A stretch of 64,000 nucleotides of DNA, taken from contig JAOAIP010000019.1 in assembly GCA_026414605.1 (NCBI GenBank), positions 5,242-69,241 on the forward strand, in the 5' to 3' direction. The notes beneath the pieces are model-generated. The model was not told where the DNA came from, did no database searches, and was given only the letters and a program-made list of their open reading frames with translations. The position numbers and the translations under genes were made by a program. Shown here one piece after another: positions 1 to 64,000 of the stretch; within the stretch, counting starts at the first letter, position 1, and every line of letters starts with the position of its first letter. Source of the DNA: Bacteroidia bacterium. GTDB lineage: Bacteria > Bacteroidota > Bacteroidia > B-17B0 > Aurantibacillaceae.

Positions 1-335
1 GTTATTAGAATTTGTTTTTGGCGATACTTAATCAATGCTTGATTTGAAATTGTTTTGGAAATAGAAGCAATACCTTGTTTTTTAGATAAAATAGAAAAAA
101 TACTATCAGGATTAAAGTATTTGCCTTGCGCAGGAAGTATTTTTAAATCGGGCTCAATAGAATTGTATAAATTACTTACTACTGAAGTAAAACCATTCAT
201 CACAGACACAATAATGATAAAAGCCGCCGTAGTAAAGGATATAGCCAATACACTAATCCAACTAATGATGTTGATGATGTTATTAGATTTTTTTGAAAAT
301 AAGTAGCGAAAAGATAATAATCTTATTAACCTCAC
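1..335 (-). CDS. FtsX/LolC/LolE-family ABC transporter permease, N-terminal part (gene runs off the window)
   Basis: Absent from the ORF track because it has no stop inside the window. My reverse-strand translation from GTG 335-333 reads VRLIRLLSFRYLFSKKSNNIINIISWISVLAISFTTAAFIIIVSVMNGFTSVVSNLYNSIEPDLKILPAQGKYF. The RYLFSKK motif, first TM helix and start of the periplasmic domain are typical of LolE-like permeases. The GTGA start overlaps the rbfA stop. Confidence 0.7.
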   Translation of the reverse strand, partial: MRLIRLLSFRYLFSKKSNNIINIISWISVLAISFTTAAFIIIVSVMNGFTSVVSNLYNSIEPDLKILPAQGKYFNPDSIFSILSKKQGIASISKTISNQALIKYRQKQILI

Positions 336-685
336 TTTTTTGTGTTTTTTAATAACTGTTCAATCCTTTCGGCAATATCCAAACTTTCATCAAAATAAAA
401 TTTTAATTCGGGAATTTTGCGCAGTTTTTTTGCGAGTTTGTCGCCCACATATTTTCGTATTTTTTTATTGTTTTCCTCAATCATTTGAAAAACGGTTTTC
501 CTGTCATATTTTTCTGAAGGCAATATACTCACATAAATTTTTGCAATAGATAAATCAGCTGTTACTTTTACTTCTGATATATTAATGAATGCGCCTAAAT
601 AATCTATTGAAGCGTGAAACAAAAAATACTCGGCAACGGTGGCTTGAACAAGTTCTGCTACTTTTTTTTGCTTGATACTTTCCAT
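332..685 (-). CDS. rbfA: ribosome-binding factor A
   Basis: 117 aa. ISEVKVTADLSIAKIYVSIL and KIPELKFYFDESLD match the RbfA family pattern and size. Confidence 0.9.
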   Translation of the reverse strand: MESIKQKKVAELVQATVAEYFLFHASIDYLGAFINISEVKVTADLSIAKIYVSILPSEKYDRKTVFQMIEENNKKIRKYVGDKLAKKLRKIPELKFYFDESLDIAERIEQLLKNTKK

Positions 686-700
686 AATTTTTTATTTGAG

Positions 701-708
701 CAAATTTA
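701..708 (-). promoter_or_regulatory. Bacteroidota -7 promoter box TAAATTTG for rbfA
   Basis: The reverse strand reads TAAATTTG (TAnnTTTG consensus) 16 nt upstream of the rbfA ATG. Confidence 0.45.
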
Positions 709-864
709 CAACAAATAATGGGATTGATTAAATTAAAAATGAATAATTACTCAAATATATCTTATCATCAAATGGGCTTTTCATTTAAATGTAAATACGG
801 TTCAAATAATAAAATAAATTTTTCTTCAAAATTTCTTCAAAATCAAATGTTTATTTTTGACCCT

Positions 865-1542
865 ATGAAAATATTAGTTATTGAAGATGAAAAAGAATTA
901 GCCGAAAGCATTATTTCTTATTTTTCCGGAAATGGCTTTGTCTGCGAATGGGCAAAAAACACGGAATCTGCCATTGAAAAAATTATATGTTTTGAATACG
1001 ATTGTATTTTGCTGGACTTGATGTTACCCGATGGAAACGGATTCAAGATATTAGAAGAATTGAAAAAAGAAAACAAAAACGATGGTGTAATTATCATCTC
1101 TGCCAAAGATACATTGGATACAAAAATTGAAGGTCTGCAACTCGGAGCAGATGATTATCTTGCAAAACCCTTTCATTTATCAGAACTGCTGGCGAGAGTG
1201 CAGGCATTATTACGAAGAAAAAAATTTAAAGGAAATAACATTGTTGTTTTTAATGAAATTCAGATAGATGTTTTATCCAAGGAAGTAAAAGTAAATAATA
1301 CAAAAATTGAACTTACTAAAAAAGAATTGAATTTATTGTTATATTTGATTAGTAATGAAAATAAAGTGCTTTCCAAAAATGCTATAGCAGAACATTTATC
1401 AGGAGATATGGCAGATATGCTGGATAATCACGACTTTGTTTATACACACATTAAAAATCTGAAGAACAAATTAAAAAACGCCGGATCCGGAAATTATATT
1501 AAAACAATTTATGGAATTGGATATAAATGGCAGAATGAATAA
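865..1542 (+). CDS. OmpR/PhoB-type response regulator (receiver domain plus winged-helix domain)
   Basis: MKILVIEDEKELAE..., ILLDLMLPDGNG and KPF receiver motifs. The C-terminal part has KELNLLLYL...IKTIYGIGYKW, a Trans_reg_C signature. I start at ATG 865 rather than the track start 718, because the family begins at MKILVIEDE. Confidence 0.9.
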   Translation: MKILVIEDEKELAESIISYFSGNGFVCEWAKNTESAIEKIICFEYDCILLDLMLPDGNGFKILEELKKENKNDGVIIISAKDTLDTKIEGLQLGADDYLAKPFHLSELLARVQALLRRKKFKGNNIVVFNEIQIDVLSKEVKVNNTKIELTKKELNLLLYLISNENKVLSKNAIAEHLSGDMADMLDNHDFVYTHIKNLKNKLKNAGSGNYIKTIYGIGYKWQNE

Positions 1543-2800
1543 AAGTTTATTACATACGGTATTAAAGACCTACCTTATTGCTGTTATTGTTGTGTTTATT
1601 ATTGTCGCCCCATTTTTTTATTTTAGTTTAAAAAAATTATATCTTGATGATGTAGATGAAGCATTACTGCTTCGTAAAAAAGAATTTATGATAAAACAAC
1701 TCCCCTATTTAAATCAAAAAGATATTGTCTTATGGAATAAATTTAACAGAGAAAGCAAGATATTTCCAAACGAACGATTAAAGAAGGACTCATTGTTCTT
1801 TAAATATTATTATGACAGTTTAGATCACGAAGAAGAACCCTACAGAGAAATTAATGTACCCATAGTAATAAACAATAAGCCCTATATTTATTCAGATAAA
1901 ATGAATTTAGTTGAGTCGGAAGATTTGATTGAAAGTATAACTATACTCTTTTTAATAACCCTGATTCTTCTATTAATAACATTATTTTTTGTAACAAAGA
2001 AAGTGGCATTGGTTATCTGGAAACCTTTTTATAACACACTCCAACAAATTGAAAAATTTGAAATTGATAAAATGAACTATCCAACTTTTTCCGATACAGA
2101 TATTCAGGAATTTGTAAGATTAAATCAAAGTATCCTCAAACTGATAGAGAAGAATGTAGCCATCTATCAACAACAAAAAGAATTTGTAGAAAATGCTTCT
2201 CACGAATTACAAACCCCTGTGGCTGTTATTCAGGCAAAAATGGATACCCTTCTTCAAAGCGGCGATTTTAGCAAGAAACAATATGAAATAATAACATCTA
2301 TAAATGAAAACATTGCCCGTCTGACTCGTTTAAATAAAAATCTGCTGCTTTTATCCAAAATAGAAAACCATTTTTATTCCGATAAACAACGTATCAACTT
2401 AAATGACCTGATAAAAAAACAACTGGATTTTTTTATTGAACAAGCAGAGTCAAAAGATATAAGCATAATAACAGAACTCAATGAAAATGTGAATGTTTTT
2501 TCAAATTACACACTTGTTGAAATCCTTATCAGCAATCTTATTTTAAATGCTATTCAACACAACATACCACAGGGAAAAATTATTATTAAACTTACTCAAA
2601 AAAATTTTATTGTAGCAAACAGTGGAAAAACTCAACCTATCCCACAAGAAAAAGTATTTCTACGTTTTTCAAAAACAGATCCCTCTGCCAAAGGAAATGG
2701 CTTGGGATTAGCCATTATCAAAAAAATTACTGAACTTAATAACTGGCAAATAACCTATTCGTTTTCTGAAAATTTGCATTTTTTTACAGTATTGTTTTAA
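1535..2800 (+). CDS. sensor histidine kinase (two TM segments, HisKA, HATPase_c)
   Basis: H-box FVENASHELQTPVAVI, N-box LILNAIQHN and G-box GNGLGLAIIKKI. Two hydrophobic segments flank a roughly 110-aa periplasmic loop. ATG 1535 overlaps the regulator stop by 8 nt. The track start 1511 is also possible. Confidence 0.9.
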   Translation: MNKSLLHTVLKTYLIAVIVVFIIVAPFFYFSLKKLYLDDVDEALLLRKKEFMIKQLPYLNQKDIVLWNKFNRESKIFPNERLKKDSLFFKYYYDSLDHEEEPYREINVPIVINNKPYIYSDKMNLVESEDLIESITILFLITLILLLITLFFVTKKVALVIWKPFYNTLQQIEKFEIDKMNYPTFSDTDIQEFVRLNQSILKLIEKNVAIYQQQKEFVENASHELQTPVAVIQAKMDTLLQSGDFSKKQYEIITSINENIARLTRLNKNLLLLSKIENHFYSDKQRINLNDLIKKQLDFFIEQAESKDISIITELNENVNVFSNYTLVEILISNLILNAIQHNIPQGKIIIKLTQKNFIVANSGKTQPIPQEKVFLRFSKTDPSAKGNGLGLAIIKKITELNNWQITYSFSENLHFFTVLF

Positions 2801-2829
2801 AAATTCAGAATTTCTCCAAAATTGTATAA

Positions 2830-2837
2830 TACCTTTG
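2830..2837 (+). promoter_or_regulatory. -7 promoter box TACCTTTG
   Basis: TAnnTTTG match 21 nt upstream of ATG 2858. Confidence 0.45.
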
Positions 2838-2857
2838 TAGCATAAAATTTAAAAACT

Positions 2858-3286
2858 ATGAAACGTGTAAAACTCGTAGCAGCCGCAGCGATGATAACTT
2901 CGCTTGCCTGGGCTCAAAAAATCAATGAAAAAGAAGTTCCCATTGCGGTAAAAAATGCACTTCATCAGAAGTATCCAGATGCAAAGGAAGTAAAGTGGGA
3001 AAAAGAGAATCAGTACATTGAAGCGGAATTTGACGTGAAAAAAGCGGACGTCTCTGTTTTATTTGATGACCAAGGTAACATTATTGAAACAGAGCAGGAA
3101 ATTGAAATCAACGAACTTCCCAAAGGAGTAGTTGACTACGTCAAATCGCATTACAAACAAAACATCAAGGAAGCCGCTAAAATTACAGATGCAAAAGGAA
3201 CGGTTACTTATGAAGCAGAAATCAAAGGAATGGATTTGATTTTTGACAGCAACGGAAAATTCCTAAAAGAAATTAAAGAGAAATAA
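2858..3286 (+). CDS. PepSY-like (DUF2874-type) secreted protein
   Basis: Signal peptide MKRVKLVAAAAMITSLAWAQ. Repeated P..V...(F/L)..KYP.A....W and YEAE patterns are typical of the small PepSY-like proteins found next to two-component systems in Bacteroidota. Confidence 0.6.
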   Translation: MKRVKLVAAAAMITSLAWAQKINEKEVPIAVKNALHQKYPDAKEVKWEKENQYIEAEFDVKKADVSVLFDDQGNIIETEQEIEINELPKGVVDYVKSHYKQNIKEAAKITDAKGTVTYEAEIKGMDLIFDSNGKFLKEIKEK

Positions 3287-3316
3287 AGGAACTTCTTATA
3301 TTTCATAATTATAGTC

Positions 3317-3403
3317 AGGATACCTTGTTGTGGGTTGGTTAAGGTGGTTATGTAATACATAACAATACACTTTATTTAACCCCGCAAGGTATTCTTTTTT
3401 TTT
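3317..3403 (+). terminator. long compound stem-loop followed by a T-run (intrinsic terminator or structured 3' element)
   Basis: AGGATACCTTG (3317-3327) pairs with CAAGGTATTCT (3385-3395), including one G-U pair. GGGTT (3332-3336) pairs with AACCC (3378-3382). The inner perfect hairpin is GTTATGTA-A-TACATAAC (3347-3363). A T-run follows at 3395-3403. Confidence 0.6.
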
Positions 3404-3445
3404 ATTTGTAATAACAAGCATTCAAATTAAAACATTAATAATCTA

Positions 3446-4744
3446 ATGAAGTATCCTTTTTTAATATTGATTTTTTCATTTCTTGTCAGAGCACAAAACA
3501 ATCTTCAATTTTATTTGGAAGCAGCAGAAAAAAACAGTGCACTCATTAATGATTACAAAAATCAAACAAACGCCAATGAATTAGAAATAATAAAATTAAA
3601 ATCTTTGTATTTAAAACCACAGATAAATATTTTAGTCAATTATCTTTTATCACCAGTTATAGGAAAAGTTGATAACCAATACCGTTTGGAGGTAAATTCA
3701 AGTGGAAATAAATTTGAAACATCGGCAAATGGCATAAGTAATTATTATGGATATGATTTAGCATATTCTAACGGAGGACAATATCAAGCGATGATACATT
3801 TGATTCAACCGATATTCAATAAGCAAAGATACTTGTCGGCAATAGATCCACTTTTAATTTCTAATCAAATAAACCAAAATAATATCAAACTGACAAAACA
3901 CGATTTACAAAAAATAATAACCGACCAATACATATTATGTTATCAAGACAAACTTCAAATTAATTTCACAGAATCTATACTAAAAGTCATCGAAGAACAA
4001 AAAAACATTTTAAACGAATTAGTAAAAAATGGAATTTATAAAAAATCTGATAGAATATTATTAGAGATTGAATCTCAAAATTATTTATCACAAATAAATT
4101 TATACAAATCCTACTATAAAAGGGATTTACTTGACTTAAATATATTATGTGGAATAAATGATACAAGCGGTGTAGAAATAGAAAATCCGCAATTATCTTT
4201 AAATACCTTTTCCGGAGAATCCAATTTTTTACAAAAATATAAATTAGATAGTTTAAGTTTAGTAGCCCAACAAAAAGTGTTTGAAATCAAATATAAACCA
4301 CAAATAAATTTTTTTGCAAATACAGGATTGAATGCTGTTTATGCACCCACAATACCGCAAAGATTAGGAATGAGTGCAGGAATAAATTTTACATACAATT
4401 TATATGACGGAAAACAAAAAAGAACAAATGAAACAAAAACAAAAATTTTAAATACAACAATATCGTATTACAAAGAATTTTTTATCACACAAAATAATGT
4501 TCGTAAAGCAAAGGTGCTCTCTGAATTAAAATCAATTACAGAAAGAATATCTATCCTTCAAAAACAATTACAGGAATATGATGAATTATTAAATGTATAC
4601 AAAAAAGAAATTTTATCAGGACAAATGTCTATTATCAATTATATTAACATAATTAAAAACCTAATCTCATTACAAAAAGATTATGCTGTTTTAATAACAC
4701 AAAGATTTTATCTTATAAATACTTTTAATTATTGGAACTGGTAA
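3446..4744 (+). CDS. TolC-family outer membrane efflux protein
   Basis: 432 aa with a signal peptide and two coiled repeat halves. It lies directly upstream of the adaptor and RND pump genes. The N-terminal LQFYLEAAEKNSALI is typical of OEP family proteins. Confidence 0.8.
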   Translation: MKYPFLILIFSFLVRAQNNLQFYLEAAEKNSALINDYKNQTNANELEIIKLKSLYLKPQINILVNYLLSPVIGKVDNQYRLEVNSSGNKFETSANGISNYYGYDLAYSNGGQYQAMIHLIQPIFNKQRYLSAIDPLLISNQINQNNIKLTKHDLQKIITDQYILCYQDKLQINFTESILKVIEEQKNILNELVKNGIYKKSDRILLEIESQNYLSQINLYKSYYKRDLLDLNILCGINDTSGVEIENPQLSLNTFSGESNFLQKYKLDSLSLVAQQKVFEIKYKPQINFFANTGLNAVYAPTIPQRLGMSAGINFTYNLYDGKQKRTNETKTKILNTTISYYKEFFITQNNVRKAKVLSELKSITERISILQKQLQEYDELLNVYKKEILSGQMSIINYINIIKNLISLQKDYAVLITQRFYLINTFNYWNW

Positions 4745-4753
4745 ATAAAGTAT

Positions 4754-5677
4754 ATGAAACAAATAAATCATTTTATAGTAGTGTTTCTCTTTTTTGTTTC
4801 TTGCAAAAGTACCACAGAAAACACAGAAATAATTATAACGCCTAAAACTCCTGTTGAAGTCGTGAATATACAAACAGGAACTATAAATCAGGATATAGTT
4901 GTATATGGTACAACACAATATCTGAAAAGAAATATCATAACCTCGCCCATCCCTGCGTTTATAAGAGAAGTAAACATTAAGTTAGGTGATAAAATCAATA
5001 AAGGAGATGTATTATATGTTCTTCAATCAAAAGAAAGTAAAGCGGTAGCAAATAATATCAGTCAAATAGATTCAACTTTAAAAAATTTTGGAATTATAAA
5101 AATTACAGCGCCCTCATCAGGTATTATTACCACATTTGATAAGCAGCAGGTCGGAGATTATGTATTAGAAGGCACACAATTATGCACAATTGCTGAAAGC
5201 AAAGATCTTTTAGTACAGGTAAATGTTCCGTATGAATATACACACGATATAAAATTAGGTAGTTCGTGTTTTATTTCTTTACCTGATAGCACTACCTATT
5301 TGGCTACACTTACTCAATCATTAGCCACAATGAATTCAACCGTTCAAACACAATTGTTTTTTGCACAATTTATACAGCCGATATTGATACCAGAAGGTAT
5401 GAATGTTTTGGTAAAATTTAAGAAACCTTCAATATCGGTTCAACAAATTTTACCCAAATCCTGCGTATTAAGCGATGAAATGATGAAAGAATTTTGGATT
5501 ATGAAGTTAGTAACTGACACCATAGCAATAAAAGTTCCTGTTCAGGTCGGAAAATCAAATTCTGAATTTATTGAAATACTCGCTCCTAAATTTAATAAAG
5601 AAGATAAAATTATTTCAAATGGTAATTACGGATTATCTGATACGGCGTATGTTTATATTTTAAATAATAAAAAATGA
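4754..5677 (+). CDS. efflux RND transporter periplasmic adaptor subunit (HlyD/MFP family), lipoprotein
   Basis: Lipobox FFVSC. Biotinyl-lipoyl-like motif VNIKLGDKINKGDVLYVL ... ITAPSSGIIT. Sits between the TolC and RND genes, with an ATGA overlap to the next gene. Confidence 0.8.
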   Translation: MKQINHFIVVFLFFVSCKSTTENTEIIITPKTPVEVVNIQTGTINQDIVVYGTTQYLKRNIITSPIPAFIREVNIKLGDKINKGDVLYVLQSKESKAVANNISQIDSTLKNFGIIKITAPSSGIITTFDKQQVGDYVLEGTQLCTIAESKDLLVQVNVPYEYTHDIKLGSSCFISLPDSTTYLATLTQSLATMNSTVQTQLFFAQFIQPILIPEGMNVLVKFKKPSISVQQILPKSCVLSDEMMKEFWIMKLVTDTIAIKVPVQVGKSNSEFIEILAPKFNKEDKIISNGNYGLSDTAYVYILNNKK

Positions 5678-8600
5678 TAACACAAAATTTTTTTGTTACA
5701 TTTAAAAAACCAATACTTTTTCTCAGCATCACACTTTTATTATTTGGTATTTACTCTTACACCAAGATGGAAACTAATCTTTTTCCTGAAGTGTTGTTTC
5801 CGAGAGTAACTTTAATAGCCGATGCAGGACAGCAACCTATTGACCGCGTGATGATAACAATTACAAAACCCATTGAAAGTGCAGTGAAAAAAGTAAAAGG
5901 TGTAAGAGTGGTCAAAAGTACCACAAGCAGAGGAAATACAGTAGTAGATGTGTTTTTTGAATGGGGGACAGATGTCTATCAAGCAAAACTACAAATTGAA
6001 AGCCGCATTAATGAGATTAAAAATTTTTTACCGCCGGGCGTTAATATCGCTATTGAATCTATGAATCAAAGCACCTTCCCGGTTTTCGGATTTACCCTTG
6101 AATGCAAAAATCATAGTTTAGTGGCTTTAAGAGACAAAGCCAATCTTATAATCCGACCTATGTTTTCTCAGGTAAAAGGTGTATCCAATGTGGTGGTTAG
6201 AGGAGGAAAAAACAAAGAATTTGTGATAGTTCCGGATGTAAATAAAATGGCGACTTTAAAAATTACTCTCAATTCGATTATTAATGTATTTAACAACACA
6301 AACTTTGTAACTTCAAATGGATTCTTAAACAACCACCATCGCCTTTATCTTTCATTAGTAGATTCAAGAATTATGAACATTAGCGATCTTGAAAATACAG
6401 TCATAAAAAATGACGGGATACGTCTGATTAAATTAAAAGATATTGCAAGAGTTACTTTAAAAGAACAGATAGAATTTATTGTAGTTAATGCTAATGGACA
6501 CGAATCTGTACTTATTGATATTATTAAACAGCCCGGAATAAACTTAATAGAGTTTGCAAAAGAATGTGCACAAAAAGCAGAAGAGATTCAAAAACAACTA
6601 CCCAAAGGCATGGTTTTGAAACCGTATTATAATCAGGCATCTTTTGTAGGAGAAAGTATAAACAGTGTTATCCGAACAATTTATGAGGGACTTATTTTAT
6701 CTGTAATTGTGATGATCCTTTTTCTTAAGTCATGGAGAGCAAGTTTAGTCGTTATTCTTACAATTCCAATCACGCTTGGTTTTACTATTTTAGTTCTATA
6801 TTTATTTGGAATTTCAATAAACATAATGTCTTTGGGGGCTATTGCTGCATCTATCGGGCTCATTATAGATGATGCCATTGTTATTATAGAACAAATCTAC
6901 CGAAAACATGAAGATATACCGAATATCTCAACAGAAAGAGCGGTTAAAGAATCTATACATGAATTATTTCCAGCAATGATAGGATCTTCACTTACTACTA
7001 TTGTTATTCATTTTCCTTTCAGATTACTCAGTGGATTGGCGGGCAGTTTCTTTAAAGAACTTTCTGATACTATGCAACTCACAATGGTTACTTCCTTTTT
7101 AGTTACCTGGTTGCTATTACCGGTTTTGCATATTGTTATTGGCTATAAGCAAAAAATACATCACAAGCACTTAAAAACCAATCAACAAATTAAAAAATTA
7201 AAATGGTTAACCTGGTTTTTTAATAAGCCCTATTTTGCAATAATATTTATCGTTTTATTAGGAACTTTGGCATGGAATTCTTTTAATAAGTTAGAGACAG
7301 GATTTTTGCCTGATTTGGATGAAGGTACCATCGTGCTGGATTATTTTATGCCACCAGGAACATCTGTAAGCGAAACCAACAGAGTATTATCCGAAGTAGA
7401 TAAAATAATACTTTCTCATCCTGAAGTAGAAACCTACACAAGAAGAACAGGTATCAGAATGGCTTTTAATACAGTACCTCCCAATTTCGGAGATTATTTA
7501 ATACAATTAAAACCAAATAGAACCAAAAAAACAACAGAAGTCATTGAGGATTTACGAAAAAAAATTACTGCTACATATCCTGTATTACATGTTAGTTTTG
7601 GTCAAAGAATAAGCGATTTGTTAGGCGATTTAATGAGTACACCTCAACCGATAGAAATAAAAATTTTTGGAGAAGATTACAATCGTCTGCAAAACATATC
7701 CAAAGAAGCAGAAAAAGTGATAAGTAATATAAACGGAATAGTGGATGTGGATAATGGATTAAGAATTGCCGGTCCTTATGTTCAGTTTATTCCCAATCAA
7801 GAAATGCTGAGCAGATATAAATTAACTCCTGTAGATTTATTGACACAAACTTCTGTTTATATTGGTGGCTTGCCTTTGGGTATAAATGCCAATCAACCAA
7901 CGCCCTCTCCCGCACAAGCCGCCTTAACATCCGGTATTCAGGTTGGACAAATACAAGACGGAGAACAAATGCGAAAATTAATAATACGATTATCAGATAT
8001 TGATAATATTAATTTAGAAAACATAAAAAACTTGCCGATCTTTCTGCCAGACGGATCAACCTTACCACTCCATATATTTTGTGAAATAAAAATACTTTCT
8101 GGAGAAGCAGAACAAAAAAGAGAAAATCTAAAATCTTGTGTGATACTTACCGCAAGGTTAAATAATAAAGATTTAGGCAGTGCTATTCAAGAAATCCAAA
8201 AGAACTTAAATGAAAAAATTTCTTTACCAAAAGGGTATTTCTTTAACTTTGGTGGATCTTATGCAGAACAACAACAATCTTTCAATGAACTTATGTTGGT
8301 ATTGATTATGGCGTCTTTGTTTGTTTTAGGAGTGCTCATTTTCTTGTTTAAAGAATGGTTACTTGCTTTGCTGATATTGTTTGTTGCATTAATTGGCATA
8401 TTAGGAAGCATCATTTTTTTGTATATTTTTAATATCCCTTTAAATGTCAGCAGTTATACAGGAATAATTATGATTGTTGGGATTTTATCAGAAAATGCTA
8501 TCTTTACTGTTGCTCAATTTAAACAAAATTTTCAAAAAACAAAAAATCTGATAGAATCTATAAGTTATGCCATCGCTTTACGAATAAGACCAAAACTTAT

Positions 8601-8784
8601 GACTGCTATTGGTGCCATTTTGGCTTTATTACCATTAGCACTTGGTATTGGGTTTGGTGCTCAAATGCAGCAAGCATTGGCTATTGCTGTCATTGGAGGT
8701 TTTGTTGTTGGATTGCCTACACTTTTGTTGATATTCCCAAGTTTGTTATATCTGCTTTATAAGTATAAAAAAACATCTGTGTGA
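5674..8784 (+). CDS. efflux RND transporter permease (AcrB/CzcA superfamily, CzcA/CusA-like)
   Basis: 1036 aa with 12-TM architecture and two large periplasmic loops. GFLPDLDEGTIV resembles the CzcA-type FxPExDEG motif. Confidence 0.9.
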   Translation: MITQNFFVTFKKPILFLSITLLLFGIYSYTKMETNLFPEVLFPRVTLIADAGQQPIDRVMITITKPIESAVKKVKGVRVVKSTTSRGNTVVDVFFEWGTDVYQAKLQIESRINEIKNFLPPGVNIAIESMNQSTFPVFGFTLECKNHSLVALRDKANLIIRPMFSQVKGVSNVVVRGGKNKEFVIVPDVNKMATLKITLNSIINVFNNTNFVTSNGFLNNHHRLYLSLVDSRIMNISDLENTVIKNDGIRLIKLKDIARVTLKEQIEFIVVNANGHESVLIDIIKQPGINLIEFAKECAQKAEEIQKQLPKGMVLKPYYNQASFVGESINSVIRTIYEGLILSVIVMILFLKSWRASLVVILTIPITLGFTILVLYLFGISINIMSLGAIAASIGLIIDDAIVIIEQIYRKHEDIPNISTERAVKESIHELFPAMIGSSLTTIVIHFPFRLLSGLAGSFFKELSDTMQLTMVTSFLVTWLLLPVLHIVIGYKQKIHHKHLKTNQQIKKLKWLTWFFNKPYFAIIFIVLLGTLAWNSFNKLETGFLPDLDEGTIVLDYFMPPGTSVSETNRVLSEVDKIILSHPEVETYTRRTGIRMAFNTVPPNFGDYLIQLKPNRTKKTTEVIEDLRKKITATYPVLHVSFGQRISDLLGDLMSTPQPIEIKIFGEDYNRLQNISKEAEKVISNINGIVDVDNGLRIAGPYVQFIPNQEMLSRYKLTPVDLLTQTSVYIGGLPLGINANQPTPSPAQAALTSGIQVGQIQDGEQMRKLIIRLSDIDNINLENIKNLPIFLPDGSTLPLHIFCEIKILSGEAEQKRENLKSCVILTARLNNKDLGSAIQEIQKNLNEKISLPKGYFFNFGGSYAEQQQSFNELMLVLIMASLFVLGVLIFLFKEWLLALLILFVALIGILGSIIFLYIFNIPLNVSSYTGIIMIVGILSENAIFTVAQFKQNFQKTKNLIESISYAIALRIRPKLMTAIGAILALLPLALGIGFGAQMQQALAIAVIGGFVVGLPTLLLIFPSLLYLLYKYKKTSV

Positions 8785-8825
8785 ATATCTATTGATTCAA
8801 AATGATTTAAAAAATATAGTACCAA

Positions 8826-9938
8826 TCAGTGTATTCCTATTCTATAACCAATTCCTGCTTCAATATGATATGCTACGGCAAAATGGGTTTTTAATGAAAA
8901 GTGAGCCACTACATTGTTTTTAAAATAATAACGACAACCAAGACGATGATATAATCTACCGTTTGGAAATTCTTGTGAAGGAGTATACAAATAATAGCCC
9001 ATTTCTAAGATAGGTGTTAAGCGACCAAAATTGTATGCATAACAAAATTTTAGCCCCGTGCTAAATGTTGAGTGAAAATCAAAATGAACTGCATCTGTAT
9101 CACTTTTTCGTAATTCATACGGCAAACTTTGTTCGTAAAATGCATCTATACCTGCCCCCAATTGTTGATTTTGATGGATATTAAAATAATAATTAGCCCC
9201 CACTGTAAGAGCCCAAAGTTTATTGCCCGTTGGAGGTTCTACTTCATTCACACCTATGCCTGTAAAAAATAATAATTCGTGTTTTGTTTTTTTATCTGAT
9301 GTAGAGTCCTGAACAACAGAATAACGTTGAGTTTCTTTCCATTTGTAAGTGATGCCTATAGAGGGATACAAAGTGTTTATGCCTAAGTTAGGAACAGCAA
9401 AACGACAATTACTCACGTGAATAAATGTGATGTTGGGATTAAGATAAAGATGAGGAGAAATTCGCATTTGCCATAAGAAGCGAAATTGAATAAAGGTGTT
9501 CAAATGTGTACCAATGGCGATGTTTTTATGATTGGTTTCGGTATCATAAGGTTTAGTAATGTAAGCCAATCCCCAAGCCATTTTAAGTTTAAATAAGATA
9601 GATTTTTCTTTGTGTGTAAAAGGAAATTCTAAATAGGGAGCCACTGCAATACTACTGCCTATTTTTTCTTTGTTTCCAAGTGTTTCAAAGTTTAAACACA
9701 AACCATAATCGGGAAAATGATTTATCCGATGCCATTTGTAGTATCCTGAAGATGGTCGAAATAAATTAAGTTCTACAAAAAAAGGACGTTCTGCGATGAG
9801 ATTACCAATTTTTGATGAATGTTGAACAACAGAACCATATCCGCCATAGATAGAAAGAGAAGTAAAACCTTGCTGAGCAATACTTGTCATTCCTACAAGG
9901 CATAGGAAAGAAAGAAGTATGTGTTTTATGTGGAACAT
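8826..9938 (-). CDS. acyloxyacyl hydrolase / PagL-like lipid A deacylase family outer membrane protein
   Basis: Signal peptide followed by a beta-barrel-like alternating pattern. SVVQHSSKIG...YYKWHRINHFPDYGLCLNFETLGN resembles the Bacteroidota proteins annotated as acyloxyacyl hydrolase. Called from memory of the family only. Confidence 0.5.
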   Translation of the reverse strand: MFHIKHILLSFLCLVGMTSIAQQGFTSLSIYGGYGSVVQHSSKIGNLIAERPFFVELNLFRPSSGYYKWHRINHFPDYGLCLNFETLGNKEKIGSSIAVAPYLEFPFTHKEKSILFKLKMAWGLAYITKPYDTETNHKNIAIGTHLNTFIQFRFLWQMRISPHLYLNPNITFIHVSNCRFAVPNLGINTLYPSIGITYKWKETQRYSVVQDSTSDKKTKHELLFFTGIGVNEVEPPTGNKLWALTVGANYYFNIHQNQQLGAGIDAFYEQSLPYELRKSDTDAVHFDFHSTFSTGLKFCYAYNFGRLTPILEMGYYLYTPSQEFPNGRLYHRLGCRYYFKNNVVAHFSLKTHFAVAYHIEAGIGYRIGIH

Positions 9939-9950
9939 AGTATATCATTT

Positions 9951-10077
9951 AGTGGAAAGTTATACTCACCCCCTTTTATTAGTAGAAAGTGAAAAGTTTT
10001 AGGTCACTATAACTCTAAATCTCTAAATTGAAAAAGTATTTTCATTACTTTCAACTTTTCACTTTCAACTTTTAACT
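9951..10077. repeat. palindromic NNAAAGT heptad-repeat element, copy A
   Basis: The left arm has AGTGGAAAGT and AGTAGAAAGTGAAAAGT. The right arm ACTTTCAACTTTTCACTTTCAACTTTTAACT is its approximate reverse complement. Related copies lie at 38917-39036 and 59130-59298. Confidence 0.7.
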
Positions 10078-10083
10078 AAATTT

Positions 10084-10199
10084 GCGTGAGGGATGCGAAG
10101 GGCGGCGAAGCCGGTACTGCCCCGAGGAGCGAAGCGACGAGGGGATTACCGAAGCGATAGCGAAGCCCGTAGCAGCCCGACCCGAACACACCACAGCCA
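10084..10199. other. GC-rich island with repeated C-GAA-G cores (unassigned structured element)
   Basis: Exact GCGAAGC at 10105-10111, 10129-10135 and 10160-10166. 6/7 variants at 10095-10101 and 10149-10155. Composition is far more GC-rich than anything else non-coding in the window except the tmRNA. Confidence 0.6.
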
Positions 10200-10205
10200 A
10201 TTGAA

Positions 10206-10240
10206 ATTTTTAAAACGACATTTTTTGTCGTTTTAAAAAT
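10206..10240. repeat. perfect 15-bp-stem palindrome, nested in a 12-bp inverted repeat
   Basis: ATTTTTAAAACGACA (10206-10220), loop TTTTT, TGTCGTTTTAAAAAT (10226-10240). It is bracketed by ACACACCACAGC (10186-10197) and GCTGTGGTGTGT (10274-10285), which are exact reverse complements. Confidence 0.8.
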
Positions 10241-10342
10241 AATGAGATAAAATCATTTACAAAGTTTGGAAATGCTGTGGTGTGTGAGGGGCACGCCCAA
10301 ATAAAAAATGGTATTAAAAGAAGTATCATTCATAAAGTTATT

Positions 10343-10876
10343 TTACTTTAATTGATTAATATCTTTGAACCAAGTGGAGTAAAATAAATAATTTTTTGCA
10401 ATACGTTCTACTTCGCCACTTAATAATTCTGCTGAAATGTCTTTTACTTTTTTTGCGGGGATGCCTGCAAATACGCAATTGTCAGGGACTTCTGTGCCTT
10501 CTAAAACAACAGCCCCTGCTGCGATAATTACATTTTTCCCAATCTTGCAATTGTCCATCACGATTGCCCCCATTCCTATCAACACATTGTCTGAAATGGT
10601 GCATCCGTGAACAATGGCGTTATGTCCAATAGATACATTATTGCCAATATGTGTTTCGGTTTTTTGATACGTGCAATGAATAGTGGCATTATCTTGGATA
10701 TTGACTCTATTTCCTATACGAATTTTATTAACATCACCTCTTACTACAGCATTGAACCAAATACTACACTCATCGCCCATTACTACATCGCCCACAATGG
10801 TAGCATTAGGGGCTACAAAGCAATTTTTACCAAACACAGGAAAAATGCCATTTACAGGATAAATAAAACCACTCAT
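10343..10876 (-). CDS. gamma carbonic anhydrase family / hexapeptide-repeat protein (YrdA/PaaY-like)
   Basis: 177 aa with left-handed beta-helix hexapeptide repeats (IGNNVSIGHNAIVHGCTISDNVLIGMGAIV). The N-terminal VAPNATIVGDVVMGDECSIWFNAVVRGDVN is characteristic. Confidence 0.85.
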   Translation of the reverse strand: MSGFIYPVNGIFPVFGKNCFVAPNATIVGDVVMGDECSIWFNAVVRGDVNKIRIGNRVNIQDNATIHCTYQKTETHIGNNVSIGHNAIVHGCTISDNVLIGMGAIVMDNCKIGKNVIIAAGAVVLEGTEVPDNCVFAGIPAKKVKDISAELLSGEVERIAKNYLFYSTWFKDINQLK

Positions 10877-10950
10877 ATTTTTTGCCTTAAAGGTATCTTA
10901 AATATAATTAAAAATCAACAGTGCTATTTCAACAAAAACAACATTCTTAG

Positions 10951-10958
10951 TATCTTTG
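10951..10958 (+). promoter_or_regulatory. -7 promoter box TATCTTTG
   Basis: TAnnTTTG match 20 nt upstream of ATG 10978. Confidence 0.45.
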
Positions 10959-10977
10959 TGGCATAAATTATTAAAAA

Positions 10978-11709
10978 ATGAAAATTAAACGCTTTACTGT
11001 AGAGGATGTTTATTTTAATATGATGAAGGAAGAATTTAAGGAAAACAAAGTAAAGTCAGAGGAGTCAATGTTTATTTATTTTGCTTCGTATTACATTAAT
11101 CGTTTTTTGCATACAGATTTAAAGATAAAATCATATATTGGATTGAAGGTAAAAGGCCAAACAAAAGATGTTTTTTGTATAACAATCCCTTTTTCTGCTA
11201 TCAATGAAAGCAAGGAAAACAAAAGGTTTTTCAAAAAATATTTTGAAGAATGTATTAAAGATAATGAAAGATACGTTGGTTTATTAAAATTAAATAAGGA
11301 ACAAAAGATTGGATTTTTATTCAAACACGATGAAGAACTTTTAAGTGCTTACAAAACAGGACAATATTCAAAAATATCTGAAAATAAAAAAAAGCGAATG
11401 AAACGGCTCAAAGTCATTGATTATGATATGAAAGTAAAAGCATTTTATGTATATCTTTCTAATCATCAAGAACCCAATCCTGATGAGTGGAAAGAATATC
11501 CTCTTGGAAAAAGCGATAAAATACTTTTTGAGTTATACAAAATGATTTATCCTGAATATTTTTACAATGTGTTGGCTGAACAATTCAATATCAACATTGA
11601 ATATTTAAAGAAAAATCAAGTTCAAATACTTCCTAAACCTAATTTTGAGAATGAGTATCTTGAAATATCTGAAAACGACGAATTGTATTGGTTTGATAAA
11701 AAACAATAA
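10978..11709 (+). CDS. hypothetical protein (no family recognised)
   Basis: 243-aa ORF with its own -7 box and a TAATG stop/start overlap with the next gene. Lys/Glu-rich, with no signal peptide. Confidence 0.55.
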   Translation: MKIKRFTVEDVYFNMMKEEFKENKVKSEESMFIYFASYYINRFLHTDLKIKSYIGLKVKGQTKDVFCITIPFSAINESKENKRFFKKYFEECIKDNERYVGLLKLNKEQKIGFLFKHDEELLSAYKTGQYSKISENKKKRMKRLKVIDYDMKVKAFYVYLSNHQEPNPDEWKEYPLGKSDKILFELYKMIYPEYFYNVLAEQFNINIEYLKKNQVQILPKPNFENEYLEISENDELYWFDKKQ

Positions 11710-12446
11710 TGCAAGGAATAAGGTTATACATTTGGACGACGTTTGTCGTTGTGTTTTTTTTATCTTGCAAAAAAGAAAACGCATTTGATTGTGTAAAAAC
11801 TTCAGGAAAAACAATCACAGAAGAAAGAGAATGTTTGAATTTTCATACTGTTGTTATTGAAGATAAATTAGATGTGTATTTAAAGCAAGATAATTTTTAT
11901 GTGTCTGTTACAGCAGGAAAAAATTTAATGAAGAACATTCATACAGAAGTAAAAAACGAAACCCTGTATGTTTCAAATAAAAACAAGTGCAATTTCATCA
12001 GAGACCCTAAGAAAAAAATACAAGTAGAAATCCATTTGCCAAAACTTAAATTCTTAAAACACAATGGTAGTGGTAATGTATATTCTTTAAATACTTTTGT
12101 TCAAGACACAATGCTATTGCGAATAGAATCCCCAGGAGATGTGCATTTGCAAGTTCAAACGCATTACTTTGGCGGAAGCACGCACGGAAATGGGGATTTA
12201 TATGTTTCAGGAAACACAGATTATTTTTATTACAACTACAACGGCACAAATTATATTTATGCTTCGTCATTAAATATCCATACCTATACTTATTTAGAAA
12301 GTCATTCGGTAGGGAATGCTTATATTCAATTAAACAACATTGGTCTGGATGCTAAATTATTTACAGATGGAAATATCTATTATACAGGAAATCCAATGTA
12401 TGTAAATTATGTTTCAAAAGGAAAAGGTAAGGTGATGAAGCAGTAA
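11709..12446 (+). CDS. DUF2807 / head GIN domain lipoprotein (putative adhesin-head-like beta-helix)
   Basis: Lipobox FFLSC. Repeated GSGNV / GNGDLYVSG / SVGNAYI motifs are characteristic of DUF2807. Confidence 0.65.
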   Translation: MQGIRLYIWTTFVVVFFLSCKKENAFDCVKTSGKTITEERECLNFHTVVIEDKLDVYLKQDNFYVSVTAGKNLMKNIHTEVKNETLYVSNKNKCNFIRDPKKKIQVEIHLPKLKFLKHNGSGNVYSLNTFVQDTMLLRIESPGDVHLQVQTHYFGGSTHGNGDLYVSGNTDYFYYNYNGTNYIYASSLNIHTYTYLESHSVGNAYIQLNNIGLDAKLFTDGNIYYTGNPMYVNYVSKGKGKVMKQ

Positions 12447-12519
12447 AAGAGAATTCATCTATAAAGTATAGTCCCAATAATTATTCAAACGTCTCGTTGC
12501 TCATTCCTTTTTTTTTAAC

Positions 12520-12527
12520 TATGTTTG
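12520..12527 (+). promoter_or_regulatory. -7 promoter box TATGTTTG
   Basis: TAnnTTTG match 17 nt upstream of ATG 12544. Confidence 0.45.
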
Positions 12528-12543
12528 TCCAAAAAATTAAACT

Positions 12544-13551
12544 ATGGAATTGTATTTGGATTCTGCAAATATGCAGGAAATTGAGGAAGCATTTAAACTG
12601 GGATTTTTAACAGGACTTACTACCACACCTACGTTTATGCAGCGAGAAGGCATCACAGATATTGATGCTACTATTGTGAAATTGAGCAAGATGGTGCCCA
12701 TTCTTCAAATAGAAGCGCTTGGAAATACCGCAGAGGAAATCCTTGCAGAAGCCGACAGACAAATTGCACTTGGACTTGATCCACAAAAAACGGTATTTAA
12801 AATCCCTGTGTCTTTAGAAGGTGTGAGAGCGTGTAAAATGTTGAGAAATAAAGGATATTTAGTAAATATTCATTTAGTATATACATTGCAGCAAGCATAT
12901 ATGGCAATGCAAGCAGGGGCTACTTACGTATGTCCATTAGTAGGCCGTTTGCAAGACCAAGGACACGACGCATTAGCACTTATTGATCAATGTGTAAAAG
13001 CCGTTAATTATTACAAATATCCTACAAAGATTATGTTTTCTTCTGTTCGTCATACCGAGCACGTGCGCAATGCCATCAACCTTGGCGTTCATACGATTAC
13101 TGTGCCTTGGAAAGTGATGAAACAACTTACGGAAAACAATCTTACAACTCTTGGCACAGAACAATTTATCATTGATACTAAATTAATGACCAAACGTGTA
13201 AAAGATGTTATTAGAAATGTAAATCCTGTGGTGTCTATCAATACAAAATTAACCGATGCCATTATTAAAATGACAGAATATGGATTTGGTGCAATAACAA
13301 TTGTAGATGATAACGATGTTGTAAAAGGTATATTTACGGATGGCGATTTAAGAAGAAGTATAATGAAAGAGGGATCTAAGTTTTTAGAGAAAAAATTATC
13401 AGATTTAAATTTTAAGACGCCCTATACCATCAAAGCCAATGCTTTATTAAACGATGCTTATCAAATGTTCAAAAAAACAAATGTGGATACTATTGTAGTA
13501 GTAGATGATAATAATAAAGCCATTGGAATGATTGATATTCAAGATGTGTAA
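12544..13551 (+). CDS. transaldolase/fructose-6-phosphate-aldolase-like domain fused to a C-terminal CBS pair
   Basis: Residues 1-215 align by eye with the canonical Fsa/TalC paralog at 18411: LDSAN vs IDTAN, TTTP vs TTNP, Schiff-base Lys context VFKIPVS vs VVKVPMT, GATYVCPLVGRL vs [12 protein letters not shown]. The C-terminal 120 aa carry two CBS motifs (GAITIVDDNDVVKGIFTDGDLRR; VDTIVVVDDNNKAIGMIDIQDV), as in KpsF/KdsD. Confidence 0.7.
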   Translation: MELYLDSANMQEIEEAFKLGFLTGLTTTPTFMQREGITDIDATIVKLSKMVPILQIEALGNTAEEILAEADRQIALGLDPQKTVFKIPVSLEGVRACKMLRNKGYLVNIHLVYTLQQAYMAMQAGATYVCPLVGRLQDQGHDALALIDQCVKAVNYYKYPTKIMFSSVRHTEHVRNAINLGVHTITVPWKVMKQLTENNLTTLGTEQFIIDTKLMTKRVKDVIRNVNPVVSINTKLTDAIIKMTEYGFGAITIVDDNDVVKGIFTDGDLRRSIMKEGSKFLEKKLSDLNFKTPYTIKANALLNDAYQMFKKTNVDTIVVVDDNNKAIGMIDIQDV

Positions 13552-13554
13552 AAA

Positions 13555-14259
13555 ATGAATACGGTATTTGAAAAGTTTCAGCAAAAAGGAGGCCGTTTTC
13601 TAATTAATGAAAGGTTATTTTTAAATCGCTTAGATAAAATCAAGTTGTTTATTTTTGATTGGGACGGCGTATTTACTAATGGATTAAAAGATGCCCAACT
13701 TCAAAGTCAGTTCAATGAATCGGACTCGGTAGGATTAAACTTGTTGCGTTTTTCTTATTTTTTAGTAAACAAAAAAACGCCCATAGTAAGCATTATTTCT
13801 GGTGAAAAAAATCAATCGGCTTTTACTTTAGCCCAGAGAGAACACATACATAGACACTACTTCAAGATACCACATAAAATTTTAGCATTTCAACATTTAT
13901 GTCAATCTTTTAATGTTTCACCAAAAGAATGTTGTTTTGTATTTGATGATATTTTAGATTTGAGCATAGCACAAGAATGTGGCTTGAGAATGTATATTCA
14001 AAAAACTTCTGCAGTTCTCTTTAATGACTATGTAATAAAAAATTTATTAGCCGATTATATTAGTTTTTCAAGTGGTTCAAACAATGCTGTAAGAGAAATT
14101 ACAGAGTTATTAATTGGTGCTTATGATAATTTTGAAGAAGTGATCCGACATCGTATCCAATACGATGATATTTATCAAACGTATTTAAAACAAAAAAAAT
14201 CAGTAACAACGGAGAATTACACATATATTGATAATACTATTCAACTTGTTCAATTATAG
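13555..14259 (+). CDS. HAD-IIIA family phosphatase, KdsC-like
   Basis: Motif I FIFDWDGVFTNG (DxD nucleophile). Later VFDDILDLSIAQECGL resembles the KdsC GDDxxD motif. Longer than typical KdsC. Confidence 0.55.
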   Translation: MNTVFEKFQQKGGRFLINERLFLNRLDKIKLFIFDWDGVFTNGLKDAQLQSQFNESDSVGLNLLRFSYFLVNKKTPIVSIISGEKNQSAFTLAQREHIHRHYFKIPHKILAFQHLCQSFNVSPKECCFVFDDILDLSIAQECGLRMYIQKTSAVLFNDYVIKNLLADYISFSSGSNNAVREITELLIGAYDNFEEVIRHRIQYDDIYQTYLKQKKSVTTENYTYIDNTIQLVQL

Positions 14260-14262
14260 TTT

Positions 14263-15288
14263 ATGCTTATTCGTAGCAAAGCCCCATTAAGATTAGGATT
14301 AGCAGGAGGCGGTACAGATGTATCACCTTATTCAGATATTTATGGCGGATCTGTTTTGAATGCTACTATAAATCTATATGCCGTAACTACTATTGAACCT
14401 ACTACTAATAATACAATTGAATTAACTTTGGGAAATTATGGAAAGAGTAAAACATTTAAGAGTGAAAGACATATTGAAATTGAACAACCCTACGAGTTGA
14501 TATTAGCCGTTTATAATCGCATTGTTAAAATGTTTGATTTACCGCCTTTGTCTTTCAAATTACATTGTTACATAGAAGCCCCACAAGGTTCAGGATTAGG
14601 AACTTCATCTACATTAGTAGTATCTATTTTAGGATGTTTTACAGAATGGCTTAAACTTCCTTTGGGAAAATATGATATCGCACATCTTGCTTATGAAATA
14701 GAACGGCTTGATTTAAAAATGCACGGGGGAAAACAAGACCAATATGCGGCTACTTTTGGAGGTATCAACTTTCTTGAATTTTATGCCAATGATAAAGTCA
14801 TTGTCAATCCTTTGGATATTAAACCGCATATCAAAAAAGAATTAGAATTGTGTTTATTGCTCTATTTTACAGACACTCAAAGACATTCCTCTGAAATCAT
14901 CAAAGAACAAATTCAAAATGTTCAATCCAATAAAACAACCTCTATTGAAGCAATGCATCATTTGAAAGAACAAGCGTTGTTATTAAAAGATTATTTATTA
15001 AAAGGAGAATTAAATAAAATTGGAGAACTTTTACACTTTGGTTGGATACATAAAAAGCAAATGGCAAGCAATATATCCAATACATTAATTGACAACATCT
15101 ATGAGTCCGCACTCAAAGCAGGTGCTACGGGAGGAAAAATATCCGGAGCAGGAGGAGGGGGATTTATGTTTTTTTATTGTCCTAAAAATACAAAGTTAGA
15201 AGTGGCTAATGCAGTATTAAAGTTTGGTGGAAAAACTCAACCCTTTCAATTTACAACTGAGGGCTTAACGACTTGGACGGTGGATTAG
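14263..15288 (+). CDS. GHMP-family sugar-phosphate kinase (HddA / heptose-7-phosphate kinase-like)
   Basis: N-terminal RSKAPLRLGLAGGGTDVSPY, GHMP motif II PQGSGLGTSSTLVV and C-terminal GGKISGAGGGGFMFFY. This pattern matches HddA-like kinases. Confidence 0.75.
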   Translation: MLIRSKAPLRLGLAGGGTDVSPYSDIYGGSVLNATINLYAVTTIEPTTNNTIELTLGNYGKSKTFKSERHIEIEQPYELILAVYNRIVKMFDLPPLSFKLHCYIEAPQGSGLGTSSTLVVSILGCFTEWLKLPLGKYDIAHLAYEIERLDLKMHGGKQDQYAATFGGINFLEFYANDKVIVNPLDIKPHIKKELELCLLLYFTDTQRHSSEIIKEQIQNVQSNKTTSIEAMHHLKEQALLLKDYLLKGELNKIGELLHFGWIHKKQMASNISNTLIDNIYESALKAGATGGKISGAGGGGFMFFYCPKNTKLEVANAVLKFGGKTQPFQFTTEGLTTWTVD

Positions 15289-16171
15289 GTAATAAAAATT
15301 TTTCCTTTAAGGACGAATCAAAATAAGGTGTTTGATGTACTTTGTAATTATTCCAATAAATTGGAAAATGTTTTTTCATAAAAGTATCAATATTACGCAT
15401 ACCTATTAAGTACCAAAGTCCTTTCAAAATACCAATTGGTGTAGTATTGATGGATCGCATACTCATTGCTATGCTATTTTCTAGATACTCAATATGGTGC
15501 CAAAATCCTGGAGGCATTATCAAAGCATCAGATGGTTCTAATATCACTTCATATCCTTGTGCTTCTTTGAGTTTAGGAAACTGTGTTTCTAATTCATTTA
15601 TTCTTTCAGCATAATTGGAAAAATCTACCCAACTCAATACTTCAAAAGGTTTTCTGTATAAAAGATGTTGTTGGTCAAATGGAAACAACAAAAACTTTTT
15701 TCTGCCATAAATTTGAACGTGTAAAACAGTACTATAATCAATATCAAAATGTATATGAGTAATGGACCCCTTTCCCCCTATAAATAACATTGGGGCTTGC
15801 TTTACAATAGGAGAAATAACATCGGTTGGATAATCAAAATCTTTTAGTAATTCAGGGGCTTGTGTGTAGATATTGAATAAAAACAAACGCCATTTATGTT
15901 CAGGATGTTGTAAAATGTTTTGAATGTAATCGCTAAAAGACATATAATCGTCGGCAGTATTGACAGGCGTATAAGCGTCACTTTTGACATTGTTGTACAA
16001 TGGGACTTTTATATCTTTGATTTTATTTTGGAGATATTCGGGAGTCCACAAATTTTGGGCTTTCCAACGATGTGCAAAATTTTTTAATACAACAGGCGTT
16101 TGTTGGCTAATGTAATTGCGAATTTGCTTTTTACCTACGACAGTCAATATTTTAGGAGATTTTAAATGCAT
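15251..16171 (-). CDS. JmjC / cupin-8 domain protein (putative 2-oxoglutarate/Fe(II) oxygenase)
   Basis: GSITHIHFD (HxD), KKFLLFP and PPGFWHHIEY are cupin/JmjC signatures. I start at ATG 16171 (MHLKSPKIL), because the track start 16255 would overlap the tmRNA 3' end. The 3' end overlaps the convergent kinase gene by 38 nt. Confidence 0.75.
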   Translation of the reverse strand: MHLKSPKILTVVGKKQIRNYISQQTPVVLKNFAHRWKAQNLWTPEYLQNKIKDIKVPLYNNVKSDAYTPVNTADDYMSFSDYIQNILQHPEHKWRLFLFNIYTQAPELLKDFDYPTDVISPIVKQAPMLFIGGKGSITHIHFDIDYSTVLHVQIYGRKKFLLFPFDQQHLLYRKPFEVLSWVDFSNYAERINELETQFPKLKEAQGYEVILEPSDALIMPPGFWHHIEYLENSIAMSMRSINTTPIGILKGLWYLIGMRNIDTFMKKHFPIYWNNYKVHQTPYFDSSLKEKFLLPNPPSKSLSPQL

Positions 16172-16216
16172 ATAAACAAAATTAATTACATTTGAATTCC
16201 TAAGTTTATAAAAATG

Positions 16217-16570
16217 TGGACCCGCTCCGAATCGAACGGAGGTCCAAGTAAGCAATGAGTAAGTTTTCTACAGGTTTAGTGTTCACTTTCGCATTCGGTA
16301 CAAAGCAAGCAGAACACCGCTTATACTTTGTACCTATCCGCTGGTAGTCATCTTTCGTAGCGGAGTCCGAAAGATGCTCTGTCTCTTTCCGACGCCTTAC
16401 ACCTTTCGCCAGACAGAAGGGCTAAAGGGAAGACGGGCTGCAACTATTAGGCAGCCATTGCGAAGTTAGATTCGCCATTTAAGTTTTGGAGACGAGATTT
16501 AAGAGCATTGTCCCCATTGCTCTACCTGCTTACTTACCCATTGTTCTTACTGTCGATACCTGTCGGGCCC
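16217..16570 (-). ncRNA. ssrA: tmRNA (transfer-messenger RNA)
   Basis: On the reverse strand the 5' GGGCCCG pairs with the 3' CGGGUCC, including the G3-U alanine identity pair. T-arm GGACCUCCGUUCGAUUCGGAGC. Tag reading frame GGC GAA TCT AAC TTC GCA ATG GCT GCC TAA TAG (16476-16444) encodes GESNFAMAA, close to the usual Bacteroidota GExNYALAA tags. CCA is not encoded. Confidence 0.95.
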
Positions 16571-16650
16571 AATGTTTTCAAAGTGCAGTTTCTTAAATCA
16601 AGTTTTATACCAATTTATTATTTACCGCAAAAATGGCAGAAAGGTGGTTA

Positions 16651-17254
16651 TTATTTTGACCAGTTTTTAGGTTTGAATTTTTTATCATTTAATATCTTAG
16701 CAGATTCACCGGTGGCTTTGATTACAAACAATCCTTTTTTATAAGCGTATTTATCGGCTTCTTCATTCACATTTAAATAAGCAACAGCACCATAGATATT
16801 TTTGTTTTTATATTCTGAAAATACTTTTTTGAATACTTTCAGTTTTTCAATATTCATTAACGTCTTCAACTCTTAAGGTTGTTTTTACTTCTACAGCGAC
16901 AATATCAGTTCCATTGATGACTAAGATGTCAATTTCAATTTCTTTTCCATTGTATAAGCTTTTTACTCTTTGACGAGTACCTCTTACATCTATTCCTCTT
17001 TCTCGCAGTATTTTTGCTAAGTTACCTTCTACTAATGATTCAACAAGGTTTCCCCAATGTCCTATAAAAAGATTTTCTAATTGTCTTAGTTTTTTTTCGG
17101 TTTTGAGTGATTCTTCTTTTAATAATTGTTTTGTTTCTTCAAATTGTTTAGCAGTTTCTTGAAACTTTTTGTCTGTTTCTTGGAATTTTTTGTCTGTTTC
17201 TTGGAATAATTTCCATATTTTTTCAAAATCAAGTTTTTCAGATTTTGCTTTCAT
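16651..17254 (-). pseudogene. coiled-coil plus PD-(D/E)XK nuclease-like protein (DUF3782-like), split by a 1-nt frameshift
   Basis: The 135-aa and 72-aa ORFs overlap at 16847-16869 and together make one family-like protein. EIDILV...VAVEVKT gives a D...ExK motif. The sequence then continues as IEKLKVFKKVF...YGAVAYLNVNEEADKYAYKKGLFVIK. Skipping one base in GTTAATGAATATTGAAAAACTG restores the frame. Confidence 0.65.
17166..17207. repeat. perfect 2 x 21-bp tandem repeat inside the frameshifted gene
   Basis: TTTTTGTCTGTTTCTTGGAAT occurs twice in tandem (17166-17186, 17187-17207), with degenerate copies just upstream. It encodes FQETDKK FQETDKK FQETAKQ FEETKQ. Confidence 0.9.
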
Positions 17255-17260
17255 AAAGAG

Positions 17261-17506
17261 TTATTTATGATTCTTTATCCCTTTAATAAACCGAATGATT
17301 TCTTTTCTAAAAAAGAAAGCCATTAAAATATAAGGAATCACCATTAAATAAATAATGCCCTCGTTGATACCTTTGGCTACTGAATTAGGATTGTTTTGTA
17401 AATCGCTTTCAGCGGCGGCTTTACACATGGCACATTGTGCCAATAAAGATAGTTGATTTCCTACTATCATCAGTATAAACAATGTGAAAAAAAATATTTT
17501 TCTCAT
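17261..17506 (-). CDS. small membrane protein with a CxxC motif (hypothetical)
   Basis: 81 aa with a signal/TM segment, a QCAMCKAAAE motif and a second TM helix. Tightly spaced within a run of minus-strand genes. Confidence 0.5.
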   Translation of the reverse strand: MRKIFFFTLFILMIVGNQLSLLAQCAMCKAAAESDLQNNPNSVAKGINEGIIYLMVIPYILMAFFFRKEIIRFIKGIKNHK

Positions 17507-17522
17507 AAAAAAATAATTTTAA

Positions 17523-18176
17523 TTATTCTTCAAACTTTTTATATCCCTGAGGAATTTCAAATTCTTCGCTTTTAATTTTTTCTGAAGTGATTTTTGTTGT
17601 TTCAAGTTTGGTAATGATTCTACCTGTACTTATTTGTTTTTCAATAGATAATAGTGGCATAGAACCTTTTGGCAGACCAGTGATTTTAGTATAATAAACA
17701 GATTGTTTGTCTTTTCTATTCCAAAGTTGCAGCATTGGAATAAAAAAGTCAAAATTTCCTTTATTAGTTATCCAATAGGTAATTTCTGTGTCTTCTGATT
17801 TGTTTGTTACAATATATTCGGAGCAAGGATATCCAAGGATATTTTTAGTTTTTTCTGTTTTTGTAATTTTAAAGTCATCTTTATTAGTAGGCGAGACGGT
17901 GCTTTTATGAGTATTCCATAATTTTCTAGTGTGGCTTAAAATTTTAATATCTTTTTTATTTAAGTCAAATAAGTAACTTCCTTCTATTGAATTTTTCTTG
18001 GATTTGGAGTATTGGTCTAAACGAGCTTTTTCATTTTTTACTAAATATTCATTTTTAGAAGTATCTTTTTGATAGTATAAAAATTCAATTTTTCCCTCAA
18101 AAGAACTTTGAGCATTTGTATATGAATACAAATTGATGACAAAGAGAATAGATAAACTTTTGAAGTATTTGAACAT
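17523..18176 (-). CDS. DUF4412-like secreted protein
   Basis: Start chosen at MFKYFKSLSILFVINLYSYTNAQ, which is a signal peptide. GKIEF...ILGYPCSEYIV...TYWIT...IPQGYKKFE resembles DUF4412. Called from memory of the family only. Confidence 0.45.
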   Translation of the reverse strand: MFKYFKSLSILFVINLYSYTNAQSSFEGKIEFLYYQKDTSKNEYLVKNEKARLDQYSKSKKNSIEGSYLFDLNKKDIKILSHTRKLWNTHKSTVSPTNKDDFKITKTEKTKNILGYPCSEYIVTNKSEDTEITYWITNKGNFDFFIPMLQLWNRKDKQSVYYTKITGLPKGSMPLLSIEKQISTGRIITKLETTKITSEKIKSEEFEIPQGYKKFEE

Positions 18177-18343
18177 AATTATTTTTCCACAAAGATAATG
18201 AGTTTTATACGAATATAGTATCTTAAAATTTGTTACCATTCAAATTGTGATAAAGATGGAGTTTTGTTGTTTTTATTATGATTTAAGGATGAGTTTTAAA
18301 AATACGTCTCTTTTGATTTCTAATTGACCGAATTTGATTTTTG

Positions 18344-18368
18344 AAAGAAGAATTAAAAATTCTTCTTT
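18344..18368. promoter_or_regulatory. 25-bp perfect palindrome in a divergent promoter region (candidate operator)
   Basis: AAAGAAGAATT-AAA-AATTCTTCTTT lies between the divergently transcribed DUF4412-like gene and fsa, 19 nt upstream of the fsa -7 box. Confidence 0.4.
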
Positions 18369-18386
18369 TAATTAAATCTATTCTCT

Positions 18387-18394
18387 TACTTTTG
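18387..18394 (+). promoter_or_regulatory. -7 promoter box TACTTTTG
   Basis: TAnnTTTG match 17 nt upstream of ATG 18411. Confidence 0.45.
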
Positions 18395-18410
18395 CGGGCA
18401 AAAAAGAGAT

Positions 18411-19064
18411 ATGAAATTTTTTATTGATACAGCCAATTTAGAAGAAATTAAAGAAGCCGCTGCACTTGGTATTTTAGATGGAGTAACCACCAATCCATCG
18501 TTAATGGCAAAAGTGGGCATTAAAGGCAAAGAAGCAGTAAGATCTCATTACAAAGCCATTTGTGAAATTGTGGATGGCGATATAAGTGCAGAGGTGGTTT
18601 CAACAACTTATGATGAGATGATAAAAGAAGGGAAAGAATTGGCGGACATTCATCCCAACATCGTAGTCAAAGTGCCTATGACAAAAGACGGAGTGAAAGC
18701 CATCCGATATTTTTCTGACAATGGTATTAGAACAAATTGCACACTGGTTTTTTCTGCAGGTCAGGCACTCTTAGCAGCAAAAGCAGGGGCTACTTATGTA
18801 TCTCCATTTGTAGGAAGATTAGACGATGTGTCTTCTGATGGATTGCAGTTAATTAGCGATATAGTAGAAATTTATAGTAATTATTTTTTTGAAACGGAAG
18901 TATTAGCCGCCTCTATCAGACACCCAATGCACATAATAGAGTGTGCAAAAAGAGGGGCAGATGTTATTACAGCACCACTTAGTGCTATTTTAGCATTACT
19001 CAATCACCCACTTACAGATAAAGGATTAGATATTTTCTTAAAAGATGCTGAAAAGTGGAAGTAA
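18411..19064 (+). CDS. fsa: fructose-6-phosphate aldolase / short transaldolase (TalC/Fsa type)
   Basis: 217 aa. [29 protein letters not shown] and [14 protein letters not shown] are canonical for this family. Confidence 0.9.
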
Positions 19065-19066
19065 AT

Positions 19067-19100
19067 AAAAAACCCCTCTAAAAAGAGGGGTTTTGTTTTG
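19067..19100. terminator. bidirectional intrinsic terminator
   Basis: AAAAAACCCCTCT-AAAA-AGAGGGGTTTTGTTTT lies between the convergent genes fsa (+) and ORF 19146-19613 (-). Confidence 0.8.
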
Positions 19101-19145
19101 GGGAATTAACCAAAAAAGTAAAACTATGAACCCAAAACTATGCTA

Positions 19146-19613
19146 TTATCGGTTGGTTACTTTTTTTGCTGCTAAGCGGGCTTGTCGTTGTTTTTCTCTC
19201 ATCAGAGACAATACATTTCTTTTGTGATCTTCAAAGTTTCCAAAAGCCAAGGCATCAAGAATTTCTTCTTTTGTCATTTCGGGTTTTCCAAAATGATTTC
19301 GGATATTGTGAATGTTGTTTTCTACGAATTTTTCAAATTTTTCGGGAGCAAAAATATAATCGTTTTGTCCAATCGATTTAAATTCTTCGGGTAAAGATCC
19401 TTGTATGCGAACTTTAATTTCAATTCCTTCGTATCTTTTAGGTAATAATCTACAATCAAATAAAAATGGTCTGGTGAGCACAATAGCGTGCTTTTTTTTG
19501 ATAGGATCAATCATCTGAATACCTTCAAACTTGACACCCATTTTTTTCAAAAAACCGTATCGTTCTTCAAATCTTTTGTAGATATCGTACATAATATAAA
19601 TTTGGCTTTGCAA
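19146..19613 (-). CDS. hypothetical protein (no family recognised)
   Basis: 155-aa ORF with a basic C-terminus (KQRQARLAAKKVTNR). The start could instead be the internal MYDIYKRF. Confidence 0.5.
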   Translation of the reverse strand: MQSQIYIMYDIYKRFEERYGFLKKMGVKFEGIQMIDPIKKKHAIVLTRPFLFDCRLLPKRYEGIEIKVRIQGSLPEEFKSIGQNDYIFAPEKFEKFVENNIHNIRNHFGKPEMTKEEILDALAFGNFEDHKRNVLSLMREKQRQARLAAKKVTNR

Positions 19614-19701
19614 AGTTACGGTAAATAACCCTGTTTTGTTTCATAAATTAGACAAAACCCCTCTTTTTTTCAACAAAAAATTGTTAATAATTTTTTTAAA
19701 T

Positions 19702-19822
19702 TGTGGATAAACAGTTGAAAAGTTTATTCAAAAAAGTTTATTAAAAGTGGATTAAAGTCATAAACAATTGAAATACAAAAATATAAAATGTGGATAATAA
19801 ATTATGAATAGAATGTGGATAA
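19702..19822. promoter_or_regulatory. cluster of DnaA boxes
   Basis: TGTGGATAA, the reverse complement of TTATCCACA, occurs at 19702-19710, 19789-19797 and 19814-19822, all in the same orientation. A 7/9 variant AGTGGATTA lies at 19746-19754. An AT-rich direct repeat AAAAGTTTATT x2 lies at about 19719-19744. Confidence 0.7.
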
Positions 19823-19908
19823 AGTTTTGTCAACATCAATTAAAAACAATCAAAATAAAATGAATAAAAATAGTTGACATTAGAAATCGCCGTCTTCCTT
19901 ATCTTTTC

Positions 19909-19916
19909 TATTTTTG
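19909..19916 (+). promoter_or_regulatory. -7 promoter box TATTTTTG (near-leaderless recN mRNA)
   Basis: TAnnTTTG ends 6 nt before ATG 19922, and a TTGACA lies at 19874. This supports the downstream start for recN. Confidence 0.4.
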
Positions 19917-19921
19917 CCGCT

Positions 19922-21583
19922 ATGATAAAAGAATTTAGAGTTCAAAATTTTGCATTAATAAATTATGTCGATATTGCTTTTCAAGATTCTTTTGTTGTTA
20001 TCACGGGCGAAACAGGAGCAGGAAAATCTATATTGTTAGATGCTCTTTCGCTTGCTCTTGGCGGAAAAGCAGATTCTTCTTTGGTCTTTGACAAGACAAA
20101 AAAGACCATAGTTGAATTGGTTTTTGACATTTCAGAATTAGATATCCAACAATTTTTTGATGACAATGCACTGGATTATCAAAAGGAAACGATAGTAAGA
20201 AGAGAAATAACGCCTGATGGGAAATCCCGGGCTTTTATCAACGATACACCTGTTACTCTTGGAGTATTAAAATCCTTAGGAGAGTTTTTAATAGATATTC
20301 ATTCTCAACATCAAAATTTAATAATCAACAGTGTTTCGTTTAGATATAATTTTGTAGATGCTATTGCTGATACATTAAAAGAAAGAAATCAATTTACTCA
20401 ATTATTTAAGCAGTATCAAAAAGAAAAAAAGGAGTTAAATCAACTTATAGAAAATCAAAAACAAATTAGTAAAGAGTTTGAGTTTAATAATTTTTTATTA
20501 GAAGAATTAGAACAAGCACAAATTCAAGAAGGAGAATTACAACAAATAGAAGAAGAATTAAATCAATTAGAAAATGCAGAAAGCATCATACAACAACTTT
20601 CTTATGTCGTACAATCCTTGAAAGACGGCGAAATCAATGCCATTCAATTATTAGTAGATGCCAAAAACCATCTTCAAAGCATTGCCAAGTATCATCCAAA
20701 ATACGAAGAATTAGCACAACGATTAAATGCTGCAATTATTGAAATCAAAGATATTTCATTTGAAGCAGAAAAGCAATCCGCAGAATTAGATATAAATCCT
20801 GAAAGAATACAAGAGTTAAGGGATAGAATAGATCTTATTAATAAATTATTAAAAAAACATGGTGTTAAAACAGATAAAGAACTTATAGATATAAAAGAAG
20901 AATTAGAAAAAAAGGTGGAACAGTTTCAAAACAGTGATGATATTATTTCAGAAAAACAAAAAATCATTCATCAATTAGAACAAGAATTGCACAATAAAGC
21001 CCAAGTATTATCTCAAAAAAGAAAATCTATAAAAGACAAAATTGAAAAAGAATGTGTAAGTTTATTGAATGATCTTGCAATGCCCAATGCTCAATTTGTT
21101 GTACAAATTGAAAACACTAATGAAATCAATGAATTTGGAATGGATGACATTAAATTTCTATTTTCTGCCAACAAAGGCATTACACCATCAGAAGTTCAAA
21201 AATCCGCATCAGGCGGTGAAATAGCTCGTTTAATGTTAGCCATAAAATCATTGATGGCAAAGAAAATCCAATTGCCTACTATAATATTTGATGAAATTGA
21301 TACAGGGGTCAGTGGGTCTGTTGCAGGAAAAATGGGCGATATAATGAAAAGAATGGGAGAAGATATGCAAGTAATTGCTATCACACATTTGCCACAAATT
21401 GCTGCTAAAGGCACACAACATTTTTATGTTAGCAAAGTAGAAGAAAACAATAGAACAGTATCAAAAATCACAGAACTAACAGGGCAACAAAGAGTTATGG
21501 AAATAGCCAAAATGTTGAGCGACGAAAACCTCGGAGATGCCGCCATTCAAAATGCAATGGAATTATTAAAGTCCAAAAATTAA
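19922..21583 (+). CDS. recN: DNA repair protein RecN
   Basis: Walker A GETGAGKSILLDAL, a long coiled-coil middle, ABC signature SGGEIARLMLA and Walker B IIFDEIDTGVSG. Start moved from the TTG at 19874 to ATG 19922 (MIKEFRVQNFALI). Confidence 0.9.
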   Translation: MIKEFRVQNFALINYVDIAFQDSFVVITGETGAGKSILLDALSLALGGKADSSLVFDKTKKTIVELVFDISELDIQQFFDDNALDYQKETIVRREITPDGKSRAFINDTPVTLGVLKSLGEFLIDIHSQHQNLIINSVSFRYNFVDAIADTLKERNQFTQLFKQYQKEKKELNQLIENQKQISKEFEFNNFLLEELEQAQIQEGELQQIEEELNQLENAESIIQQLSYVVQSLKDGEINAIQLLVDAKNHLQSIAKYHPKYEELAQRLNAAIIEIKDISFEAEKQSAELDINPERIQELRDRIDLINKLLKKHGVKTDKELIDIKEELEKKVEQFQNSDDIISEKQKIIHQLEQELHNKAQVLSQKRKSIKDKIEKECVSLLNDLAMPNAQFVVQIENTNEINEFGMDDIKFLFSANKGITPSEVQKSASGGEIARLMLAIKSLMAKKIQLPTIIFDEIDTGVSGSVAGKMGDIMKRMGEDMQVIAITHLPQIAAKGTQHFYVSKVEENNRTVSKITELTGQQRVMEIAKMLSDENLGDAAIQNAMELLKSKN

Positions 21584-21588
21584 AGTAA

Positions 21589-22407
21589 ATGAACGGAAAA
21601 ATAGGCGTGTTTGATTCTGGATATGGCGGACTTACAGTTTTTAAGGAAATCATTAAAGAACTTCCTCAATACGATTATGTCTATTTAGGAGATAATGCTC
21701 GTGCCCCTTATGGAAGCAGAAGTTTTGAAACAGTTTATAAATTCACATTAGAATGTGTTCAATTGTTATTTGATATGGAATGTCCATTGGTGATATTGGC
21801 TTGCAATACAGCATCTGCCAAGGCATTGCGAACCATTCAACAAAAGGACTTACCAAAGATAGCCCCCAATAATAGAGTTTTAGGAGTTATTCGTCCTACC
21901 ACAGAAGTTATAGGAAATTATTCACACACAAAACACATTGGAATTTTTGCTACAGAAGGCACTGTAAAATCAGAATCGTATTTGATAGAAATACAAAAAT
22001 TTTTTCCAGAATTAAACGTCGTACAGCAGGCCTGTCCTATGTGGGTTCCACTCATTGAGAACAATGAACATTTGTCCGAAGGGGCAGATTATTTTGTTCA
22101 AAAGTATATGCAATCTTTGTTAAAACAAGATGCACAAATAGATACAATATTATTAGCGTGTACACACTATCCTTTGATTTTACCCAAATTAAAACAATAT
22201 ATTCCTGATCATATACAAATTGTATCGCAAGAAAAAATTGTTGCGAAAAGTTTAAAAGAATATCTTCAAAGACATCCCGAAATAGAGAGTAAAATAGGGA
22301 AAAGAGGAAACAGATTTTTTTATACCACAGCAGAAGCAGATTGGTTTAATGAAAAAGCAGAATTGTTTTATGGAGAAAAAATAAATGCAAAAAAGATATC
22401 AAAATAA
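21589..22407 (+). CDS. murI: glutamate racemase
   Basis: GVFDSGYGGLTV, LACNTASA and LACTHYP are the catalytic-Cys motifs of MurI. Confidence 0.9.
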   Translation: MNGKIGVFDSGYGGLTVFKEIIKELPQYDYVYLGDNARAPYGSRSFETVYKFTLECVQLLFDMECPLVILACNTASAKALRTIQQKDLPKIAPNNRVLGVIRPTTEVIGNYSHTKHIGIFATEGTVKSESYLIEIQKFFPELNVVQQACPMWVPLIENNEHLSEGADYFVQKYMQSLLKQDAQIDTILLACTHYPLILPKLKQYIPDHIQIVSQEKIVAKSLKEYLQRHPEIESKIGKRGNRFFYTTAEADWFNEKAELFYGEKINAKKISK

Positions 22408-22434
22408 AAAGTAAAGAATTTGTTGATTTAAAAT

Positions 22435-22463
22435 AAAAAAGCCCTTCAAAAGAAGGGCTTTTT
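22435..22463. terminator. bidirectional intrinsic terminator
   Basis: AAAAAAGCCCTTC-AAAA-GAAGGGCTTTTT lies between the convergent genes murI (+) and HU (-). Confidence 0.85.
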
Positions 22464-22481
22464 AGCAGCACAACATGCGAC

Positions 22482-22763
22482 TTATTTTCCTTTGTTTACA
22501 GAGTTTGCTAACTCAGCACCAGCTTTGAATTTTACCACTTTTTTTGCAGGAATTTTAATTTCTTTTCCTGTTTGTGGGTTACGACCAGTGCGAGCACTTC
22601 TTTTAGTAACTGAGAAAGAACCGAATCCGATGAGTTGGACTCTGTCACCTTTCTTCAATGCTTTGTTGATTGCCTCAATGGTAGCATCGAGTGCTTTTGC
22701 AGCATCTGCTTTTGTGAGTTTTGCTCCTGATGCAATAGCATCAATTAATTCTGCTTTGTTCAT
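22482..22763 (-). CDS. hup: HU family DNA-binding protein
   Basis: MNKAELIDAIA...GFGSFSVTKRSARTGRNPQTGKEIKIPAKKVVKFKAG is canonical HU. Start set at ATG 22763, giving 93 aa. The 145-aa track ORF is an upstream extension. Confidence 0.9.
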   Translation of the reverse strand: MNKAELIDAIASGAKLTKADAAKALDATIEAINKALKKGDRVQLIGFGSFSVTKRSARTGRNPQTGKEIKIPAKKVVKFKAGAELANSVNKGK

Positions 22764-22791
22764 AGTTTTACTTTTTTGGTTTTTGATAGTG

Positions 22792-22799
22792 CAAATATA
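22792..22799 (-). promoter_or_regulatory. -7 promoter box TATATTTG for the HU gene
   Basis: The reverse strand reads TATATTTG 29 nt upstream of ATG 22763. Confidence 0.4.
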
Positions 22800-22869
22800 A
22801 AGCATTTTATTTGATTTGTCAAGGGTTTTAGTAATAAAAATCGCCATTTTGTTGATAAAATCTATGTTT

Positions 22870-22878
22870 TGTGGATAA
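22870..22878. promoter_or_regulatory. single perfect DnaA box
   Basis: TGTGGATAA in the HU / pyrG divergent intergenic region. Confidence 0.4.
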
Positions 22879-22982
22879 GTTGGGCGTAAAACAGTGGTTT
22901 TTGCAGGCATTTGATGCATTTTATGAACGGAAAACCTTGCTATTTGTATTTATTCTAAAATAGGCATTAGTAAATATATTGA

Positions 22983-25164
<2,182 letters not shown>

Positions 25165-25173
25165 TAATAAAAA

Positions 25174-26145
25174 TTAGTTTAATAAATACTGATACTTTTG
25201 TCTTAAAAATCTTTTATCTACACCGCTTTTCTTTGAATTTGTTTGACGATTTTCAATAGAAAAAACTAAATTGATTTCATGAGACCCTTGTTGGGCCGTT
25301 TTTAATTTTGAAACTAATAAGTCGTAACTGTATGTAATTTGAAATCTATCAAACATTGTCAATCCTATATGAAAAGCCAATGCATTACCAGGACGAATAC
25401 TAAAACCAACAATACCTGTTTTATGAATATGTAATCGCAAGGAATAATCTAAAAACAAAGGCATTGCTTTTCCACTCATTACCCAAAAAGTATTTTCCCA
25501 TACATAATCAGGATTTTCACCAAAATTATATCCCGCACCAAAAATGATTTGATTTTCGTTATTGTAATTTCCTCTATAAAAATCAGGATTAGAATATGTA
25601 AATTTGTAATTAGCAGCAAATAAATTGATCATTGATACGGATAGAAAGAAACGATCGTTGTAATACAACAAACCAAACGTACCTTCTAATTTTTTTTGCG
25701 AAAGAGTTGAACTACTTAAATCAACAGCCGCATCTATTTGATGGCGAAGTGTAATTAAAGACGGATTGAGTTGAAAAATGGTATATGCCAATGAAAAACC
25801 AAAAGAAAGTTCTGTATCTGCCATTTTAATATGATAAGCCAAATTGCCCGAAAAATAATTATTTACAAAAGGACCAATTTTATCATTAAAGATCATAATG
25901 CCACTACCCATTTTACCTTTCAAATAACGGATATTAAAACACAAAGCAGCCGTGATCGGACTTCCTGAAAATCCTGTCCATTGCTGTCTATAAGATGTAC
26001 GAGCGTCTATCCATCGCTTTGTCCCCGAAAATGCAGGATTAAATAAATAAAGATTTCCACGATATTGTGTAATAAATGGATATTGTTGCCCTTTTACAAC
26101 AGACAACAGAAAAACAAATACTATTAAAAAACGAATTCTAAACAT
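25174..26145 (-). CDS. PorP/SprF family type IX secretion system membrane protein
   Basis: Signal peptide followed by QQYPFITQYRGNLYLFNPAFSG, the family-defining N-terminal motif. Beta-barrel-like sequence, 323 aa. Confidence 0.8.
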   Translation of the reverse strand: MFRIRFLIVFVFLLSVVKGQQYPFITQYRGNLYLFNPAFSGTKRWIDARTSYRQQWTGFSGSPITAALCFNIRYLKGKMGSGIMIFNDKIGPFVNNYFSGNLAYHIKMADTELSFGFSLAYTIFQLNPSLITLRHQIDAAVDLSSSTLSQKKLEGTFGLLYYNDRFFLSVSMINLFAANYKFTYSNPDFYRGNYNNENQIIFGAGYNFGENPDYVWENTFWVMSGKAMPLFLDYSLRLHIHKTGIVGFSIRPGNALAFHIGLTMFDRFQITYSYDLLVSKLKTAQQGSHEINLVFSIENRQTNSKKSGVDKRFLRQKYQYLLN

Positions 26146-26967
26146 TTATTGTGCTTGATAATATCTTTTTGCTTCAGGTAAAAATTCTTGGATGAGTTTA
26201 ATTCTTGTTTCATCACTGGGGTGTGTGCTTAAAAATTCTGGTGGTTTTTGTCCGCCATGTGCAGCCATTCGTTTCCAAAAGTCAATGGCTAATTCTGGAT
26301 TGTAGCCCGCCATGGCCATAAAAATAAGTCCCATTTTGTCGGCTTCGGCTTCTTGATTGCGGCTGTATTTCAAAAGTGTAAGCCCAGATCCAACGCCATA
26401 AGCCGCCAAAAAGATATTCCGAGTTTCTTGTGGTTTTTGAGACAATGCTACCGCCAAAGACATTTGTCCAAATTGAGCCAACATTGCTTGCGACATTCGT
26501 TCGTTGCCGTGTTTGGCTAAAGCATGTGAAATTTCGTGTCCCATCACTACTGCAAGTCCTGCATCATCTTGGGTAATAGGTAAAATACCAGTATACACAA
26601 CCACTTTGCCACCAGGCATACACCAGGCATTGACGATATTTTCATCTACCACATTAAATTCCCATTTGTAAAGTTCTAATTCTTTTGATAATCCCTTTTG
26701 TTGATAAAATTTTTCTACGGCTTGTTTGATTTTATTGCCTACATTTCGAACTTGCAGTACTCTTAAATCGTTGTCAGGTAACCGTTTGTGTTGCTTTAAA
26801 AAATTATCATATTCCGTCAAACTCATATTGACCAATTCACCTTCTGGGATTAAACTTAACTGTTTGCGACCTGTAACCACATTTTTAGTGCAATGATACA
26901 AGAATAAACTGGATAGTGTAATGCTGAAAATAAAAAACCAATATCTTTTTCTCATCATCAAAATCAT
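26146..26967 (-). CDS. M48 family zinc metallopeptidase (lipoprotein)
   Basis: HEISHAL (HExxH) and a downstream EAEADKMG motif. N-terminal hydrophobic segment with Cys. No gap to the downstream porP-like gene. Confidence 0.85.
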   Translation of the reverse strand: MILMMRKRYWFFIFSITLSSLFLYHCTKNVVTGRKQLSLIPEGELVNMSLTEYDNFLKQHKRLPDNDLRVLQVRNVGNKIKQAVEKFYQQKGLSKELELYKWEFNVVDENIVNAWCMPGGKVVVYTGILPITQDDAGLAVVMGHEISHALAKHGNERMSQAMLAQFGQMSLAVALSQKPQETRNIFLAAYGVGSGLTLLKYSRNQEAEADKMGLIFMAMAGYNPELAIDFWKRMAAHGGQKPPEFLSTHPSDETRIKLIQEFLPEAKRYYQAQ

Positions 26968-27245
26968 TTTGCAATGATTTTAGAGTTAATGTTTTTTGAA
27001 AAGAGTTCTGATTGTATTTCTTCTAAAAAATCTTTTGATCCGCTTAAAATAGGATATTGTCCCTTCAAATGTGTTAGTAAAGTGCATTGCTCTGCACGTT
27101 CATAATCAAAATCACAAGTACTTACAAGAGATTGTATAACATGATCAAAAGAATTGACATCGTCATTTAATAAAATCAATTGATAATTTTGGGATGAATC
27201 ATTAGTCAAATGTTTGGGTTTTTGACTTGGATGTTTTTTATTCAT
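26964..27245 (-). CDS. clpS: ATP-dependent Clp protease adaptor ClpS
   Basis: LILLNDDVNSFDHVIQSLVSTCDFDYERAEQCTLLTHLKG matches the ClpS core. 93 aa. 4-nt overlap with the M48 gene. Confidence 0.85.
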   Translation of the reverse strand: MNKKHPSQKPKHLTNDSSQNYQLILLNDDVNSFDHVIQSLVSTCDFDYERAEQCTLLTHLKGQYPILSGSKDFLEEIQSELFSKNINSKIIAK

Positions 27246-27434
27246 AACAAGTTTTTTGGCGAAAATGTATAGAAAAAATTATTAATCTTAAACTTTGATT
27301 AAATCAAAACATATTAAAACGTTAATCTTATTTAATGTAGTGATTAAAAATTGAAAATAATTATCTCATCTATAAATAAACAAAAATTTTTTTATTTACG
27401 ATATATCAATTACTTTTAGCCCTAAAATTAAATT

Positions 27435-29519
27435 ATGTCTCAAAAGGTTTATGTTCTGTTACTTTTTGTTTTTTGCTCTTTCTTTTCTTACTCGCAGTCC
27501 GAAAAAGAATTATACAGAGAAGCATTGTCTTATATGAGTGCTAAAGATTATGCTAAAGCATATTCTATAATGGATAAGTTGTATTCTAAAAAACCCAAAA
27601 ATGAAGATTATTTGTTTACACTTGGGCTTATTTGCTTAAATTACCCTGAAAGAAAAGATCGGGCAGTAGAGATTTTTGAAGCATTATCTCAAAAAAGAAA
27701 AGATATGTTGGAAATAAAATACTATTTGGGAAAGGCCTATCATATGAACTATAAATTTAATGAAGCCATTCCCTTGTTACAAGATTTTATCAATAATTTC
27801 GCATCTATTAAAAAAACAAGCGAAGAACAAAACGCTATGATCAATGATGCTCTTTTACTTTTAAATTATAGTGAAAATGGAAAATCTATCATGGAAAACA
27901 AAGTATTTTGTAAAATAGAAAATATCGGTGCACCTATAAATACAGAAGCATCAGAATATGTTCCTGTAATATCTGCAGATGAAAGTGTTTTAATTTTTAC
28001 TTATGTTGGACCAAAATCTACAGGCGGATTAGTGAATGATGAATTAAAACCCGATAAAGATGAGGGGTATTATCACGAAGATATTATGATTTCTTTTAAA
28101 AGAGAAGATGGAACTTGGACAGAACCCGTGGGAATTCCTGAATTAAACACACCTGGTCACGATGCCGCCATTGCTCTTTCACCCGATGGGCAAACATTAT
28201 TTATATTTAAATCCACTAATGAAGACAAAGGAGACATTTATATGTCTGTTTTAGATGGAAATAAATGGACAGAACCCACCCGATTAAATTCAAATATCAA
28301 TACAGAATATTGGGAGGGAAGTTGTTCGGTAAGTGCAGATGGTAAATATCTTTATTTTGCATCAGAGCGACCAGGAGGATATGGCGGTAGAGATTTATGG
28401 GTGTCGGAAAAAGTAGGCGATGATTGGGGACCTGCAAAAAATCTTGGACCTACTATCAATACTAAATACGATGAAGACGCACCATTTATTCATCCCGATG
28501 GTATTACACTGTTTTTTAGTTCAAAGGGACATAAAAGTATAGGAGGATATGATATTATGTATTCTATTAAAAAAGAGGGGCAATGGCTACCCCCAAAAAA
28601 TATGGGTGTTCCATTGAATACTACCGAAGATGATAGATATTATGTAATTAATGCAAAAGGAGATAGAGGGTATTTATCTTCAGATCGTGGCGGCTATGGT
28701 GGAAAAGGTGAACAAGACATATATACATCTACCCCTGGAATAGTGGGCGAAAAGCCCGTCTTAGCAGTGGTTACGGGTACGGTCTTTGGTAATGACAAAC
28801 CTATTGCAGCAGATATCATTATTACTAAAATGTCAGAAAATAAAGAGTTTAAATTGGTATCTAATCAAGTAACAGGAAAGTATTATATTGCTCTTTCACC
28901 TGGTCAAACCTACAAAGTAAAAGTAATAGCAAAAGGATATGAACCTACTGAAGAAGTATTTGATATTGAAAATATCAAAGAATACACTCAAATTAATAAA
29001 AACTTCTTTTTATTAACACCTGAACAAGTGGCTAAAATTAACGAAGAAATACAAAAAGAAAATGAACAACTAAAAAAAGAAAAACCAGAAGAGTTTGCAA
29101 AAACAGAACACCATTCTACTACTGATTGCGAAAGCAAATTACCAGAAAATTATTTGGAAGCAAAAAAACAAATTAGTAATCTTGAGATAACAAAAAAATA
29201 CGATGCGATCATCTCTTTATTAGCCAATTATTGCTTAGATGGGTTGATATTTAGAGTCCAAATAGCGGCATATCATTATCCTAAAAATTACAGTTACAAA
29301 CATCTGATAGAATTTGGACAACCTATTGTTTCTGCAGGAAATGATAATATTACTCGTTTTTATCTTCCCATAGACAATAAAACACTTAAAGAAGCCGAAG
29401 CATTAAGGCAAAAAGCGATATTAAAAGGACAAACAGATGCATGGATAGTGGCTTTTTACAAAGGAAAGAGATATACGCTACAAGAATTATTAAAAGAGGA
29501 TTTTTTTGCGAATAAATAA
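27435..29519 (+). CDS. TPR plus TolB-like PD40 beta-propeller protein with a SPOR-like C-terminus
   Basis: Signal peptide and N-terminal TPR repeats. Four or five PD40 repeats (SPDGQTLFIF, SADGKYLYFASERPGGYGGRDLWVS, HPDGITLFFSS). A carboxypeptidase-regulatory-like beta domain. The C-terminal FRVQIAAY...AWIVAFYKGKRY resembles SPOR. Confidence 0.6.
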   Translation: MSQKVYVLLLFVFCSFFSYSQSEKELYREALSYMSAKDYAKAYSIMDKLYSKKPKNEDYLFTLGLICLNYPERKDRAVEIFEALSQKRKDMLEIKYYLGKAYHMNYKFNEAIPLLQDFINNFASIKKTSEEQNAMINDALLLLNYSENGKSIMENKVFCKIENIGAPINTEASEYVPVISADESVLIFTYVGPKSTGGLVNDELKPDKDEGYYHEDIMISFKREDGTWTEPVGIPELNTPGHDAAIALSPDGQTLFIFKSTNEDKGDIYMSVLDGNKWTEPTRLNSNINTEYWEGSCSVSADGKYLYFASERPGGYGGRDLWVSEKVGDDWGPAKNLGPTINTKYDEDAPFIHPDGITLFFSSKGHKSIGGYDIMYSIKKEGQWLPPKNMGVPLNTTEDDRYYVINAKGDRGYLSSDRGGYGGKGEQDIYTSTPGIVGEKPVLAVVTGTVFGNDKPIAADIIITKMSENKEFKLVSNQVTGKYYIALSPGQTYKVKVIAKGYEPTEEVFDIENIKEYTQINKNFFLLTPEQVAKINEEIQKENEQLKKEKPEEFAKTEHHSTTDCESKLPENYLEAKKQISNLEITKKYDAIISLLANYCLDGLIFRVQIAAYHYPKNYSYKHLIEFGQPIVSAGNDNITRFYLPIDNKTLKEAEALRQKAILKGQTDAWIVAFYKGKRYTLQELLKEDFFANK

Positions 29520-29536
29520 TTTAGCATTAAATAAGT

Positions 29537-31132
29537 ATGCAAAAAAAATATTCATATAAAGTTGTTTTAATTTTTATTGTTGTTTATTTGTTTTCATTAG
29601 GAGAATTATTGGCTCAAATGAAAAATGATAAACTTCAAGATAAGTTAAATAAAGCAGATGAGTTATTTGATCATGGAAATTACTTAATGGCGATTCCTAT
29701 TTACAAAGAATTATTAAAAAAAGAACCTGACAATAAATACGTCAAAGCCAAATTAGCCGTTTGTTATCTTAATACCAATCAAAATAGATCTGAACCAATT
29801 AAACTATTGGAAGAATTAACCAAAGAAGAAAAAACGGATATTGAAAACTGGTATTATTTAGGAATGGCCTATCATCTCAATGGACAAATTGATAAAGCCA
29901 TTGAGACCTTTGAAAAATACATTTCTCTAAAACCAAAAAAATCGGATATTGAAAAAGCCAATAGAAAAATACAACAATGTCAAAACGCTAAGAAACTAAT
30001 GAGTAATCCTATCAATATTACATTTACCAATCTTGGTCCTGAAATAAATTCACCTGATCCAGATTACTATCCTTATGTAAATGGCAATGAGACCTTTTTA
30101 GTATTTACTTCTCGTAGAAAAGAAAATGTTGGAGGAAATAAAATAGAAATTGATGGGTATCGTCCCAGCGATATTTGGTTTAGTAAAGTAGAAAACGGCA
30201 AATGGATAAAGGCATATAATGCAGGAAAAGTTATTAACACCAATTATGACGAACAATGTGTATCACTATCTACCGATGGCAATCAAATGGTTGTGTATTT
30301 TGATAATATAGAAAAATACGGAGATCTTTATACTTCTGATAGAAACCCGAATGGAGAATTTACCAAACTCAAACCCATGCATCCTTTTATTAGTGATCCT
30401 AAAACTATTGAAACAAGTGGTTCTTTTACACCCGATGGAAATACTTTTTTCTTTGCAAGAAGAATGAGTATAGATGATCAAAGCGATATTTATATGATTC
30501 GCAAATTACCAAATGGTCAGTGGGGAATGCCACAAAAACTACCCGAACAAATCAATACTCCATATAATGAAGATTTTCCATTCATAGGTGCAGATGGTGT
30601 GAGTTTGTATTTCTCTTCAGAAGGACATAATTCTATGGGCGGTTACGATTTATTTAAATCTACATGGAATCCTGAAGAAAACACATGGACACCTGCTGAA
30701 AATTTGGGATACCCTATAAATTCTACGGGTGATGATAGAAGTATTTGTATGACACCCGACAATAGAGTGGGGTATATCAGTGCATTTAGACCAAATGGCA
30801 TAGGAGATTTGGATATTTACAGAATTCGTTTTGACGATAGAGATCAAATCATTAGAATAATTACAGGTAAAGTTTATTTGAACGATACAACTACAAAAGC
30901 CATTGATGTTCCCGTGATGATTATAGCAAAAAATAAAAAAACAGAAGAAGAAAGACAATTTGTTCCAAACTCAAGAACCGCCAAATATGTAATTGCACTT
31001 GAAGCAGGTGAATATACTATTACAGTTTCTGCCGATGGATATGAAGATTATACAGAGCATATTTCTGTATCTGATATTGGAAAAATTGAAATTGAAAAAA
31101 ACAAAGATTTTATATTAAAGAAAAAACCATGA
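29537..31132 (+). CDS. TPR plus PD40 beta-propeller protein, paralog 2
   Basis: Same architecture without the SPOR-like tail. PNGQWGMPQKLPEQINTPYNEDFPFIGADGVSLYFSSEGHNSMGGYDLFKS is nearly identical to the next gene. Confidence 0.6.
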   Translation: MQKKYSYKVVLIFIVVYLFSLGELLAQMKNDKLQDKLNKADELFDHGNYLMAIPIYKELLKKEPDNKYVKAKLAVCYLNTNQNRSEPIKLLEELTKEEKTDIENWYYLGMAYHLNGQIDKAIETFEKYISLKPKKSDIEKANRKIQQCQNAKKLMSNPINITFTNLGPEINSPDPDYYPYVNGNETFLVFTSRRKENVGGNKIEIDGYRPSDIWFSKVENGKWIKAYNAGKVINTNYDEQCVSLSTDGNQMVVYFDNIEKYGDLYTSDRNPNGEFTKLKPMHPFISDPKTIETSGSFTPDGNTFFFARRMSIDDQSDIYMIRKLPNGQWGMPQKLPEQINTPYNEDFPFIGADGVSLYFSSEGHNSMGGYDLFKSTWNPEENTWTPAENLGYPINSTGDDRSICMTPDNRVGYISAFRPNGIGDLDIYRIRFDDRDQIIRIITGKVYLNDTTTKAIDVPVMIIAKNKKTEEERQFVPNSRTAKYVIALEAGEYTITVSADGYEDYTEHISVSDIGKIEIEKNKDFILKKKP

Positions 31133-32694
31133 AAAAAATCATTTTTATTGTATCAGCATTGTTTTTCACTATCTCTGCAAATGCTCAAGAGTTAGACAAT
31201 AAATTAATGCCTAAATTTTTAAAAGCCGAAGATCTTTTTGATGCAGGGAATTATTTATCCGCCATTCCTTTGTACAAAGAGGTTTTAGATAAAGCACCGC
31301 ACAACAAATTTGTAATGGCTAAATTAGCAGTATGTTACATTAAGACAAGAACCAATAGAGATCAATCTGTTAAACTCCTCGAAAAACTTGTTGAATCCAA
31401 AGATATAGATCCCAAAATTTGGTATTATCTTGGAAAAGCATACCATCTTAATAATAAATTAGACGACGCCATTGCTGCTTATGAAAATTACAAAACATTT
31501 AAATTAAAAAAGAAAGAAGTAGAAGATGTGAATAGACAAATAGAAATCTGTAAAAACGCAAAGCAACTAATGCAATACCCTGTAAATGTTATTTTTACAA
31601 ATATCGGAAAAGAAATTAATACAGAGTTTCCCGAATACTATCCATTTGTAGATGAAAACGAAACGACATTAGTGTTTACCTCACGTAGAAAAACCAATAT
31701 TGGTGGAGGAAGATCAGAAGCAGATGGTTACAGACCAAGTGATGTATGGATAAGCACTGTTAAAAATAATGTTTGGGATAAACCAATGAGTGCAGGAAAA
31801 GAAATCAACACTAAATTTGATGAAATGTGCGTGTTTCTTAATCCAGAAGGAAATGTAATGTTGGTTTATGTTGATAGAGGAGGAGAAAAATTCGGTGATC
31901 TTTATTTAAGTATGAAAGACAAAAAATCTCAATTTGGAAAACTAAAACCATTGCCAGAAATCATTAACGACCCTGATAAAATTGAATTGTCAGGATGTTT
32001 TAATAGAGATAGTTCTATTTTCTTTTTTGTAAGAAAAGATAAATTAGAAACAACATCAGATATTTTTATGGTGAAAAAATTACCCAATGGACAGTGGGGA
32101 CCACCTCAAAAATTACCAGAACAAATTAATACACCATACAATGAAGATTTCCCATACCTTGCCCCAGATGGTGTTACTTTTTATTTTGCATCAGAAGGAC
32201 ATAATAGCATGGGGGGCTACGATATATTTAAATCTATTTTTGATCCTGAAACAGGAAAATTTACTCCTGCTGAAAATCTCGGCTATCCAATTAACTCAAC
32301 CGATGATGATATGGGAATATGTGTTACAAAAAATAAAAAGATTGCTTATGTCAGTGCTTATCGTCCTACAGGATATGGAGACCTTGACATTTACCGAATC
32401 AAATTTATGGATGAAGAACAAGCCACAAAGATATTTAAAGGAAAAATTTTTATGAAAGATACCACACAAAAGATGAATCAACAAATTACTATCATTGCTA
32501 CCAATAAAAAAACAAGCGATGAGTATACATTTACGTCAAAAAACAATGGAGAATTTATTTTAGCATTAGAAGAAGGTGAATATACAATAAGTGTGGATAT
32601 AGACGGTTTTTTACCATTTAAGAAAGATATGAAAGTATCAGATATAGGTACAATTTCAGAAGAAGAATTGACGATTGTTCTTCAACCGAAATGA
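31129..32694 (+). CDS. TPR plus PD40 beta-propeller protein, paralog 3
   Basis: ATGA overlap with paralog 2. PNGQWGPPQKLPEQINTPYNEDFPYLAPDGVTFYFASEGHNSMGGYDIFKS. Confidence 0.6.
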   Translation: MKKIIFIVSALFFTISANAQELDNKLMPKFLKAEDLFDAGNYLSAIPLYKEVLDKAPHNKFVMAKLAVCYIKTRTNRDQSVKLLEKLVESKDIDPKIWYYLGKAYHLNNKLDDAIAAYENYKTFKLKKKEVEDVNRQIEICKNAKQLMQYPVNVIFTNIGKEINTEFPEYYPFVDENETTLVFTSRRKTNIGGGRSEADGYRPSDVWISTVKNNVWDKPMSAGKEINTKFDEMCVFLNPEGNVMLVYVDRGGEKFGDLYLSMKDKKSQFGKLKPLPEIINDPDKIELSGCFNRDSSIFFFVRKDKLETTSDIFMVKKLPNGQWGPPQKLPEQINTPYNEDFPYLAPDGVTFYFASEGHNSMGGYDIFKSIFDPETGKFTPAENLGYPINSTDDDMGICVTKNKKIAYVSAYRPTGYGDLDIYRIKFMDEEQATKIFKGKIFMKDTTQKMNQQITIIATNKKTSDEYTFTSKNNGEFILALEEGEYTISVDIDGFLPFKKDMKVSDIGTISEEELTIVLQPK

Positions 32695-32836
32695 ATTTTC
32701 TGTTTTTGCCGCTTCATTGTTAGGTATGCAAAAAAATCTCAACAACGTTTCTGAACATCCACAGCCCAGAATATGAGATCACTCCATTTTTTATCGTTTT
32801 AAAAAACAATTTGAAAATATAGATACATCTTTACAA

Positions 32837-33589
32837 ATGATTGGAAAAAGAAAAATACCTTATGATTTAGATGATCCAAGAACAACCCAACTTCACAGGG
32901 ATATTATCTTAAATACACCATTTTTGAAAAAAGTGTATCTGTATTGGTACAAAGAATTTGAAAAAGTAGTTCAAGAAAATCCAAAAGGACACTATTTGGA
33001 ATTAGGATCTGGTGGGGGCTTTTTGAAAGACCTCGTTCCCAACCTTATCACCTCTGATCTTCTGCCATTACCTTATGTAGATAAACAAATCAATGCAGAG
33101 CAATTGCCTTTTGAAAACGAATCTCTTAATGGTATTTTTTTACTCAATGTATTTCATCATATTCCAAGACCTTACTTGTTTCTCAAAGAAGCCGAAAGGT
33201 GCTTAAAACCCAATGGCAAAATTGTGATTATAGACCCTGCTAATACTTTGTTTTCAAGATGTATCTACAAGAAATTGCATCATGAACCTTTTGACGAAAA
33301 CGGTGGATTAACCATTGATGAAGGAAAGCCATTAAGCAATTCTAATCAAGCCCTGTCTTATATTTATTTTATTCGTGAAAAAAATAAATTTCAAAAAAAT
33401 TTTCCTCATCTGAAGATACTGAATATAAACTATCATACAACACTTTTGTATTTATTGAGTGGCGGAGTGTCTTATTATCCATTTGTGCCTTCATTTACAT
33501 TTGGTATATTTAATTTTGCAGAAAAAATTTTAAAACCAATTCAAAAACATACGGCTTTATTTCAAACAATCATTATTCAAAAACAATGA
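32837..33589 (+). CDS. class I SAM-dependent methyltransferase
   Basis: Motif I YLELGSGGGFL and a post-I acidic residue. Methyltransf_11-like LKPNGKIVIIDP. Confidence 0.7.
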   Translation: MIGKRKIPYDLDDPRTTQLHRDIILNTPFLKKVYLYWYKEFEKVVQENPKGHYLELGSGGGFLKDLVPNLITSDLLPLPYVDKQINAEQLPFENESLNGIFLLNVFHHIPRPYLFLKEAERCLKPNGKIVIIDPANTLFSRCIYKKLHHEPFDENGGLTIDEGKPLSNSNQALSYIYFIREKNKFQKNFPHLKILNINYHTTLLYLLSGGVSYYPFVPSFTFGIFNFAEKILKPIQKHTALFQTIIIQKQ

Positions 33590-35007
33590 AAAACGAATTA
33601 AAAAATATAAAAGAATATTTTAATCAATTGGCAATAAAGAGAAAAAATAAAACCTTAAATAGATATTATTGGAATGAAATAACTCGTTACATAGAATATT
33701 TTACACACGAATACGATTCTGTATTAGAAATTGGTTGTGGAAGCGGCGATCTTATTGCTAATATCAAAGGGAAACATAAAACAGGAATTGACTTTTCAGA
33801 AGAACAAATTAAATGGGCAAAGGAAAAATACGGACATTATTCCAACATAGAGTTTTTAGTAATGGATGCTAATAATTTGAACTTAAATCAAAAATACGAT
33901 CTTATCATTATTTCAAATGTAATAGGTTTTTTAGAAGACATTCAAAAGGTTTTTGAACAATTACACAAAGTAGCACATCCAAGAACCAAAATCATTGTTC
34001 AATACTATAACTCTTTTTGGGAACCATTTATAAAATTAGCAGAATTTATTGGGATTAAGAAAAAAACTCCTATTCAAAACTGGCTCACCAGCGACGATGT
34101 TAATAATTTACTTTACATTTCTGGATTTGAAGTGTATCGCAATACAAGACAAATGCTATTTCCTATATACATTCCTTTAATTTCAGAACTCTTAAATCGC
34201 TATATTGCTAAATTACCTATCATTCGTTATTTTAATCTTAATCATTATTCTTTTGCTCGCCCATTGCCTTGTAATACTTGCGAAGAATATTCTGTTTCTG
34301 TTGTTATTCCTGCTCGTAATGAAAGTGGAAATATTGAAAACGCTATTTTGAGAATGCCCCGCTTAGGTAAACATACAGAAATTATTTTTGTAGAAGGAAA
34401 CAGCACAGATGATACTTGGGAAAAAATTATTGATGTAAGCAATAAATATAAACATCAATGGGATATTAAATACTTCAAACAACCCGGAAAAGGCAAAGCA
34501 GATGCGGTAAGAGAAGGATTCAAACACGCTACAGGAGATATTTTGATGATTTTAGATGCTGACCTTACGGTACCACCCGAAGATTTACCAAAATTCTATA
34601 ATGCCATTGCTTCCAATAAAGGCGATTTTATCAATGGAACACGATTGGTTTATCCAATGGAAAAACAAGCAATGCGGTTTTTAAATTATTTGGGAAATCA
34701 GTTTTTTAGTTGGCTGTTTTCATTTTTATTAGAGCAAAAATTTAATGATACATTATGTGGTACCAAAGTGTTATTCAAAAAGGACTATGAGAAATTAATT
34801 AAAAATCGAGAATACTTTGGTGATTTTGATCCTTTTGGTGATTTTGATTTACTTTTTGGAGCACATAAATTAAATTTAAAAATCGTGGAAGTGCCCATAA
34901 AATATAGAGAAAGAGTTTATGGTACTACCAATATATCTCGTTTCAAACATGGATGGATACTTCTCAAAATGTGTGTTTTTGCCAGTAGAAAGTGTAAATT
35001 TATTTGA
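33586..35007 (+). CDS. fusion of a class I SAM methyltransferase (N-terminal) and a family 2 glycosyltransferase (C-terminal)
   Basis: N-terminal VLEIGCGSGDL. C-terminal VSVVIPARNESGNIE, FVEGNSTDDT and ILDADLT (DxD) are GT2 motifs. Confidence 0.75.
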   Translation: MKNELKNIKEYFNQLAIKRKNKTLNRYYWNEITRYIEYFTHEYDSVLEIGCGSGDLIANIKGKHKTGIDFSEEQIKWAKEKYGHYSNIEFLVMDANNLNLNQKYDLIIISNVIGFLEDIQKVFEQLHKVAHPRTKIIVQYYNSFWEPFIKLAEFIGIKKKTPIQNWLTSDDVNNLLYISGFEVYRNTRQMLFPIYIPLISELLNRYIAKLPIIRYFNLNHYSFARPLPCNTCEEYSVSVVIPARNESGNIENAILRMPRLGKHTEIIFVEGNSTDDTWEKIIDVSNKYKHQWDIKYFKQPGKGKADAVREGFKHATGDILMILDADLTVPPEDLPKFYNAIASNKGDFINGTRLVYPMEKQAMRFLNYLGNQFFSWLFSFLLEQKFNDTLCGTKVLFKKDYEKLIKNREYFGDFDPFGDFDLLFGAHKLNLKIVEVPIKYRERVYGTTNISRFKHGWILLKMCVFASRKCKFI

Positions 35008-35009
35008 TA

Positions 35010-35879
35010 ATGTATTACCTTGTTTATAGTATAATATTTGTATTATCTCTATTACCATTGCGAGTTTTATATTTAATTTCAGATGCTTTGGCACTTATTC
35101 TGTATTATATCTTAAGATATAGAAGAAGCGTAGTGCGTAATAATTTGATAAATGCTTTCCCAGAAAAATCAATAGATGAAATTACTCGGATAGAAAAAAA
35201 TTTTTATCGCTTTTTTACACAATGGATAGTTGAAACATTAAAATTAGTTTCTATTTCTCCTTCCGAATTAAAGAAAAGATGTATTTATACAGATCAATTT
35301 AAATCTATATTTGCTAAATATTATCAAGAAAATAAAAGTATAATGGCCTTAATGGGACATATTGGAAATTGGGAATGGGCAGGATCCTCTTTTCCTCTTT
35401 ACTTTAATCAAAAACTCATTGTTCTTTATCATCCATTGTCTAATAAAATTTTTGATCGTTTGATGATTCGTATCCGATCTCGTTTTGGAACAGAATTGTT
35501 GCCGATGCAAAGGGCTACCAGATATATTTTATCACATATTAAAGAAAAGCAAGTATATGCTTTCATTGCAGATCAATGTCCCTCTTTGCACAATGCTTTT
35601 TGGATGGAATTTTTGAATCAAGACACTGCGGTTTATTTTGGTCCAGAAAAAATTATGCACAAAACCCACCTTGTTCCTGTAATAGTTATTGTTTATCCAC
35701 ATCCAAATCAACGAGGACATTATATTATTGATGCAGAAGAAATAAAAAATACTGAAACAGAACTTGATACCTACCCCATAATGCATCAATTTATGAAAAA
35801 ATTAGAATCTGCTATTCAAAAGTATCCTGAATATTGGTTGTGGTCTCATAAGAGATGGAAGTTAAAACGACCCTCTTGA
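35010..35879 (+). CDS. LpxL/HtrB-family lipid A (Kdo2-lipid IVA) late acyltransferase-like protein
   Basis: N-terminal TM helix and MGHIGNWEW (HxxxxE-type acyltransferase motif). C-terminal PEYWLWSHKRWK is typical of the family. TTG 35004 is an alternative start. Confidence 0.7.
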   Translation: MYYLVYSIIFVLSLLPLRVLYLISDALALILYYILRYRRSVVRNNLINAFPEKSIDEITRIEKNFYRFFTQWIVETLKLVSISPSELKKRCIYTDQFKSIFAKYYQENKSIMALMGHIGNWEWAGSSFPLYFNQKLIVLYHPLSNKIFDRLMIRIRSRFGTELLPMQRATRYILSHIKEKQVYAFIADQCPSLHNAFWMEFLNQDTAVYFGPEKIMHKTHLVPVIVIVYPHPNQRGHYIIDAEEIKNTETELDTYPIMHQFMKKLESAIQKYPEYWLWSHKRWKLKRPS

Positions 35880-35890
35880 AAAGGACGATT

Positions 35891-36286
35891 TAGGGTTTGG
35901 TGAAAAAGCCAAAATTTACTTTCATAAAAATTAAATTATGGTTTCATAAAAAATCCGCCGAAGGCGGATAAATGTGAATAGCCATCGGTGAAACCGATGG
36001 TAAAAAGCAACATATTTATTTACAACTCTGAAAGGGTTGAATAAAAAACAAAAAATATCTTTTGTAGAACATTCAACCCCTTCGGGGTTGCAAAATTTAT
36101 TACCTTTTTATACCCCCAATTTCATTGGGGGCTATTCACATTTAATCCCTTCGGGATAATTTTTTTAAAATTAAAACAAGTGCAAGGATTTTTAGAAAAT
36201 TTGATAAAACGATTGCACAAAAAAAACAAAAAACGCATGGTAACTTAATAAATATCAATTAATTGAAACTTTTTCATCAAACCCTA
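35891..36286. repeat. 396-bp quasi-palindromic array of six triloop hairpins bounded by 18-bp terminal inverted repeats
   Basis: Terminal inverted repeat TAGGGTTTGGTGAAAAAG (35891-35908) / CTTTTTCATCAAACCCTA (36269-36286), 17 of 18 matching. Hairpins lie at 35953-35969, 35982-36000, 36023-36039, 36074-36090, 36113-36131 and 36144-36156. See findings. Confidence 0.8.
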
Positions 36287-36412
36287 TTTAAATGCAAATG
36301 ATTTTTATTTCTTAAACTCAGGATATCAGCCGATCATCTTTTTTATTTACCATTCATAAAATTTAACCAAATTCTATTAAAAAACAGCATTCTAAATGTA
36401 AATTAAAATCTG

Positions 36413-36420
36413 TATTTTTG
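36413..36420 (+). promoter_or_regulatory. -7 promoter box TATTTTTG
   Basis: TAnnTTTG match 18 nt upstream of ATG 36438. Confidence 0.45.
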
Positions 36421-36437
36421 TAACAAAATTTAGTATT

Positions 36438-38831
36438 ATGAGAAAAATCTATTTAATTGTCGCTGCGGGCATTAGTGTAGGACTAATGTTTGCACAAAGT
36501 GGAAGAAAAGCAACTTTTACAAAAGCGACATCGGCAACTCCTGCTACAATGGTTCAAGAACAACCCATTAAAAGAACGTGCGGAACAGTGGCGCCTCCTG
36601 TTGAATGGGAAGAGCAATTTCAAAAACTAATTGAACAGTATGTAAAAGACCATCCAGAAATTATGAATGGAAGAGTATATACGAACTATACTATTCCAAT
36701 TGTATTCCATGTTGTTCACGGAGGTCAAGCAATAGGAACTTATCCTAATTTAGCACAAGGACAAATTAACTCTCAAGTGCAAGTATTGAATGCTGATTAT
36801 TCGGGAACGGGTTTAAATGTTGGTAATTATCCATCTAATGCTTTTGTCAATTATGCCGCTTCATTGCCTGCAGCCAATAAAGATGCCAATGGTAGAGTAA
36901 AAATAGCCAATACAGGAATTCAATTCTGCTTAGCAACCAAAGACCCCAATGGCAATACATTAGCCGAACCAGGTATTGATAGAATCAATTATGTAAGTAA
37001 AGGTTGGAGCAATCCTGCTTCTTTCACTTCTGTATCTGCTTTTCAAAGTTTTATAGATGGTACGGTAAAACCAAATACAATTTGGGACCCCACCCGATAC
37101 TTTAATGTTTGGGTTACAGATGTAAGTACCAGTGTTGGGTTACTTGGTTATGCTACTTTTCCAGCAGGTACGGGATTAACAGGGCTTTCAGGTTTTGGTA
37201 CTGCTACTACCGATGGCGTTTGGATTTGGGCAAAAGCATGCGGTTCAAAAAACATCTATCCATCCGGTACTTATGCAGCCCCTTATGATAAAGGTAGAAC
37301 ACTTACACACGAGGCAGGTCACTGGCTGGGCTTAAGACATATTTGGGGCGATGGAACTTGTGCAACAGATTATTGTGCAGATACTCCTCCTGCTCAGACA
37401 TCTAATAATGGTTGCCCAACTTATCCTTATCATGTAGGAACTTGTTCAGGAAATTCTCCTGATGGAGAAATGTTTATGAACTTTATGGATTATACAGATG
37501 ATGCATGTATGTATATGTTTACTGTTGATCAAACTACGAGAATGCAAACAGCTATGGCAAATGGTACTTATAGAAGTCAATTAACGGCTTCTAGTGCTAC
37601 ACTGTGTGGATCTTCTTCACCCGCAGCTAATGCTTGTTTTACAATGCCTTCTACAGGATGTATCAATACTGCCATTAACTTAACGAACTGTTCCACCGGT
37701 AGTCCTACACCAACTTATACATGGACTGCGAATCCTAATACAGGAGTTACTTTTAATCCTAACCAAAATGCTACTAATCCATCGGTTACTTTTGCTAATA
37801 CCGGTTCTTATACCATTACACTTACAGCAAGTAATGGAACAGTGAGCACATCTTCGCATGTGATTAGTATTTCTTCTTGTGTAACACAAACAGTATGTAA
37901 TGACACTATCACTAACATTAGAAATACAGATACTTTAGTCGCTTACACATTACCTACTAGTACTGCTTGTACAACTGGAGGATTTATTTCTGGTAATAAC
38001 TGCTATGGCGATCTTGAAAAAGCAGAGTTTTTTGCACCATCAACGTATACACAAGTACAACCCGCTCAGTTCATCACAGGAGTAATTGTTCTTTTCTATA
38101 AAAATGGAAATGTGGGAACAGGAGGTTCTTCAACAGGTAGAGTAGATATGACAATATACAATGGAGATGGCACAAGCGGTCCAGGAACTGCTGTTGCAAC
38201 CGTTACAGCCAACTTGGGTATGATAACAGCAGGTACACCCACAACCAAGGTAACTTATTGCGGTGACCCCAATTTGGGTTATTCTCAGCCAATTATTCTT
38301 CCATACAAGTATACCTTTACTACTCCTGTTGGTCCACTATCAAGCTCAACACCAAATGGTTTCTTTGCGTCTGTGGTCTTACCTACAACAAGCGGAGATA
38401 CCGCAGTGATATTTAATAATACCATTGGTTCAAATCCAACAAATACTATGTGGGAAAAATGGAACACAAATGCTTGGTATGCTTACAATGATGCTACTAA
38501 TAGTTGGGGCATAGATTTAAATGGAGCGATTTTACCAATTCTCACTTGTACTACTGGTAAAGATGAAATAAGCACCTTTGCTAATAACATTATGATTGTG
38601 CCCAACCCATCTAATGGTATATTCAATATCGTTACAACATTTAATGAAAAACAAAACATTAAGTTTGAAGTAATGAATACACTCGGTCAGGTATTAAATA
38701 GTGGTGAGTTCCAAAATGTAATGAGTAATCATCTTACTATTAACTTAAGCAATTACCAAAATGGAATTTATTTCTTAAGAATAACCAATGGATCTGAAAC
38801 ATTAGTAAAACGTATTGTTATCAACAAATAA
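36438..38831 (+). CDS. secreted M43 (cytophagalysin/pappalysin-like) zinc metalloprotease with a T9SS C-terminal sorting domain
   Basis: Signal peptide. HEAGHWLGLRHIWGD zinc motif. PKD-like segment (TYTWTANPNTGVTF...GSYTITLTASNG). The C-terminal IVPNPSNGIFNI...GIYFLRITNGSETLVKRIVINK is a Por secretion tail. Confidence 0.85.
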   Translation: MRKIYLIVAAGISVGLMFAQSGRKATFTKATSATPATMVQEQPIKRTCGTVAPPVEWEEQFQKLIEQYVKDHPEIMNGRVYTNYTIPIVFHVVHGGQAIGTYPNLAQGQINSQVQVLNADYSGTGLNVGNYPSNAFVNYAASLPAANKDANGRVKIANTGIQFCLATKDPNGNTLAEPGIDRINYVSKGWSNPASFTSVSAFQSFIDGTVKPNTIWDPTRYFNVWVTDVSTSVGLLGYATFPAGTGLTGLSGFGTATTDGVWIWAKACGSKNIYPSGTYAAPYDKGRTLTHEAGHWLGLRHIWGDGTCATDYCADTPPAQTSNNGCPTYPYHVGTCSGNSPDGEMFMNFMDYTDDACMYMFTVDQTTRMQTAMANGTYRSQLTASSATLCGSSSPAANACFTMPSTGCINTAINLTNCSTGSPTPTYTWTANPNTGVTFNPNQNATNPSVTFANTGSYTITLTASNGTVSTSSHVISISSCVTQTVCNDTITNIRNTDTLVAYTLPTSTACTTGGFISGNNCYGDLEKAEFFAPSTYTQVQPAQFITGVIVLFYKNGNVGTGGSSTGRVDMTIYNGDGTSGPGTAVATVTANLGMITAGTPTTKVTYCGDPNLGYSQPIILPYKYTFTTPVGPLSSSTPNGFFASVVLPTTSGDTAVIFNNTIGSNPTNTMWEKWNTNAWYAYNDATNSWGIDLNGAILPILTCTTGKDEISTFANNIMIVPNPSNGIFNIVTTFNEKQNIKFEVMNTLGQVLNSGEFQNVMSNHLTINLSNYQNGIYFLRITNGSETLVKRIVINK

Positions 38832-38852
38832 TCTTGATGAATGGTATAATTA

Positions 38853-38885
38853 AACGGGGAACTTTATGTTCCCCGTTTTTGTTTT
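38853..38885 (+). terminator. intrinsic terminator
   Basis: AACGGGGAAC-TTTAT-GTTCCCCGTT followed by a T-run, 22 nt after the protease stop. Confidence 0.85.
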
Positions 38886-38916
38886 AAATGATGCGTGTTT
38901 ACGGGATTATTTTACT

Positions 38917-39036
38917 ACAAAGAACACATTAGTAAAAAGTGAAAAGTATAAAGTTTGAAAGTAAAAGGAAATATTTTTCAATATAATGATGTAGCGTTTT
39001 AATACTTTTCACTTTTTACTAATTATTTTCTTTGTG
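38917..39036. repeat. palindromic NNAAAGT heptad-repeat element, copy B
   Basis: Left arm AGTAAAAAGTGAAAAGTATAAAGTTTGAAAGT. Right arm AATACTTTTCACTTTTTACT. Outer flanks ACAAAGAACACATT / AATTATTTTCTTTGT. Confidence 0.7.
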
Positions 39037-39149
39037 TCTTTTGTGATTAAGTGTGAAGTAGCATAATAGATATGATATTTTATCCTTAAATTTTGTTATT
39101 AAGACATAACAAATCAACGTAAAACAGCAATAATTAAAATGGAATTGTT

Positions 39150-39157
39150 TAAATTTG
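39150..39157 (+). promoter_or_regulatory. -7 promoter box TAAATTTG
   Basis: TAnnTTTG match 17 nt upstream of ATG 39175. Confidence 0.45.
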
Positions 39158-39174
39158 ACCGCAAATAAACCATT

Positions 39175-39684
39175 ATGTATCAGATATTCTTTGATGGAGA
39201 TAAAAAAATAAATGTTGAACTCAATTTGAAAAACAATCAAATTTCAGGAAAAATAGACAATGTAAATTTTTCAGCAGAATTACAACAAACGCATAAATAC
39301 GAATACTTCATTCGCTATCAAAATCAATCCTTTAATATCCTGTTATTAAAAGCATTTCCAGAAGAAAAAAAATTAGTGCTTAAAATAAACGGCAAACGAG
39401 TAGAGGTTTCTGTAAAAGACAAATTTGATTTATTACTTGAACAACTCGGAATGGACAAATTAAGCCACAAAAAAATTGATAGCATTAAAGCCCCAATGCC
39501 AGGGTTGGTCTTGAATGTTTTAGTGAGTGAAGGTCAAGCCGTAAAAAAGGGAGATACTCTGCTTATCCTTGAAGCAATGAAAATGGAAAATGCCTTAAAA
39601 TCGCCCGCAGATGGAGTAATCAAAAAAGTGGTGGTAAGCAAAGGCACGGCTGTAGAAAAAAATCAATTATTAATAGAATTTTAA
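39175..39684 (+). CDS. biotin carboxyl carrier / biotin-lipoyl attachment domain protein
   Basis: C-terminal APMPGLVLNVLVSEGQAVKKGDTLLILEAMKMENALKSP carries the AMKM biotinylation motif. Confidence 0.8.
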   Translation: MYQIFFDGDKKINVELNLKNNQISGKIDNVNFSAELQQTHKYEYFIRYQNQSFNILLLKAFPEEKKLVLKINGKRVEVSVKDKFDLLLEQLGMDKLSHKKIDSIKAPMPGLVLNVLVSEGQAVKKGDTLLILEAMKMENALKSPADGVIKKVVVSKGTAVEKNQLLIEF

Positions 39685-39695
39685 TCCTAAAACCT

Positions 39696-40472
39696 ATGAA
39701 ACAAAATAGAAGACAATTTTTGATTACAACATCCTTTGCAACTTTTGGATTGTTTTTGAACAAGTCCTGGCTTTTTGCAAGTAATGCAAAGGTATCTTTT
39801 GAAACAGATTTTAATTCAATGGATGCATTTTTAGATAAAGATTTTTTAGATGAATATCCTTATTCGTTGCCAAAACTTCCTTACTCTTACGATGCATTAG
39901 ATCCCTTTATTGATAAAATGACAATGGAAATTCATCATACCAAGCATCATCAAGCGTATATCAACAATCTCAATAAAGCATTGGAAAATCAAAGTTTTAA
40001 TAAAGCCCCATTAGTAGAATTATTCAAAAAAGTATCTACTCTTGATAAATCTATTCGTAATAATGGCGGAGGACATTACAATCACACTTTGTTTTGGCAA
40101 ATGTTAAAGCCCAATCCAAACAATGCTGAAAACTTACCATCTGAAAAAATCATAGATGCTATTAAAAAACACTTTGGTTCATTTGATACTTTTAAAAAAG
40201 AATTTTCTGATAAGGCACTCAAACTCTTTGGAAGTGGCTGGTGTTGGTTAATAAAAGACAAACAAAATAAATTAAAAATTGTAACAACGCCCAATCAAGA
40301 TAACCCACTAATGGATGTAATAGATGAAAAAGACAGAGGACTGCCTTTATTAGGCATTGATGTTTGGGAACACGCTTACTATTTGAAATATCAAAATAGA
40401 AGAGTAGAATACATTGACAATTTTTGGAAAATAATTAATTGGGATTTTGTAGAAAAAAGAATGAATGCATAA
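39696..40472 (+). CDS. Fe/Mn superoxide dismutase with a twin-arginine signal peptide
   Basis: MKQNRRQFLITTSFATFGLF is a Tat motif (RRxFL). SOD motifs HHTKHHQAY, GGGHYNH and DVWEHAYY. Confidence 0.9.
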   Translation: MKQNRRQFLITTSFATFGLFLNKSWLFASNAKVSFETDFNSMDAFLDKDFLDEYPYSLPKLPYSYDALDPFIDKMTMEIHHTKHHQAYINNLNKALENQSFNKAPLVELFKKVSTLDKSIRNNGGGHYNHTLFWQMLKPNPNNAENLPSEKIIDAIKKHFGSFDTFKKEFSDKALKLFGSGWCWLIKDKQNKLKIVTTPNQDNPLMDVIDEKDRGLPLLGIDVWEHAYYLKYQNRRVEYIDNFWKIINWDFVEKRMNA

Positions 40473-40497
40473 AAAATAGAATGATATTAAAATTAAA

Positions 40498-40908
40498 ATG
40501 AAAACATCTGTAGTAAAAAAAATTACATTTTGTGCGGCTCACCGCTTGCACAATCCCAATTGGGACGATGCTACCAATCAAAAAATTTTTGGTAAATGCA
40601 ATCATCCTAATTATCACGGACATAATTATGAATTGCACGTTAAAGTTACAGGTGATATTGATAAAGAAACAGGATTTGTTATTGATTTGAATGTATTAAG
40701 TGATATTGTCAAAAAAGAAATTCATCAAAAATTTGATCACAAAAACTTGAATTTGGATTTAAGAGAATTTAAACATCTCAATCCTACTGCGGAAAACATT
40801 GCTGTTGTGATTTATAATATATTAAGACCCAAAATAGATGCTCATTTGGACTTGCAAATTATTCTCTATGAAACACCCCGTAATTATGTGATTTATCCTG
40901 AAAAATAA
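40498..40908 (+). CDS. queD: 6-carboxy-5,6,7,8-tetrahydropterin synthase
   Basis: FCAAHRL and CNHPNYHGHNYEL motifs. 136 aa. Confidence 0.85.
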   Translation: MKTSVVKKITFCAAHRLHNPNWDDATNQKIFGKCNHPNYHGHNYELHVKVTGDIDKETGFVIDLNVLSDIVKKEIHQKFDHKNLNLDLREFKHLNPTAENIAVVIYNILRPKIDAHLDLQIILYETPRNYVIYPEK

Positions 40909-41093
40909 AACAACAACAATAATCAATCAATTTGATGACGAACATCTTCCACTATGAAACTTTTAAACAAACTTTCTAATCATTTTAACTAAACATTTTT
41001 TATTCATTGAAATTGTTCCGCATCTCTAACTCTATTAAAGAGAGGAAATTAAAAGAGAGCGAGTTAATCAACTAACTACTAACAATTATTTCC

Positions 41094-41101
41094 TACATTT
41101 G
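41094..41101 (+). promoter_or_regulatory. -7 promoter box TACATTTG
   Basis: TAnnTTTG match 22 nt upstream of ATG 41123. Confidence 0.45.
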
Positions 41102-41122
41102 TCATTCAAAATAAAATAATAA

Positions 41123-41746
41123 ATGGAAACATTAATTCTCATCATTATTGCTTATTTACTTGGTTCTATACCAACATCTGTTTGGATAGGAAAATATTTT
41201 TATGGTATTGATATTCGTGAACACGGCAGTGGAAATGCCGGTGCAACCAATACATTTAGAGTATTAGGAAAAAAGCCAGGAATAATAGTTTTGATAATAG
41301 ATATATTAAAAGGCAGTGCTGCTGTGAGTTTGGCATATTGGTTTGAAGATGTTTTACCTGCTAATGAATTTATAGACATAGAAATTGGTTTAGCCATTGC
41401 TTGTGTATTTGGGCATATATTTCCTGTTTTTGCAGGATTTAGAGGTGGAAAAGGCGTGGCTACATTGCTGGGAGCAACAATAATTATAACACCTATATCT
41501 TGTGCTCTTGCCCTTGTAGTGTTTTTAATTGTGTTATTTAGTACTCGTTATGTTTCATTAAGTTCAATGTCTGCAGGTGTGAGTTATCCGTTTATTTTGC
41601 ATTTTGTTTTACACAATCAACATCCCAGTTTGACCATTTATTCTATTTTAATTGCTTTATTATTAATTATCACACATCGTAAAAATATTCGTCGCTTATT
41701 AACACACACAGAATCCAAAATTGTTTTAGCCAAATCAAAAGCATAA
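41123..41746 (+). CDS. plsY: glycerol-3-phosphate acyltransferase PlsY
   Basis: GSIPTSVWIGK, GSGNAGATN and FAGFRGGKGVAT motifs. Multi-TM, 207 aa. Confidence 0.9.
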   Translation: METLILIIIAYLLGSIPTSVWIGKYFYGIDIREHGSGNAGATNTFRVLGKKPGIIVLIIDILKGSAAVSLAYWFEDVLPANEFIDIEIGLAIACVFGHIFPVFAGFRGGKGVATLLGATIIITPISCALALVVFLIVLFSTRYVSLSSMSAGVSYPFILHFVLHNQHPSLTIYSILIALLLIITHRKNIRRLLTHTESKIVLAKSKA

Positions 41747-41773
41747 GCATAAACAATTTAATGAGTAAAAATA

Positions 41774-43060
41774 ATGCTTAAGTTCAAAAATGTATATTTA
41801 CTGGTTACACTTTGTTTTTTGACCTTGTATAGTAGTGCACAAAAAGGGCTTCGTTACGAAGATTTTATTTATCAAAAAAACATCAAATCTGTCTTTTTGC
41901 ATCCGGCAGATTTTGAAATGGGATTGCCTGTTTTAGACCTTAATAATCCTAACGAACAATTATTATTAAGTTTTGATGATTTGGATGCAGATGTAAAAAA
42001 TTATTCTATTTATTTCATTCATTGTGATGCTTATTGGAATCCCAGCGATTTGATGACTTCTGAATACATTGACGGATTCTTTGAATTAAATATCCTAAAC
42101 TATTCTTTTTCTCAAAATACTTTACAAAAATATACGCATTACGATATCAAATTTCCTACATCTAATATGCGATTTACCAAAGCAGGCAACTATTTGATGG
42201 TCTTGTATAAAACCCCCAATAAATCAGATGTAGTAGCAACCAAACGATTTTATGTATTAAATAATGTGGTAGATATTGGTGCTCAAATATCTCAACCCAT
42301 TGGAAATGATTTGCAATATACTGGCCAACATATTGATTTTACTATAAGTTCACGAAGATATAATCTTACCAATCCCGTTACTGATATGAAGATTTTTTTA
42401 ATGCAAAATGGAAGATGGGATAATCTTGTAAAAAATATTCCTGCTACTTTTATGACTGGTAATTCATTTCAATTTAATTTAGATGATCGCACTACATTTT
42501 TAGGTTCTAATGAGTTTCGGTATTTTGATATTCGTACTTTATTTACATATACAGAAAGAATTGCAAATATCATCAAAGATGATAATGGAAAATGGCACGT
42601 TTATTTGACTACTGACAAACCCAGATATAAGCAGAAATATGCATTTCAAAACGATTTGAATGGCAACTTTTTAATTCGTAATAACGATAGATTGTCCAAT
42701 CCTGATGTAGAAGCTGATTATGCGTATGTGCATTTTCAATTTGAATATCCATATCCTATTAGTAAAGGAAATGTTTATGTTTTAAGCAGAATAAATAATT
42801 GGATGCTTACAGAAGAAAACAAAATGACTTATAATGAACAAATAAAATCTTACGAGTGCACAATGTATTTGAAACAAGGATATTACAATTATATTTATTC
42901 TATTCAATACGACGATGATACAAAATGCAATGAAAGCGAAACCGAAGGCAATTATTGGCAAACTGAAAATGATTATTACATTTTTGTTTATCATCGTCCG
43001 CAAGGTTATTATTATGACCAATTAGTAGGATTATTGAGAATCAATACACTTAAAAGATGA
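41774..43060 (+). CDS. DUF5103 domain protein (type IX secretion system plug-like)
   Basis: Signal peptide. IKSVFLHP...LLLSFDDLDADVKNYSIYFIHCDAYWNPSDLMTSEYIDGF...YTHYDIKFP...AGNYLMVLY matches my memory of the DUF5103 signature. Confidence 0.6.
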   Translation: MLKFKNVYLLVTLCFLTLYSSAQKGLRYEDFIYQKNIKSVFLHPADFEMGLPVLDLNNPNEQLLLSFDDLDADVKNYSIYFIHCDAYWNPSDLMTSEYIDGFFELNILNYSFSQNTLQKYTHYDIKFPTSNMRFTKAGNYLMVLYKTPNKSDVVATKRFYVLNNVVDIGAQISQPIGNDLQYTGQHIDFTISSRRYNLTNPVTDMKIFLMQNGRWDNLVKNIPATFMTGNSFQFNLDDRTTFLGSNEFRYFDIRTLFTYTERIANIIKDDNGKWHVYLTTDKPRYKQKYAFQNDLNGNFLIRNNDRLSNPDVEADYAYVHFQFEYPYPISKGNVYVLSRINNWMLTEENKMTYNEQIKSYECTMYLKQGYYNYIYSIQYDDDTKCNESETEGNYWQTENDYYIFVYHRPQGYYYDQLVGLLRINTLKR

Positions 43061-43551
43061 TAAAAACTCGGTGGTTTGTATTATTACTTGTTTTGTCTTT
43101 TCAGGTGTTTGGACAAATCAAAGGAAAGCATCAATACAAATGGGCAATGTTTCATCCCTTTGCAGCATTAAAGGTTAAGAAGATTTACAAAAGAAACTTA
43201 TACATCTATGAAGAAGTTAAGAATAAAAAGATATTAGATAGTAGTGAAAATGGCGGGCAATTGGATGCATTTAGACACGGCTTTTTTATGGCTTGCTTTG
43301 CTCAAAAAATTAAACCAAAAAAACTTGTCAAACTGGGCACTGCCCACGAAAAAGATGACATTTGTTTATACCAAAAAAAGAAGAAAGTAGAATTTTCTGA
43401 TTATCCCGATAGTGCCAGCGTTGAGGTGGATCTACACAATAATTTGTTAGGAATAGAGTTGGGAAGAAAATACAAACATTTACCTGTTTTACAATTGAAA
43501 GACACGATTATTCATTATATCCAAGAAGGCAAGTTTAAAACAATTAGATGA
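43057..43551 (+). CDS. hypothetical secreted protein (possibly DUF6973-like)
   Basis: Signal peptide. WAMFHP...DAFRHGFFMACFA...AHE...DLHNNLLG pattern. ATGA overlap with the previous gene. Confidence 0.5.
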   Translation: MIKTRWFVLLLVLSFQVFGQIKGKHQYKWAMFHPFAALKVKKIYKRNLYIYEEVKNKKILDSSENGGQLDAFRHGFFMACFAQKIKPKKLVKLGTAHEKDDICLYQKKKKVEFSDYPDSASVEVDLHNNLLGIELGRKYKHLPVLQLKDTIIHYIQEGKFKTIR

Positions 43552-43792
43552 AGGTGTCAGAGGAAAAATTTTCTTTAATTTTTTCAAGAAGTATTTTTAA
43601 TGTTTCTTCTTCCAATTTTGTAATAGCCAAATTTTTAAATTCATTTAAGAAATTATTTTGCACACTAGAAATAGAAAGAATTCCCAATGTCTCAAATAAA
43701 TCACTTCCTATTTGGGAAGAAACATTCATATATTTTTTACTACAAAGATAAATAACAAACTTCAAATCAAATAAACATATTCCATTTTCCAC
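43544..43792 (-). CDS. possible small hypothetical protein
   Basis: 82-aa ORF (61 aa from the internal MNVSSQ) in a 260-bp gap between plus-strand genes. No family recognised, and an equally long antisense ORF exists. Confidence 0.25.
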   Translation of the reverse strand: MENGICLFDLKFVIYLCSKKYMNVSSQIGSDLFETLGILSISSVQNNFLNEFKNLAITKLEEETLKILLEKIKENFSSDTFI

Positions 43793-43808
43793 ATCTTTTT
43801 CCTTTTAG

Positions 43809-43816
43809 TACTTTTG
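43809..43816 (+). promoter_or_regulatory. -7 promoter box TACTTTTG
   Basis: This TAnnTTTG match overlaps the TTG 43814 start used in the track. That argues for ATG 43844, 27 nt downstream, as the real start. Confidence 0.45.
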
Positions 43817-43843
43817 CCCAAAATTAAAGATAAGTTCATTGTT

Positions 43844-44905
43844 ATGGATTCATTTATTGTAACAGGTATTCAACAGATAGGTGTAGGTGTGTCGGATGTG
43901 GTAAAAGCATTTGATTTTTATAGAACTCATTTGGGTTTTGATATTCGTGTATTTGATGAAGCCGCAGAAGCCAATTTGATGCTACCATACACAGGGGGTA
44001 AGCCACACAAAAGAAGAGCGATATTGGCCATTAACCTTAATGGTGGCGGCGGACTTGAAATTTGGCAATATACAAGTAGAACACCACAACCGCCTGCATT
44101 TACACCGCAACTTGGTGATCTTGGGATTTTTGTGGCTAAACTAAAAACTTACGATATTCAAAAAGCCCATTCAACACTCAAACAGAAAACATTAACCATC
44201 AGTGAAATATACCGTCATCCCGCAGGTTTTCAGCACTTTTACATTCAAGATGTTTTTGGAAATTATTTTGAAATGATGGAAGCACAGGATTTTTTTCAAA
44301 AAGAAAAATATCCTAATGGGGGTATAAATGGGGCTATTATTGGGGTGAGCAACTTACAGCAATCCATTGATTTTTATAAAAAAGTTCTTGGTTTTGATAA
44401 AGTACTTTATCTGTCTGAAAATGCACACGATTTTGAAGATTTGAGTTTCTTTGGTAAAAATAAAACCTATAAAAGATCATTACTTACTTGGAGTAAACAA
44501 GAAACTGCAGGGTTTGCAGCATTGTTTGGACAACCTTATATTGAGTTGGTAGAATGGACAAATGGCACACCAAGAAAAATCTATGAGAACCGCTTTTGGG
44601 GGGACTTGGGCTTCATTCATCTTTGTTTTGATGTGAGAAATATGGCGGCATTGAAAAATCATTGTCAAAAGCACAATGCCCCTTTTACAGTAGATAGTGG
44701 AGAAAAGTTTTCAATGGGAGATGCTGCGGGACACTTTGCTTACATTGAAGATCCAGATGGTACGCTTATTGAATTTGTAGAAACTAAAAAAGTACCGATA
44801 CTTAAAAAACTCAATTGGTATTGGAAGTTTTCATCTAATGATATTCACAAACCTGTCCCTAAATGGATGATCAAAGCATTTCGTTTTAATCGTATAAGAT
44901 CTTAA
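43844..44905 (+). CDS. VOC (glyoxalase/bleomycin resistance/extradiol dioxygenase) family protein, multi-module
   Basis: GIQQIGVGVSDVVKAFDFYRTHLGF and GAIIGVSNLQQSIDFYKKVLGF are repeated VOC beta-alpha-beta-beta-beta starts. IEDPDGTLIEFVE is a typical VOC end. Confidence 0.75.
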   Translation: MDSFIVTGIQQIGVGVSDVVKAFDFYRTHLGFDIRVFDEAAEANLMLPYTGGKPHKRRAILAINLNGGGGLEIWQYTSRTPQPPAFTPQLGDLGIFVAKLKTYDIQKAHSTLKQKTLTISEIYRHPAGFQHFYIQDVFGNYFEMMEAQDFFQKEKYPNGGINGAIIGVSNLQQSIDFYKKVLGFDKVLYLSENAHDFEDLSFFGKNKTYKRSLLTWSKQETAGFAALFGQPYIELVEWTNGTPRKIYENRFWGDLGFIHLCFDVRNMAALKNHCQKHNAPFTVDSGEKFSMGDAAGHFAYIEDPDGTLIEFVETKKVPILKKLNWYWKFSSNDIHKPVPKWMIKAFRFNRIRS

Positions 44906-44911
44906 TTGTAT

Positions 44912-45709
44912 ATGGCTGATAAGATAAAAATAACGGCTGTTAATTACCTGAATACTTTCCCATTTAAGTATGGAATGACAAAATTTGGTCATTTATTGGA
45001 TTGGGCAGAAATCAATTATGCAACACCTGCAGAATGTGCTCAAATGTTGATAGACAAAAAAACGAATATCGCTCTTGCCCCCGTTGCTGTGCTATCCAGA
45101 CAATCTGATTTAAATATTATTACTAATTATTGTTTGTCCACTAATGATGTGGTGAAAAGCGTGAAGTTATACAGTTATAAGCCCATTCAAGAAATAGAAA
45201 CAATCGTTTTGGATTATCAATCCTTATCATCAGTATCATTAATCAAAGTATTGATGAAATACTATTGGAAAAAAGAAGTGCGTTATATTCAGGGAACACA
45301 AGGATTTGAGAGACAATTAAATGAAGACGCAATGGTTGTAATTGGTGACAGAACCTTTGAATTAAATGGAACATTTCCTTATGAATACGATCTTGCAGAA
45401 GAGTGGTTTAAATATTATGGTAAGCCCTTTGTTTTTGCGGCTTGGATAAGTAATGTAAGATTAGATAATGACAGAATAAACACATTAAATCAAATTTTTG
45501 AATACGGAGTTAGCCATATTGATGAAGTGGTTGAAGATGCTATCCATTCTATTTCTTTTTTGAGAAATACAGACATTGATACAAAACGTTCTTTTATTTT
45601 ATCTTATTTAAAAAATAATATGCAATATCAATTAACAGAAGATCGTAAAGAAAGTATAAAACACTTTTTATATTTATTAAAAACTATGGAAACTGAAAAA
45701 GTTTTATGA
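44912..45709 (+). CDS. MqnA/MqnD-family (DUF178, periplasmic-binding-protein fold) protein, chorismate dehydratase-like
   Basis: N-terminal KITAVNYLNTFPFKYGM and IALAPVAV resemble MqnA. 265 aa. ATG 44912 preferred over TTG 44906. Confidence 0.6.
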   Translation: MADKIKITAVNYLNTFPFKYGMTKFGHLLDWAEINYATPAECAQMLIDKKTNIALAPVAVLSRQSDLNIITNYCLSTNDVVKSVKLYSYKPIQEIETIVLDYQSLSSVSLIKVLMKYYWKKEVRYIQGTQGFERQLNEDAMVVIGDRTFELNGTFPYEYDLAEEWFKYYGKPFVFAAWISNVRLDNDRINTLNQIFEYGVSHIDEVVEDAIHSISFLRNTDIDTKRSFILSYLKNNMQYQLTEDRKESIKHFLYLLKTMETEKVL

Positions 45710-45725
45710 GTTTAATTTGTTTTGT

Positions 45726-46571
45726 ATGTTGCCCAAACTTTTCGTTTTTGCTCACTTTGAAGAAGCCCAACTATTTTTGAATACTTTTCCAGCAAAGTTG
45801 CATTTTCAATTAAAAACAATACAATGTTATTATTCTGAAGAAAACAATGTTTATATTCTTATTACAGGTTCAGGATTTTTTAATATCTCTGTTGCTCTTT
45901 CTGTATTTTTTGAAAGATATGCATACTTGAAAAAAGACATTTTGACTTTTAATATCGGCATAGCAGGAAGTTTTAATAAACCTTTGTATCAAGTTTTTTA
46001 TATTTCAAAAATTACAAATTACCATACATTACGCAGTTTTTATCCGGATGTGTTTATTCCATTTCCAATGGCTGAATTAGTAAGTATTGAGTTTCCTGCT
46101 GATAAAAAAATAATGGCAGAATATCCCGATGCATTGTTTGATATGGAAGGATATGCATTTGCAACTGCATCCAAGTTTTTTCTGAAAAATCATCAAATAC
46201 ATTGCATTAAATTTGTAAGTGATAATGATGGATGTATTCAGGATATGGATGAACTTTTAAATCGGTATGAGTTATCAGCAAATTCAATGCTTTCAATGGT
46301 TCAGCAAATAGAAAAAGAAGTGCAAGCATACTTTAAGAAGGAAGAAAATTTTGATGAAGAGGTTCAAAATATAGTAAGTAAATGGTCAGAAAAACTTCAT
46401 TTGACACATTCTCAAAAAATGCAATTACACAAAGCATTGATGTATTGTAAGCAACACAATAAAAACATTGATTTTATTCATTCACTGAATTTTGGCGACA
46501 CTAAAAAAATTTCAAAACACGAGAGAAATAGATATTTTCAAAACATCTTGAAGCAATTATATTATGTATAG
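45726..46571 (+). CDS. nucleoside phosphorylase/nucleosidase superfamily protein (futalosine hydrolase or MTAN-like) with an extra C-terminal domain
   Basis: LFVFAHFEEAQ, ILITGSGFFNISVAL, FNIGIAGSF and FDMEGYAFA resemble PNP_UDP_1 motifs. About 80 extra C-terminal residues. The start is uncertain (TTG 45717 or ATG 45726). Confidence 0.5.
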   Translation: MLPKLFVFAHFEEAQLFLNTFPAKLHFQLKTIQCYYSEENNVYILITGSGFFNISVALSVFFERYAYLKKDILTFNIGIAGSFNKPLYQVFYISKITNYHTLRSFYPDVFIPFPMAELVSIEFPADKKIMAEYPDALFDMEGYAFATASKFFLKNHQIHCIKFVSDNDGCIQDMDELLNRYELSANSMLSMVQQIEKEVQAYFKKEENFDEEVQNIVSKWSEKLHLTHSQKMQLHKALMYCKQHNKNIDFIHSLNFGDTKKISKHERNRYFQNILKQLYYV

Positions 46572-47553
46572 ACATTTGGTATACATAGAAAAAAATATCT
46601 TGAATGATAATGCTACAAAGAGAGTATTAGATAAAATAAACCCACAAGAAATTGTTATCATTGATCATTACAAAGAAGTTTTAAATCAAACCAATAGTCA
46701 TTGGCATTTTAATAAAAAGTATCAAAAAATTATTTTAGCCAAGCGTGAAAGTGAATTTTATTACAAAGGTTCATTTCTTACATCATCTTTGGGATATCGG
46801 CATTTTTATTACAACACATTAGCCCTTAATTGTATTTTCCATTGTGAATATTGCTATTTGCAAGGAATGTATAACACACCGCATTTAGTTTTATTTTTGA
46901 ACAATCAAGATTTTATTAAAGCCACCAAAACATTGATTAAACAACACAATGATAAAATTTATTTAGCATTATCTTATGATACAGATTTATTGGCATTAGA
47001 GCATTATTATCCTTATTGTCAAGAATGGATTGACTTTGCACAAAAAGAAAAAAAACTGCAAATAGAAATTCGTACCAAATCGCATCAAGTAGATAGATTA
47101 AATCAAATAAAACCTACAGATAATGTGGTATTAAGTTTTACACTTTCACCCGAGAGTATTCAAGAACAATATGAACCACTTACGCCAAAATTAGATCAAA
47201 GAATAAATGCCGTTCAAAAAGCCATACAAAGGGGATTTAAAGTGATGTTGTGTTTTGATCCAATGATTTATGTTTCAGATTTTAAGCGTATTTACAAAGA
47301 TTTTTTTGATAAGGTGTTTTCAAAAATACAAGCCAATAGCATTGATTCTGTGTCTATTGGTGTTTTTAGAATGAATAATGATTTTTTGAAAAGAATTCGT
47401 AAAAATGGTAATCGCAGTGATTTGTATTTTTATACTTATGAAGTGAAAAACAGCATTGCTACTTATTCGGAGGATATTAAAAAAGAAATGCTTTTATTTG
47501 TCAGTGATGAATTAAAAAAGAGAAACATTTTTCGCATTCATATTTATGAATAA
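46564..47553 (+). CDS. spore-photoproduct-lyase-like (SPL family) radical SAM protein
   Basis: CIFHCEYCY gives a Cx3Cx2C cluster motif. Size and overall pattern resemble SPL-family proteins annotated in Bacteroidota. Confidence 0.5.
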   Translation: MYRHLVYIEKNILNDNATKRVLDKINPQEIVIIDHYKEVLNQTNSHWHFNKKYQKIILAKRESEFYYKGSFLTSSLGYRHFYYNTLALNCIFHCEYCYLQGMYNTPHLVLFLNNQDFIKATKTLIKQHNDKIYLALSYDTDLLALEHYYPYCQEWIDFAQKEKKLQIEIRTKSHQVDRLNQIKPTDNVVLSFTLSPESIQEQYEPLTPKLDQRINAVQKAIQRGFKVMLCFDPMIYVSDFKRIYKDFFDKVFSKIQANSIDSVSIGVFRMNNDFLKRIRKNGNRSDLYFYTYEVKNSIATYSEDIKKEMLLFVSDELKKRNIFRIHIYE

Positions 47554-48256
47554 AACTATTCTTATAACAGGACACAGCAAGGGCTTGGGCAGATCTATTA
47601 CAGAAATTTTATTAGCGACCAATCGGTTTAATATCATTGGTATTTCAAGATCTTTTTCAGGAATTAATCATCCTTTGTTGTCTGAAATAAGTGCAGATTT
47701 ATCAAATGAAAATCAAGTAATGTCATTACAAGAAAAAATTAAAGCAATTGATTTTGATGTGATTATTCTCAATGCAGGATCTAATTCTATCAAGCCACCA
47801 GAAGGATATTCATTGCAAGAAATACAAGAAATTATACAACTTAATTTTACTTCAAATGCTTTATTGATTAGAATGTGCTTGAATGGATTGTTGCGTAAAA
47901 AGGGGCATATTATTGGAATTGGTAGTTATTCAGGATTGGAAATTAAAAAGTGGAATAATTTTTATGGATCGGCTAAAAGCGGCTTGCATCATTTATTACA
48001 CAACTTATTTGAACAATACAGAAAGCAAGGATTAAAAGTGAGTATTGTGATTCCAGATATTATCAATACGGAGTTTTACAAGCATCAAGAATACGAGCCA
48101 CTGGATGATACACAATATTCATTGTCTTCAGAAGAGGTGGCAAATGTTATTGCCCAATGGATTATTCATCCACCAAATTATGTTCCATTAGAAATTATTC
48201 TTCGCCCACAAATGTTTCAATTAAAAAGAAAAGATAATTGGAGAAAACAAGAGTAA
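47546..48256 (+). CDS. short-chain dehydrogenase/reductase (SDR) family oxidoreductase
   Basis: ILITGHSKGLGRSI (TGxxxGxG-like), NAG, and S...YGSAK (YxxxK) catalytic motifs. Confidence 0.8.
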   Translation: MNKTILITGHSKGLGRSITEILLATNRFNIIGISRSFSGINHPLLSEISADLSNENQVMSLQEKIKAIDFDVIILNAGSNSIKPPEGYSLQEIQEIIQLNFTSNALLIRMCLNGLLRKKGHIIGIGSYSGLEIKKWNNFYGSAKSGLHHLLHNLFEQYRKQGLKVSIVIPDIINTEFYKHQEYEPLDDTQYSLSSEEVANVIAQWIIHPPNYVPLEIILRPQMFQLKRKDNWRKQE

Positions 48257-48341
48257 AAGTTATATTGAAAAATCTTGTTGTGGTGAAAAAATAAAAATCT
48301 TTAAATCAAAAAATTCACGAATTTTGCCAAAAAAATAAACA

Positions 48342-49655
48342 TTGAGAACAAAATCATGTCATAAGAGAAAAGTAAACGTTATAACATTAGGATGCAGTAA
48401 AAACCTTGTAGATAGCGAGCAATTAATGGGTGAATTAGCCCATTTGGGGTTTGATGTTTATCACGAAAATGAAGACGATGATCAAGATATTGTGATTATT
48501 AATACTTGTGGGTTTATTGAAAGTGCCAAAGAAGAAAGCATTCAAATGATTCTTCAATTTTCAGAAGCCAAAAAGAAAGGATTGGTTGAAAAATTATATG
48601 TAACGGGTTGTTTGAGTGAAAGGTATAAAAACGAATTACAACAAGAATTACCTGAAGTAGATGCTTTTTTTGGAACAAAAGATTTACCAAGAATTATCAA
48701 ACATCTCAAAACAGATTTTAAGAAAGAATTGACAGGCGAACGTTTACTGACTACACCGACACATTATGCGTACTTAAAAATCAGTGAAGGGTGTGATCGT
48801 CCTTGTAGTTTTTGTGCTATTCCATTGATGCGTGGATCACACGTGTCTGTGCCTATTGAAACATTAGTAGATCAAGCCCAGAAATTAGCAGATAAAGGGG
48901 TAAAAGAATTATTGTTAATAGCACAGGACTTAACCTATTATGGTTTGGATTTGTATAAAAAAAGAGAACTTGCAAAATTATTAGAAGAATTAAGCAAAAT
49001 CAACGGAATAGAATGGATACGATTGCATTATCTTTTTCCTTCGGGTTTTCCTGAAGATGTGTTGTATGTAGTGCGCGATAATCCCAAAATATGCAATTAT
49101 CTGGATATGCCTATTCAACACATTAATACAGAAGTGTTGAAAAATATGAAAAGAGGCATTACCAAAGAAAAAACAACAGAGTTGATTTTAAAGATACGAT
49201 CTATTATTCCGAATGTTGCATTGCGAACAAGTATTATGGTGGGATTTCCAGGAGAAACAGAACAGCAGTTTCAAGAATTATTAGATTGGCTAAAAGAAAT
49301 AAAATTTGATAGATTAGGTGTATTTACTTATTCGCACGAAGAAAACACTTCGGCGTATGCCTTAAAAGACAACGTTCCTTCAAAAGTAAAAAAACAAAGA
49401 GCCGATTTGGTAATGTTACAACAACAACAAATTTCTTTTGAATTAAATCAACAAAAAATTGGAAAGATATTTAAAACTATTATTGATAGAAAAGAAGGTG
49501 GCTATTGGATAGGTCGCACCGAATATGATAGTCCGGATATTGATAACGAAGTGATCATTAAAGATGAAAACACAAATTTAAAAATTGGAGAATTTTACAA
49601 TGTGAAAATTTTTGATGCTGAAGAATTTGATTTATATGGAACCATTGAAAATTAA
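48342..49655 (+). CDS. rimO: ribosomal protein S12 methylthiotransferase RimO
   Basis: VNVITLGCSKNLVDSE (UPF0004 domain), CDRPCSFCAIP radical SAM motif and a C-terminal TRAM domain. Apparent TTG start. Confidence 0.9.
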   Translation: MRTKSCHKRKVNVITLGCSKNLVDSEQLMGELAHLGFDVYHENEDDDQDIVIINTCGFIESAKEESIQMILQFSEAKKKGLVEKLYVTGCLSERYKNELQQELPEVDAFFGTKDLPRIIKHLKTDFKKELTGERLLTTPTHYAYLKISEGCDRPCSFCAIPLMRGSHVSVPIETLVDQAQKLADKGVKELLLIAQDLTYYGLDLYKKRELAKLLEELSKINGIEWIRLHYLFPSGFPEDVLYVVRDNPKICNYLDMPIQHINTEVLKNMKRGITKEKTTELILKIRSIIPNVALRTSIMVGFPGETEQQFQELLDWLKEIKFDRLGVFTYSHEENTSAYALKDNVPSKVKKQRADLVMLQQQQISFELNQQKIGKIFKTIIDRKEGGYWIGRTEYDSPDIDNEVIIKDENTNLKIGEFYNVKIFDAEEFDLYGTIEN

Positions 49656-49659
49656 AAGT

Positions 49660-50232
49660 ATGACACAAAAACCATTATCAGATATTGAAAAATACGACTA
49701 CATAGTATCTATTTGTAGAAACATCTTTGAAAAGAAGATGAAAGATTATGGAACATCTTGGAGACATCTTCGCCCGTCTTCTCTAACCGATCAGATATTT
49801 ATCAAAGCAAAAAGATTAAAAACACTGGATACTATAAAAGAGCAAAAAATCAGTGATAAGCCCGAAGATGAATGGATTGGTATTATTAATTATTGCATTA
49901 TTGCATTGATACAATTAGAGTTGGTCAATGACGAACGAATTGATCTATATGCCGAAGAAGTAATGAATCTTTATGATCAAAAAGTGCAGGTAGTAAAAAA
50001 TTTAATGTTGAAAAAAAATCACGATTATGGTGATGCTTGGAAGGATATGCGAATAAGTTCATTAATTGATTTGGTTTTAGTTAAATTACATCGCATTAAA
50101 CAAATAGAGGACAATCAGGGAAAAACATTGATTTCAGAAGGGGTAGAAGCCAATTATATGGATATTATTAATTATAGTATTTTTGCTTTAATCAAAATAA
50201 AATTTCCTGAAGAGTATAAATCATCGTTTTAA
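49660..50232 (+). CDS. DUF1599 (nucleotide modification associated domain 1) protein, two repeats
   Basis: KDYGTSWRHLRPSSLTDQIFIKAKRLKTL and HDYGDAWKDMRISSLIDLVLVKLHRIKQI are two DUF1599 repeats. Start at ATG 49660 (MTQKP). Confidence 0.7.
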   Translation: MTQKPLSDIEKYDYIVSICRNIFEKKMKDYGTSWRHLRPSSLTDQIFIKAKRLKTLDTIKEQKISDKPEDEWIGIINYCIIALIQLELVNDERIDLYAEEVMNLYDQKVQVVKNLMLKKNHDYGDAWKDMRISSLIDLVLVKLHRIKQIEDNQGKTLISEGVEANYMDIINYSIFALIKIKFPEEYKSSF

Positions 50233-51206
50233 TGAAAGATGTTGAGGGTTATCAAAGCAATTTAACTACTCGTCATAAATTTTCAGTAAGTAAAATTGTT
50301 GTATGGGGTGTGGGTGTTTTAGCGTTGTGTATTTTAATTTATCGCATTCATAAGTCCTTGTCCAATCAGCAAATTCAGGAATCATTAAAAATTATTAATG
50401 ATAAAACGCAATGGCTTTATTTTGTTTTAGCATTTTTGTTGATGCCTGTCAATTGGTTGATTGAGACATGGAAGTGGTATAAAGTAAGTCGTCAAGTAGA
50501 ATCTGTATCGTTCAAAAAAGCCCTATTTTCGTTATTAGTAGGAATGGCTTATGGACATTTGTTACCTGGCAGAAGTAGTGAGTTTTTGGGCAAAATTTTA
50601 TTTTTCTCTGAAAAGAATAAGGCCAATATATCTGTACTACACTTTGTGAATGCAGCATTTCAAATGTATATCACGTTACTTGTTGCATTGTTATTTATTG
50701 TTCTTAATATCTTTTTTTCACACAACGCTAACACATCTTCATTGTATCTTATTTCGTTTCTTTCTTTTTTGTTTTTCATTGCTTTTACACTGCTTATTGT
50801 TTATGCAGATAAATTACATTTTTTAAAAAAATTTTTGCCCGCTTTAAATTATGAATTACCAATCATCTTAAAACTTGAACTTTTGTTTTGGTCAATGGTT
50901 CGTTATATAGTATTTGTGCTTCAATTTTATTGGATATTTAAGATTTTTTCACCACATCAGTTGTTCAATTATGCCTTTGTATCCAGTTTGTCTTTGTATT
51001 ATTTACTTACATCTTTAATTCCAATGATTAGTATTATTGAGGTGGCTGTAAGGTCTTTAATTGCAATAATGGTTTTTCAAAACACAAATACAAACGATGT
51101 TCAATTGACAATTATTACCACTTTGATATGGCTGATAAATCTTGTCATTCCGAGTATTATTGGTTTTGTGATATGGCTTCAAATGTTTAAATGGAAAGAA
51201 AAATGA
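50232..51206 (+). CDS. flippase-like / lysylphosphatidylglycerol-synthase-TM-domain membrane protein
   Basis: 8 or more TM helices. WKWYKV...LLPGRSSEFLGKI resembles PF03706-type proteins. TAATG overlap upstream. Overlaps the next GT2 gene. Confidence 0.5.
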   Translation: MKDVEGYQSNLTTRHKFSVSKIVVWGVGVLALCILIYRIHKSLSNQQIQESLKIINDKTQWLYFVLAFLLMPVNWLIETWKWYKVSRQVESVSFKKALFSLLVGMAYGHLLPGRSSEFLGKILFFSEKNKANISVLHFVNAAFQMYITLLVALLFIVLNIFFSHNANTSSLYLISFLSFLFFIAFTLLIVYADKLHFLKKFLPALNYELPIILKLELLFWSMVRYIVFVLQFYWIFKIFSPHQLFNYAFVSSLSLYYLLTSLIPMISIIEVAVRSLIAIMVFQNTNTNDVQLTIITTLIWLINLVIPSIIGFVIWLQMFKWKEK

Positions 51207-52291
51207 TGTGGTTGTGGTTGATTCCGATAATGATTTATGTGGGATATTGGTGGCTGATGGATAGATATTTTCATTCTAATGAAAGTTTAGGTGTATTTAG
51301 TGATAATGAATTTTTTAAATGTTCTATTGTAATTTGTGTATTTAATGAAGAAAGAAATATTGAGAAGTGTTTGAATAGTATTTTACTACAAAAAGAGATT
51401 CAAAATGTTGTTGAAATTATTGTCATAGATGATGGTTCGCAGGATTTTACTTATGAAAAAGCAAAATCAATACTTGAAAAAAGCAAATTACCTTTTCAAT
51501 TGATTAAAAACGATGTGAGATTAGGGAAAAAAAGAAGTATTGAAAAAGCCCTTCAATTGTCTTGTTCTGAAAGCGATTGGGTGATATTAAGAGATGCCGA
51601 TACATACACTCTTTCAGATGAATGGTGGATAGAATTACAAAAAAGTTTGAAAGAAACCACTGACCTTGTGATAGCCCCTGTTATTACAGAATATCATAAA
51701 GGTAATTGGATTTCTTATTTACAATACTTTGAAGGATTAGCCCTGATGCACTTGACGTATGCGAGTGCAAAGATGCATAAGCCGATATTAGGGAGTGCGG
51801 CTAATTTAGTATTTAAGAAAAAAAGATTTTTAGAACTTCAGCCCTATAAGGACAATATCCACCTTAATACAGGAGATGATATTTTTTTAATTCAAAAAGT
51901 AAAAAAAGCAAAGGGTAAAATTACAGCCCATTTTCATCCGAATGCTGTGGTGTATACTTACGCCCCCTGTAGTGTAAAAGCATTGATACAACAAAAATCA
52001 AGGTGGTTATCAAAAACACAATATGTGAAGGATTCATTTAATTCCTTATCTGCACTAATCATAGGAGGCACTAATATTTTCTTTATTCCTATGTTTTTGT
52101 GTTCTTTTAAGATGGCTTTGATAAGTTTGATTTTGAAGACATTGATAGATTTTAAAATACTGATTTCTGTTCAAAAAAAATTAAATTTAAAGCCATTTTC
52201 GTATGTTTATTTTTTCATTGGAGAATTGGTGTATATTCTTTATGTTTGTGCTTTAATTTTTAAATTTTTATTTTCAATACAAAGAAAATGA
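51191..52291 (+). CDS. family 2 glycosyltransferase with C-terminal TM segments
   Basis: CSIVICVFNEERNIEKCLNSIL, VIDDGSQDFT, LRDADT (DxD) and QQKSRW (QxxRW-like) motifs. Confidence 0.8.
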   Translation: MERKMMWLWLIPIMIYVGYWWLMDRYFHSNESLGVFSDNEFFKCSIVICVFNEERNIEKCLNSILLQKEIQNVVEIIVIDDGSQDFTYEKAKSILEKSKLPFQLIKNDVRLGKKRSIEKALQLSCSESDWVILRDADTYTLSDEWWIELQKSLKETTDLVIAPVITEYHKGNWISYLQYFEGLALMHLTYASAKMHKPILGSAANLVFKKKRFLELQPYKDNIHLNTGDDIFLIQKVKKAKGKITAHFHPNAVVYTYAPCSVKALIQQKSRWLSKTQYVKDSFNSLSALIIGGTNIFFIPMFLCSFKMALISLILKTLIDFKILISVQKKLNLKPFSYVYFFIGELVYILYVCALIFKFLFSIQRK

Positions 52292-53613
52292 CAGAAGAAC
52301 TAACGCCAACAGAAAAATCTTCTATTCCAAAGAAACCTAAAAATAGGATGTTTTCGTTTTTTTCTAAAGAAAAAATATCTGAAAAACGCTTCTTGTTATT
52401 AAGCGATATTGAATGGAAAAGATTTAAGAGAAATCCTTTGTCTGTAATAGGATTGGCTATTATATTTTTTGCAACCATTATTTCCATTTTGGGATATACT
52501 ATAACTCCGGACTCTACGCCGTATGCCAATGACCAAAAACCTGAATTGCATACAAAGCCACCTGGATTTACAATACGAATGCTAAAAGTGAAAAAAAATG
52601 ACCATATACCACACACGAATTTTTTTGAAAAGATGTTGTTTGGTGAGCCATTAGACCACACAACTTATCCTATTTACTATTACTTTTTTCACGATCAATA
52701 TGTAACCATAGAGGGATATACAGGAAGTATTCCAAACAAAGGTGTAAAAGTTTCTTTTAATATAGCAGATGTCTTGTATTCTTTGGATACGAAAATGCCT
52801 ATAAAGTTTGATAAAGAGAATGGCTTATTGACTTTTTATACTATTGATGGTATTAAAGTTCAAGAGAGTATTTTATCATTAAGAAAAAAAGTTCAGCAAG
52901 AAGCCATTATCAAGAGAACCTATTGGTTGGGTACAGATGTAGCAGGAAGAGATATGTTGAGTCGGTTAATGATAGGCACTCGTATTTCTTTGAGTGTGGG
53001 CTTTGTATCTGTGATTATATCGGTGCTTATAGGGATATTGTTAGGATCGGTAGCGGGTTATTTTAGAGGTAGAACAGATGATATTATTATGTGGATAATC
53101 AATGTAGTGTGGTCTATTCCAACTTTGTTATTAGTGATTGCTATTACATTGGTTTTAGGAAAAGGTATAGTGCAGGTGTTTATTGCAGTAGGTCTTACAA
53201 TGTGGGTAGATGTGGCTCGTGTAGTTCGTGGGCAAGTGTTGTCCTTACGAGAAAAGGATTTTATAGAAGCATCTCGTGCTTTGGGTTTTACAAATTATCG
53301 CATTATCAGTAGACATATTTTGCCTAACATCATTGGACCTGTGATTGTCATTGCCGCATCTAATTTTGCAACAGCCATTCTTACAGAAGCAGGGTTGAGT
53401 TTTTTGGGAATAGGAGCACAGCCACCTACACCATCTTGGGGAGAAATGATTAATACACACAGAGGATATATTTTGGTAGATAAAGCATATTTGGCGTTTA
53501 TTCCGGGTATTGCTATTATGATATTGGTGTTTGCTTTTATGTTGGTAGGAAATGGATTAAGAGACGCTCTTGATGCACGTCTTGGAGATGAAGCCCCACC
53601 TATTATGCAATAA
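52288..53613 (+). CDS. ABC transporter permease, OppC/DppC type, with a long N-terminal extension
   Basis: C-terminal BPD_transp_1 region with the EAA-like motif IEASRALGFTNYRIISRHILPN. The N-terminal roughly 200 aa are atypical. No partner ABC genes lie nearby. Confidence 0.8.
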   Translation: MTEELTPTEKSSIPKKPKNRMFSFFSKEKISEKRFLLLSDIEWKRFKRNPLSVIGLAIIFFATIISILGYTITPDSTPYANDQKPELHTKPPGFTIRMLKVKKNDHIPHTNFFEKMLFGEPLDHTTYPIYYYFFHDQYVTIEGYTGSIPNKGVKVSFNIADVLYSLDTKMPIKFDKENGLLTFYTIDGIKVQESILSLRKKVQQEAIIKRTYWLGTDVAGRDMLSRLMIGTRISLSVGFVSVIISVLIGILLGSVAGYFRGRTDDIIMWIINVVWSIPTLLLVIAITLVLGKGIVQVFIAVGLTMWVDVARVVRGQVLSLREKDFIEASRALGFTNYRIISRHILPNIIGPVIVIAASNFATAILTEAGLSFLGIGAQPPTPSWGEMINTHRGYILVDKAYLAFIPGIAIMILVFAFMLVGNGLRDALDARLGDEAPPIMQ

Positions 53614-53624
53614 TTTCAAAACAA

Positions 53625-54302
53625 ATGAAAAGTGAATTTACCATAACAGAAGAAAATTACATTAAAGCCATTTATGTATTATCATACGAGATTAAGTCCA
53701 ATAATAAATTGGGCACAAAAGATATTGCTACAGTTTTGAAAGTTCAACCGGCTACGGTTACCGATATGCTTAAAAAACTTAAGAAGAAAAAAATTATTAA
53801 CTACAAAAAATATGGTGAAATACAATTGACAAATACAGGGATATTGTATGCCAAACAATTATTAAGAAAACATCGTTTGTGGGAAACCTTTTTGTATGAA
53901 AAATTACATTTTAATTGGGATGAAATTCATGAAATAGCAGAACAATTAGAACATATCCAATCCGATGCACTTATTGACCGATTAGAAAAATTTTTGCAAT
54001 ACCCACAATACGACCCCCACGGAGAGCCCATTCCAGATGCTTCGGGTAAAATACCTACACTTCCAAACACTGTGCTTTCTCAAATTAAAAATAAAAAATG
54101 GTATTCAGTAATTGCTGTTAAAGACACATCACCAGAATTTTTAAAGTACTTACAGCAAATATCTATTCAAATAGGAACAAAACTAAAATTAATTGAAAAA
54201 ATACCTTTTGAAAATTCTATTAAAATTGCTTTTTCTAATAATAAACAAATAATTGTTTCAGGAAAAATTGCTGACAACATATTGGTTACTGAAATGAAAT
54301 AA
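53625..54302 (+). CDS. DtxR/MntR-family metal-dependent transcriptional regulator
   Basis: EENYIKAIY, winged-helix region, HRLWETFL, EQLEH and a C-terminal FeoA/SH3-like domain. Confidence 0.85.
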   Translation: MKSEFTITEENYIKAIYVLSYEIKSNNKLGTKDIATVLKVQPATVTDMLKKLKKKKIINYKKYGEIQLTNTGILYAKQLLRKHRLWETFLYEKLHFNWDEIHEIAEQLEHIQSDALIDRLEKFLQYPQYDPHGEPIPDASGKIPTLPNTVLSQIKNKKWYSVIAVKDTSPEFLKYLQQISIQIGTKLKLIEKIPFENSIKIAFSNNKQIIVSGKIADNILVTEMK

Positions 54303-54343
54303 TTACCGATGAATTATTATCTAATCAAATTAAAACACGAGTT

Positions 54344-55777
54344 ATGACAAATAATGAAGATGATTTTTTTGAATTTGAAGAAGAGGAAGACAAAGAATTC
54401 AACGAACTTTTGTCTCGCTTTGAAAATTGTGTTAATTCGGGAGAATATCAATTTTTTGATTCGGATGAAATTTTAGAATTAGTGGATTATTATTCAGGAT
54501 GGATGGATAGAGAAATGGCACAAAAAGCCATTGAATTAGGTTTAAAATTTTATCCTCATTCACCCGAACTTTTACTTAAAAAAGCAAAACTGTTAGCAGA
54601 TCAAAATTATACTTTAGAAGCATTAAAATTATTACACAGTATAGAATCACAAATGGTCAATGATCCCGATTTTTATATTACCAAAGGGGACATTTATTCT
54701 CAAATGGGATTGTCTGATCAAGCTATAAAAGAGTATAAAAAATTATTAGCATTAGATTATCCCAATAAATCTCTGGTGTATAATATCATTGGATCAGAAT
54801 ATCTAATGCAAAACAAATACGAAGATGCTATTTATTACTTAAAAAAATCAGTGGAATACGAAATAGAAAACAATCCTGCACTTTACAAAATTTATTTTTG
54901 TTATTCCGAATTGAATCAATTAGAGGAAGCCATAAAGTATTATCAAAAAATTATTGATGAAGATCCTTTTAACGCAGACGCTTGGTTGTATATGTCTTTT
55001 TGTTATTACGACTTAAAACAATACGAAGAAGCCCTTGAAAGTATTAATTTTGCCTTTGCAATAAATCCTTCGGACTTGCTTATTGTCCTCAAAAAATCAG
55101 ATATTTTGAAAGAATTAAATAGATATTCAGAAGCCATAGAGTTATTGACAGATACTGTAAAAAAAGATCCTCAAAATACTTATATGCTCAATGTTCTTGC
55201 GGAAACACTCTTAGAAACATCTGATTATGAAAAAGCCGCCTATTATTTTCATAAAGTATTACACATTCATCCTAAAGATAGCAGATCGTGGTTAGGATTA
55301 GCAAAGGCCTATATTCATTTATCTCAAGATAGCGAAGCCATTGCTTGCATTCAACAAGCCGTTACAAACTCTGAAAATGACCCCGAAGTAGAATTAAAAG
55401 CAGGCAAACTTTATGTTTTGATGGAATATTATGAAAACGCTCAACAGGTGCTAAAAAATTTATTAAATAAAGGATATGACAAAACAGAAGTAATAGTATG
55501 GTTATGTATAGCCCTTGAAAAATCAGGATATGCCGTAGAAGCATTTGACTTGGTAATAGAACAGTTAGAAGTAAAGCAAAACAAAGATGTAGAATTAGAA
55601 TATTGTGTAGCAGGATTGTTATTACTTTATCAATACCGCCAACAAGGATTACAAATGTTAGAAAAAGCCCTTCAAAAAGACGCTTCAAAACACCAAATAA
55701 TTTACGAATTTAGCCCTTTTTTTGAAGAAGATTTAGAAATTCAAGCACTCATTGAACACTACGATAATGAAAAATAA
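54344..55777 (+). CDS. tetratricopeptide repeat protein
   Basis: 477 aa of successive 34-residue A/Y/L-patterned repeats after an acidic N-terminus. Confidence 0.7.
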   Translation: MTNNEDDFFEFEEEEDKEFNELLSRFENCVNSGEYQFFDSDEILELVDYYSGWMDREMAQKAIELGLKFYPHSPELLLKKAKLLADQNYTLEALKLLHSIESQMVNDPDFYITKGDIYSQMGLSDQAIKEYKKLLALDYPNKSLVYNIIGSEYLMQNKYEDAIYYLKKSVEYEIENNPALYKIYFCYSELNQLEEAIKYYQKIIDEDPFNADAWLYMSFCYYDLKQYEEALESINFAFAINPSDLLIVLKKSDILKELNRYSEAIELLTDTVKKDPQNTYMLNVLAETLLETSDYEKAAYYFHKVLHIHPKDSRSWLGLAKAYIHLSQDSEAIACIQQAVTNSENDPEVELKAGKLYVLMEYYENAQQVLKNLLNKGYDKTEVIVWLCIALEKSGYAVEAFDLVIEQLEVKQNKDVELEYCVAGLLLLYQYRQQGLQMLEKALQKDASKHQIIYEFSPFFEEDLEIQALIEHYDNEK

Positions 55778-55797
55778 GCAACATAAATATAAAAAAT

Positions 55798-56616
55798 ATG
55801 ATTACTAAAAACGAAATAAAAACTTATAAAACAATTTTGAAAAACCTTCCTGAAAGACCCGCCAAACCAAGAGATATTGGGCTTACAATGGTAATTGATA
55901 AAGGATTAGGAATCAATGCCGCCCAAGATATTGTAGACACGGCTGCAGAACACATTGACTTTATCAAAATCGGCTTTGGAACATCTTTAGTAACAGGGCA
56001 TTTGAAAGAAAAAATAAAAATTTATCAAGAAGCAGGCATTGAAGTTTATTTGGGAGGAACTTTATTAGAAGCATTTCTTGTACGAAATCAATTAGATGAT
56101 TATTTAAGATTAGTAGATGATTTGAATTTGCATTGTATAGAAGTATCAGATGGAAGTATTGTAATGCCACACGAAGACAAGTGCGAATTGATTCAATATC
56201 TTGCTAAAAACTTTAAAGTGGTATCCGAAGTAGGTTCAAAAGAAGAAGGCATTATTATTCATCCTAATAGATGGATTAAGATGATGAAAGCCGAACTACA
56301 AGCAGGTTCGTACAAAGTAATTGCCGAAGCCCGTGAAAGTGGTACAGTAGGTATTTTTCATAAAAACGGATCTGCACATGTTTTGCTTATTGATAAAATC
56401 AAAGCAAATGTAGATATCAACAACATTATATGGGAAACACCACAAAAAAATCAACAAGTGTATTTTATTAAACACTTTGGTGCCAATGTCAATCTTGGGA
56501 ATATCCCCACCTCTGATATTATTGCATTAGAATGTTTAAGATTAGGTTTAAGAGGCGATACTTTTTTTACTTTTATCCCTGATAAAAACAAAGAAGTAAG
56601 ATTTAAAAAAAATTAA
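55798..56616 (+). CDS. phosphosulfolactate synthase (ComA) family protein
   Basis: LPERPAKPRDIGLTMVIDKGLG, DFIKIGFGTS and IEVSDG resemble the ComA TIM-barrel family (PF02679). Confidence 0.65.
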   Translation: MITKNEIKTYKTILKNLPERPAKPRDIGLTMVIDKGLGINAAQDIVDTAAEHIDFIKIGFGTSLVTGHLKEKIKIYQEAGIEVYLGGTLLEAFLVRNQLDDYLRLVDDLNLHCIEVSDGSIVMPHEDKCELIQYLAKNFKVVSEVGSKEEGIIIHPNRWIKMMKAELQAGSYKVIAEARESGTVGIFHKNGSAHVLLIDKIKANVDINNIIWETPQKNQQVYFIKHFGANVNLGNIPTSDIIALECLRLGLRGDTFFTFIPDKNKEVRFKKN

Positions 56617-56644
56617 ATAATTCACCTATTTAATTATCTCTATT

Positions 56645-56652
56645 TATCTTTG
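56645..56652 (+). promoter_or_regulatory. -7 promoter box TATCTTTG
   Basis: TAnnTTTG match 20 nt upstream of ATG 56672. Confidence 0.45.
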
Positions 56653-56671
56653 CAAAAAATAAAAACTACCT

Positions 56672-59050
56672 ATGGCAAAAACGAACCCAAAGACAACTCA
56701 AACCAAAAAAGCATCAGCATCTGTTCAAGCACAAGAAATTAAATTACCACCACTTACTAATACATTCAGATATTTTCCTTTTACAAATCATACACAACCG
56801 ATTATTGTTTTGATATTGGTGGGTTTTATTTTTTACATTACTTCTTTGTATAACGAACACGCATTGGACGATGGAATTATTATTCATCAAAACGAATATG
56901 TTATCAAAGGTATAAAAGGGATTAAAGATATAATGACCAAAGATGCTTACGATAGTTTTTATAGAAGAATGAACGCTACCGACCAATTAGCAGGAGGACG
57001 TTACAGACCTTTATCCGTGGTAAGTTTTGCAATTGAACAAGAAATTATCGGTAAATACGATAATGGACAGTTTCCGCCAAACTGTTGGGATTATAATAAA
57101 AATGGTAAAAACGACCCCGAAGAAGATATTAATAACGATGGCGTGTTTAATGAAATTGATTGTCAAACCAAAGGGGCACATTTTCGGCATTTTAATAATA
57201 TATGGACATTTGTTTTGGGCGTTGTGTTACTTTATTTAGTGATGCGAAACTATTGGTTTAGAGAATGGCACGATTTAGCGTTTTTATCTGCATTATTATT
57301 TACAATGCATCCGATACATACAGAGGTCGTTGCAAATGTCAAAAGCCGTGATGAGATATTTTCTTTAATCTTTGTATCACTGACTTTTCTTTTTGCACAC
57401 AAATATCTTTTTAGCCGAACAATCAAAGATGCTTTTTTGACAGCACTTATGTTTTTCCTTGCATTATTATCAAAAGAATACGCAGTCGTGTTATTAGGAT
57501 TAATTCCTATTGCATTTTATGTTTTTCATAAAATAGATATAAAATTAGAAACCTTTATCAAACCTGCCATTGTCTTTGTTTTCTTTGCAGGAATGATGAT
57601 TGCATTAAAGTGGTATCAAAAATCATTTGGAACTTTGCCTTTCATTTATATTGGCGTTGTTTTACTCCTTTTTTCAAAAGATTTAAAATTAAAAAATCTC
57701 AATACTTTAATGATATGGCTATATGGGGCGTTTTTGTTTTATTTAGGAATGCGTTTGAATGCTGTAGTATTAAAGCCAGGTGTGCCTGATACTGAAATTT
57801 TGAACAATCCATATTTATTAGCATCAGGCGAACAAAAATTCTTTACAAAAGCATACGTACTTTTAATTTACATTATGAAATTAATTTGGCCACATCCCCT
57901 TTCTTCTGATTATTCATACAATACCATTGAATATCGTAATTTATTTAGTTGGGATGCTTGGTTGTCAATTATCTTGCACATTACATTAGCGTATTTAGGA
58001 TTTAAATTGGTTTTAAAGAGACATATTTTAGGATTTGCAATTGCCATATACTTTGCGTTTTTATTGATGATTGGTAATATCATTATGGACATAGGGGCTA
58101 CTATGGGCGAGCGTTTGATTTTCCATTCTTCTATAGGTTTTTCAATAGCGTGTGCTTATTTTGTATTAAAAGGACTGGATAAACTAAATTGGAGTTTAAG
58201 TGCAAAACGTATAGCACTATTTGTATTTCTATTGCCTGTTACATTGTTGTATGGGGCAAAAACTTGGGAAAGAAACTGGGCTTGGAAAAACGATATAACG
58301 CTCTTTATTGGTGATGTGGAACACAAACCGCACAGTGTGTTGGTATTAGGAAATGCGGGGGCTCGTTGGATAGACCTTGCAGATACAAAGTATTTTGTAA
58401 AAAATCCTTATGGACTTTACTTAGATGAAGGATTGCCATTTAGCACCTTCAAAGAAGAAATGCTAAAATTCAAAGTAAAAGAATCTGAACTCAAAGACGG
58501 CTGTAATAAAGATGCTATTATTTTGCCAGATACAGGAACGCCACAAAAACTCACCACTCGTGAAAAATGTTTATACAAAGGTATAGGATACTTAAAACAC
58601 GCTACCGAATTACATCCTCGTTATGTGAATGGATATTTGAATTTAGGACTTGCTTATTACAAACTCAGACGAGATAGAGAAGCATTGTTTTTCTGGAAGC
58701 ACGCAGAAAAATTGTATCCCAACAATCCTTATTTGAGAAATTATTACATTGTATTTTACAATGATTTATTAAATAGAGGATATCAAAAATCAATGCGAGG
58801 AAGACACGACAGTGCTGTTATTGAATTAAACAAATGCATTATTTTGGACAAATATAATCCTGAAGGTTGGTATAGTTTAGGAGCAGCATATTTTAATATC
58901 CGCAATTATAGAAGAGCATATAAATGCTGGAAGAGATGTTTAGAACTCAAACCCGATCATCAAATGGCCAATCAAGCCATTAAAAACATTACGCCTCAAA
59001 TGTTAGGAGTAGTTCCAACACCAACACAAGTTCCTAACAATAAAAAATAA
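56672..59050 (+). CDS. TMTC-like membrane protein: GT-C-type polytopic N-terminal region with a DUF1736-like segment plus C-terminal TPR repeats
   Basis: More than 10 TM helices. HPIHTEVVANVKSRDEIFSLIF resembles DUF1736. The C-terminal 200 aa are TPR repeats (YLNLGLAYYKL, WYSLGAAYFNIRNY). Confidence 0.6.
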   Translation: MAKTNPKTTQTKKASASVQAQEIKLPPLTNTFRYFPFTNHTQPIIVLILVGFIFYITSLYNEHALDDGIIIHQNEYVIKGIKGIKDIMTKDAYDSFYRRMNATDQLAGGRYRPLSVVSFAIEQEIIGKYDNGQFPPNCWDYNKNGKNDPEEDINNDGVFNEIDCQTKGAHFRHFNNIWTFVLGVVLLYLVMRNYWFREWHDLAFLSALLFTMHPIHTEVVANVKSRDEIFSLIFVSLTFLFAHKYLFSRTIKDAFLTALMFFLALLSKEYAVVLLGLIPIAFYVFHKIDIKLETFIKPAIVFVFFAGMMIALKWYQKSFGTLPFIYIGVVLLLFSKDLKLKNLNTLMIWLYGAFLFYLGMRLNAVVLKPGVPDTEILNNPYLLASGEQKFFTKAYVLLIYIMKLIWPHPLSSDYSYNTIEYRNLFSWDAWLSIILHITLAYLGFKLVLKRHILGFAIAIYFAFLLMIGNIIMDIGATMGERLIFHSSIGFSIACAYFVLKGLDKLNWSLSAKRIALFVFLLPVTLLYGAKTWERNWAWKNDITLFIGDVEHKPHSVLVLGNAGARWIDLADTKYFVKNPYGLYLDEGLPFSTFKEEMLKFKVKESELKDGCNKDAIILPDTGTPQKLTTREKCLYKGIGYLKHATELHPRYVNGYLNLGLAYYKLRRDREALFFWKHAEKLYPNNPYLRNYYIVFYNDLLNRGYQKSMRGRHDSAVIELNKCIILDKYNPEGWYSLGAAYFNIRNYRRAYKCWKRCLELKPDHQMANQAIKNITPQMLGVVPTPTQVPNNKK

Positions 59051-59129
59051 AAAGACAATCGTGTTTTTTCAAATTGGCACATTGATTTGACTTTATTAAA
59101 AAATAATTTTTTCAAGTGCTTAACCCAAA

Positions 59130-59298
59130 CCACAAAGGATACAAGGATAATAGGTAGTTAAAAGTAGAAAGTAGAAAGTGGAAAGTATAAAGTAAAAAAA
59201 AGGTTGCCACTATAAATTTAAATCATTAAATTACAGAAATACTACTTCTACTTTCAAACTCTTTACTTTCAACTTTTAACTAATTGTGTTCTTTGTGG
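59130..59298. repeat. palindromic NNAAAGT heptad-repeat element, copy C (most complete)
   Basis: The left arm AGTTAAAAGT AGAAAGT AGAAAGT GGAAAGT ATAAAGT has a 7-bp period. The right arm is ACTACTTCTACTTTCAAACTCTTTACTTTCAACTTTTAACT. Outer flanks CCACAAAG (59130) / CTTTGTGG (59291). Confidence 0.75.
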
Positions 59299-59332
59299 AA
59301 AAATATAAAATCAGTAGTAAAACGTTTACACA

Positions 59333-60148
59333 ATGAAGTACAGATTTCTTTTAATATATTGTTATTTTGTAATGTTTTTGTTTATTACCAAAATAATTGT
59401 TTCCCAAGAAATGCCCACTACTCGCAAAAGCACCGCAGACAAAGAATTAGGATCAAACAACAAAATACTCATTATTCCATTTGAGAATAAAATGTATATG
59501 AGTGAAATTGATTATTACATTAATAGAGAAACAAAATTAAATATGAAGCAAATTCGTTATGAGTTTAGAGATGGATTAAATGAACAGTTATATTATGCAT
59601 TCAAAAAAAGAAAGTTCAACCCTATTGACTTGATGAGCGATACGGTTAAGTACAATAAGGATTTAAAGTTTATTTATGGCAATATCACTTATGACTATGT
59701 CAAAATACCTGATCCTAACAACTATAAACCGCCCGTCAAAGAAAAAAAAGAAAAGGGCATTCAGCAAGGACAAATTGTGGCAGAAACAGAAACTGAAAAC
59801 AAATTTATGAACACAAGAGTTCTATCGCCCTCTTTGATTCCTTATTTATATCAAAAATACAAAGCCCAATATTATGTATTTATTAATGAATTGGACTTAA
59901 AAGCATCTGCAGTAAATCCAACTGATTATATACCTGAAACGGCAAAAAGAAAGGTAATTGTGCATTATACAGTTTATTCAGTAGATGCTAAAGAAATACA
60001 TTCAGGTATTGTAGAAAAAGAATTTGAAAAAACATTAAATACACCCAAAGCAATCATCAAAAATAATTTTTCATTTATAGCAGAAACAATAGCAGAGAGG
60101 GTAGTAAACCAAGTCAATAAAAATATTACTAACGAAAAAACTAAGTAG
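59333..60148 (+). CDS. hypothetical secreted or membrane-anchored protein
   Basis: 271-aa ORF with an N-terminal hydrophobic segment. No family recognised. Confidence 0.55.
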   Translation: MKYRFLLIYCYFVMFLFITKIIVSQEMPTTRKSTADKELGSNNKILIIPFENKMYMSEIDYYINRETKLNMKQIRYEFRDGLNEQLYYAFKKRKFNPIDLMSDTVKYNKDLKFIYGNITYDYVKIPDPNNYKPPVKEKKEKGIQQGQIVAETETENKFMNTRVLSPSLIPYLYQKYKAQYYVFINELDLKASAVNPTDYIPETAKRKVIVHYTVYSVDAKEIHSGIVEKEFEKTLNTPKAIIKNNFSFIAETIAERVVNQVNKNITNEKTK

Positions 60149-60155
60149 TAACAAA

Positions 60156-61496
60156 TTATACTTCCACTAAGCCCCAACGTTTGTTGTAGTAATTAACCTT
60201 TTTGATGCCTTTGTTGCGAACGGCTTCTTCAAATTCGTGTCTAAAATGTCGTATAGCACTGGCAACTGGCCAAGATGCCGCATCACCCAGCGGACAGATG
60301 GTTCGTCCATCAATTTTACTTTGAATATCCCACAATAAATCCACATCGGACATTGTCGCAGTACCATCAATGAATTTCTTTAATATCTTTTCCATCCAAC
60401 CAGTGCCTTCTCTACAAGGGGAGCATTGTCCACAACTTTCGTGGTGATAAAAACGAGTAAATGTATACAAATTTTCTACAACACTCGTGTCTTCATCCAT
60501 TACAATAAATCCGCCCGATCCAAGCATTGTTCCTGTTTGAAAGCCACCATCTGCTAAACTTTCATAAGACATTAAACGAGGTTCCCCTTTGGCAGTTTTT
60601 AAGATTAATTCAGCCGGTAAAATAGGAACAGAAGAACCGCCCGCTACCACTGCTTTGAGTTTTTTTCCATTGCGGATGCCACCGCAGTATTCATCCGAAT
60701 AGATAAATTCTTCTACAGGAAGACCTAACTCAATTTCATAAACTCCCGGCTTATTAATATGTCCTGATGCTGATATCAACTTAGTACCTGTAGATTTTCC
60801 GATGCCTATTTTTGCATATTCTTCTCCACCTATGTTTATGATGGGTACTACTGCAGAAATTGTTTCTACATTATTCACTACAGTAGGACATCCCCACAAC
60901 CCAGCCACTGCAGGAAATGGTGGCTTTATCCTTGGATTTCCTCTTTTCCCCTCTAAGGATTCTATGAGAGCGGTTTCTTCACCACAAATGTAAGCACCCG
61001 CACCCACTTGTACATATAAATCTAATGAGTAGTCAGTGCCTAAAATGTTTTTGCCCAGCCATCCGTGTTGATATGCTTCTGCTATGGCTTTTTCTAATAT
61101 CCTTGATACATAAAAGTATTCACCACGAATATAAATGTAAGAAGTGTTTGCCCCAAGTGCATAAGAAGAAATAATCATCCCTTCAATGAGCAAATGAGGG
61201 ATATGCTCCATCAAATATCTATCTTTGAATGTACCTGGTTCTGATTCATCGGCATTGCATAATAAATAGCGAGGAACACCTGGTGGTTTAGCCAAAAAAC
61301 TCCATTTCATTCCTGTAGGGAAACCCGCTCCTCCTCTTCCACGTAATCCTGATTTTTTAACTTCTTCTACAATTTGGTCGGGAGAGTAATTTTTCAATGC
61401 TTTCTCTACGGCTGTATAGCCACCATTTTGACGATATACTTCATACGATTGTATACCAGGAATGTGTATTTTATCCAATAATAATTTTCTACCCAT
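60156..61496 (-). CDS. nuoF: NADH-quinone oxidoreductase subunit F
   Basis: GLRGRGGAGFPTGMKW (FMN/NADH site) and the C-terminal ESCGQCSPCREG 4Fe-4S motif. Confidence 0.95.
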   Translation of the reverse strand: MGRKLLLDKIHIPGIQSYEVYRQNGGYTAVEKALKNYSPDQIVEEVKKSGLRGRGGAGFPTGMKWSFLAKPPGVPRYLLCNADESEPGTFKDRYLMEHIPHLLIEGMIISSYALGANTSYIYIRGEYFYVSRILEKAIAEAYQHGWLGKNILGTDYSLDLYVQVGAGAYICGEETALIESLEGKRGNPRIKPPFPAVAGLWGCPTVVNNVETISAVVPIINIGGEEYAKIGIGKSTGTKLISASGHINKPGVYEIELGLPVEEFIYSDEYCGGIRNGKKLKAVVAGGSSVPILPAELILKTAKGEPRLMSYESLADGGFQTGTMLGSGGFIVMDEDTSVVENLYTFTRFYHHESCGQCSPCREGTGWMEKILKKFIDGTATMSDVDLLWDIQSKIDGRTICPLGDAASWPVASAIRHFRHEFEEAVRNKGIKKVNYYNKRWGLVEV

Positions 61497-61502
61497 AATT
61501 TT

Positions 61503-62084
61503 TTATTTAGTGTTTTCCCAATCTAAATCAGTGTAATTTCTACGCTTGTTTTCTTTTCTATATTTTTCAATAATTGCATCTATTTTTTCAAAGGTAAGAT
61601 TTTCGTGATAGGATGCACCGCATTGCATCATTGGAGCAGTGCCACAAGATCCCAAGCACTCTACAGTTTTTAATGTAAACATACCGTCGGGGGTGGTTTC
61701 ACCTTCTTTTATACCTAATTTTTTTTCAATATAAGCAACAATTTCATTAGCACCATTGAGCCAACAAGAGGAAGTTCTACATACTTCTAAAACACATTTT
61801 CCAACAGGTTTTAGATTAAACATAGTGTAAAAACTCGCTACTTCAAAAACTTCAATAGGGGAGATGTTTAATAACTCGGCTACATAATCCATTACTTCGG
61901 GACTGAGCCAACCATCGTTTTCTGCTTGTGCAATGTGTAATACAGGAATTAAAGCGGATTTTTGTTTTCCTTCGGGGTATCTTTTTTTGATGTTTTCAAT
62001 AGTTTGCAAAGCATCGTCACTAAATTTAATTTGTTTTCTTTTTTCTTTATCAAAAGGCAAAACCCCGTGTATTTGTGCAGACAT
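61503..62084 (-). CDS. nuoE: NADH-quinone oxidoreductase subunit E
   Basis: EVASFYTMF, VCRTSSCWLNG and ECLGSCGTAPMMQ (2Fe-2S Cys motifs). Confidence 0.9.
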   Translation of the reverse strand: MSAQIHGVLPFDKEKRKQIKFSDDALQTIENIKKRYPEGKQKSALIPVLHIAQAENDGWLSPEVMDYVAELLNISPIEVFEVASFYTMFNLKPVGKCVLEVCRTSSCWLNGANEIVAYIEKKLGIKEGETTPDGMFTLKTVECLGSCGTAPMMQCGASYHENLTFEKIDAIIEKYRKENKRRNYTDLDWENTK

Positions 62085-62099
62085 AAATCAGATTTGCTG

Positions 62100-62107
62100 C
62101 AAAAATA
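62100..62107 (-). promoter_or_regulatory. -7 promoter box TATTTTTG for nuoE
   Basis: The reverse strand reads TATTTTTG 16 nt upstream of the nuoE ATG (62084). Confidence 0.45.
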
Positions 62108-62333
62108 CTAAATAATCTAATTTCCAAAGAACATTTTATGCTGTACTTTTTGTAGAGTAATATTGTTTATGCTGAATGAAATAAATGAAGGTAAATGGAT
62201 GGAAAAGAGAAATTAGTGTATACAGAACACTTAAAAATAATTCATTTGACCTACTTATTTATAAACAAATTAAAACTTCGTTAATAAAACATTAATTTCT
62301 TTAAAATTGTTGATTTTTTCAAATTAAATTCTT

Positions 62334-62341
62334 TATCTTTG
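62334..62341 (+). promoter_or_regulatory. -7 promoter box TATCTTTG
   Basis: TAnnTTTG match 29 nt upstream of ATG 62370. Confidence 0.4.
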
Positions 62342-62369
62342 CAGCCCTTAAATTAAAAAACAAAACAAT

Positions 62370-63326
62370 ATGAAAAAACTATTACTCATTATTCCTGTGT
62401 TAGGAATTATCAATGGCACAAATGCTCAAACGAGCTCTTTCACACTTACTTACAATTTTGCTCAAGTAAGTAGTACAACTACACCTTGTACGGGCACATT
62501 AGACCCAACACCAACGCCTACTGCTGTTGGACTAACAAGTGGATCATTTGTTGCAGTGGGTACCAACTCTTGTCCATCAACAACGGGTTATTTTAGTTTT
62601 AGTGGATGGGGATTGGGGGCTACAAATGGCGATGATGTTAATTTTACAGGCATTTTAGATCCTTCAAAATACTATGAAATAACTATAACACCACAAACTA
62701 ATTACGAACTCAGTTTTGATTCTATCACTTTTAAGTCACTCAGATCAAGTACAGGTCCTCGTTTTTGGGCAGTGCGTCACAGTGTTAATGGGTTTGCTTC
62801 TAACATTCCTGCTGTTAGCACCAATTCTAATGTGACAGTGATTAGTTCTGGTTCTGATGCTAATGCTTTCAAATGGGCTACGGATACTTATACATCAAGT
62901 ACTGTTTTATGTTGTTTTAATGTTTATCCATCTTTGACTCAAATTACTGCACCTGTAAGTTTTAGATGGTTTGCTTGGAATGCTGAAAGTACTAATGGTA
63001 CTTACAGAATAGACGATGTTAATATCTATGGTTCTGCTACTCTTGCTACTGGCGTTGTAAAAATCACTCATAATATCAACTCGCATTTTATTCTTTCTCC
63101 TAATCCCACGAATGGTGGCATTGTGTATCTCATTCCTCAAAACATTAAAGAAATATCTTTTGTAGAAATAGTAGATGCTCTTGGAAGCACTATTTATAGA
63201 AATAATAAAATTGATAATAGCAATAAAATTAGCATTAACTTAGATAATTTCCCTGCAGGTGTGTATTTTGTGAGATTAGGAACACCGCAAAATTTTTATT
63301 TAGAAAAATTAGTAATCAACAAATAA
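62370..63326 (+). CDS. secreted protein with a T9SS C-terminal sorting domain (function unknown)
   Basis: Signal peptide and a Thr/Ser-rich N-terminal region. The C-terminal LSPNPTNGGIVYL...GVYFVRLGTPQNFYLEKLVINK is a Por secretion tail. Confidence 0.75.
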   Translation: MKKLLLIIPVLGIINGTNAQTSSFTLTYNFAQVSSTTTPCTGTLDPTPTPTAVGLTSGSFVAVGTNSCPSTTGYFSFSGWGLGATNGDDVNFTGILDPSKYYEITITPQTNYELSFDSITFKSLRSSTGPRFWAVRHSVNGFASNIPAVSTNSNVTVISSGSDANAFKWATDTYTSSTVLCCFNVYPSLTQITAPVSFRWFAWNAESTNGTYRIDDVNIYGSATLATGVVKITHNINSHFILSPNPTNGGIVYLIPQNIKEISFVEIVDALGSTIYRNNKIDNSNKISINLDNFPAGVYFVRLGTPQNFYLEKLVINK

Positions 63327-63346
63327 AATTTTTAGTTTAATTTAAT

Positions 63347-63380
63347 AAAAGGGCTCTTGATAATCACAAGAGCCCTTTTT
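63347..63380 (+). terminator. intrinsic terminator
   Basis: AAAAGGGCTCTTG-ATAATCA-CAAGAGCCCTTTTT. Confidence 0.85.
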
Positions 63381-63393
63381 ATTTTTGTGCCTT

Positions 63394-64000
63394 ATGAATA
63401 AAAACATTTACATTGTTGCTACGCTTTTAGCCCTTGCCATTATTGCTTTAATGAGTATTCAAATATATTCTATTCATGAAGATTTTAAAATTAAAGAAGA
63501 AAAGTTCTCACATCAAGTTCAAGAGGCATTAATTAATATTACTAAAAAGTCAAACAAATTTATTGAAGGAAACTTTGTTGTCAAAAAAATTAATTACAGA
63601 TCACAAGGAGTTACAGTTCAAAATAAGAATCAGCAAACAGAAGATTATCGCATTCGCTTGTTTGAAGAATTAAGTACTGACTCTAATGGCTATATTTCAT
63701 CCAAATACATTCATAAAGAAATTCCCCTGGATTCTTTTCATATTAAGAAAGCATTGTTTAAGTCCAATTTACCTGTTAGTTTAAATTCTACGATAGTTCC
63801 TAAAAGCAAACAAGAAGTAAAAAACATTCATCCAGAAATGATAAAAAGCAGCAATGAAATTGTCAATGATGTTTTTGATGAGTCCATTAGCATAAATATC
63901 TACAATAATTTTTCCCCAAAAATTGATACGGTTAAATTAGATTCTTTATTAAAATTAGAATTGCAGCAAGTAGGAATAAACGCCCGTTATTGCTATGATT
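63394..64000 (+). CDS. membrane-anchored protein, N-terminal part (possibly a sensor histidine kinase), runs off the window
   Basis: Absent from the ORF track because it has no stop. My translation from ATG 63394 is open to the window end: MNKNIYIVATLLALAIIALMSIQIYSIHEDFKIKEEKFSHQVQEAL...LDSLLKLELQQVGINARYCYD. It has an N-terminal TM helix. The pattern resembles the N-terminal sensor region of some Bacteroidota kinases, but that assignment is weak. Confidence 0.5.
   Translation, partial: MNKNIYIVATLLALAIIALMSIQIYSIHEDFKIKEEKFSHQVQEALINITKKSNKFIEGNFVVKKINYRSQGVTVQNKNQQTEDYRIRLFEELSTDSNGYISSKYIHKEIPLDSFHIKKALFKSNLPVSLNSTIVPKSKQEVKNIHPEMIKSSNEIVNDVFDESISINIYNNFSPKIDTVKLDSLLKLELQQVGINARYCYD

Follow-up and report, generated by a model that had tools for sequence, protein, structure and literature searches.

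A dispersed bacterial repeat family with a conserved multi-helix fold and strand-specific mini-hairpin caps: a candidate REP-like element of folded single-stranded DNA

Introduction

Much is known about the high-copy intergenic repeats of Proteobacteria, such as REP, BIME, ERIC and Correia elements. To our knowledge, little work has dealt with similar repeats in Bacteroidota, Spirochaetota and uncultured lineages, and the Y1 HUH transposases are the only enzyme family we know of that moves REP-type repeats. Other small elements have different hallmarks. Integron attC sites carry R''/R' boxes (RYYYAAC ... GTTRRRY) and stand in cassette arrays beside intI. The ends of IS200/IS605 elements each have a subterminal hairpin of their own, with a fixed target word and a strong lagging-strand bias, and they need TnpA. 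The inverted repeats of the ERIC and Correia type are nearly perfect and come with TA duplications, while BOX elements are restricted to a lineage. A REP is an imperfect palindrome of 20-40 bp with a GTAG or CGTC tag at one end (PMC3733652). DNA mini-hairpins of the GCGNAGC type have a very high melting temperature and are poorly bound by SSB (review PMC13037366).

Here, we analysed a GC-rich island in a 64-kb stretch of DNA from a Bacteroidia bacterium (the whole stretch is hereafter called the window). A preliminary description, made from the sequence alone, had presented the island as a single local oddity and had left it to blastn whether it is repeated elsewhere. It is in fact repeated about 50-66 times over its own genome, and it belongs to a family that is scattered in tens to more than a hundred copies through several bacterial phyla. 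We could not find a description of this family in Rfam or in the searchable literature, where a search by sequence words returned no relevant paper.

Results

The island and its surroundings

A re-check of the sequence confirmed all details of the preliminary description. The island stands out from an AT-rich genome, with 67% GC in 10100-10199 versus 32% genome-wide, and it has three exact copies of GCGAAGC, at 10105, 10129 and 10160; the 64-kb window holds 4 matches to this word in total, versus 1.44 expected. GCGAAGG at 10095, CCGAAGC at 10149 and a CCCC..GGGG fold that spans 10120-10144 are all present. The segments ACACACCACAGC (10186-10197) and GCTGTGGTGTGT (10274-10285) are perfectly complementary, and a palindrome with a 15-bp stem has its arms at 10206-10220 and 10226-10240. 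Both neighbours lie on the minus strand, a PagL-like gene at 8826-9938 and a hexapeptide (gamma-CA-like) gene at 10343-10876.

The interpretation of several of these details has to be revised. The island had been given an end at 10291, but the feature runs on through a closing strand, CACGC at 10292-10296, and then an A-rich tail to about 10308. Two GTGAGGG motifs, CGTGAGGG at 10085 and TGTGAGGG at 10283, had been taken as its boundaries; both exist, but the stem that really closes the feature pairs GCGTG (10084) and CACGC (10292). The three GCGAAGC words had been read as mini-hairpins, which is right for the first (P5) and the second (the tip of P6), but the third (10160) has no hairpin of its own in the family fold, where it runs from the 3' strand of P7 through a GAA joiner into the 3' strand of P4. 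The outer inverted repeat is just a lineage-specific extension of a conserved 3' hairpin, P8.

The segment 10082-10302 folds far better than shuffled sequence, with z-scores of -8.45 (DNA, + strand), -7.83 (DNA, - strand) and -7.80 (RNA, + strand). The preliminary description could not fold the island into a tRNA, and ARAGORN likewise reports no tRNA-like gene there. A comparison with Rfam, one of the checks suggested there, gave no family match at the island, and the only gathering-level match in the window is the tmRNA. With Rfam 15, nothing relevant was found in 9900-10400 at E values up to 10, or at six loci with compact copies at E values up to 1.

Parts of the window copy

The entire gap 9964-10308 is repeat DNA, and its core consists of the island and the closing strand 10292-10298 (Table 1). 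The BLAST depth of this gap against its own genome rises from 1 outside to 25-180 matches across 9964-10308. Full-length paralogues (C37, C51 and C44) can be aligned from ACTCACC through CACGCCCAAAT, and the similarity between paralogues detected by BLAST stops at 10304-10308.

Table 1 Features of the repeat copy in the window (+ strand coordinates of the window).
Feature	Position	Strand	Remarks
Whole composite: left motif, heptad hairpin, GC core, A-rich tail	9964..10308	+	Fills the intergenic gap
Left terminal motif ACTCACCCCCTTTTATTAG	9964..9982	+	Left end of 13/14 aligned copies; further left, copies are unrelated
Heptad-repeat hairpin: (GAAAGTN)n arm, variable loop, (NACTTTC)n arm	9976..10075	+	Inverted repeat I2
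UU and P1 5' strand (GCGTG), start of the core	10082..10088	+	Pairs with CACGC 10292-10296 in DNA and RNA folds
5' strands of P2 (GGG), P3 (TGC) and P4 (GGGC), A bulge, GAA side of a 3x3 internal loop	10090..10103	+	Models R1, R2
Arm P5, GGC-GAA-GCC, first GCGAAGC mini-hairpin, optional in the family	10104..10112	+	
Variable arm P6 (GGTAC-T-GCCCC ... GGGG-ATT-ACC), tip is the second GCGAAGC, 10129-10135	10113..10150	+	
Mini-hairpin P7, GCGATAGC (GC-GNNA-GC)	10154..10161	+	In nearly all copies; loops GAAA, GAGA, GATA and others
3' strands of P4, P3 and P2 and joiner, includes the invariant 20-mer CCCGTAGCAGCCCGACCCGA (10166-10185)	10165..10185	+	Invariant in alignments
P8 5' strand: CCC, tandem GA, lineage-specific extension ACACACCACAGC	10181..10197	+	
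AT-rich insert at the P8 tip, holds the perfect 15-bp palindrome 10206-10240	10198..10273	+	Subfamily of own genome only
P8 3' strand (GCTGTGGTGTGT-GA-GGG), linker G, P1 3' strand CACGC (10292-10296), CC	10274..10298	+	DNA and RNA folds
A-rich tail AAATAAAAAA	10299..10308	+	Consensus AAAT after the core in almost all genomes

The arms of the heptad hairpin (9976-9998 and 10053-10075) are 87% complementary. This hairpin is a separate repeat family that is also found alone, with about 45 solo copies and 127 right arms in the genome. Within the core, the P5 length variants GGCGAAGCC and GCGGCGAGCGAAGCGAGCCGC maintain pairing, and P5 is missing from Flavobacteriaceae-type and Thiothrix-type copies. 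The stem of P6 differs between paralogues (CCCCG/CGAGGGG, CCCTG/CGAAGGG, CCTCGCC/GGCGAGG and CCTTGTGGC/GCCACAAGG), and it is in P6 that the nested insertions of longer copies are placed. In compact copies, P8 is CCC-GA-GC-loop-GC-GA-GGG or CCC-GAA-GGG. Its extension covaries with the partner strand in the own genome in examples read by eye, such as ACACAC.../...GTGTGT versus GCCCAC.../...GTGGGC. The AT-rich insert of P8 occurs in about 40 own-genome copies and is found neither in the compact P8 forms of that genome nor in any other genome examined. The motif GGGGCACGCC occurs 62 times in the own genome. The consensus of the tail was drawn from the flanks of 39 copies from other genomes and of 37 copies of one MAG.

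The family fold

The repeat unit has 86-140 nt and 7-8 helices, and its ends are paired. A covariance model supports one predicted fold, which can be described as a rod of helices P1-P4 that unites both ends, a junction with variable arms and the 3' hairpin P8. In this family fold, on the + strand of the window, the junction bears one to three arms of free length. Across 32 sequences, 97.2% of the pair cells are paired and double changes occur at 14 pairs; none of 500 shuffles matched the observed values, and slid controls were 23-50% paired. All five pairs of P1 covary across genomes, in versions that include GCGUG/CACGC, GGCUU/AAGCC, GCGUU/AACGC, GCGCC/GGCGC, CGCCC/GGGCG and UUGCGC/GUGCAA. 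The UU before P1 pairs with AA in the viral subfamily. The bases of this outermost helix vary and the inner ones are invariant; the pairs of P2, P3 and P4 are kept at 97-99% across the 32 sequences. The internal arms P5-P8 covary too. In the seed alignment (A4), one loop base was added in each of two sequences to keep the columns, while model R2 and all counts are based on real sequences only (A5).

A GCGNAGC or GCGNNAGC word caps nearly all arms, and does so on one strand only. There are 99 such words on the + strand versus 1 on the - strand in 40 copies (shuffle mean 9), and 173 versus 3 in the 50 own-genome copies. The loops GTTA, GTCA and GATA match the GNNA rule of DNA, not the GNRA rule of RNA.

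Copies in the genome of the window

BLAST finds 62 places in the 2.48-Mb genome, and a pattern search gives 66 5' ends, 51-53 cores and 62 3' ends. Fifty copies, of 137-497 nt, are complete. Many copies are at contig ends, which indicates that metagenome assemblies break at the element. The own-genome copies have the heptad hairpin fused 5' of the core and the AT-rich hairpin inserted in P8. Their gene context is same/same in 22 cases versus opp/opp in 11, which is reversed in the CAZBPK MAG, and their strands relative to GC skew divide 32:20. Inverted doublets are absent from this genome. An all-against-all BLAST of its 2,132 ORFs shows no recurrent neighbour gene and no multi-copy transposase.

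Distribution in other bacteria, plasmids and phages

The core is present in 18 copies in a congener, and compact copies of 86-140 nt were found in MAGs of other Bacteroidia, Flavobacteriaceae and Saprospiraceae. Further carriers are a Leptonemataceae chromosome (126 matches), Thiothrix plasmids and an inovirus lineage; a search with the exact 20-mer CCCGTAGCAGCCCGACCCGA returned copies from four phyla. In a sample of Bacteroidota, 19 of 401 genomes carry the core. Three genomes have 126, at least 148 and at least 85 matches.

Eight contigs of IMG/VR have the core. There is no match in 50,697 sequenced phages, and in a collection of 72,556 plasmids the matches come from Thiothrix alone. The Thiothrix plasmids have 3-4 copies each, one of which, in pTfr153, is located between the rep and parAB genes. 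In three related inovirus genomes, the element follows the gpV gene, shows compensatory changes and is oriented in the gene sense, which is that of the packaged single strand. Its 5' half overlaps a small ORF there, so that the conservation of this half comes partly from coding. In other viral contigs, the element adjoins integrase or HTH_36 replication-type genes.

Insertion sites, ends and orientation

Copies are dispersed singly between unrelated genes. No target-site duplication was detected, the longest flank match being 5.44 versus 5.30 +/- 0.17 in controls. The element ends are asymmetric, with a CC-AAAT tail on one side only. An orthologous site after the tmRNA gene is filled in the congener and empty in the window's genome. 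This is the sole empty site found, and the divergence of its flanks prevents a precise placement of the element's ends, which are therefore set by the family alignment alone. The window locus itself yielded no empty site, as the gene order beside the gamma-CA-like gene is not conserved in congeners.

Flank surveys place copies directly behind stop codons. In one MAG, 28 of 37 copies have an opposite-strand gene at their 3' side, and the 3' ends of most of these 28 are 4-26 nt from its stop codon (p=0.003); the 3' end of the window copy is likewise 45 nt from an opposite-strand stop at 10343. The orientation relative to genes differs from genome to genome. On the complete Leptonemataceae chromosome, all 12 of 12 close pairs are inverted (p=0.0005), an arrangement like that of REPIN/BIME. 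The strands of its copies (60+/66-) are mixed within bins, with no replichore pattern. A replication-strand bias of the IS608 kind is thus weak or absent on this chromosome, as it is in the own genome.

Search for a mover and for known identities

The Y1 transposase family PF01797 is absent from the window's genome (G000) and from the Leptonemataceae chromosome with 126 matches (G440). A borderline tblastn match to Y1 (E 0.05) is located inside a 1064-aa TPR protein. No Y1 gene checked in ten other genomes (G437, G134, G249, G003, G053, G066, G004, G443, G442 and G439) is flanked by the element. A Y1 gene of G134 is 1.4 kb from a copy, with cobS and cobC between them, and it was rejected as a partner. 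In a Saprospiraceae MAG (G441), weak divergent matches occur near all five Y1 genes, but 9 in 32 kb fits the genome-wide repeat load. None of the 14 carriers tested has PF07282, the zinc-ribbon family of TnpB.

With REP/REPIN the family has in common a high extragenic copy number (about 50-66 here, 126 to at least 148 elsewhere) and inverted doublets (in Leptonemataceae). An identity as RAYT-mobilised REP/REPIN was rejected, as the unit is too long (86-140 nt, paired ends), GTAG is internal, within CCCGTAGCAG, and no RAYT gene is flanked. A PATE of IS200/IS605 type would not fit either, since the orientation is not tied to the lagging-strand template and no tnpA/tnpB is linked, nor would a MITE of the TIR type, given asymmetric ends and flank matches no longer than in controls. 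Integron attC sites were excluded by the lack of conserved AAC/GTT at the ends on either strand and by copies that are single and dispersed. A location on the single strand of a life cycle, as for G4-type signals, was found in one inovirus lineage, on the packaged strand; chromosomal copies occur in both orientations, and for them such a location has no meaning.

Discussion

We give about even odds to a reading in which a dispersed, REP-like repeat, non-autonomous and without genes, works as folded single-stranded DNA, the island being the core of one of its copies. We infer that an enzyme acting in trans cuts at the base of P1 and that the intermediate is single-stranded. An exposed strand would fold so that both ends of the element meet at the foot of P1, where the enzyme could cut and rejoin. 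The element, or a copy of it, might thereby enter short A/T-rich gaps where genes end, leaving the target unduplicated. After insertion, it would mostly be a passenger that forms a highly stable structure in a 3' UTR and accepts further hairpin insertions at loop tips only. The invariance of the 20-mer across phyla is unusual for selfish DNA and hints at recognition by a conserved host factor.

Among the readings first offered, a single-strand DNA hairpin element and an insertion footprint both came close to the evidence, which points to a repeat built of hairpins, inserted here as one copy, with loops made of DNA mini-hairpin words that are specific to one strand. A structured RNA was also proposed, and we consider it rather unlikely. 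Transcribed copies, usually in 3' UTRs, would block 3'-5' exonucleases or guide processing, as REP and ERIC do, and the fold would be conserved for the RNA, with the spread of the DNA unrelated to it. Such a role is consistent with the strong covariation and the z-score of about -7.8 under RNA parameters, with the location straight after stop codons and with the mRNA sense of the inovirus element. By nearest-neighbour parameters, the - DNA strand folds nearly as well as the + strand, and the fold is unchanged under RNA parameters; RNA tertiary motifs, too, typically contain invariant joiners and tandem G.A motifs. However, neither the window copy nor the compact copies match Rfam, and G.U cells (7) are not commoner than A.C cells (8), so that the alignment has no wobble signal of the RNA type. 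GAA triloops, and GNNA loops with a pyrimidine at position 3, are not the GNRA or UNCG preferred by RNA. Moreover, transcription would have to use the + strand in the own genome but, for 28 of 37 copies in another MAG, the - strand, and nested insertions in copies numbering tens to hundreds also argue against an RNA.

A bolder proposal, to which we assign a rather small probability, is a pan-bacterial, strand-specific DNA origami. A module of about 90 nt, built of GCGNAGC/GCGNNAGC mini-hairpins, would have its invariant core read on single-stranded DNA by a universal host replication or repair enzyme (e.g. primase, PriA or topoisomerase). Filamentous phages, plasmids and integrative elements would use it as a single-strand start or as an SSB-free landmark, and the same recognition would multiply it, REP-like but without RAYT, in chromosomes with no transposase of its own.

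It is improbable that the element is a single-strand initiation signal, a folded DNA strand at which primase, PriA or RNA polymerase, as a conserved enzyme of the host, begins complementary-strand synthesis, carried for this purpose by filamentous phages, plasmids and integrative elements, with the chromosomal swarms as secondary spread. The inovirus lineage does retain the element on its packaged strand after gpV in three related genomes, the pTfr153 copy and those beside integrase or HTH_36 genes are suitably placed, and the loop words are the same as at the G4, St-1 and alpha3 primase sites and at RSF1010 ssiA (PMC13037366). A conserved host-enzyme partner would also explain the cross-phylum 20-mer. 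But the phage collection has no match and the plasmid collection has Thiothrix only, and the Thiothrix plasmids hold several copies instead of a single one at the origin. For a chromosome, 50-150 priming signals in either orientation would be superfluous, and the inovirus conservation is partly that of the small ORF over the 5' half.

Very improbable is an ordinary MITE, in which P1-P4 would be imperfect TIRs bound by a DDE transposase and the covariation would reflect ends that co-evolve with it. The internal length is free, and the 5' end GCGTGAGGGATGCGGAGGGC and the reverse-complemented 3' end have GCGTG and 10 of 14 further bases in common. Against this stand the missing target-site duplication, the one-sided CC-AAAT tail, the covariation of P5-P8 and the strand-specific loops (99 versus 1). 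The variable P1 with invariant inner bases is the opposite of transposase-bound termini, and the own genome has no multi-copy transposase gene. An omega RNA scaffold of a TnpB/IscB nuclease, or an IS200/IS605 end left as a PATE, would look alike, being structured, GC-rich, non-coding and in many copies without inverted ends or duplications, but this reading is close to refuted by the absence of PF07282 from all carriers tested and of PF01797 from two high-copy genomes, by the lack of matches to the Rfam families HEARO and IS605-orfB and by cobS and cobC, which separate the lone nearby Y1 gene from the element.

The family is unusual in having a complex, covariation-supported fold instead of a single palindrome, an invariant 20-mer across phyla, and one strand capped by the most stable DNA hairpins known. 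It also thrives in genomes without Y1 HUH transposases. These traits make it a test case for the spread of such repeats. It is also a candidate recognition site for a host factor on single-stranded DNA. For annotation, the element is a source of spurious small ORFs.

Comparison with known systems places the family beside several others. Like BOX of Streptococcus, ERIC of enterobacteria and Correia/NEMIS of Neisseria, it is modular, has optional internal blocks and extra blocks at fixed internal sites, and sits in transcribed gaps; the mobility of BOX, ERIC and Correia is unknown or borrowed. They share neither its fold, nor the strand-specific mini-hairpin caps, nor the spread across phyla. 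Mini-hairpin initiation signals (G4, St-1, alpha3, RSF1010 ssiA; PMC13037366) resemble it in the loop words GCGAAAGC, GCGTTAGC and the CCGAAGG type, in a proposed action on one folded DNA strand, and in the location near rep on a plasmid and, in a filamentous phage, on the strand that is packaged. Those signals, however, are single-copy parts of origins with no sequence likeness to the element, which reaches more than 100 chromosomal copies in both orientations. Like PATEs, the non-autonomous derivatives of IS200/IS605 (PMC6006769), it lacks inverted ends and duplications, depends on the hairpins of a single strand and presumably passes through a single-stranded intermediate. It departs from PATEs in that its two ends pair together and its copies show no strand bias, and in that TnpA is either missing or not linked to it. 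The likeness to REP/REPIN/BIME with RAYT (PMC2817692, PMC3733652, PMC8266576) comprises high copy number, an extragenic position after stop codons, GC-rich hairpins, an invariant word that contains GTAG, no target duplication, a mosaic association with other small repeats, and inverted doublets with short spacers (12/12 in the Leptonemataceae genome). Whereas a REP is a single palindrome of 20-40 bp, the element is an asymmetric multi-helix fold of 86-140 nt whose ends pair; it flanks no RAYT gene, two high-copy genomes are without a Y1 transposase, and it crosses phylum borders with an invariant 20-mer.

A widespread dispersed repeat

The preliminary description singled out a GC-rich island in a gap between two minus-strand genes, and its sequence is as described. 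Segment 10100-10199 has 67% G+C, against 32% genome-wide, and exact GCGAAGC, present three times, has one other match in the 64 kb (1.44 expected). Two near-copies of this word, a CCCC...GGGG fold, a 12-nt perfect inverted repeat, a 15-bp palindrome and two GTGAGGG words were also located correctly, and both flanking genes are on the minus strand. Folding of both strands, which had been proposed, placed 10082-10302 far beyond its shuffles, with z of -8.45 (+ strand) and -7.83 (- strand) as DNA, and -7.80 as RNA.

The island is, however, not the single local oddity that it had seemed to be. A BLAST search with 10075-10300 against its own assembly (2.48 Mb in 76 contigs) returned 62 places, and a wider query showed that repeated DNA spans the whole gap, ~9964-10308, while the genes on either side are unique. 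The finding is real and beyond chance, and the island is a rather elaborate copy of a dispersed repeat that is widespread. Pattern counts in the same genome were 66 for the 5' motif, 51-53 for the central 20-mer and 62 for the 3' motif. Complete copies number 50, with lengths of 137-497 nt; several stand at contig ends. Copies are modular, with a constant core; two arms and the 3' hairpin differ in length between copies and carry nested hairpin blocks. On its 5' side the core adjoins a second small repeat, of which there are three kinds (see table).

The heptad hairpin, (GAAAGTN)n, loop, (NACTTTC)n, forms a family of its own, with 127 right arms and ~45 solo copies in this genome, and its heptad number varies. 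A solo copy is usually followed by a conserved TGTGTTCTTTGTGGTAAAATATAA block; in composites, AATTT and then the GC core follow. The two-hairpin block (GCCCC-GAA-GGGGC, TTAATGTGAATAGCC, CCACCAAC-loop-GTTGGTGG) occurs at 11 loci, always with the core directly 3', and shares its layout with the end modules of another element of the window. The third neighbour, which has inverted ends, lies directly 5' of many cores. Upstream of it is a partial duplicate of the core 5' end, of variable length (GCGTGA, GCGTGAGGGATG, GCGTGAGGGATGCGGAG), as if a stretch of differing length had been duplicated or insertions had repeatedly entered the same core strand. Nested hairpin blocks sit at the loop tips of helices P6 and P8 in many copies, and yield spurious ORFs with motifs such as FVRNDE.

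Coordinates of the features discussed. Plain numbers are window positions; C-numbers are places in the same genome and L-numbers loci from other genomes or viruses.
Feature	Location	Strand	Remark
PagL-like gene	8826-9938	minus	flanks island
Heptad hairpin	9976-10075; 38917-39036; 59130-59298		5' neighbour type 1, that of the window copy
Island	10084-10291
GTGAGGG words	10085; 10283
Near-copies of GCGAAGC	10095; 10149
Exact GCGAAGC	10105; 10129; 10160
CCCC...GGGG fold	10120-10144
12-nt inverted repeat	10186-10197 / 10274-10285
15-bp palindrome	10206-10240
Hexapeptide-repeat, gamma-carbonic-anhydrase-like gene	10343-10876	minus	flanks island
tmRNA gene	16214-16570	minus
Element with two-hairpin layout	35891-36286
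Two-hairpin 'GAATAGCC' block	e.g. C13:4676; C23:100767; C48:85713		5' neighbour type 2
ACTCACCCCC ... GGGGGTGAGT repeat	e.g. C48:14152-14663; C33:6005; C69:1321; C6:110-173		5' neighbour type 3
Nested CGTCATTGCGAG...CTTCGTTCGCAATGACG blocks	e.g. C69:83780-84101; C33:6208-6704		none in window copy
Congener tmRNA locus	L047:5600-6120
Inovirus small ORF	L105/L140:1750-1930		IMGVR_UViG_3300025250_000020

The conserved fold

Congeneric-MAG copies have only 108-141 nt, from GCGTGAGGG... to ...GGGGCACGCCC, with a short 3' hairpin (CCC-GA-GC-loop-GC-GA-GGG), which indicates that the window copy has a lineage-specific extension of this hairpin, made up of its long ACACACCACAGC / GCTGTGGTGTGT stem and its AT palindrome. 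Single-sequence folds gave a seed model, which was rebuilt on 32 real matches. Over these sequences, standard pairs fill 97.2% of pair cells, and 14 of the 26 pairs have both-sided changes. None of 500 column shuffles reached the observed values, and sliding the partners by 1-3 columns lowers pairing to 23-50%. The closing stem P1 exists as GCGUG/CACGC, GGCUU/AAGCC, GCGUU/AACGC, GCGCC/GGCGC and CGCCC/GGGCG. In a viral subfamily it is UUGCGC/GUGCAA, so the stem of the main family includes its flanking UU and AA. The inner helices P2-P4 and their joiners are nearly constant. Divergent relatives in a Saprospiraceae MAG (L132, L134, L126, L133) keep the architecture with P2 as GGU/ACC and P3 as CCU/AGG, so the family may be part of a larger superfamily where covariation extends to helices that are otherwise invariant. 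The proposed Rfam comparison (release 15) gave no family that fits the window copy or the compact copies. A full-text literature search on core words returned nothing relevant, and we could not find an earlier description of the repeat.

DNA or RNA

The cap words GCGNAGC and GCGNNAGC are strongly one-sided: 40 copies taken from other genomes contain 99 on the + strand and 1 on the - strand (mean 9 and maximum 20 in shuffles), and the 50 of the window's genome contain 173 and 3, respectively. The arms have four-base loops such as GTTA, GTCA and GATA, which fit the DNA rule (G...A) and break the GNRA rule of RNA. A structure acting at the RNA level, in 3'-UTRs, is unlikely: RNA parameters reproduce the DNA fold, but these loops are outside GNRA, and G.U cells (7) do not exceed A.C cells (8) in paired columns, so there is no RNA-type wobble signature. 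In an inovirus that carries the element, the packaged strand is the + strand of the element. The one-sided caps, loop types, wobble counts and inovirus strand favour a role as folded single-stranded DNA. Both cap words, with any N, are 'mini-hairpin DNA' as defined in a 2026 review, exceptionally stable as DNA and poorly bound by SSB; the review also places them in RSF1010 ssiA and at the sites where primase starts on phages G4, St-1 and alpha3 (PMC13037366).

Distribution

The core is spread over several phyla: its 20-mer CCCGTAGCAGCCCGACCCGA, scanned in one genome per species, was found in Bacteroidia, Flavobacteriaceae and Saprospiraceae MAGs, a Leptonemataceae chromosome, the Thiothrix fructosivorans plasmid pTfr153 and a contig binned as Chthoniobacterales. 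That contig (JAOAAX010000044.1, coverage 522) has a copy near-identical in its nested blocks to those of the window's genome. Instead of showing the element in Verrucomicrobiota, it may belong to Bacteroidia and have been mis-binned. Matches in Arthrobacter and an actinomycete MAG are chance, and the covariance model rejects both. Strict filters gave 19 carriers among 401 sampled Bacteroidota genomes; 11 of 180 genera have one. With 150 candidates scored per genome, the model accepted 126 copies for the Leptonemataceae chromosome, 9 for the Flavobacteriaceae MAG and 4 for Thiothrix. A 3.3-Mb Bacteroidia MAG has at least 148 accepted copies and the Saprospiraceae MAG at least 85. Two Thiothrix plasmids have 3-4 places each. 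Sequenced phages and plasmids gave no match outside the Thiothrix plasmids.

The full element matches eight IMG/VR contigs. One is a complete inovirus provirus with the order Rep_trans initiator, gpV-type single-strand binding protein, element, coat-B-like protein and Zot-type assembly ATPase. In two related inoviruses the position of the element is unchanged and two of its hairpins show compensatory changes; the end of a small ORF overlaps its 5' half. In IMGVR_UViG_3300025250_000020 this hydrophobic ORF begins at the stop codon of gpV (TGATG overlap) and runs into the element, where it ends (...VAVAIGMWRGSLPRTRDERVANP), so that the 5' half of the fold doubles as coding sequence. An origin as a single-strand initiation signal of ssDNA replicons, which has since spread, seems quite unlikely.

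Insertion and position

Direct repeats flanking 39 copies are at chance level (5.44 vs 5.30 +/- 0.17), which means no target duplication. About 35 nt past the tmRNA gene, the congener has a 108-nt copy, whereas the site is empty in the window's genome (tmRNA score 131.8 bits, tag GESNFAMAA). At the locus of the window copy, gene order differs in congeners. In the CAZBPK MAG, a carrier with 37 copies examined, 28 copies have a gene on the opposite strand as their downstream neighbour (p=0.003), with its stop codon mostly 4-26 nt away, and the flanks are 5' TAW and 3' AAAT. Of the 37 copies, 16 have a small hairpin, not constant in sequence, 4-8 nt upstream; among control windows the figure is 22 of 148. 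Seven of these 16 resemble terminators of the opposite-strand gene, from which we infer that the element may settle between stop codon and terminator. The window copy fits a gene-end position, its 3' end facing the stop codon of the gamma-carbonic-anhydrase-like gene 45 nt away. Orientation in its genome is weakly biased the opposite way to the CAZBPK MAG (same/same 22, opposite/opposite 11). The Leptonemataceae chromosome has 12 close pairs, every one of them inverted: eight are tail-to-tail (27-78 nt) and four head-to-head (19-24 nt).

Search for a mover

No mover was found among the protein genes and transposase families examined, and the window's genome has no multi-copy protein gene. Y1 transposase (IS200, RAYT) is absent from this genome and the Leptonemataceae chromosome; 10 of 13 other carriers have it, but the element flanks none of these genes. 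A Y1 gene 1.4 kb from one copy was rejected as a partner, as cobS and cobC stand between. In the Saprospiraceae MAG, weak divergent relatives that covary in P2 and P3 lie within ~1 kb of all five Y1 genes; this linkage was discarded, the nine matches in 32 kb being the expectation from the genome's repeat load. The lack of a replichore-wise strand pattern in the Leptonemataceae chromosome (60 +, 66 -) and a weak GC-skew link in the window's genome (32:20) argue against an IS608-type lagging-strand mechanism. An ordinary TIR MITE is highly improbable, and a TnpB or PATE relic, with TnpB absent from 14 of 14 carriers, can hardly be entertained.

Comparison with known systems

With moderate confidence, we read the repeat as a REP-like non-autonomous element, which would act as folded single-stranded DNA, its two ends juxtaposed by the fold, and would settle at gene ends without target duplication. 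By their defining tests, IS200/IS605 PATE, MITE, attC and every Rfam family were rejected as its class. The nested blocks resemble the CGTC-tagged REPs of Di Nocera et al. (PMC3733652). The element works most like a REP, yet it falls outside REP/RAYT by the tests that define that system.

Follow-up and report, generated by a model that had tools for sequence, protein, structure and literature searches.

The six hairpins in the gap between an LpxL-like acyltransferase gene and an M43 protease gene probably represent a REPIN/BIME-like doublet of IS200-type transposon ends in a shell of terminal inverted repeats (TIRs) and target site duplications (TSDs), that is, MITE-type mobile DNA with hairpins serving as DNA structures bound by a Y1 transposase. 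The element occupies positions 35892 to 36285 of the window, the term used here for the whole analyzed stretch of 64 kb. As the six hairpins lie inside a mobile element with IS200-type end modules, they are to be read as selfish repeat DNA instead of an RNA gene. Of the two readings offered in an earlier note on this DNA, the REPIN/MITE-like one is borne out by the insertion and its 4-bp TSD, by further copies, by covariation over at least 120 loci, and by the bracketing of Y1 genes with the same modules.

Hairpins and Repeats

Direct reading, an exact hairpin scan, and a repeat scan recover all six hairpins described in the earlier note. H1 (35953 to 35969, ATCCGCC-GAA-GGCGGAT) and H2 (35982 to 36000, CCATCGGT-GAA-ACCGATGG) are seen both by direct reading and in the exact triloop scan. 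They are followed by H3 (36023 to 36039, CAACTC-TGAAA-GGGTTG), which contains one T.G pair, and by H4 (36074 to 36090), H5 (36113 to 36131), and H6 (ATCCC-TTC-GGGAT), all three of which are found by the exact triloop scan. H6 itself is as described, with its position shifted one base to the right, from 36144 to 36156 to 36145 to 36157; after this correction, the spacer between H5 and H6 comprises 13 nt, compared to 12 nt between H1 and H2. The spacers between H2 and H3 and between H4 and H5 were correctly given as 22 nt each. The window contains exactly two copies of the inverted 12-mer AAATGTGAATAG, one on the plus strand at 35970 and one on the minus strand at 36132, and the terminal inverted repeat at 35891 to 35908 and 36269 to 36286 is complementary at 17 of 18 positions in the repeat scan.

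Apart from these structures, the 64 kb (31% G+C) contain no G+C-rich hairpins with GAA or TTC triloops; the other 11 GAA/TTC-triloop hairpins of the window have stems with 0 to 40% G+C. RNA folding of the two element halves compared to shuffles results in z-scores of -3.3 and -4.1, and the whole element folded as single-stranded DNA reaches -8.8. The hairpin array is real and nonrandom. The earlier note misleads in tying full closure of H3 to plus-strand RNA, as most of the sister copies listed have a perfect CAACCC/GGGTTG stem at this place. In view of this perfect stem, the T at 36027, which forms the G.U pair in H3, is best read as an apparent substitution in the window copy. Three other classes of repeat were considered and dropped: a CRISPR-like array, as the "spacers" measure 17 to 26 nt and are similar to one another, and tRNA-like units and integron attC sites, both on reading of the sequence.

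Insertion Site and Architecture of the Element

The element is a recent insertion into the gap between two genes, one for a Lip_A_acyltrans protein (LpxL-like) and the other for an M43 peptidase that carries a T9SS sorting domain. These flanking genes assign the organism to Bacteroidota. A homologue of the acyltransferase with 99% identity is contained on three short Logan contigs, two of which, L001 and L002, extend beyond the gene. These contigs align to window positions 33875 to 35887 (99.3%) and 36286 to 36577 (98%) with a single clean gap of 398 bp, the sum of a 394-bp element and a 4-bp duplication of ATTT. The empty site reads GACG-ATTT-AAATGC and the window GACG-ATTT-AGGGTTTGG...CCAAACCCT-ATTT-AAATGC, with ATTT present once in the former and twice in the latter. 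In more distant relatives (63 to 64% identity), the gene is followed by only 77 to 98 bp.

Comparison with the empty site places the left and right TSD copies, both ATTT, at 35888 to 35891 and 36286 to 36289. The ends of the 394-bp nonautonomous element (MITE) between them are defined by the empty site and by the ends of sister copies. The left TIR, AGGGTTTGGTGAAAAAG (35892 to 35908, plus strand), was found in the repeat scan and is kept at sister-copy ends; its right counterpart (36269 to 36285, minus strand) has AGGGTTTGATGAAAAAG as its reverse complement and shows one mismatch. The A+T-rich right arm of the shell (36158 to 36268) exceeds the left arm (35909 to 35952) by about 65 nt and is likewise kept in sister copies. 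Between the arms lie two modules of identical order and opposite orientation. Module B (35953 to 36048, minus strand) consists of hairpin 1 (H3, 36039 to 36023), a 22-nt linker, hairpin 2 (H2, 36000 to 35982), CTATTCACATTT (35981 to 35970), and hairpin 3 (H1, 35969 to 35953). In module A (36065 to 36157, plus strand), H4, a 22-nt linker, H5, CTATTCACATTT (36132 to 36143), and H6 take the same places. R1, a covariance model built for this module, matches both modules of the window, the only ones it finds there, as well as Y1 loci elsewhere. Module B is matched at 35970 to 36048 on the minus strand (75.6 bits; E = 1e-14) and module A at 36065 to 36143 on the plus strand (78.8 bits; E = 2e-15), the left one reversed and the right one forward across a 16-nt gap. 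A further weak match at 31524 to 31593 on the minus strand (E = 0.04) lies inside a 521-amino-acid open reading frame without hairpins and is attributed to chance.

The element contains no open reading frame of more than 40 amino acids, the longest having 40, and encodes nothing. It is present in one copy in the 64-kb window. In metagenome contigs obtained from the inner-module scan, blastn detects 13 full-length copies with 82 to 90% identity in addition to partial ones. The matches end at window positions 35890/1 and 36286 to 36293, beyond which the flanks are unrelated, and the TIRs coincide with the limits of both the 398-bp gap and the sister copies. Identical 4-bp direct repeats (AATT, ATTT, and AAAT; consensus AWWT) flank 9 to 10 of the 13 copies, and the remaining ones match at three of four positions. 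In the four cases with nonpalindromic flanks, the repeats are direct and not inverted, which identifies them as true duplications instead of extensions of the inverted repeats.

With its TIRs, TSD, size, lack of a transposase, and multiple copies, the element is a MITE by every testable criterion. It resembles bacterial MITEs such as the Correia elements in being a noncoding, multicopy unit (394 bp) with TIRs and a TSD of fixed length, in its presence or absence between strains, in its intergenic site, and in its strongly folding quasi-palindrome. In contrast to these elements, the search yielded no parent insertion sequence sharing its ends, and the interior is made up of the inverted end modules of another (Y1/HUH) transposon family and not just of the remnant of a deleted insertion sequence. 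In the fetched loci, a search for an autonomous partner sharing these terminal repeats finds nothing but repeat pairs at a distance of about 385 bp. A search of the genome collection with the 17-nt terminal repeat gives 118 single chance matches among the matches listed, none of which extends beyond 17 to 22 nt.

Module Family and Covariation

The earlier note had suggested searching for the 12-mer flanked by hairpins in other genomes. The module pattern ATTCAACCC-N42-62-CTATTCACATTT matches at least 120 metagenome contigs, and removal of near-duplicates leaves 58 nonredundant modules among the matches listed, 56 of which show the same architecture: (TTCAC)ATT followed by hairpin 1 (CAACCCC/GGGGTTG), a variable linker, hairpin 2, CTATTCACATTT, and hairpin 3. 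Hairpin 2 has the form CC-NNNNN, a loop of TTTCA or TTGCA, and NNNNN-GG. The modules are 75 to 95 nt long and contain three hairpins and the tag CTATTCACATT but no GTAG; more than 240 homologous modules exist elsewhere.

Hairpins 2 and 3 are outside the constraint of the search pattern. For hairpin 2 (H2 and H5 in the window), 94.6% of cells are paired in the 58 nonredundant modules among the matches listed; in the same set, 99 cells show double changes, compared to 32 ± 4 in shuffles, and the covariation score is 0.63, compared to at most 0.13 with a slid partner. Hairpin 3 is found in 48 of 57 modules among the matches listed, with 24 different stems, compared to about 2 modules in shuffles. 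The compensatory stem changes noticed between the two halves of the window element are consequently real and extend to 58 modules, and the observation that structure is kept while stem sequence is not applies to the whole module family.

Neighboring modules, counted over all loci, are arranged as 68 divergent (median gap of 28 nt), 35 tandem, and 5 convergent pairs, which makes the divergent doublet the dominant arrangement. The stems particular to each half of the window element are kept in all sister copies. This marks the halves as distinct variants of the module with a long history, comparable to the Y and Z REP types in a BIME.

Linkage to IS200-Type Y1 Transposases

Clustering of the open reading frames within 3 kb of the modules reveals a protein of about 148 amino acids as the only recurrent neighbor, with no other conserved neighbors. 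The protein matches Pfam Y1_Tnp (E = 1e-15 to 1e-25) and contains HIH and Y-x3-Q motifs. It scores 62 to 72 bits with the NCBIfam IS200 model (cutoff, 55), compared to 22 to 31 bits with the REP_Tyr_transpos (RAYT) model (cutoff, 80). The best relatives in the PDB are IS608 and ISDra2 TnpA, and the Escherichia coli RAYT is not matched. The gene occurs in 10 of 120 module loci among the matches listed. Thousands of homologues with 64 to 89% identity are found in "Ca. Parabeggiatoa," Thiomargarita, Ignavibacteriae, Bacteroidia, Ferruginibacter, and Gracilimonas. Many of them carry the JGI label "REP element-mobilizing transposase RayT."

Six loci fetched by protein homology alone and searched with R1 provide an independent test of this linkage. 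The module adjoins the Y1 gene in five of the six (L247 Bacteroidia, L248 Ignavibacteriae, L249 Gracilimonas, L250, and L251 "Ca. Parabeggiatoa"). Outward-pointing modules lie on both sides of the gene in L247, L249, and L251, and in L251 five additional modules follow in an alternating, BIME-like array. The same arrangement of Y1 gene and modules is seen in the metagenome loci L235, L236, L188, L157, and L146, and doublets flank L156 and L209. Together with its ends, the gene measures about 650 to 700 bp. The doublet of the window corresponds to this gene-bracketing arrangement minus the gene, and its central 16-nt spacer (36049 to 36064) marks the place of the Y1 gene in the full-length relatives L247, L249, L235, L236, and L251. 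The three-hairpin module is the end module of a widespread and apparently undescribed IS200-type transposon family.

The check for a RAYT or IS200/IS605-type transposase proposed in the earlier note thus leads to IS200-type Y1 genes in related loci; in the 64-kb window itself, tblastn with Y1 proteins finds no Y1 gene. No transposase of either type is encoded in the window, which, like the presence of only one copy of the element there, counts against the preferred explanation. Furthermore, no outer inverted repeats beyond the modules are present around the four Y1-gene units searched for them.

Relationship to REP/REPIN and IS200/IS605 Systems

REP/REPIN/BIME-RAYT systems (REPtrons), TIRYT/TIRtrons (Di Nocera et al. 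2013, PMC3733652), and the TnpAY1 classes (Quentin et al. 2018, PMC6006769) share with the present family G+C-rich hairpins with a conserved unpaired tag. Also shared are inverted doublets, alternating arrays, many orphan copies, and a small Y1 gene bracketed by inverted repeats, the last of these here in related loci only. In contrast to REP/REPIN-RAYT, the module lacks a GT[AG]G (or CGTC) tag and extends over 75 to 95 nt with three hairpins, compared to the single 20- to 40-nt palindrome of a REP. Its enzyme is of the IS200 type (Y-x3-Q; NCBIfam IS200) and does not belong to RAYT class 2, and the transposition of the window copy duplicated its target. [quoted passage not shown] (2017, PMC5581495).

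These differences bear on the possibility of a strict REPIN, whose REP doublet would owe its multiplication solely to a domesticated RAYT present in single copy. The TIRs would then be no more than the outermost parts of the palindrome, with incidental 4-bp repeats. Inverted doublets with short gaps are indeed the commonest arrangement, the Y1 gene is flanked by inverted repeats and alternating BIME-like arrays, many homologues are named RayT by JGI, and a third doublet family with 38-bp end repeats shows no visible TSD. Nevertheless, such an origin is improbable given the IS200 and RAYT scores on opposite sides of their cutoffs, the Y-x3-Q motif, IS608 and ISDra2 TnpA instead of the E. coli RAYT as the best solved relatives, and the three-hairpin units without a GT[AG]G tag. 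The 4-bp flanks, moreover, match pairwise and differ between copies, and the single ATTT of the empty site indicates a true duplication.

The resemblance to IS200/IS605 and their gene-less derivatives (PATEs) includes the Y1_Tnp/IS200-type TnpA, the IS200-like length of about 650 to 700 bp for the gene with its ends, and ends with subterminal hairpins, which are kept by the gene-less derivatives. Classical IS200/IS605 elements have their two end hairpins on one strand and show neither inverted repeats nor a TSD, whereas the ends formed by the module are inverted copies and the window element possesses TIRs and a 4-bp TSD. The element resembles a MITE in its exterior and REP/REPIN/BIME or TIRtron repeats in its interior, and it is neither a strict REPIN nor a classical IS200/IS605 derivative.

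DNA or RNA Structure

The earlier note had also considered a pair of small structured RNAs. Stated in full, the element would comprise two divergent paralogous small-RNA genes of about 95 nt, each with a 5' hairpin, a second hairpin, the seed CUAUUCACAUUU, and an intrinsic terminator, transcribed from overlapping central promoters. This reading is quite unlikely. H1 on the minus strand and H6 on the plus strand, each with a T-run, are terminator-like, point outward, and are the only such sites between 35600 and 36600. The folding of the halves as RNA (z = -3.3 and -4.1), the covarying stem of hairpin 2, and the strong conservation of the 12-nt linker, which is partly imposed by the search pattern, also suit RNA genes, and IS200 ends are known to yield regulatory RNAs. 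On the other hand, a T-run follows hairpin 3 in only 12 of 48 cases among the matches listed, and neither strand of the element contains a TAnnTTTG motif (the Bacteroidota -7 box); a sigma-70 scan likewise finds no promoter in it. The sole -7 box of the gap is located at 36413, 25 nt before the start codon of the protease gene and downstream of the insertion. Units of the family often abut head to tail (...CTATTCAC|ATTCAACCCC...), so that promoters would find no space between them. Strains with 99% identity differ in the presence of the unit, which moreover is found bracketing transposase genes.

A search of the whole window with Rfam 15 at the gathering threshold yields a tmRNA elsewhere as the only true match. 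Nothing relevant is found in the region even at E ≤ 10 or, at the gathering threshold, in 14 related loci. Rfam miRNA and MicF matches were rejected as generic look-alikes of long hairpins or terminators.

RNA helices tolerate G.U pairs and not A.C pairs. On the module strand, the mismatches of hairpin 2 comprise 11 G.U and 14 A.C pairs, a sample of only 25 cells, and their symmetry points to a constraint at the DNA level, since an A.C pair on one strand is a G.U pair on the other. Taken with the Rfam, promoter, and T-run results, the evidence favors a DNA structure over an RNA structure, with the G.U/A.C part coming from a small sample. Transcripts that end at the T-runs of the third hairpins in the window copy are conceivable.

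A chance local inverted duplication, the outcome the earlier note named as refuting its proposal, or a host-evolved bidirectional terminator or insulator of nonmobile origin would agree with the single copy in the 64-kb window and with outward hairpin and T-run sites able to end read-through, but either is extremely improbable in view of the insertion polymorphism with an empty site and target duplication, about a dozen copies at unrelated sites, and more than 240 homologous modules elsewhere.

Proposed Mechanism

According to the preferred explanation, a MITE with a core of IS200-type ends, insertion into the gap between the LpxL-like and M43 protease genes duplicated the 4-bp target ATTT. 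The shell may have been moved in trans by a putative DDE-type transposase, as suggested by the outer 17-bp inverted repeats and the duplication expected of a staggered cut. The core is an inverted doublet of a module of about 95 nt, in which a variable linker separates hairpin 1 from hairpin 2 (loop TTTCA) and the single-stranded CTATTCACATT(T) separates hairpin 2 from hairpin 3. The same module forms, in related genomes, the two outward ends of a small IS200-type (Y1/HUH) gene and is also found there in gene-less doublets and in tandem or alternating arrays.

The hairpins would fold in single-stranded DNA and serve the Y1 transposase as binding sites, in the manner of IS608 and REP/RAYT. Single-stranded-DNA recognition by IS608 TnpA and E. 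coli TnpA-REP is established and summarized in PMC6006769 and PMC3733652. By analogy, the hairpins and the invariant tag are most likely the signals that the Y1 enzyme recognizes and cleaves. Such binding would explain why pairing is kept as stems drift, why the unpaired linker is near-invariant, and why the two halves carry different stems.

Further structural points weigh against this explanation. Y1 transposases make no target duplications; shell and core therefore imply two different enzymes, which is unparsimonious. The Y1-gene units examined are without outer repeats beyond their modules. Finally, classical IS200/IS605 elements have same-strand ends, with which the inverted ends seen here disagree.

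Distribution and Significance

The nesting of doublets in TIR-bounded shells is a recurrent and heterogeneous phenomenon, as two other doublet families possess outer ends of their own. A family of about 355 bp with the end repeat ATGATTATCCGC... shows 8- to 10-bp duplications at about 11 of 17 sites, and a family of about 310 bp carries end repeats of 38 bp without a visible duplication. A literature search with motif strings and for MITEs in Thiomargarita found no published description of the repeat family, which appears to be undescribed, extends over several phyla, and has an unusual architecture. A bolder and more tentative reading is that of a REPIN/BIME-like population crossing phylum borders (Bacteroidota, Ignavibacteriota, Gracilimonas, and Beggiatoaceae) and associated with a Y1 transposase of the IS200 type instead of a RAYT, with doublets repeatedly carried as cargo of unrelated TIR shells. 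If true, this would constitute a second, independent origin of the REP-style link between a transposase and orphan hairpins, and the chimeras would be movable by two classes of transposase, with a 4-bp TSD in the present element and one of 8 to 10 bp in the second family.

For annotation, the stretch is to be labeled as a mobile repeat and not as a small-RNA or riboswitch candidate; in Bacteroidota and giant sulfur bacteria, R1 would pick out comparable false RNA candidates by the hundreds. For the biology of mobile DNA, the family lends itself to comparison with REPIN-RAYT systems and combines an IS200-type enzyme, long inverted ends with three hairpins, BIME-like arrays, and nesting in TIR shells. 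The near-invariant single-stranded tag may hold a cleavage or guide site, and the handling of inverted ends by a Y1 enzyme is directly testable with the 148-amino-acid protein and short oligonucleotides.

Locally, the insertion has likely placed outward hairpin and T-run sites between two genes. As the element separates a lipid A acyltransferase operon from a secreted protease gene in one strain compared to 99%-identical relatives, it represents a clean natural read-through experiment, in which the -7 box of the protease gene at 36413 is untouched by the insertion.

Putative protease promoter and insertion site

The 394-bp element lies between the LpxL-like acyltransferase gene and the M43 protease gene, and the putative promoter of the protease is left intact by the insertion because its -7 box, TATTTTTG (36413-36420, plus strand), is situated downstream of the element. 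This box matches the Bacteroidota -7 consensus TAnnTTTG exactly and is found 25 nt upstream of the protease start codon. The two contigs of near-identical strains with an empty site, L001 and L002, are each exactly 2305 bp long and come from separate sequencing runs; both stop within the protease gene without an evident cause. Elsewhere in the window, a full-length tmRNA gene is encoded at 16214-16570 on the minus strand (RF00023, 131.8 bits), the only Rfam family to reach its gathering score there.

Arrangement of elements and modules in related loci

Sister copies of the element occur head-to-tail in two related contigs, separated by 4 bp (CCCT-AGGT-AGAG; L140, 4040-4050; L134, 2548-2556). 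This arrangement suggests that an element inserted right beside the end of a copy already present.

The doublet of two inverted modules is also carried by two further element families. Elements of the first are ∼355 bp long, with end repeats (ATGATTATCCGCAAAAGCTCCTAA) unrelated to those of the window element, and are found in L127, L136, L144 (8549-8904), L158, L176, L196, L210, L213, and other loci, with direct repeats of 8 to 10 bp at about 11 of 17 sites. Elements of the other family measure ∼310 bp and are bounded by end repeats of 38 bp (AGAGAGGGCGTCAC...); its three complete copies (L152, 4208-4516; L242, 2719-3020; L245, 201-577) show no visible target duplication.

Modules are further organized in arrays. 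The 15-kb contig L207 contains 19 module matches (nhmmer) and, at 1920-2690, two back-to-back tandem arrays with ∼100 A+T-rich bases between them; the minus-strand array has seven units of ∼67 nt, and the plus-strand array has four of ∼64 nt. Downstream of the Y1 transposase gene in the gammaproteobacterium "Ca. Parabeggiatoa" sp. HSG14 (L251; GCA_030378085.1), module matches at 10442-11236 alternate regularly (+,-,+,-,+,-) at spacings of ∼140 to 160 nt, an organization similar to that of a BIME, and score as high as those in Bacteroidota.

At eight loci (L130, L131, L133, L148, L150, L175, L178, and L237), a perfect 37-nt palindrome, TCAGGCTAAAGTTTCGC-(TCC or GGA)-GCGAAACTTTAGCCTGA, directly follows the conserved unpaired tag CTATTCACATTT of the module and precedes the next AAACCCC hairpin. 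Its loop is seen in both orientations, which gives it the appearance of a distinct palindromic mini-insert within the module.

Follow-up and report, generated by a model that had tools for sequence, protein, structure and literature searches.

The palindromic elements built from NNAAAGT heptads in the DNA analysed here are probably miniature, gene-less members of a recently multiplied foldback family, the full-size relative of which appears to be a cassette that carries a PF05635 gene and has heptad arms. The window, by which we mean the whole stretch of 64,000 nucleotides that was analysed, corresponds to positions 5242-69241 of contig C44 in a draft genome of 2.48 Mb with 32% GC and 76 contigs, and it contains three such elements, which we refer to as copies A, B and C. 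This genome is an unusually clean case: a lineage-limited recent burst is combined with a single PF05635 gene and an amplified deletion derivative of it, and close relatives provide both an empty site and a length variant.

Layout and folding of the window elements

Copy C is laid out at 59130-59298 as first described. Its left arm reads AGTTAAAAGT AGAAAGT AGAAAGT GGAAAGT ATAAAGT, its right arm is an imperfect complement of the left, and the flanks outside the arms pair perfectly (CCACAAAG at 59130-59137 with CTTTGTGG at 59291-59298). The two further copies named in the original prediction, at 9951-10077 (copy A) and 38917-39036 (copy B), also exist and have the common ends that were attributed to them. 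The limits given for all three units proved too short, and the real ones are listed in Table 1 together with the parts of each element. The loops of copies A and C have GGT(TGC)CACTATAA..TAAATC..TAAATT in common.

All three copies lie between protein genes, and the 9-nt tail of copy C stops 1 nt short of the ATG at 59333. Copy B, which reads c_end- H3> core1- <H2 in module code (C44:44149-44256), is preceded by a canonical terminator hairpin at 38853-38885 that is separate from the element. A GC island at 10084-10199 is present because the a-type end of copy A runs into a GCGAAGC hairpin module. The solitary outer heptad to the left of copy A lies 10 nt from the start codon of a minus-strand gene (9936-9938) and pairs with 10067-10081; this pairing suggests that the ACTCACCCCC end of copy A sits within an older array.

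Table 1. Positions of the three window elements and of their parts (window coordinates).
Feature	Position	Strand	Remark
Copy C, whole inserted unit (type I)	59116-59332		limits from the empty-site comparison with contig L168; order: degenerate d-type end, heptad arms, core5-like loop, c-type end, 9-nt tail
Copy C, left arm	59156-59193	+	AGTT cap and 5 NNAAAGT heptads
Copy C, loop	59194-59240		AT-rich, 47 nt; diverged member of the core5 family
Copy C, right arm	59241-59281	+	ACTTTNN heptads; imperfect complement of the left arm
Copy C, c-type end module	59279-59323	+	ACTAATTGTGTTCTTTGTGGAAAAATATAAAATCAGTAGTAAAAC; consensus, 28-31 genome copies
Copy B, whole element (type I)	38897-39069		approximate limits
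Copy B, c-type end	38897-38932		reversed
Copy B, left arm	38931-38954		
Copy B, core1 loop	38955-39003		reversed
Copy B, right arm	39004-39023		
Copy B, d-type end	39018-39069		
Solitary outer heptad	9948-9961	+	TTTAGTGGAAAGTT; left of copy A
Copy A, whole element (type II)	9962-10199		includes the GC-rich end module
Copy A, end	9962-9985		ACTCACCCCCTTTTATTAGTAG
Copy A, left arm	9981-9997		
Copy A, core5 loop	9998-10046		
Copy A, right arm	10047-10077		
Copy A, a-type end	10074-10199		with the GC-rich GCGAAGC hairpin module

Both the arrays and their folding depart strongly from chance. In the window, the two-heptad pattern GAAAGTNNAAAGT was found 5 times and the triple heptad 7 times, where 0.10 and 0.09 occurrences, respectively, would be expected, and no shuffle reached as high in either case. 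A repeat search gave an arm complementarity of 77-96% in all three copies. Measured against shuffled sequence, copy C had a fold z of -6.4 when folded as DNA and of -7.8 when folded as RNA, copy B one of -7.2 and copy A one of -3.8; the arms of each copy thus form a stable hairpin. An Rfam search of the window at gathering thresholds returned tmRNA as the sole match and none at the elements.

Number and modular structure of the family

What had been presented as a family of three copies has more than 100 members in the genome. The genome-wide pattern count proposed in the original prediction, made as a simple pattern search, yielded 314 NNAAAGT arrays of at least two heptads and 195 with at least three, the commonest heptads being TGAAAGT, TAAAAGT, AGAAAGT, GGAAAGT, AAAAAGT and GAAAAGT. 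Foldback pairs ordered as (NNAAAGT)n, 32-128 nt and (ACTTTNN)n number 76, and 10 additional pairs have loops of ~143 nt; the opposite order, with (ACTTTNN)n first, gave 0 pairs in the genome. As an array is found no more than 300 nt from 19 of the 152 contig ends, the true array count is probably higher. The same figure illustrates that short-read assemblies are broken by these repeats.

The short loops form five conserved families of 49-66 nt with a mean pairwise identity of 76-90%, and the arms have 2-11 heptads and a terminal TTAGT/ACTAA cap. Two frames surround them. In the type I frame, to which copies B and C belong, TTACTAnTCAGCACTTCAAACTTAACCACAATAATTAGTTG precedes arms and loop and ACTAATGTGTTCTTTGTGGTAAAATATAACCTGAACAGTAAC follows them; in the type II frame of copy A, ACTCACCCCCTTTTATTAGTAG comes first, and TNACTAAnnTTnGCGTGAGGGATGCGGAGGG leads from the arms and loop into the GC-rich GCGAAGC hairpin module. 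Eleven complete elements are bounded by the c and d ends, which form an imperfect inverted repeat of ~44 bp (GTTACTnnTCAG...ACCACAA...ATTAGT). Identical loop families were found both with a/b ends and with c/d ends. A GC-rich e module recurs inside arrays (as H5> e H5>), and the arrays are therefore landing sites for other repeats.

The stems are not perfect palindromes. The NN bases of mirrored heptads agree in 23 of 181 cases (12.7%), compared with 11.4 +/- 2.1% for shuffled partners, and mirror symmetry of the NN positions was rejected because this agreement is at chance level. The stems are therefore 5-bp AAAGT/ACTTT helices at a 7-nt phase, and the conserved feature is AAAGT at 7-nt spacing. 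As only this spacing is conserved and the NN bases are unmirrored, the earlier idea of an array of phased protein-binding sites becomes somewhat more plausible. A strand asymmetry of folding was set aside: the better fold belongs to the G+T-rich strand in 61 of 66 copies, but these represent just five independent families and have an inconsistent orientation to the end modules.

Recent gain and length variation

The spread of the family is limited to one lineage. The four-heptad pattern had 214 matches in this genome, in contrast to about 0 in 8 congeners and 32 other relatives. The genes that flank copy C are adjacent in all seven congeners having both, with spacers of ~5-60 nt compared with 282 nt here. 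Moreover, copy C is a gain, as its site is empty in a relative with ~87% identity: in the metagenome contig L168, which has 85-88% nucleotide identity over both flanks, the spacer from stop to ATG is 65 nt as opposed to 282 nt in the window, and the block added in the window (59116-59332, 217 nt) is a single presence/absence unit. Heptad number also differs between near-identical strains, as the metagenome contig L167 (96% nucleotide identity) has copy C with 3 left heptads instead of 5 and with several units changed.

No target-site duplication was visible at the 11 complete type I copies or at the junction of copy C with L168, where AT-rich flanks and a divergence of 12-15% limit resolution. 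For copies A and B, no AAAGT array was found within 1.5 kb of the orthologous genes in congeners; the gene order at these two sites is not kept there, and a strict empty site is therefore lacking.

A resident PF05635 gene and its amplified derivative

The original prediction stated that no gene in the window explains the family. This holds for the window only; elsewhere in the genome, one PF05635 gene lies in arrays and ten copies carry its 5' end. PF05635 (23S_rRNA_IVP, Avd-like) has exactly one full match in the genome, at C48:9017-9340 (114 aa; E = 1.5e-34, or 6e-35 on the protein), and the PDB relatives of the protein are 2gsc and 2rld. To our knowledge, no catalytic activity is known for PF05635. 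On the coding strand, the gene is preceded by (AAAGTNN)7, which ends 15 nt before the ATG, and followed from 30 nt past the stop by (AAAGTNN)8, beyond which come a truncated core2, (ACTTTNN)4 and an a-type end. Like the window copies, this cassette is located between protein genes. The arrays that bracket the gene have a direct orientation (H7> ORF H8>) and do not form a simple inverted pair, so that the gene could be a passenger that landed in an array.

Four weak N-terminal matches to PF05635 were found, each inside a loop of ~143 nt. At the DNA level, the 10 loops of this length match nt 1-138 of the cassette interior, a stretch made up of a 15-nt leader and 41 codons, with 91-94% identity, and every one of them ends at the same breakpoint, running straight into the opposite arm. 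They represent one deletion derivative that has been copied at least ten times. This derivative (for example, C58:57856-58109) uses the b_end-H>-X-<H-a_end frame, as does copy A. The short loops of 49-66 nt, including those of the three window copies, did not align significantly to the PF05635 cassette (p = 0.17-0.7), and their link to PF05635 is made by the common arms and end modules. In the loop of copy A, ATGAAAATAC is followed by AGAGATTT in the order seen at the start of the PF05635 gene, a resemblance that is suggestive only. The c/d modules of copies B and C, with their GTTACTnnTCAG-type inverted termini, do not occur in the PF05635 cassette.

Foldbacks and PF05635 genes in other bacteria

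Similar foldbacks are widespread. When one genome per species was scanned for three heptads, 40-70 nt and three complementary heptads, at least 115 stretches with AAAGT foldbacks were found, the GC content of the genomes being 34-68%; the groups among the matches listed are Acidobacteriota, Planctomycetota, Chloroflexota, Patescibacteria, Firmicutes, Gammaproteobacteria, Cyanobacteria and Bacteroidota. Triple heptads numbered 1,437 in a Heliobacteriaceae MAG, 1,526 in Blastocatellales, 1,178 in an Acidobacteria MAG, 508 in Hydrococcus and 441 in Thermoflexus, with controls near zero. The preferred NN bases differ by genome (AAAGTAG, AAAGTTC, AAAGTCG, AAAGTGA), and the loops are not conserved between copies in the examples compared by eye (such as the Blastocatellales loci L026, L040 and L046). 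Viral contigs hardly carry the foldbacks (2 matches against 0), and the idea of using them as a control set, or of regarding them as a vector, was dropped because the numbers are too small.

The pairing of PF05635 genes with inverted period-7 arrays extends across phyla. Period-7 arrays lie within 200 nt of 22 of 30 PF05635 genes, compared with 5 of 175 control windows, and inverted arrays stand on both sides of 14 of the 30. At five PF05635 genes the arms are of the AAAGT type, with heptad variants similar to those of the gene-less copies in the same genomes; at others the arm units are GGAAGTA, GGCAGTA, GAGTGAT, GGGGAAC and similar. Wherever the arms around PF05635 genes are readable, the purine-rich arm is the 5' arm. 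PF05635 is present in 22 of 23 heptad-bearing genomes; no PF05635 gene was detected at E <= 1e-5 in the heptad-rich genome G053 (506 matches). Cultivable bacteria with both AAAGT foldbacks and PF05635 genes include Pedobacter glucosidilyticus DSM 23534, Alloalcanivorax marinus R8-12 and Flavobacterium sp. LC2016-01. Among the congeners, 3 of 8 have PF05635, two of them with stop codons.

It might be argued that the heptad foldbacks are independent and that PF05635 genes, like the e module, are passengers landing preferentially in arms or loops, so that the gene would be a marker of the arrays and would neither make nor move them. The like orientation of the two arrays around the C48 ORF, the repeated occurrence of the e module inside arrays, the copy A end inside an older array and the many arrays of G053 without PF05635 would all be expected in that case. 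However, a deletion derivative with an exact array/leader junction has been amplified at least ten times, and the inverted arrays bracket the gene at similar short distances in those 14 cases across phyla. In addition, the agent spreading the foldbacks would be left unexplained. We consider the passenger explanation unlikely.

Candidate mobilizing enzymes

The transposase search covered three families. Y1_Tnp (PF01797, RAYT) gave 0 matches in the genome at E <= 0.01, and rve gave none. A search for reverse transcriptases likewise found no RVT_1 match in the whole genome, whereas the positive controls were recovered. Among ORFs of at least 120 aa, no multi-copy set resembling a transposase was found. 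A three-copy DUF5618 gene was rejected as a mobilizer, as it has no flanking heptads, and a retro-element reading was rejected with the absence of an RVT_1 gene. The genome has one DDE_Tnp_1 insertion sequence (C30:4878-5868), which is multi-copy and collapsed in the assembly, with its ends at several contig ends; it was likewise rejected, as its inverted ends (ATGCGAATCAGGRGTTG) are unlike any family end. Because the draft is in 76 contigs and ~96% complete, an enzyme gene could have been missed.

These searches bear on a second explanation, in which copies B and C are ordinary MITEs with c/d ends, a DDE transposase moved them in trans, and the heptad foldback is captured cargo. We hold this to be quite unlikely, even though the 11 complete elements bounded by imperfect ~44-bp inverted repeats, the extent of the copy C insert from end module to end module and the presence of a multi-copy DDE_Tnp_1 insertion sequence are in its favour. 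The ends of that insertion sequence differ from the c/d ends, there is no other multi-copy ORF and no rve gene within the three transposase families searched, and no target-site duplication was seen. Furthermore, like loops occur with a/b as well as c/d ends.

Position relative to genes

The elements put long stems right beside start codons and within operons. A gene end is faced by 35 element sides and a gene start by 28, and a terminator role was rejected because elements stand beside gene starts and gene ends alike. Core1 elements are mostly oriented like their flanking genes (20 vs 7 on the left and 20 vs 8 on the right). The foldbacks of other bacteria also adjoin both gene ends and gene starts and lie between ribosomal-protein genes, and one lies beside a tRNA. 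Of the gene pairs around them, 58 are co-directional, 27 convergent and 13 divergent; divergent promoter regions are mildly avoided, and the pattern is not one of terminators only.

A third explanation is that the elements serve the host and are kept by selection, as RNase III sites, as transcript stabilizers or attenuators, or as phased arrays for an abundant nucleic-acid-binding protein. In its favour, the RNA folds are stable, many phyla have such elements inside operons and at the borders of genes (those for ribosomal proteins among them), conservation is limited to AAAGT at a 7-nt phase, and core1 orientation tends to follow the flanking genes. Nevertheless, a host-serving role appears very unlikely to us: the elements are absent at the same loci in all congeners, near-identical strains differ in how many copies they have and in how long these are, both gene ends and gene starts border them in the numbers given above, and copy B follows a canonical terminator that is separate from it. 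Finally, an origin of the arrays in place by polymerase slippage and local palindrome formation, without dispersal, is so improbable that we set it aside: heptamers are the most abundant class of long simple repeats in prokaryotes, with slippage proposed as their source (Mrazek 2007, as relayed in PMC4692102 and PMC4679880), and heptad number does differ between near-identical strains, yet conserved loops of 49-143 nt and end modules of 25-45 nt recur at more than 60 unrelated loci and a 217-nt block is present or absent as one unit, so that slippage as the sole explanation is already contradicted and survives solely as a mechanism of arm length.

A model for the family and its implications

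The reading that we favour, in which the window palindromes are gene-less offshoots of a PF05635 cassette family, can be set out as follows. Each unit consists of a 5' NNAAAGT arm, a short conserved loop and a 3' ACTTTNN arm, placed within one of two kinds of end module. Its full-size relative would have like arms around a gene of ~114 aa for a four-helix bundle, which belongs to PF05635 and is homologous to Avd of diversity-generating retroelements; the layout of this cassette would be that of ORF-bearing rRNA intervening sequences. The short-loop copies, among them the three in the window, may have arisen by larger deletions and then been copied in trans. The families searched yielded no transposase, Y1 enzyme or reverse transcriptase whose ends match, and we infer from this that the spread requires host replication or recombination functions. 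Once inserted, the arms would lengthen and shorten by slippage. When transcribed, the long AU-rich stem is likely to be an RNase III substrate, by analogy with true intervening sequences.

The part played by the protein is put forward more tentatively. The AAAGT units at 7-nt phase could be recognition sites for the cassette's own protein, a suggestion that we raise without counting on it, and it is conceivable, at much the same level of confidence, that dispersal depends on the PF05635 protein. If the link between gene and arms is causal, it would provide a function for a widespread protein family of unknown role, which includes Avd, and would reveal a mobile element that spreads without a known transposase.

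A wider extension is possible, although we would not yet lean towards it: there may be one pan-bacterial class of tiny selfish cassettes, whose lone gene is Avd-like and recognizes its own phased 7-nt arms. The heptad foldbacks would then be the gene-less offspring of this class, and variants of the arms would give rise to AAAGT arrays, cyanobacterial STRR, TAACTGA arrays and the stems of rRNA intervening sequences. Were this reading true, the class would be a type of mobile element lacking a classical transposase, and it would account for the rank of heptamers as the commonest long simple repeats in prokaryotes. The PF05635 cassette may help to explain bacterial heptamer repeats, which were first noted in cyanobacteria as STRR and afterwards also in Xanthomonas and Beggiatoaceae.

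Comparison with known systems

With respect to MITEs, the paired units number more than 86, measure ~120-240 nt and have both their arms and their c/d ends inverted, which agrees with the description of a short, non-coding, high-copy unit with terminal inverted repeats. The family resembles MITEs in being small, non-coding, high-copy and intergenic with inverted ends, and in that one subfamily is an amplified internal-deletion derivative of a gene-bearing unit. It differs from them in that no autonomous transposase-encoding parent with matching ends was found: the gene-bearing relative encodes PF05635 and no recognized transposase. As to target-site duplications, none was seen at the 11 complete type I copies or at the copy C junction, within the limits of resolution given above. 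Eukaryotic foldback (FB) transposons, which are kilobase-scale and transposase-dependent, have long inverted arms of variable short tandem repeats and a variable loop; the resemblance of the present elements to them would be one of architecture only.

The original prediction had proposed either a dispersed repeat of the MITE or REP kind or an iteron-like array. As to kind, the former is borne out, the family being high-copy, non-coding, lineage-limited, nested with other repeats and, at copy C, demonstrably gained. A strict assignment to REP is contradicted, as there are neither Y1/RAYT genes nor GC-rich GTAG hairpins. Like REP, BIME and REPIN sequences, the elements are dispersed extragenic palindromes that act as landing sites for other elements; unlike those of REP/REPIN-RAYT systems, they are associated with no Y1_Tnp and consist of AT-rich tandem heptads in place of 20-40-bp GC-rich hairpins with a GTAG/CGTC tag. 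The iteron comparison, in the sense of a plasmid origin, finds no support. The iterons of plasmids and phages are direct repeats of ~17-22 bp near an initiator gene and an origin, whereas the present units are 7 nt long and inverted, occupy more than 100 loci of the chromosome and have no rep gene in their vicinity. A diversity-generating retroelement would have a reverse transcriptase beside its Avd-like gene, and this genome has no RVT_1.

The nearest described repeats are heptameric. Arrays of the GGGAATC type number 186 in Xanthomonas, where 70 belong to convergent pairs; STRR heptamers are known from Nostoc and Calothrix, and TAACTGA arrays from Beggiatoaceae, Cyanobacteria and five Bacteroidetes; these heptameric repeats are without an accepted origin or function (PMC4692102, PMC4679880). 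The earlier remark that the family was not recognized as a described class is thus to be corrected in part, as heptameric repeats including convergent pairs have been described in those two papers, and upheld in part, as a full-text search for AAAGT-heptad strings in one literature library returned no relevant paper. The family has in common with STRR, GGGAATC and TAACTGA repeats that intergenic 7-nt tandem arrays with some degenerate positions vary in unit number (here, 2-11 units per arm, and 3 vs 5 between close strains), are sporadic in phylogenetic distribution and are frequently paired convergently. It is distinguished by its NNAAAGT unit and by the fact that the arrays are arms with conserved loops and ends, tied to a PF05635 gene; a link of PF05635 to heptamers was not found in PMC4692102 or PMC4679880.

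The ORF-bearing intervening sequences of 23S and 16S rRNA, known from Coxiella, Leptospira and also CPR bacteria, carry a PF05635 'S23p' gene that is functionally uncharacterized (bioRxiv 10.1101/2024.02.27.582315; PMC10053308). They are inserted in a helix of rRNA and excised by RNase III, whereas the window copies and the C48 cassette lie between protein genes, have tandem-heptad arms and belong to a family of more than 100 copies. In both systems, nevertheless, a small PF05635 four-helix-bundle gene lies in a long stem of inverted arms and gene-less versions exist; the gene at C48:9017-9340 stands between AAAGT arrays, and 14 of the 30 PF05635 genes elsewhere have inverted arrays on both sides.

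Modules associated with the heptad elements

In type II heptad elements, in which a b-type end, two heptad arms around a loop and an a-type end follow one another, the a-type end is a GC-rich module that carries several GCGAAGC mini-hairpin motifs. The genome holds over 50 copies of this module, across which its ends are conserved and its middle is variable (110-250 nt). The frame of the heptad foldback is also occupied by an alternative cassette, in which the heptad arms between ACTCACCCCCTTTTATT and GCGTGAGGGATGC are replaced by two hairpins, one formed by CCCCCTCTCTAA..TTAGAGAGGGGG (67 matches in the genome) and the other by GCCCCTCTCTTT..AGAGAGGGG. The 'e' module (CTTCCTTATAGGTGTCGCCCTTTCAGGGCTTG...CACAGGGCTTTGCCCTGTG...) lies within heptad arrays, with heptads on either side of it, and the arrays therefore serve as landing sites. 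The window further contains a separate intergenic element rich in hairpins.

Locations of modules, genes and related arrays (Cn, contig of the window's genome; L and G, stretches and genomes from elsewhere)
Feature	Location	Details
GC-rich module	window 10084-10199	~70% GC versus 32% for the genome
Alternative cassette	C9:104284-104415, C48:78615-78749, C26:10584-10715	
'e' module	C5:13703-13869, C23:89978-90101, C48:38103-38227	about 11 more in the genome
Hairpin-rich element	window 35891-36286	
tmRNA gene	window 16214-16570, minus strand	Rfam RF00023, 131.8 bits
DDE_Tnp_1 insertion sequence, intact	C30:4878-5868	302-aa frame, 17-nt inverted ends
DDE_Tnp_1 insertion sequence, decayed	C36:22373-22744	
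DUF5618 gene	C1:25601-25987, C69:94-552, C71:50348-50743	129 aa
Lone array, congener	L002 1481-1535 (G003:C2:448819-448873)	(TTAGTTA)3(AAAGTTN)4, immediately before a gene start
AAAGTTC foldbacks, Acidobacteriota MAGs	L111 527-613 and 1075-1174, L112 1337-1444	between consecutive genes

Insertion sequences and multi-copy genes

No Y1_Tnp gene was found in the window's genome, and therefore any IS200-type element here is non-autonomous. The ends of the intact DDE_Tnp_1 insertion sequence recur at the ends of at least eight other contigs; the genome therefore holds several copies of this element, which the assembly has collapsed. None of the three DUF5618 genes has a heptad array beside it. The copy on C69 stands at the contig start with a NuoB-like gene after it, whereas on C1 the contig stops 69 nt past the copy; these two copies may therefore be a single locus that a contig break has divided, perhaps within the nuo operon.

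Related arrays in other genomes

The congener with the lone array is otherwise devoid of the heptad family, the sole other trace being a TTTTTACTAAA remnant ~75 nt away, and the array may be an old or decayed family copy. [quoted passage not shown] The purine-rich units are GGAAGTA, GGCAGTA, GAGTGAT, GGGGAAC, GAGCCAT and NNAAAGT, and AGT is present in many of the heptad arm units at these genes. In the Acidobacteriota MAGs, the gene after the second foldback, whose product starts MARYNGPVCRLC, presumably encodes ribosomal protein S4, and another foldback directly adjoins, as judged by eye, a putative tRNA gene. Closely spaced genes thus tolerate long stems between them.
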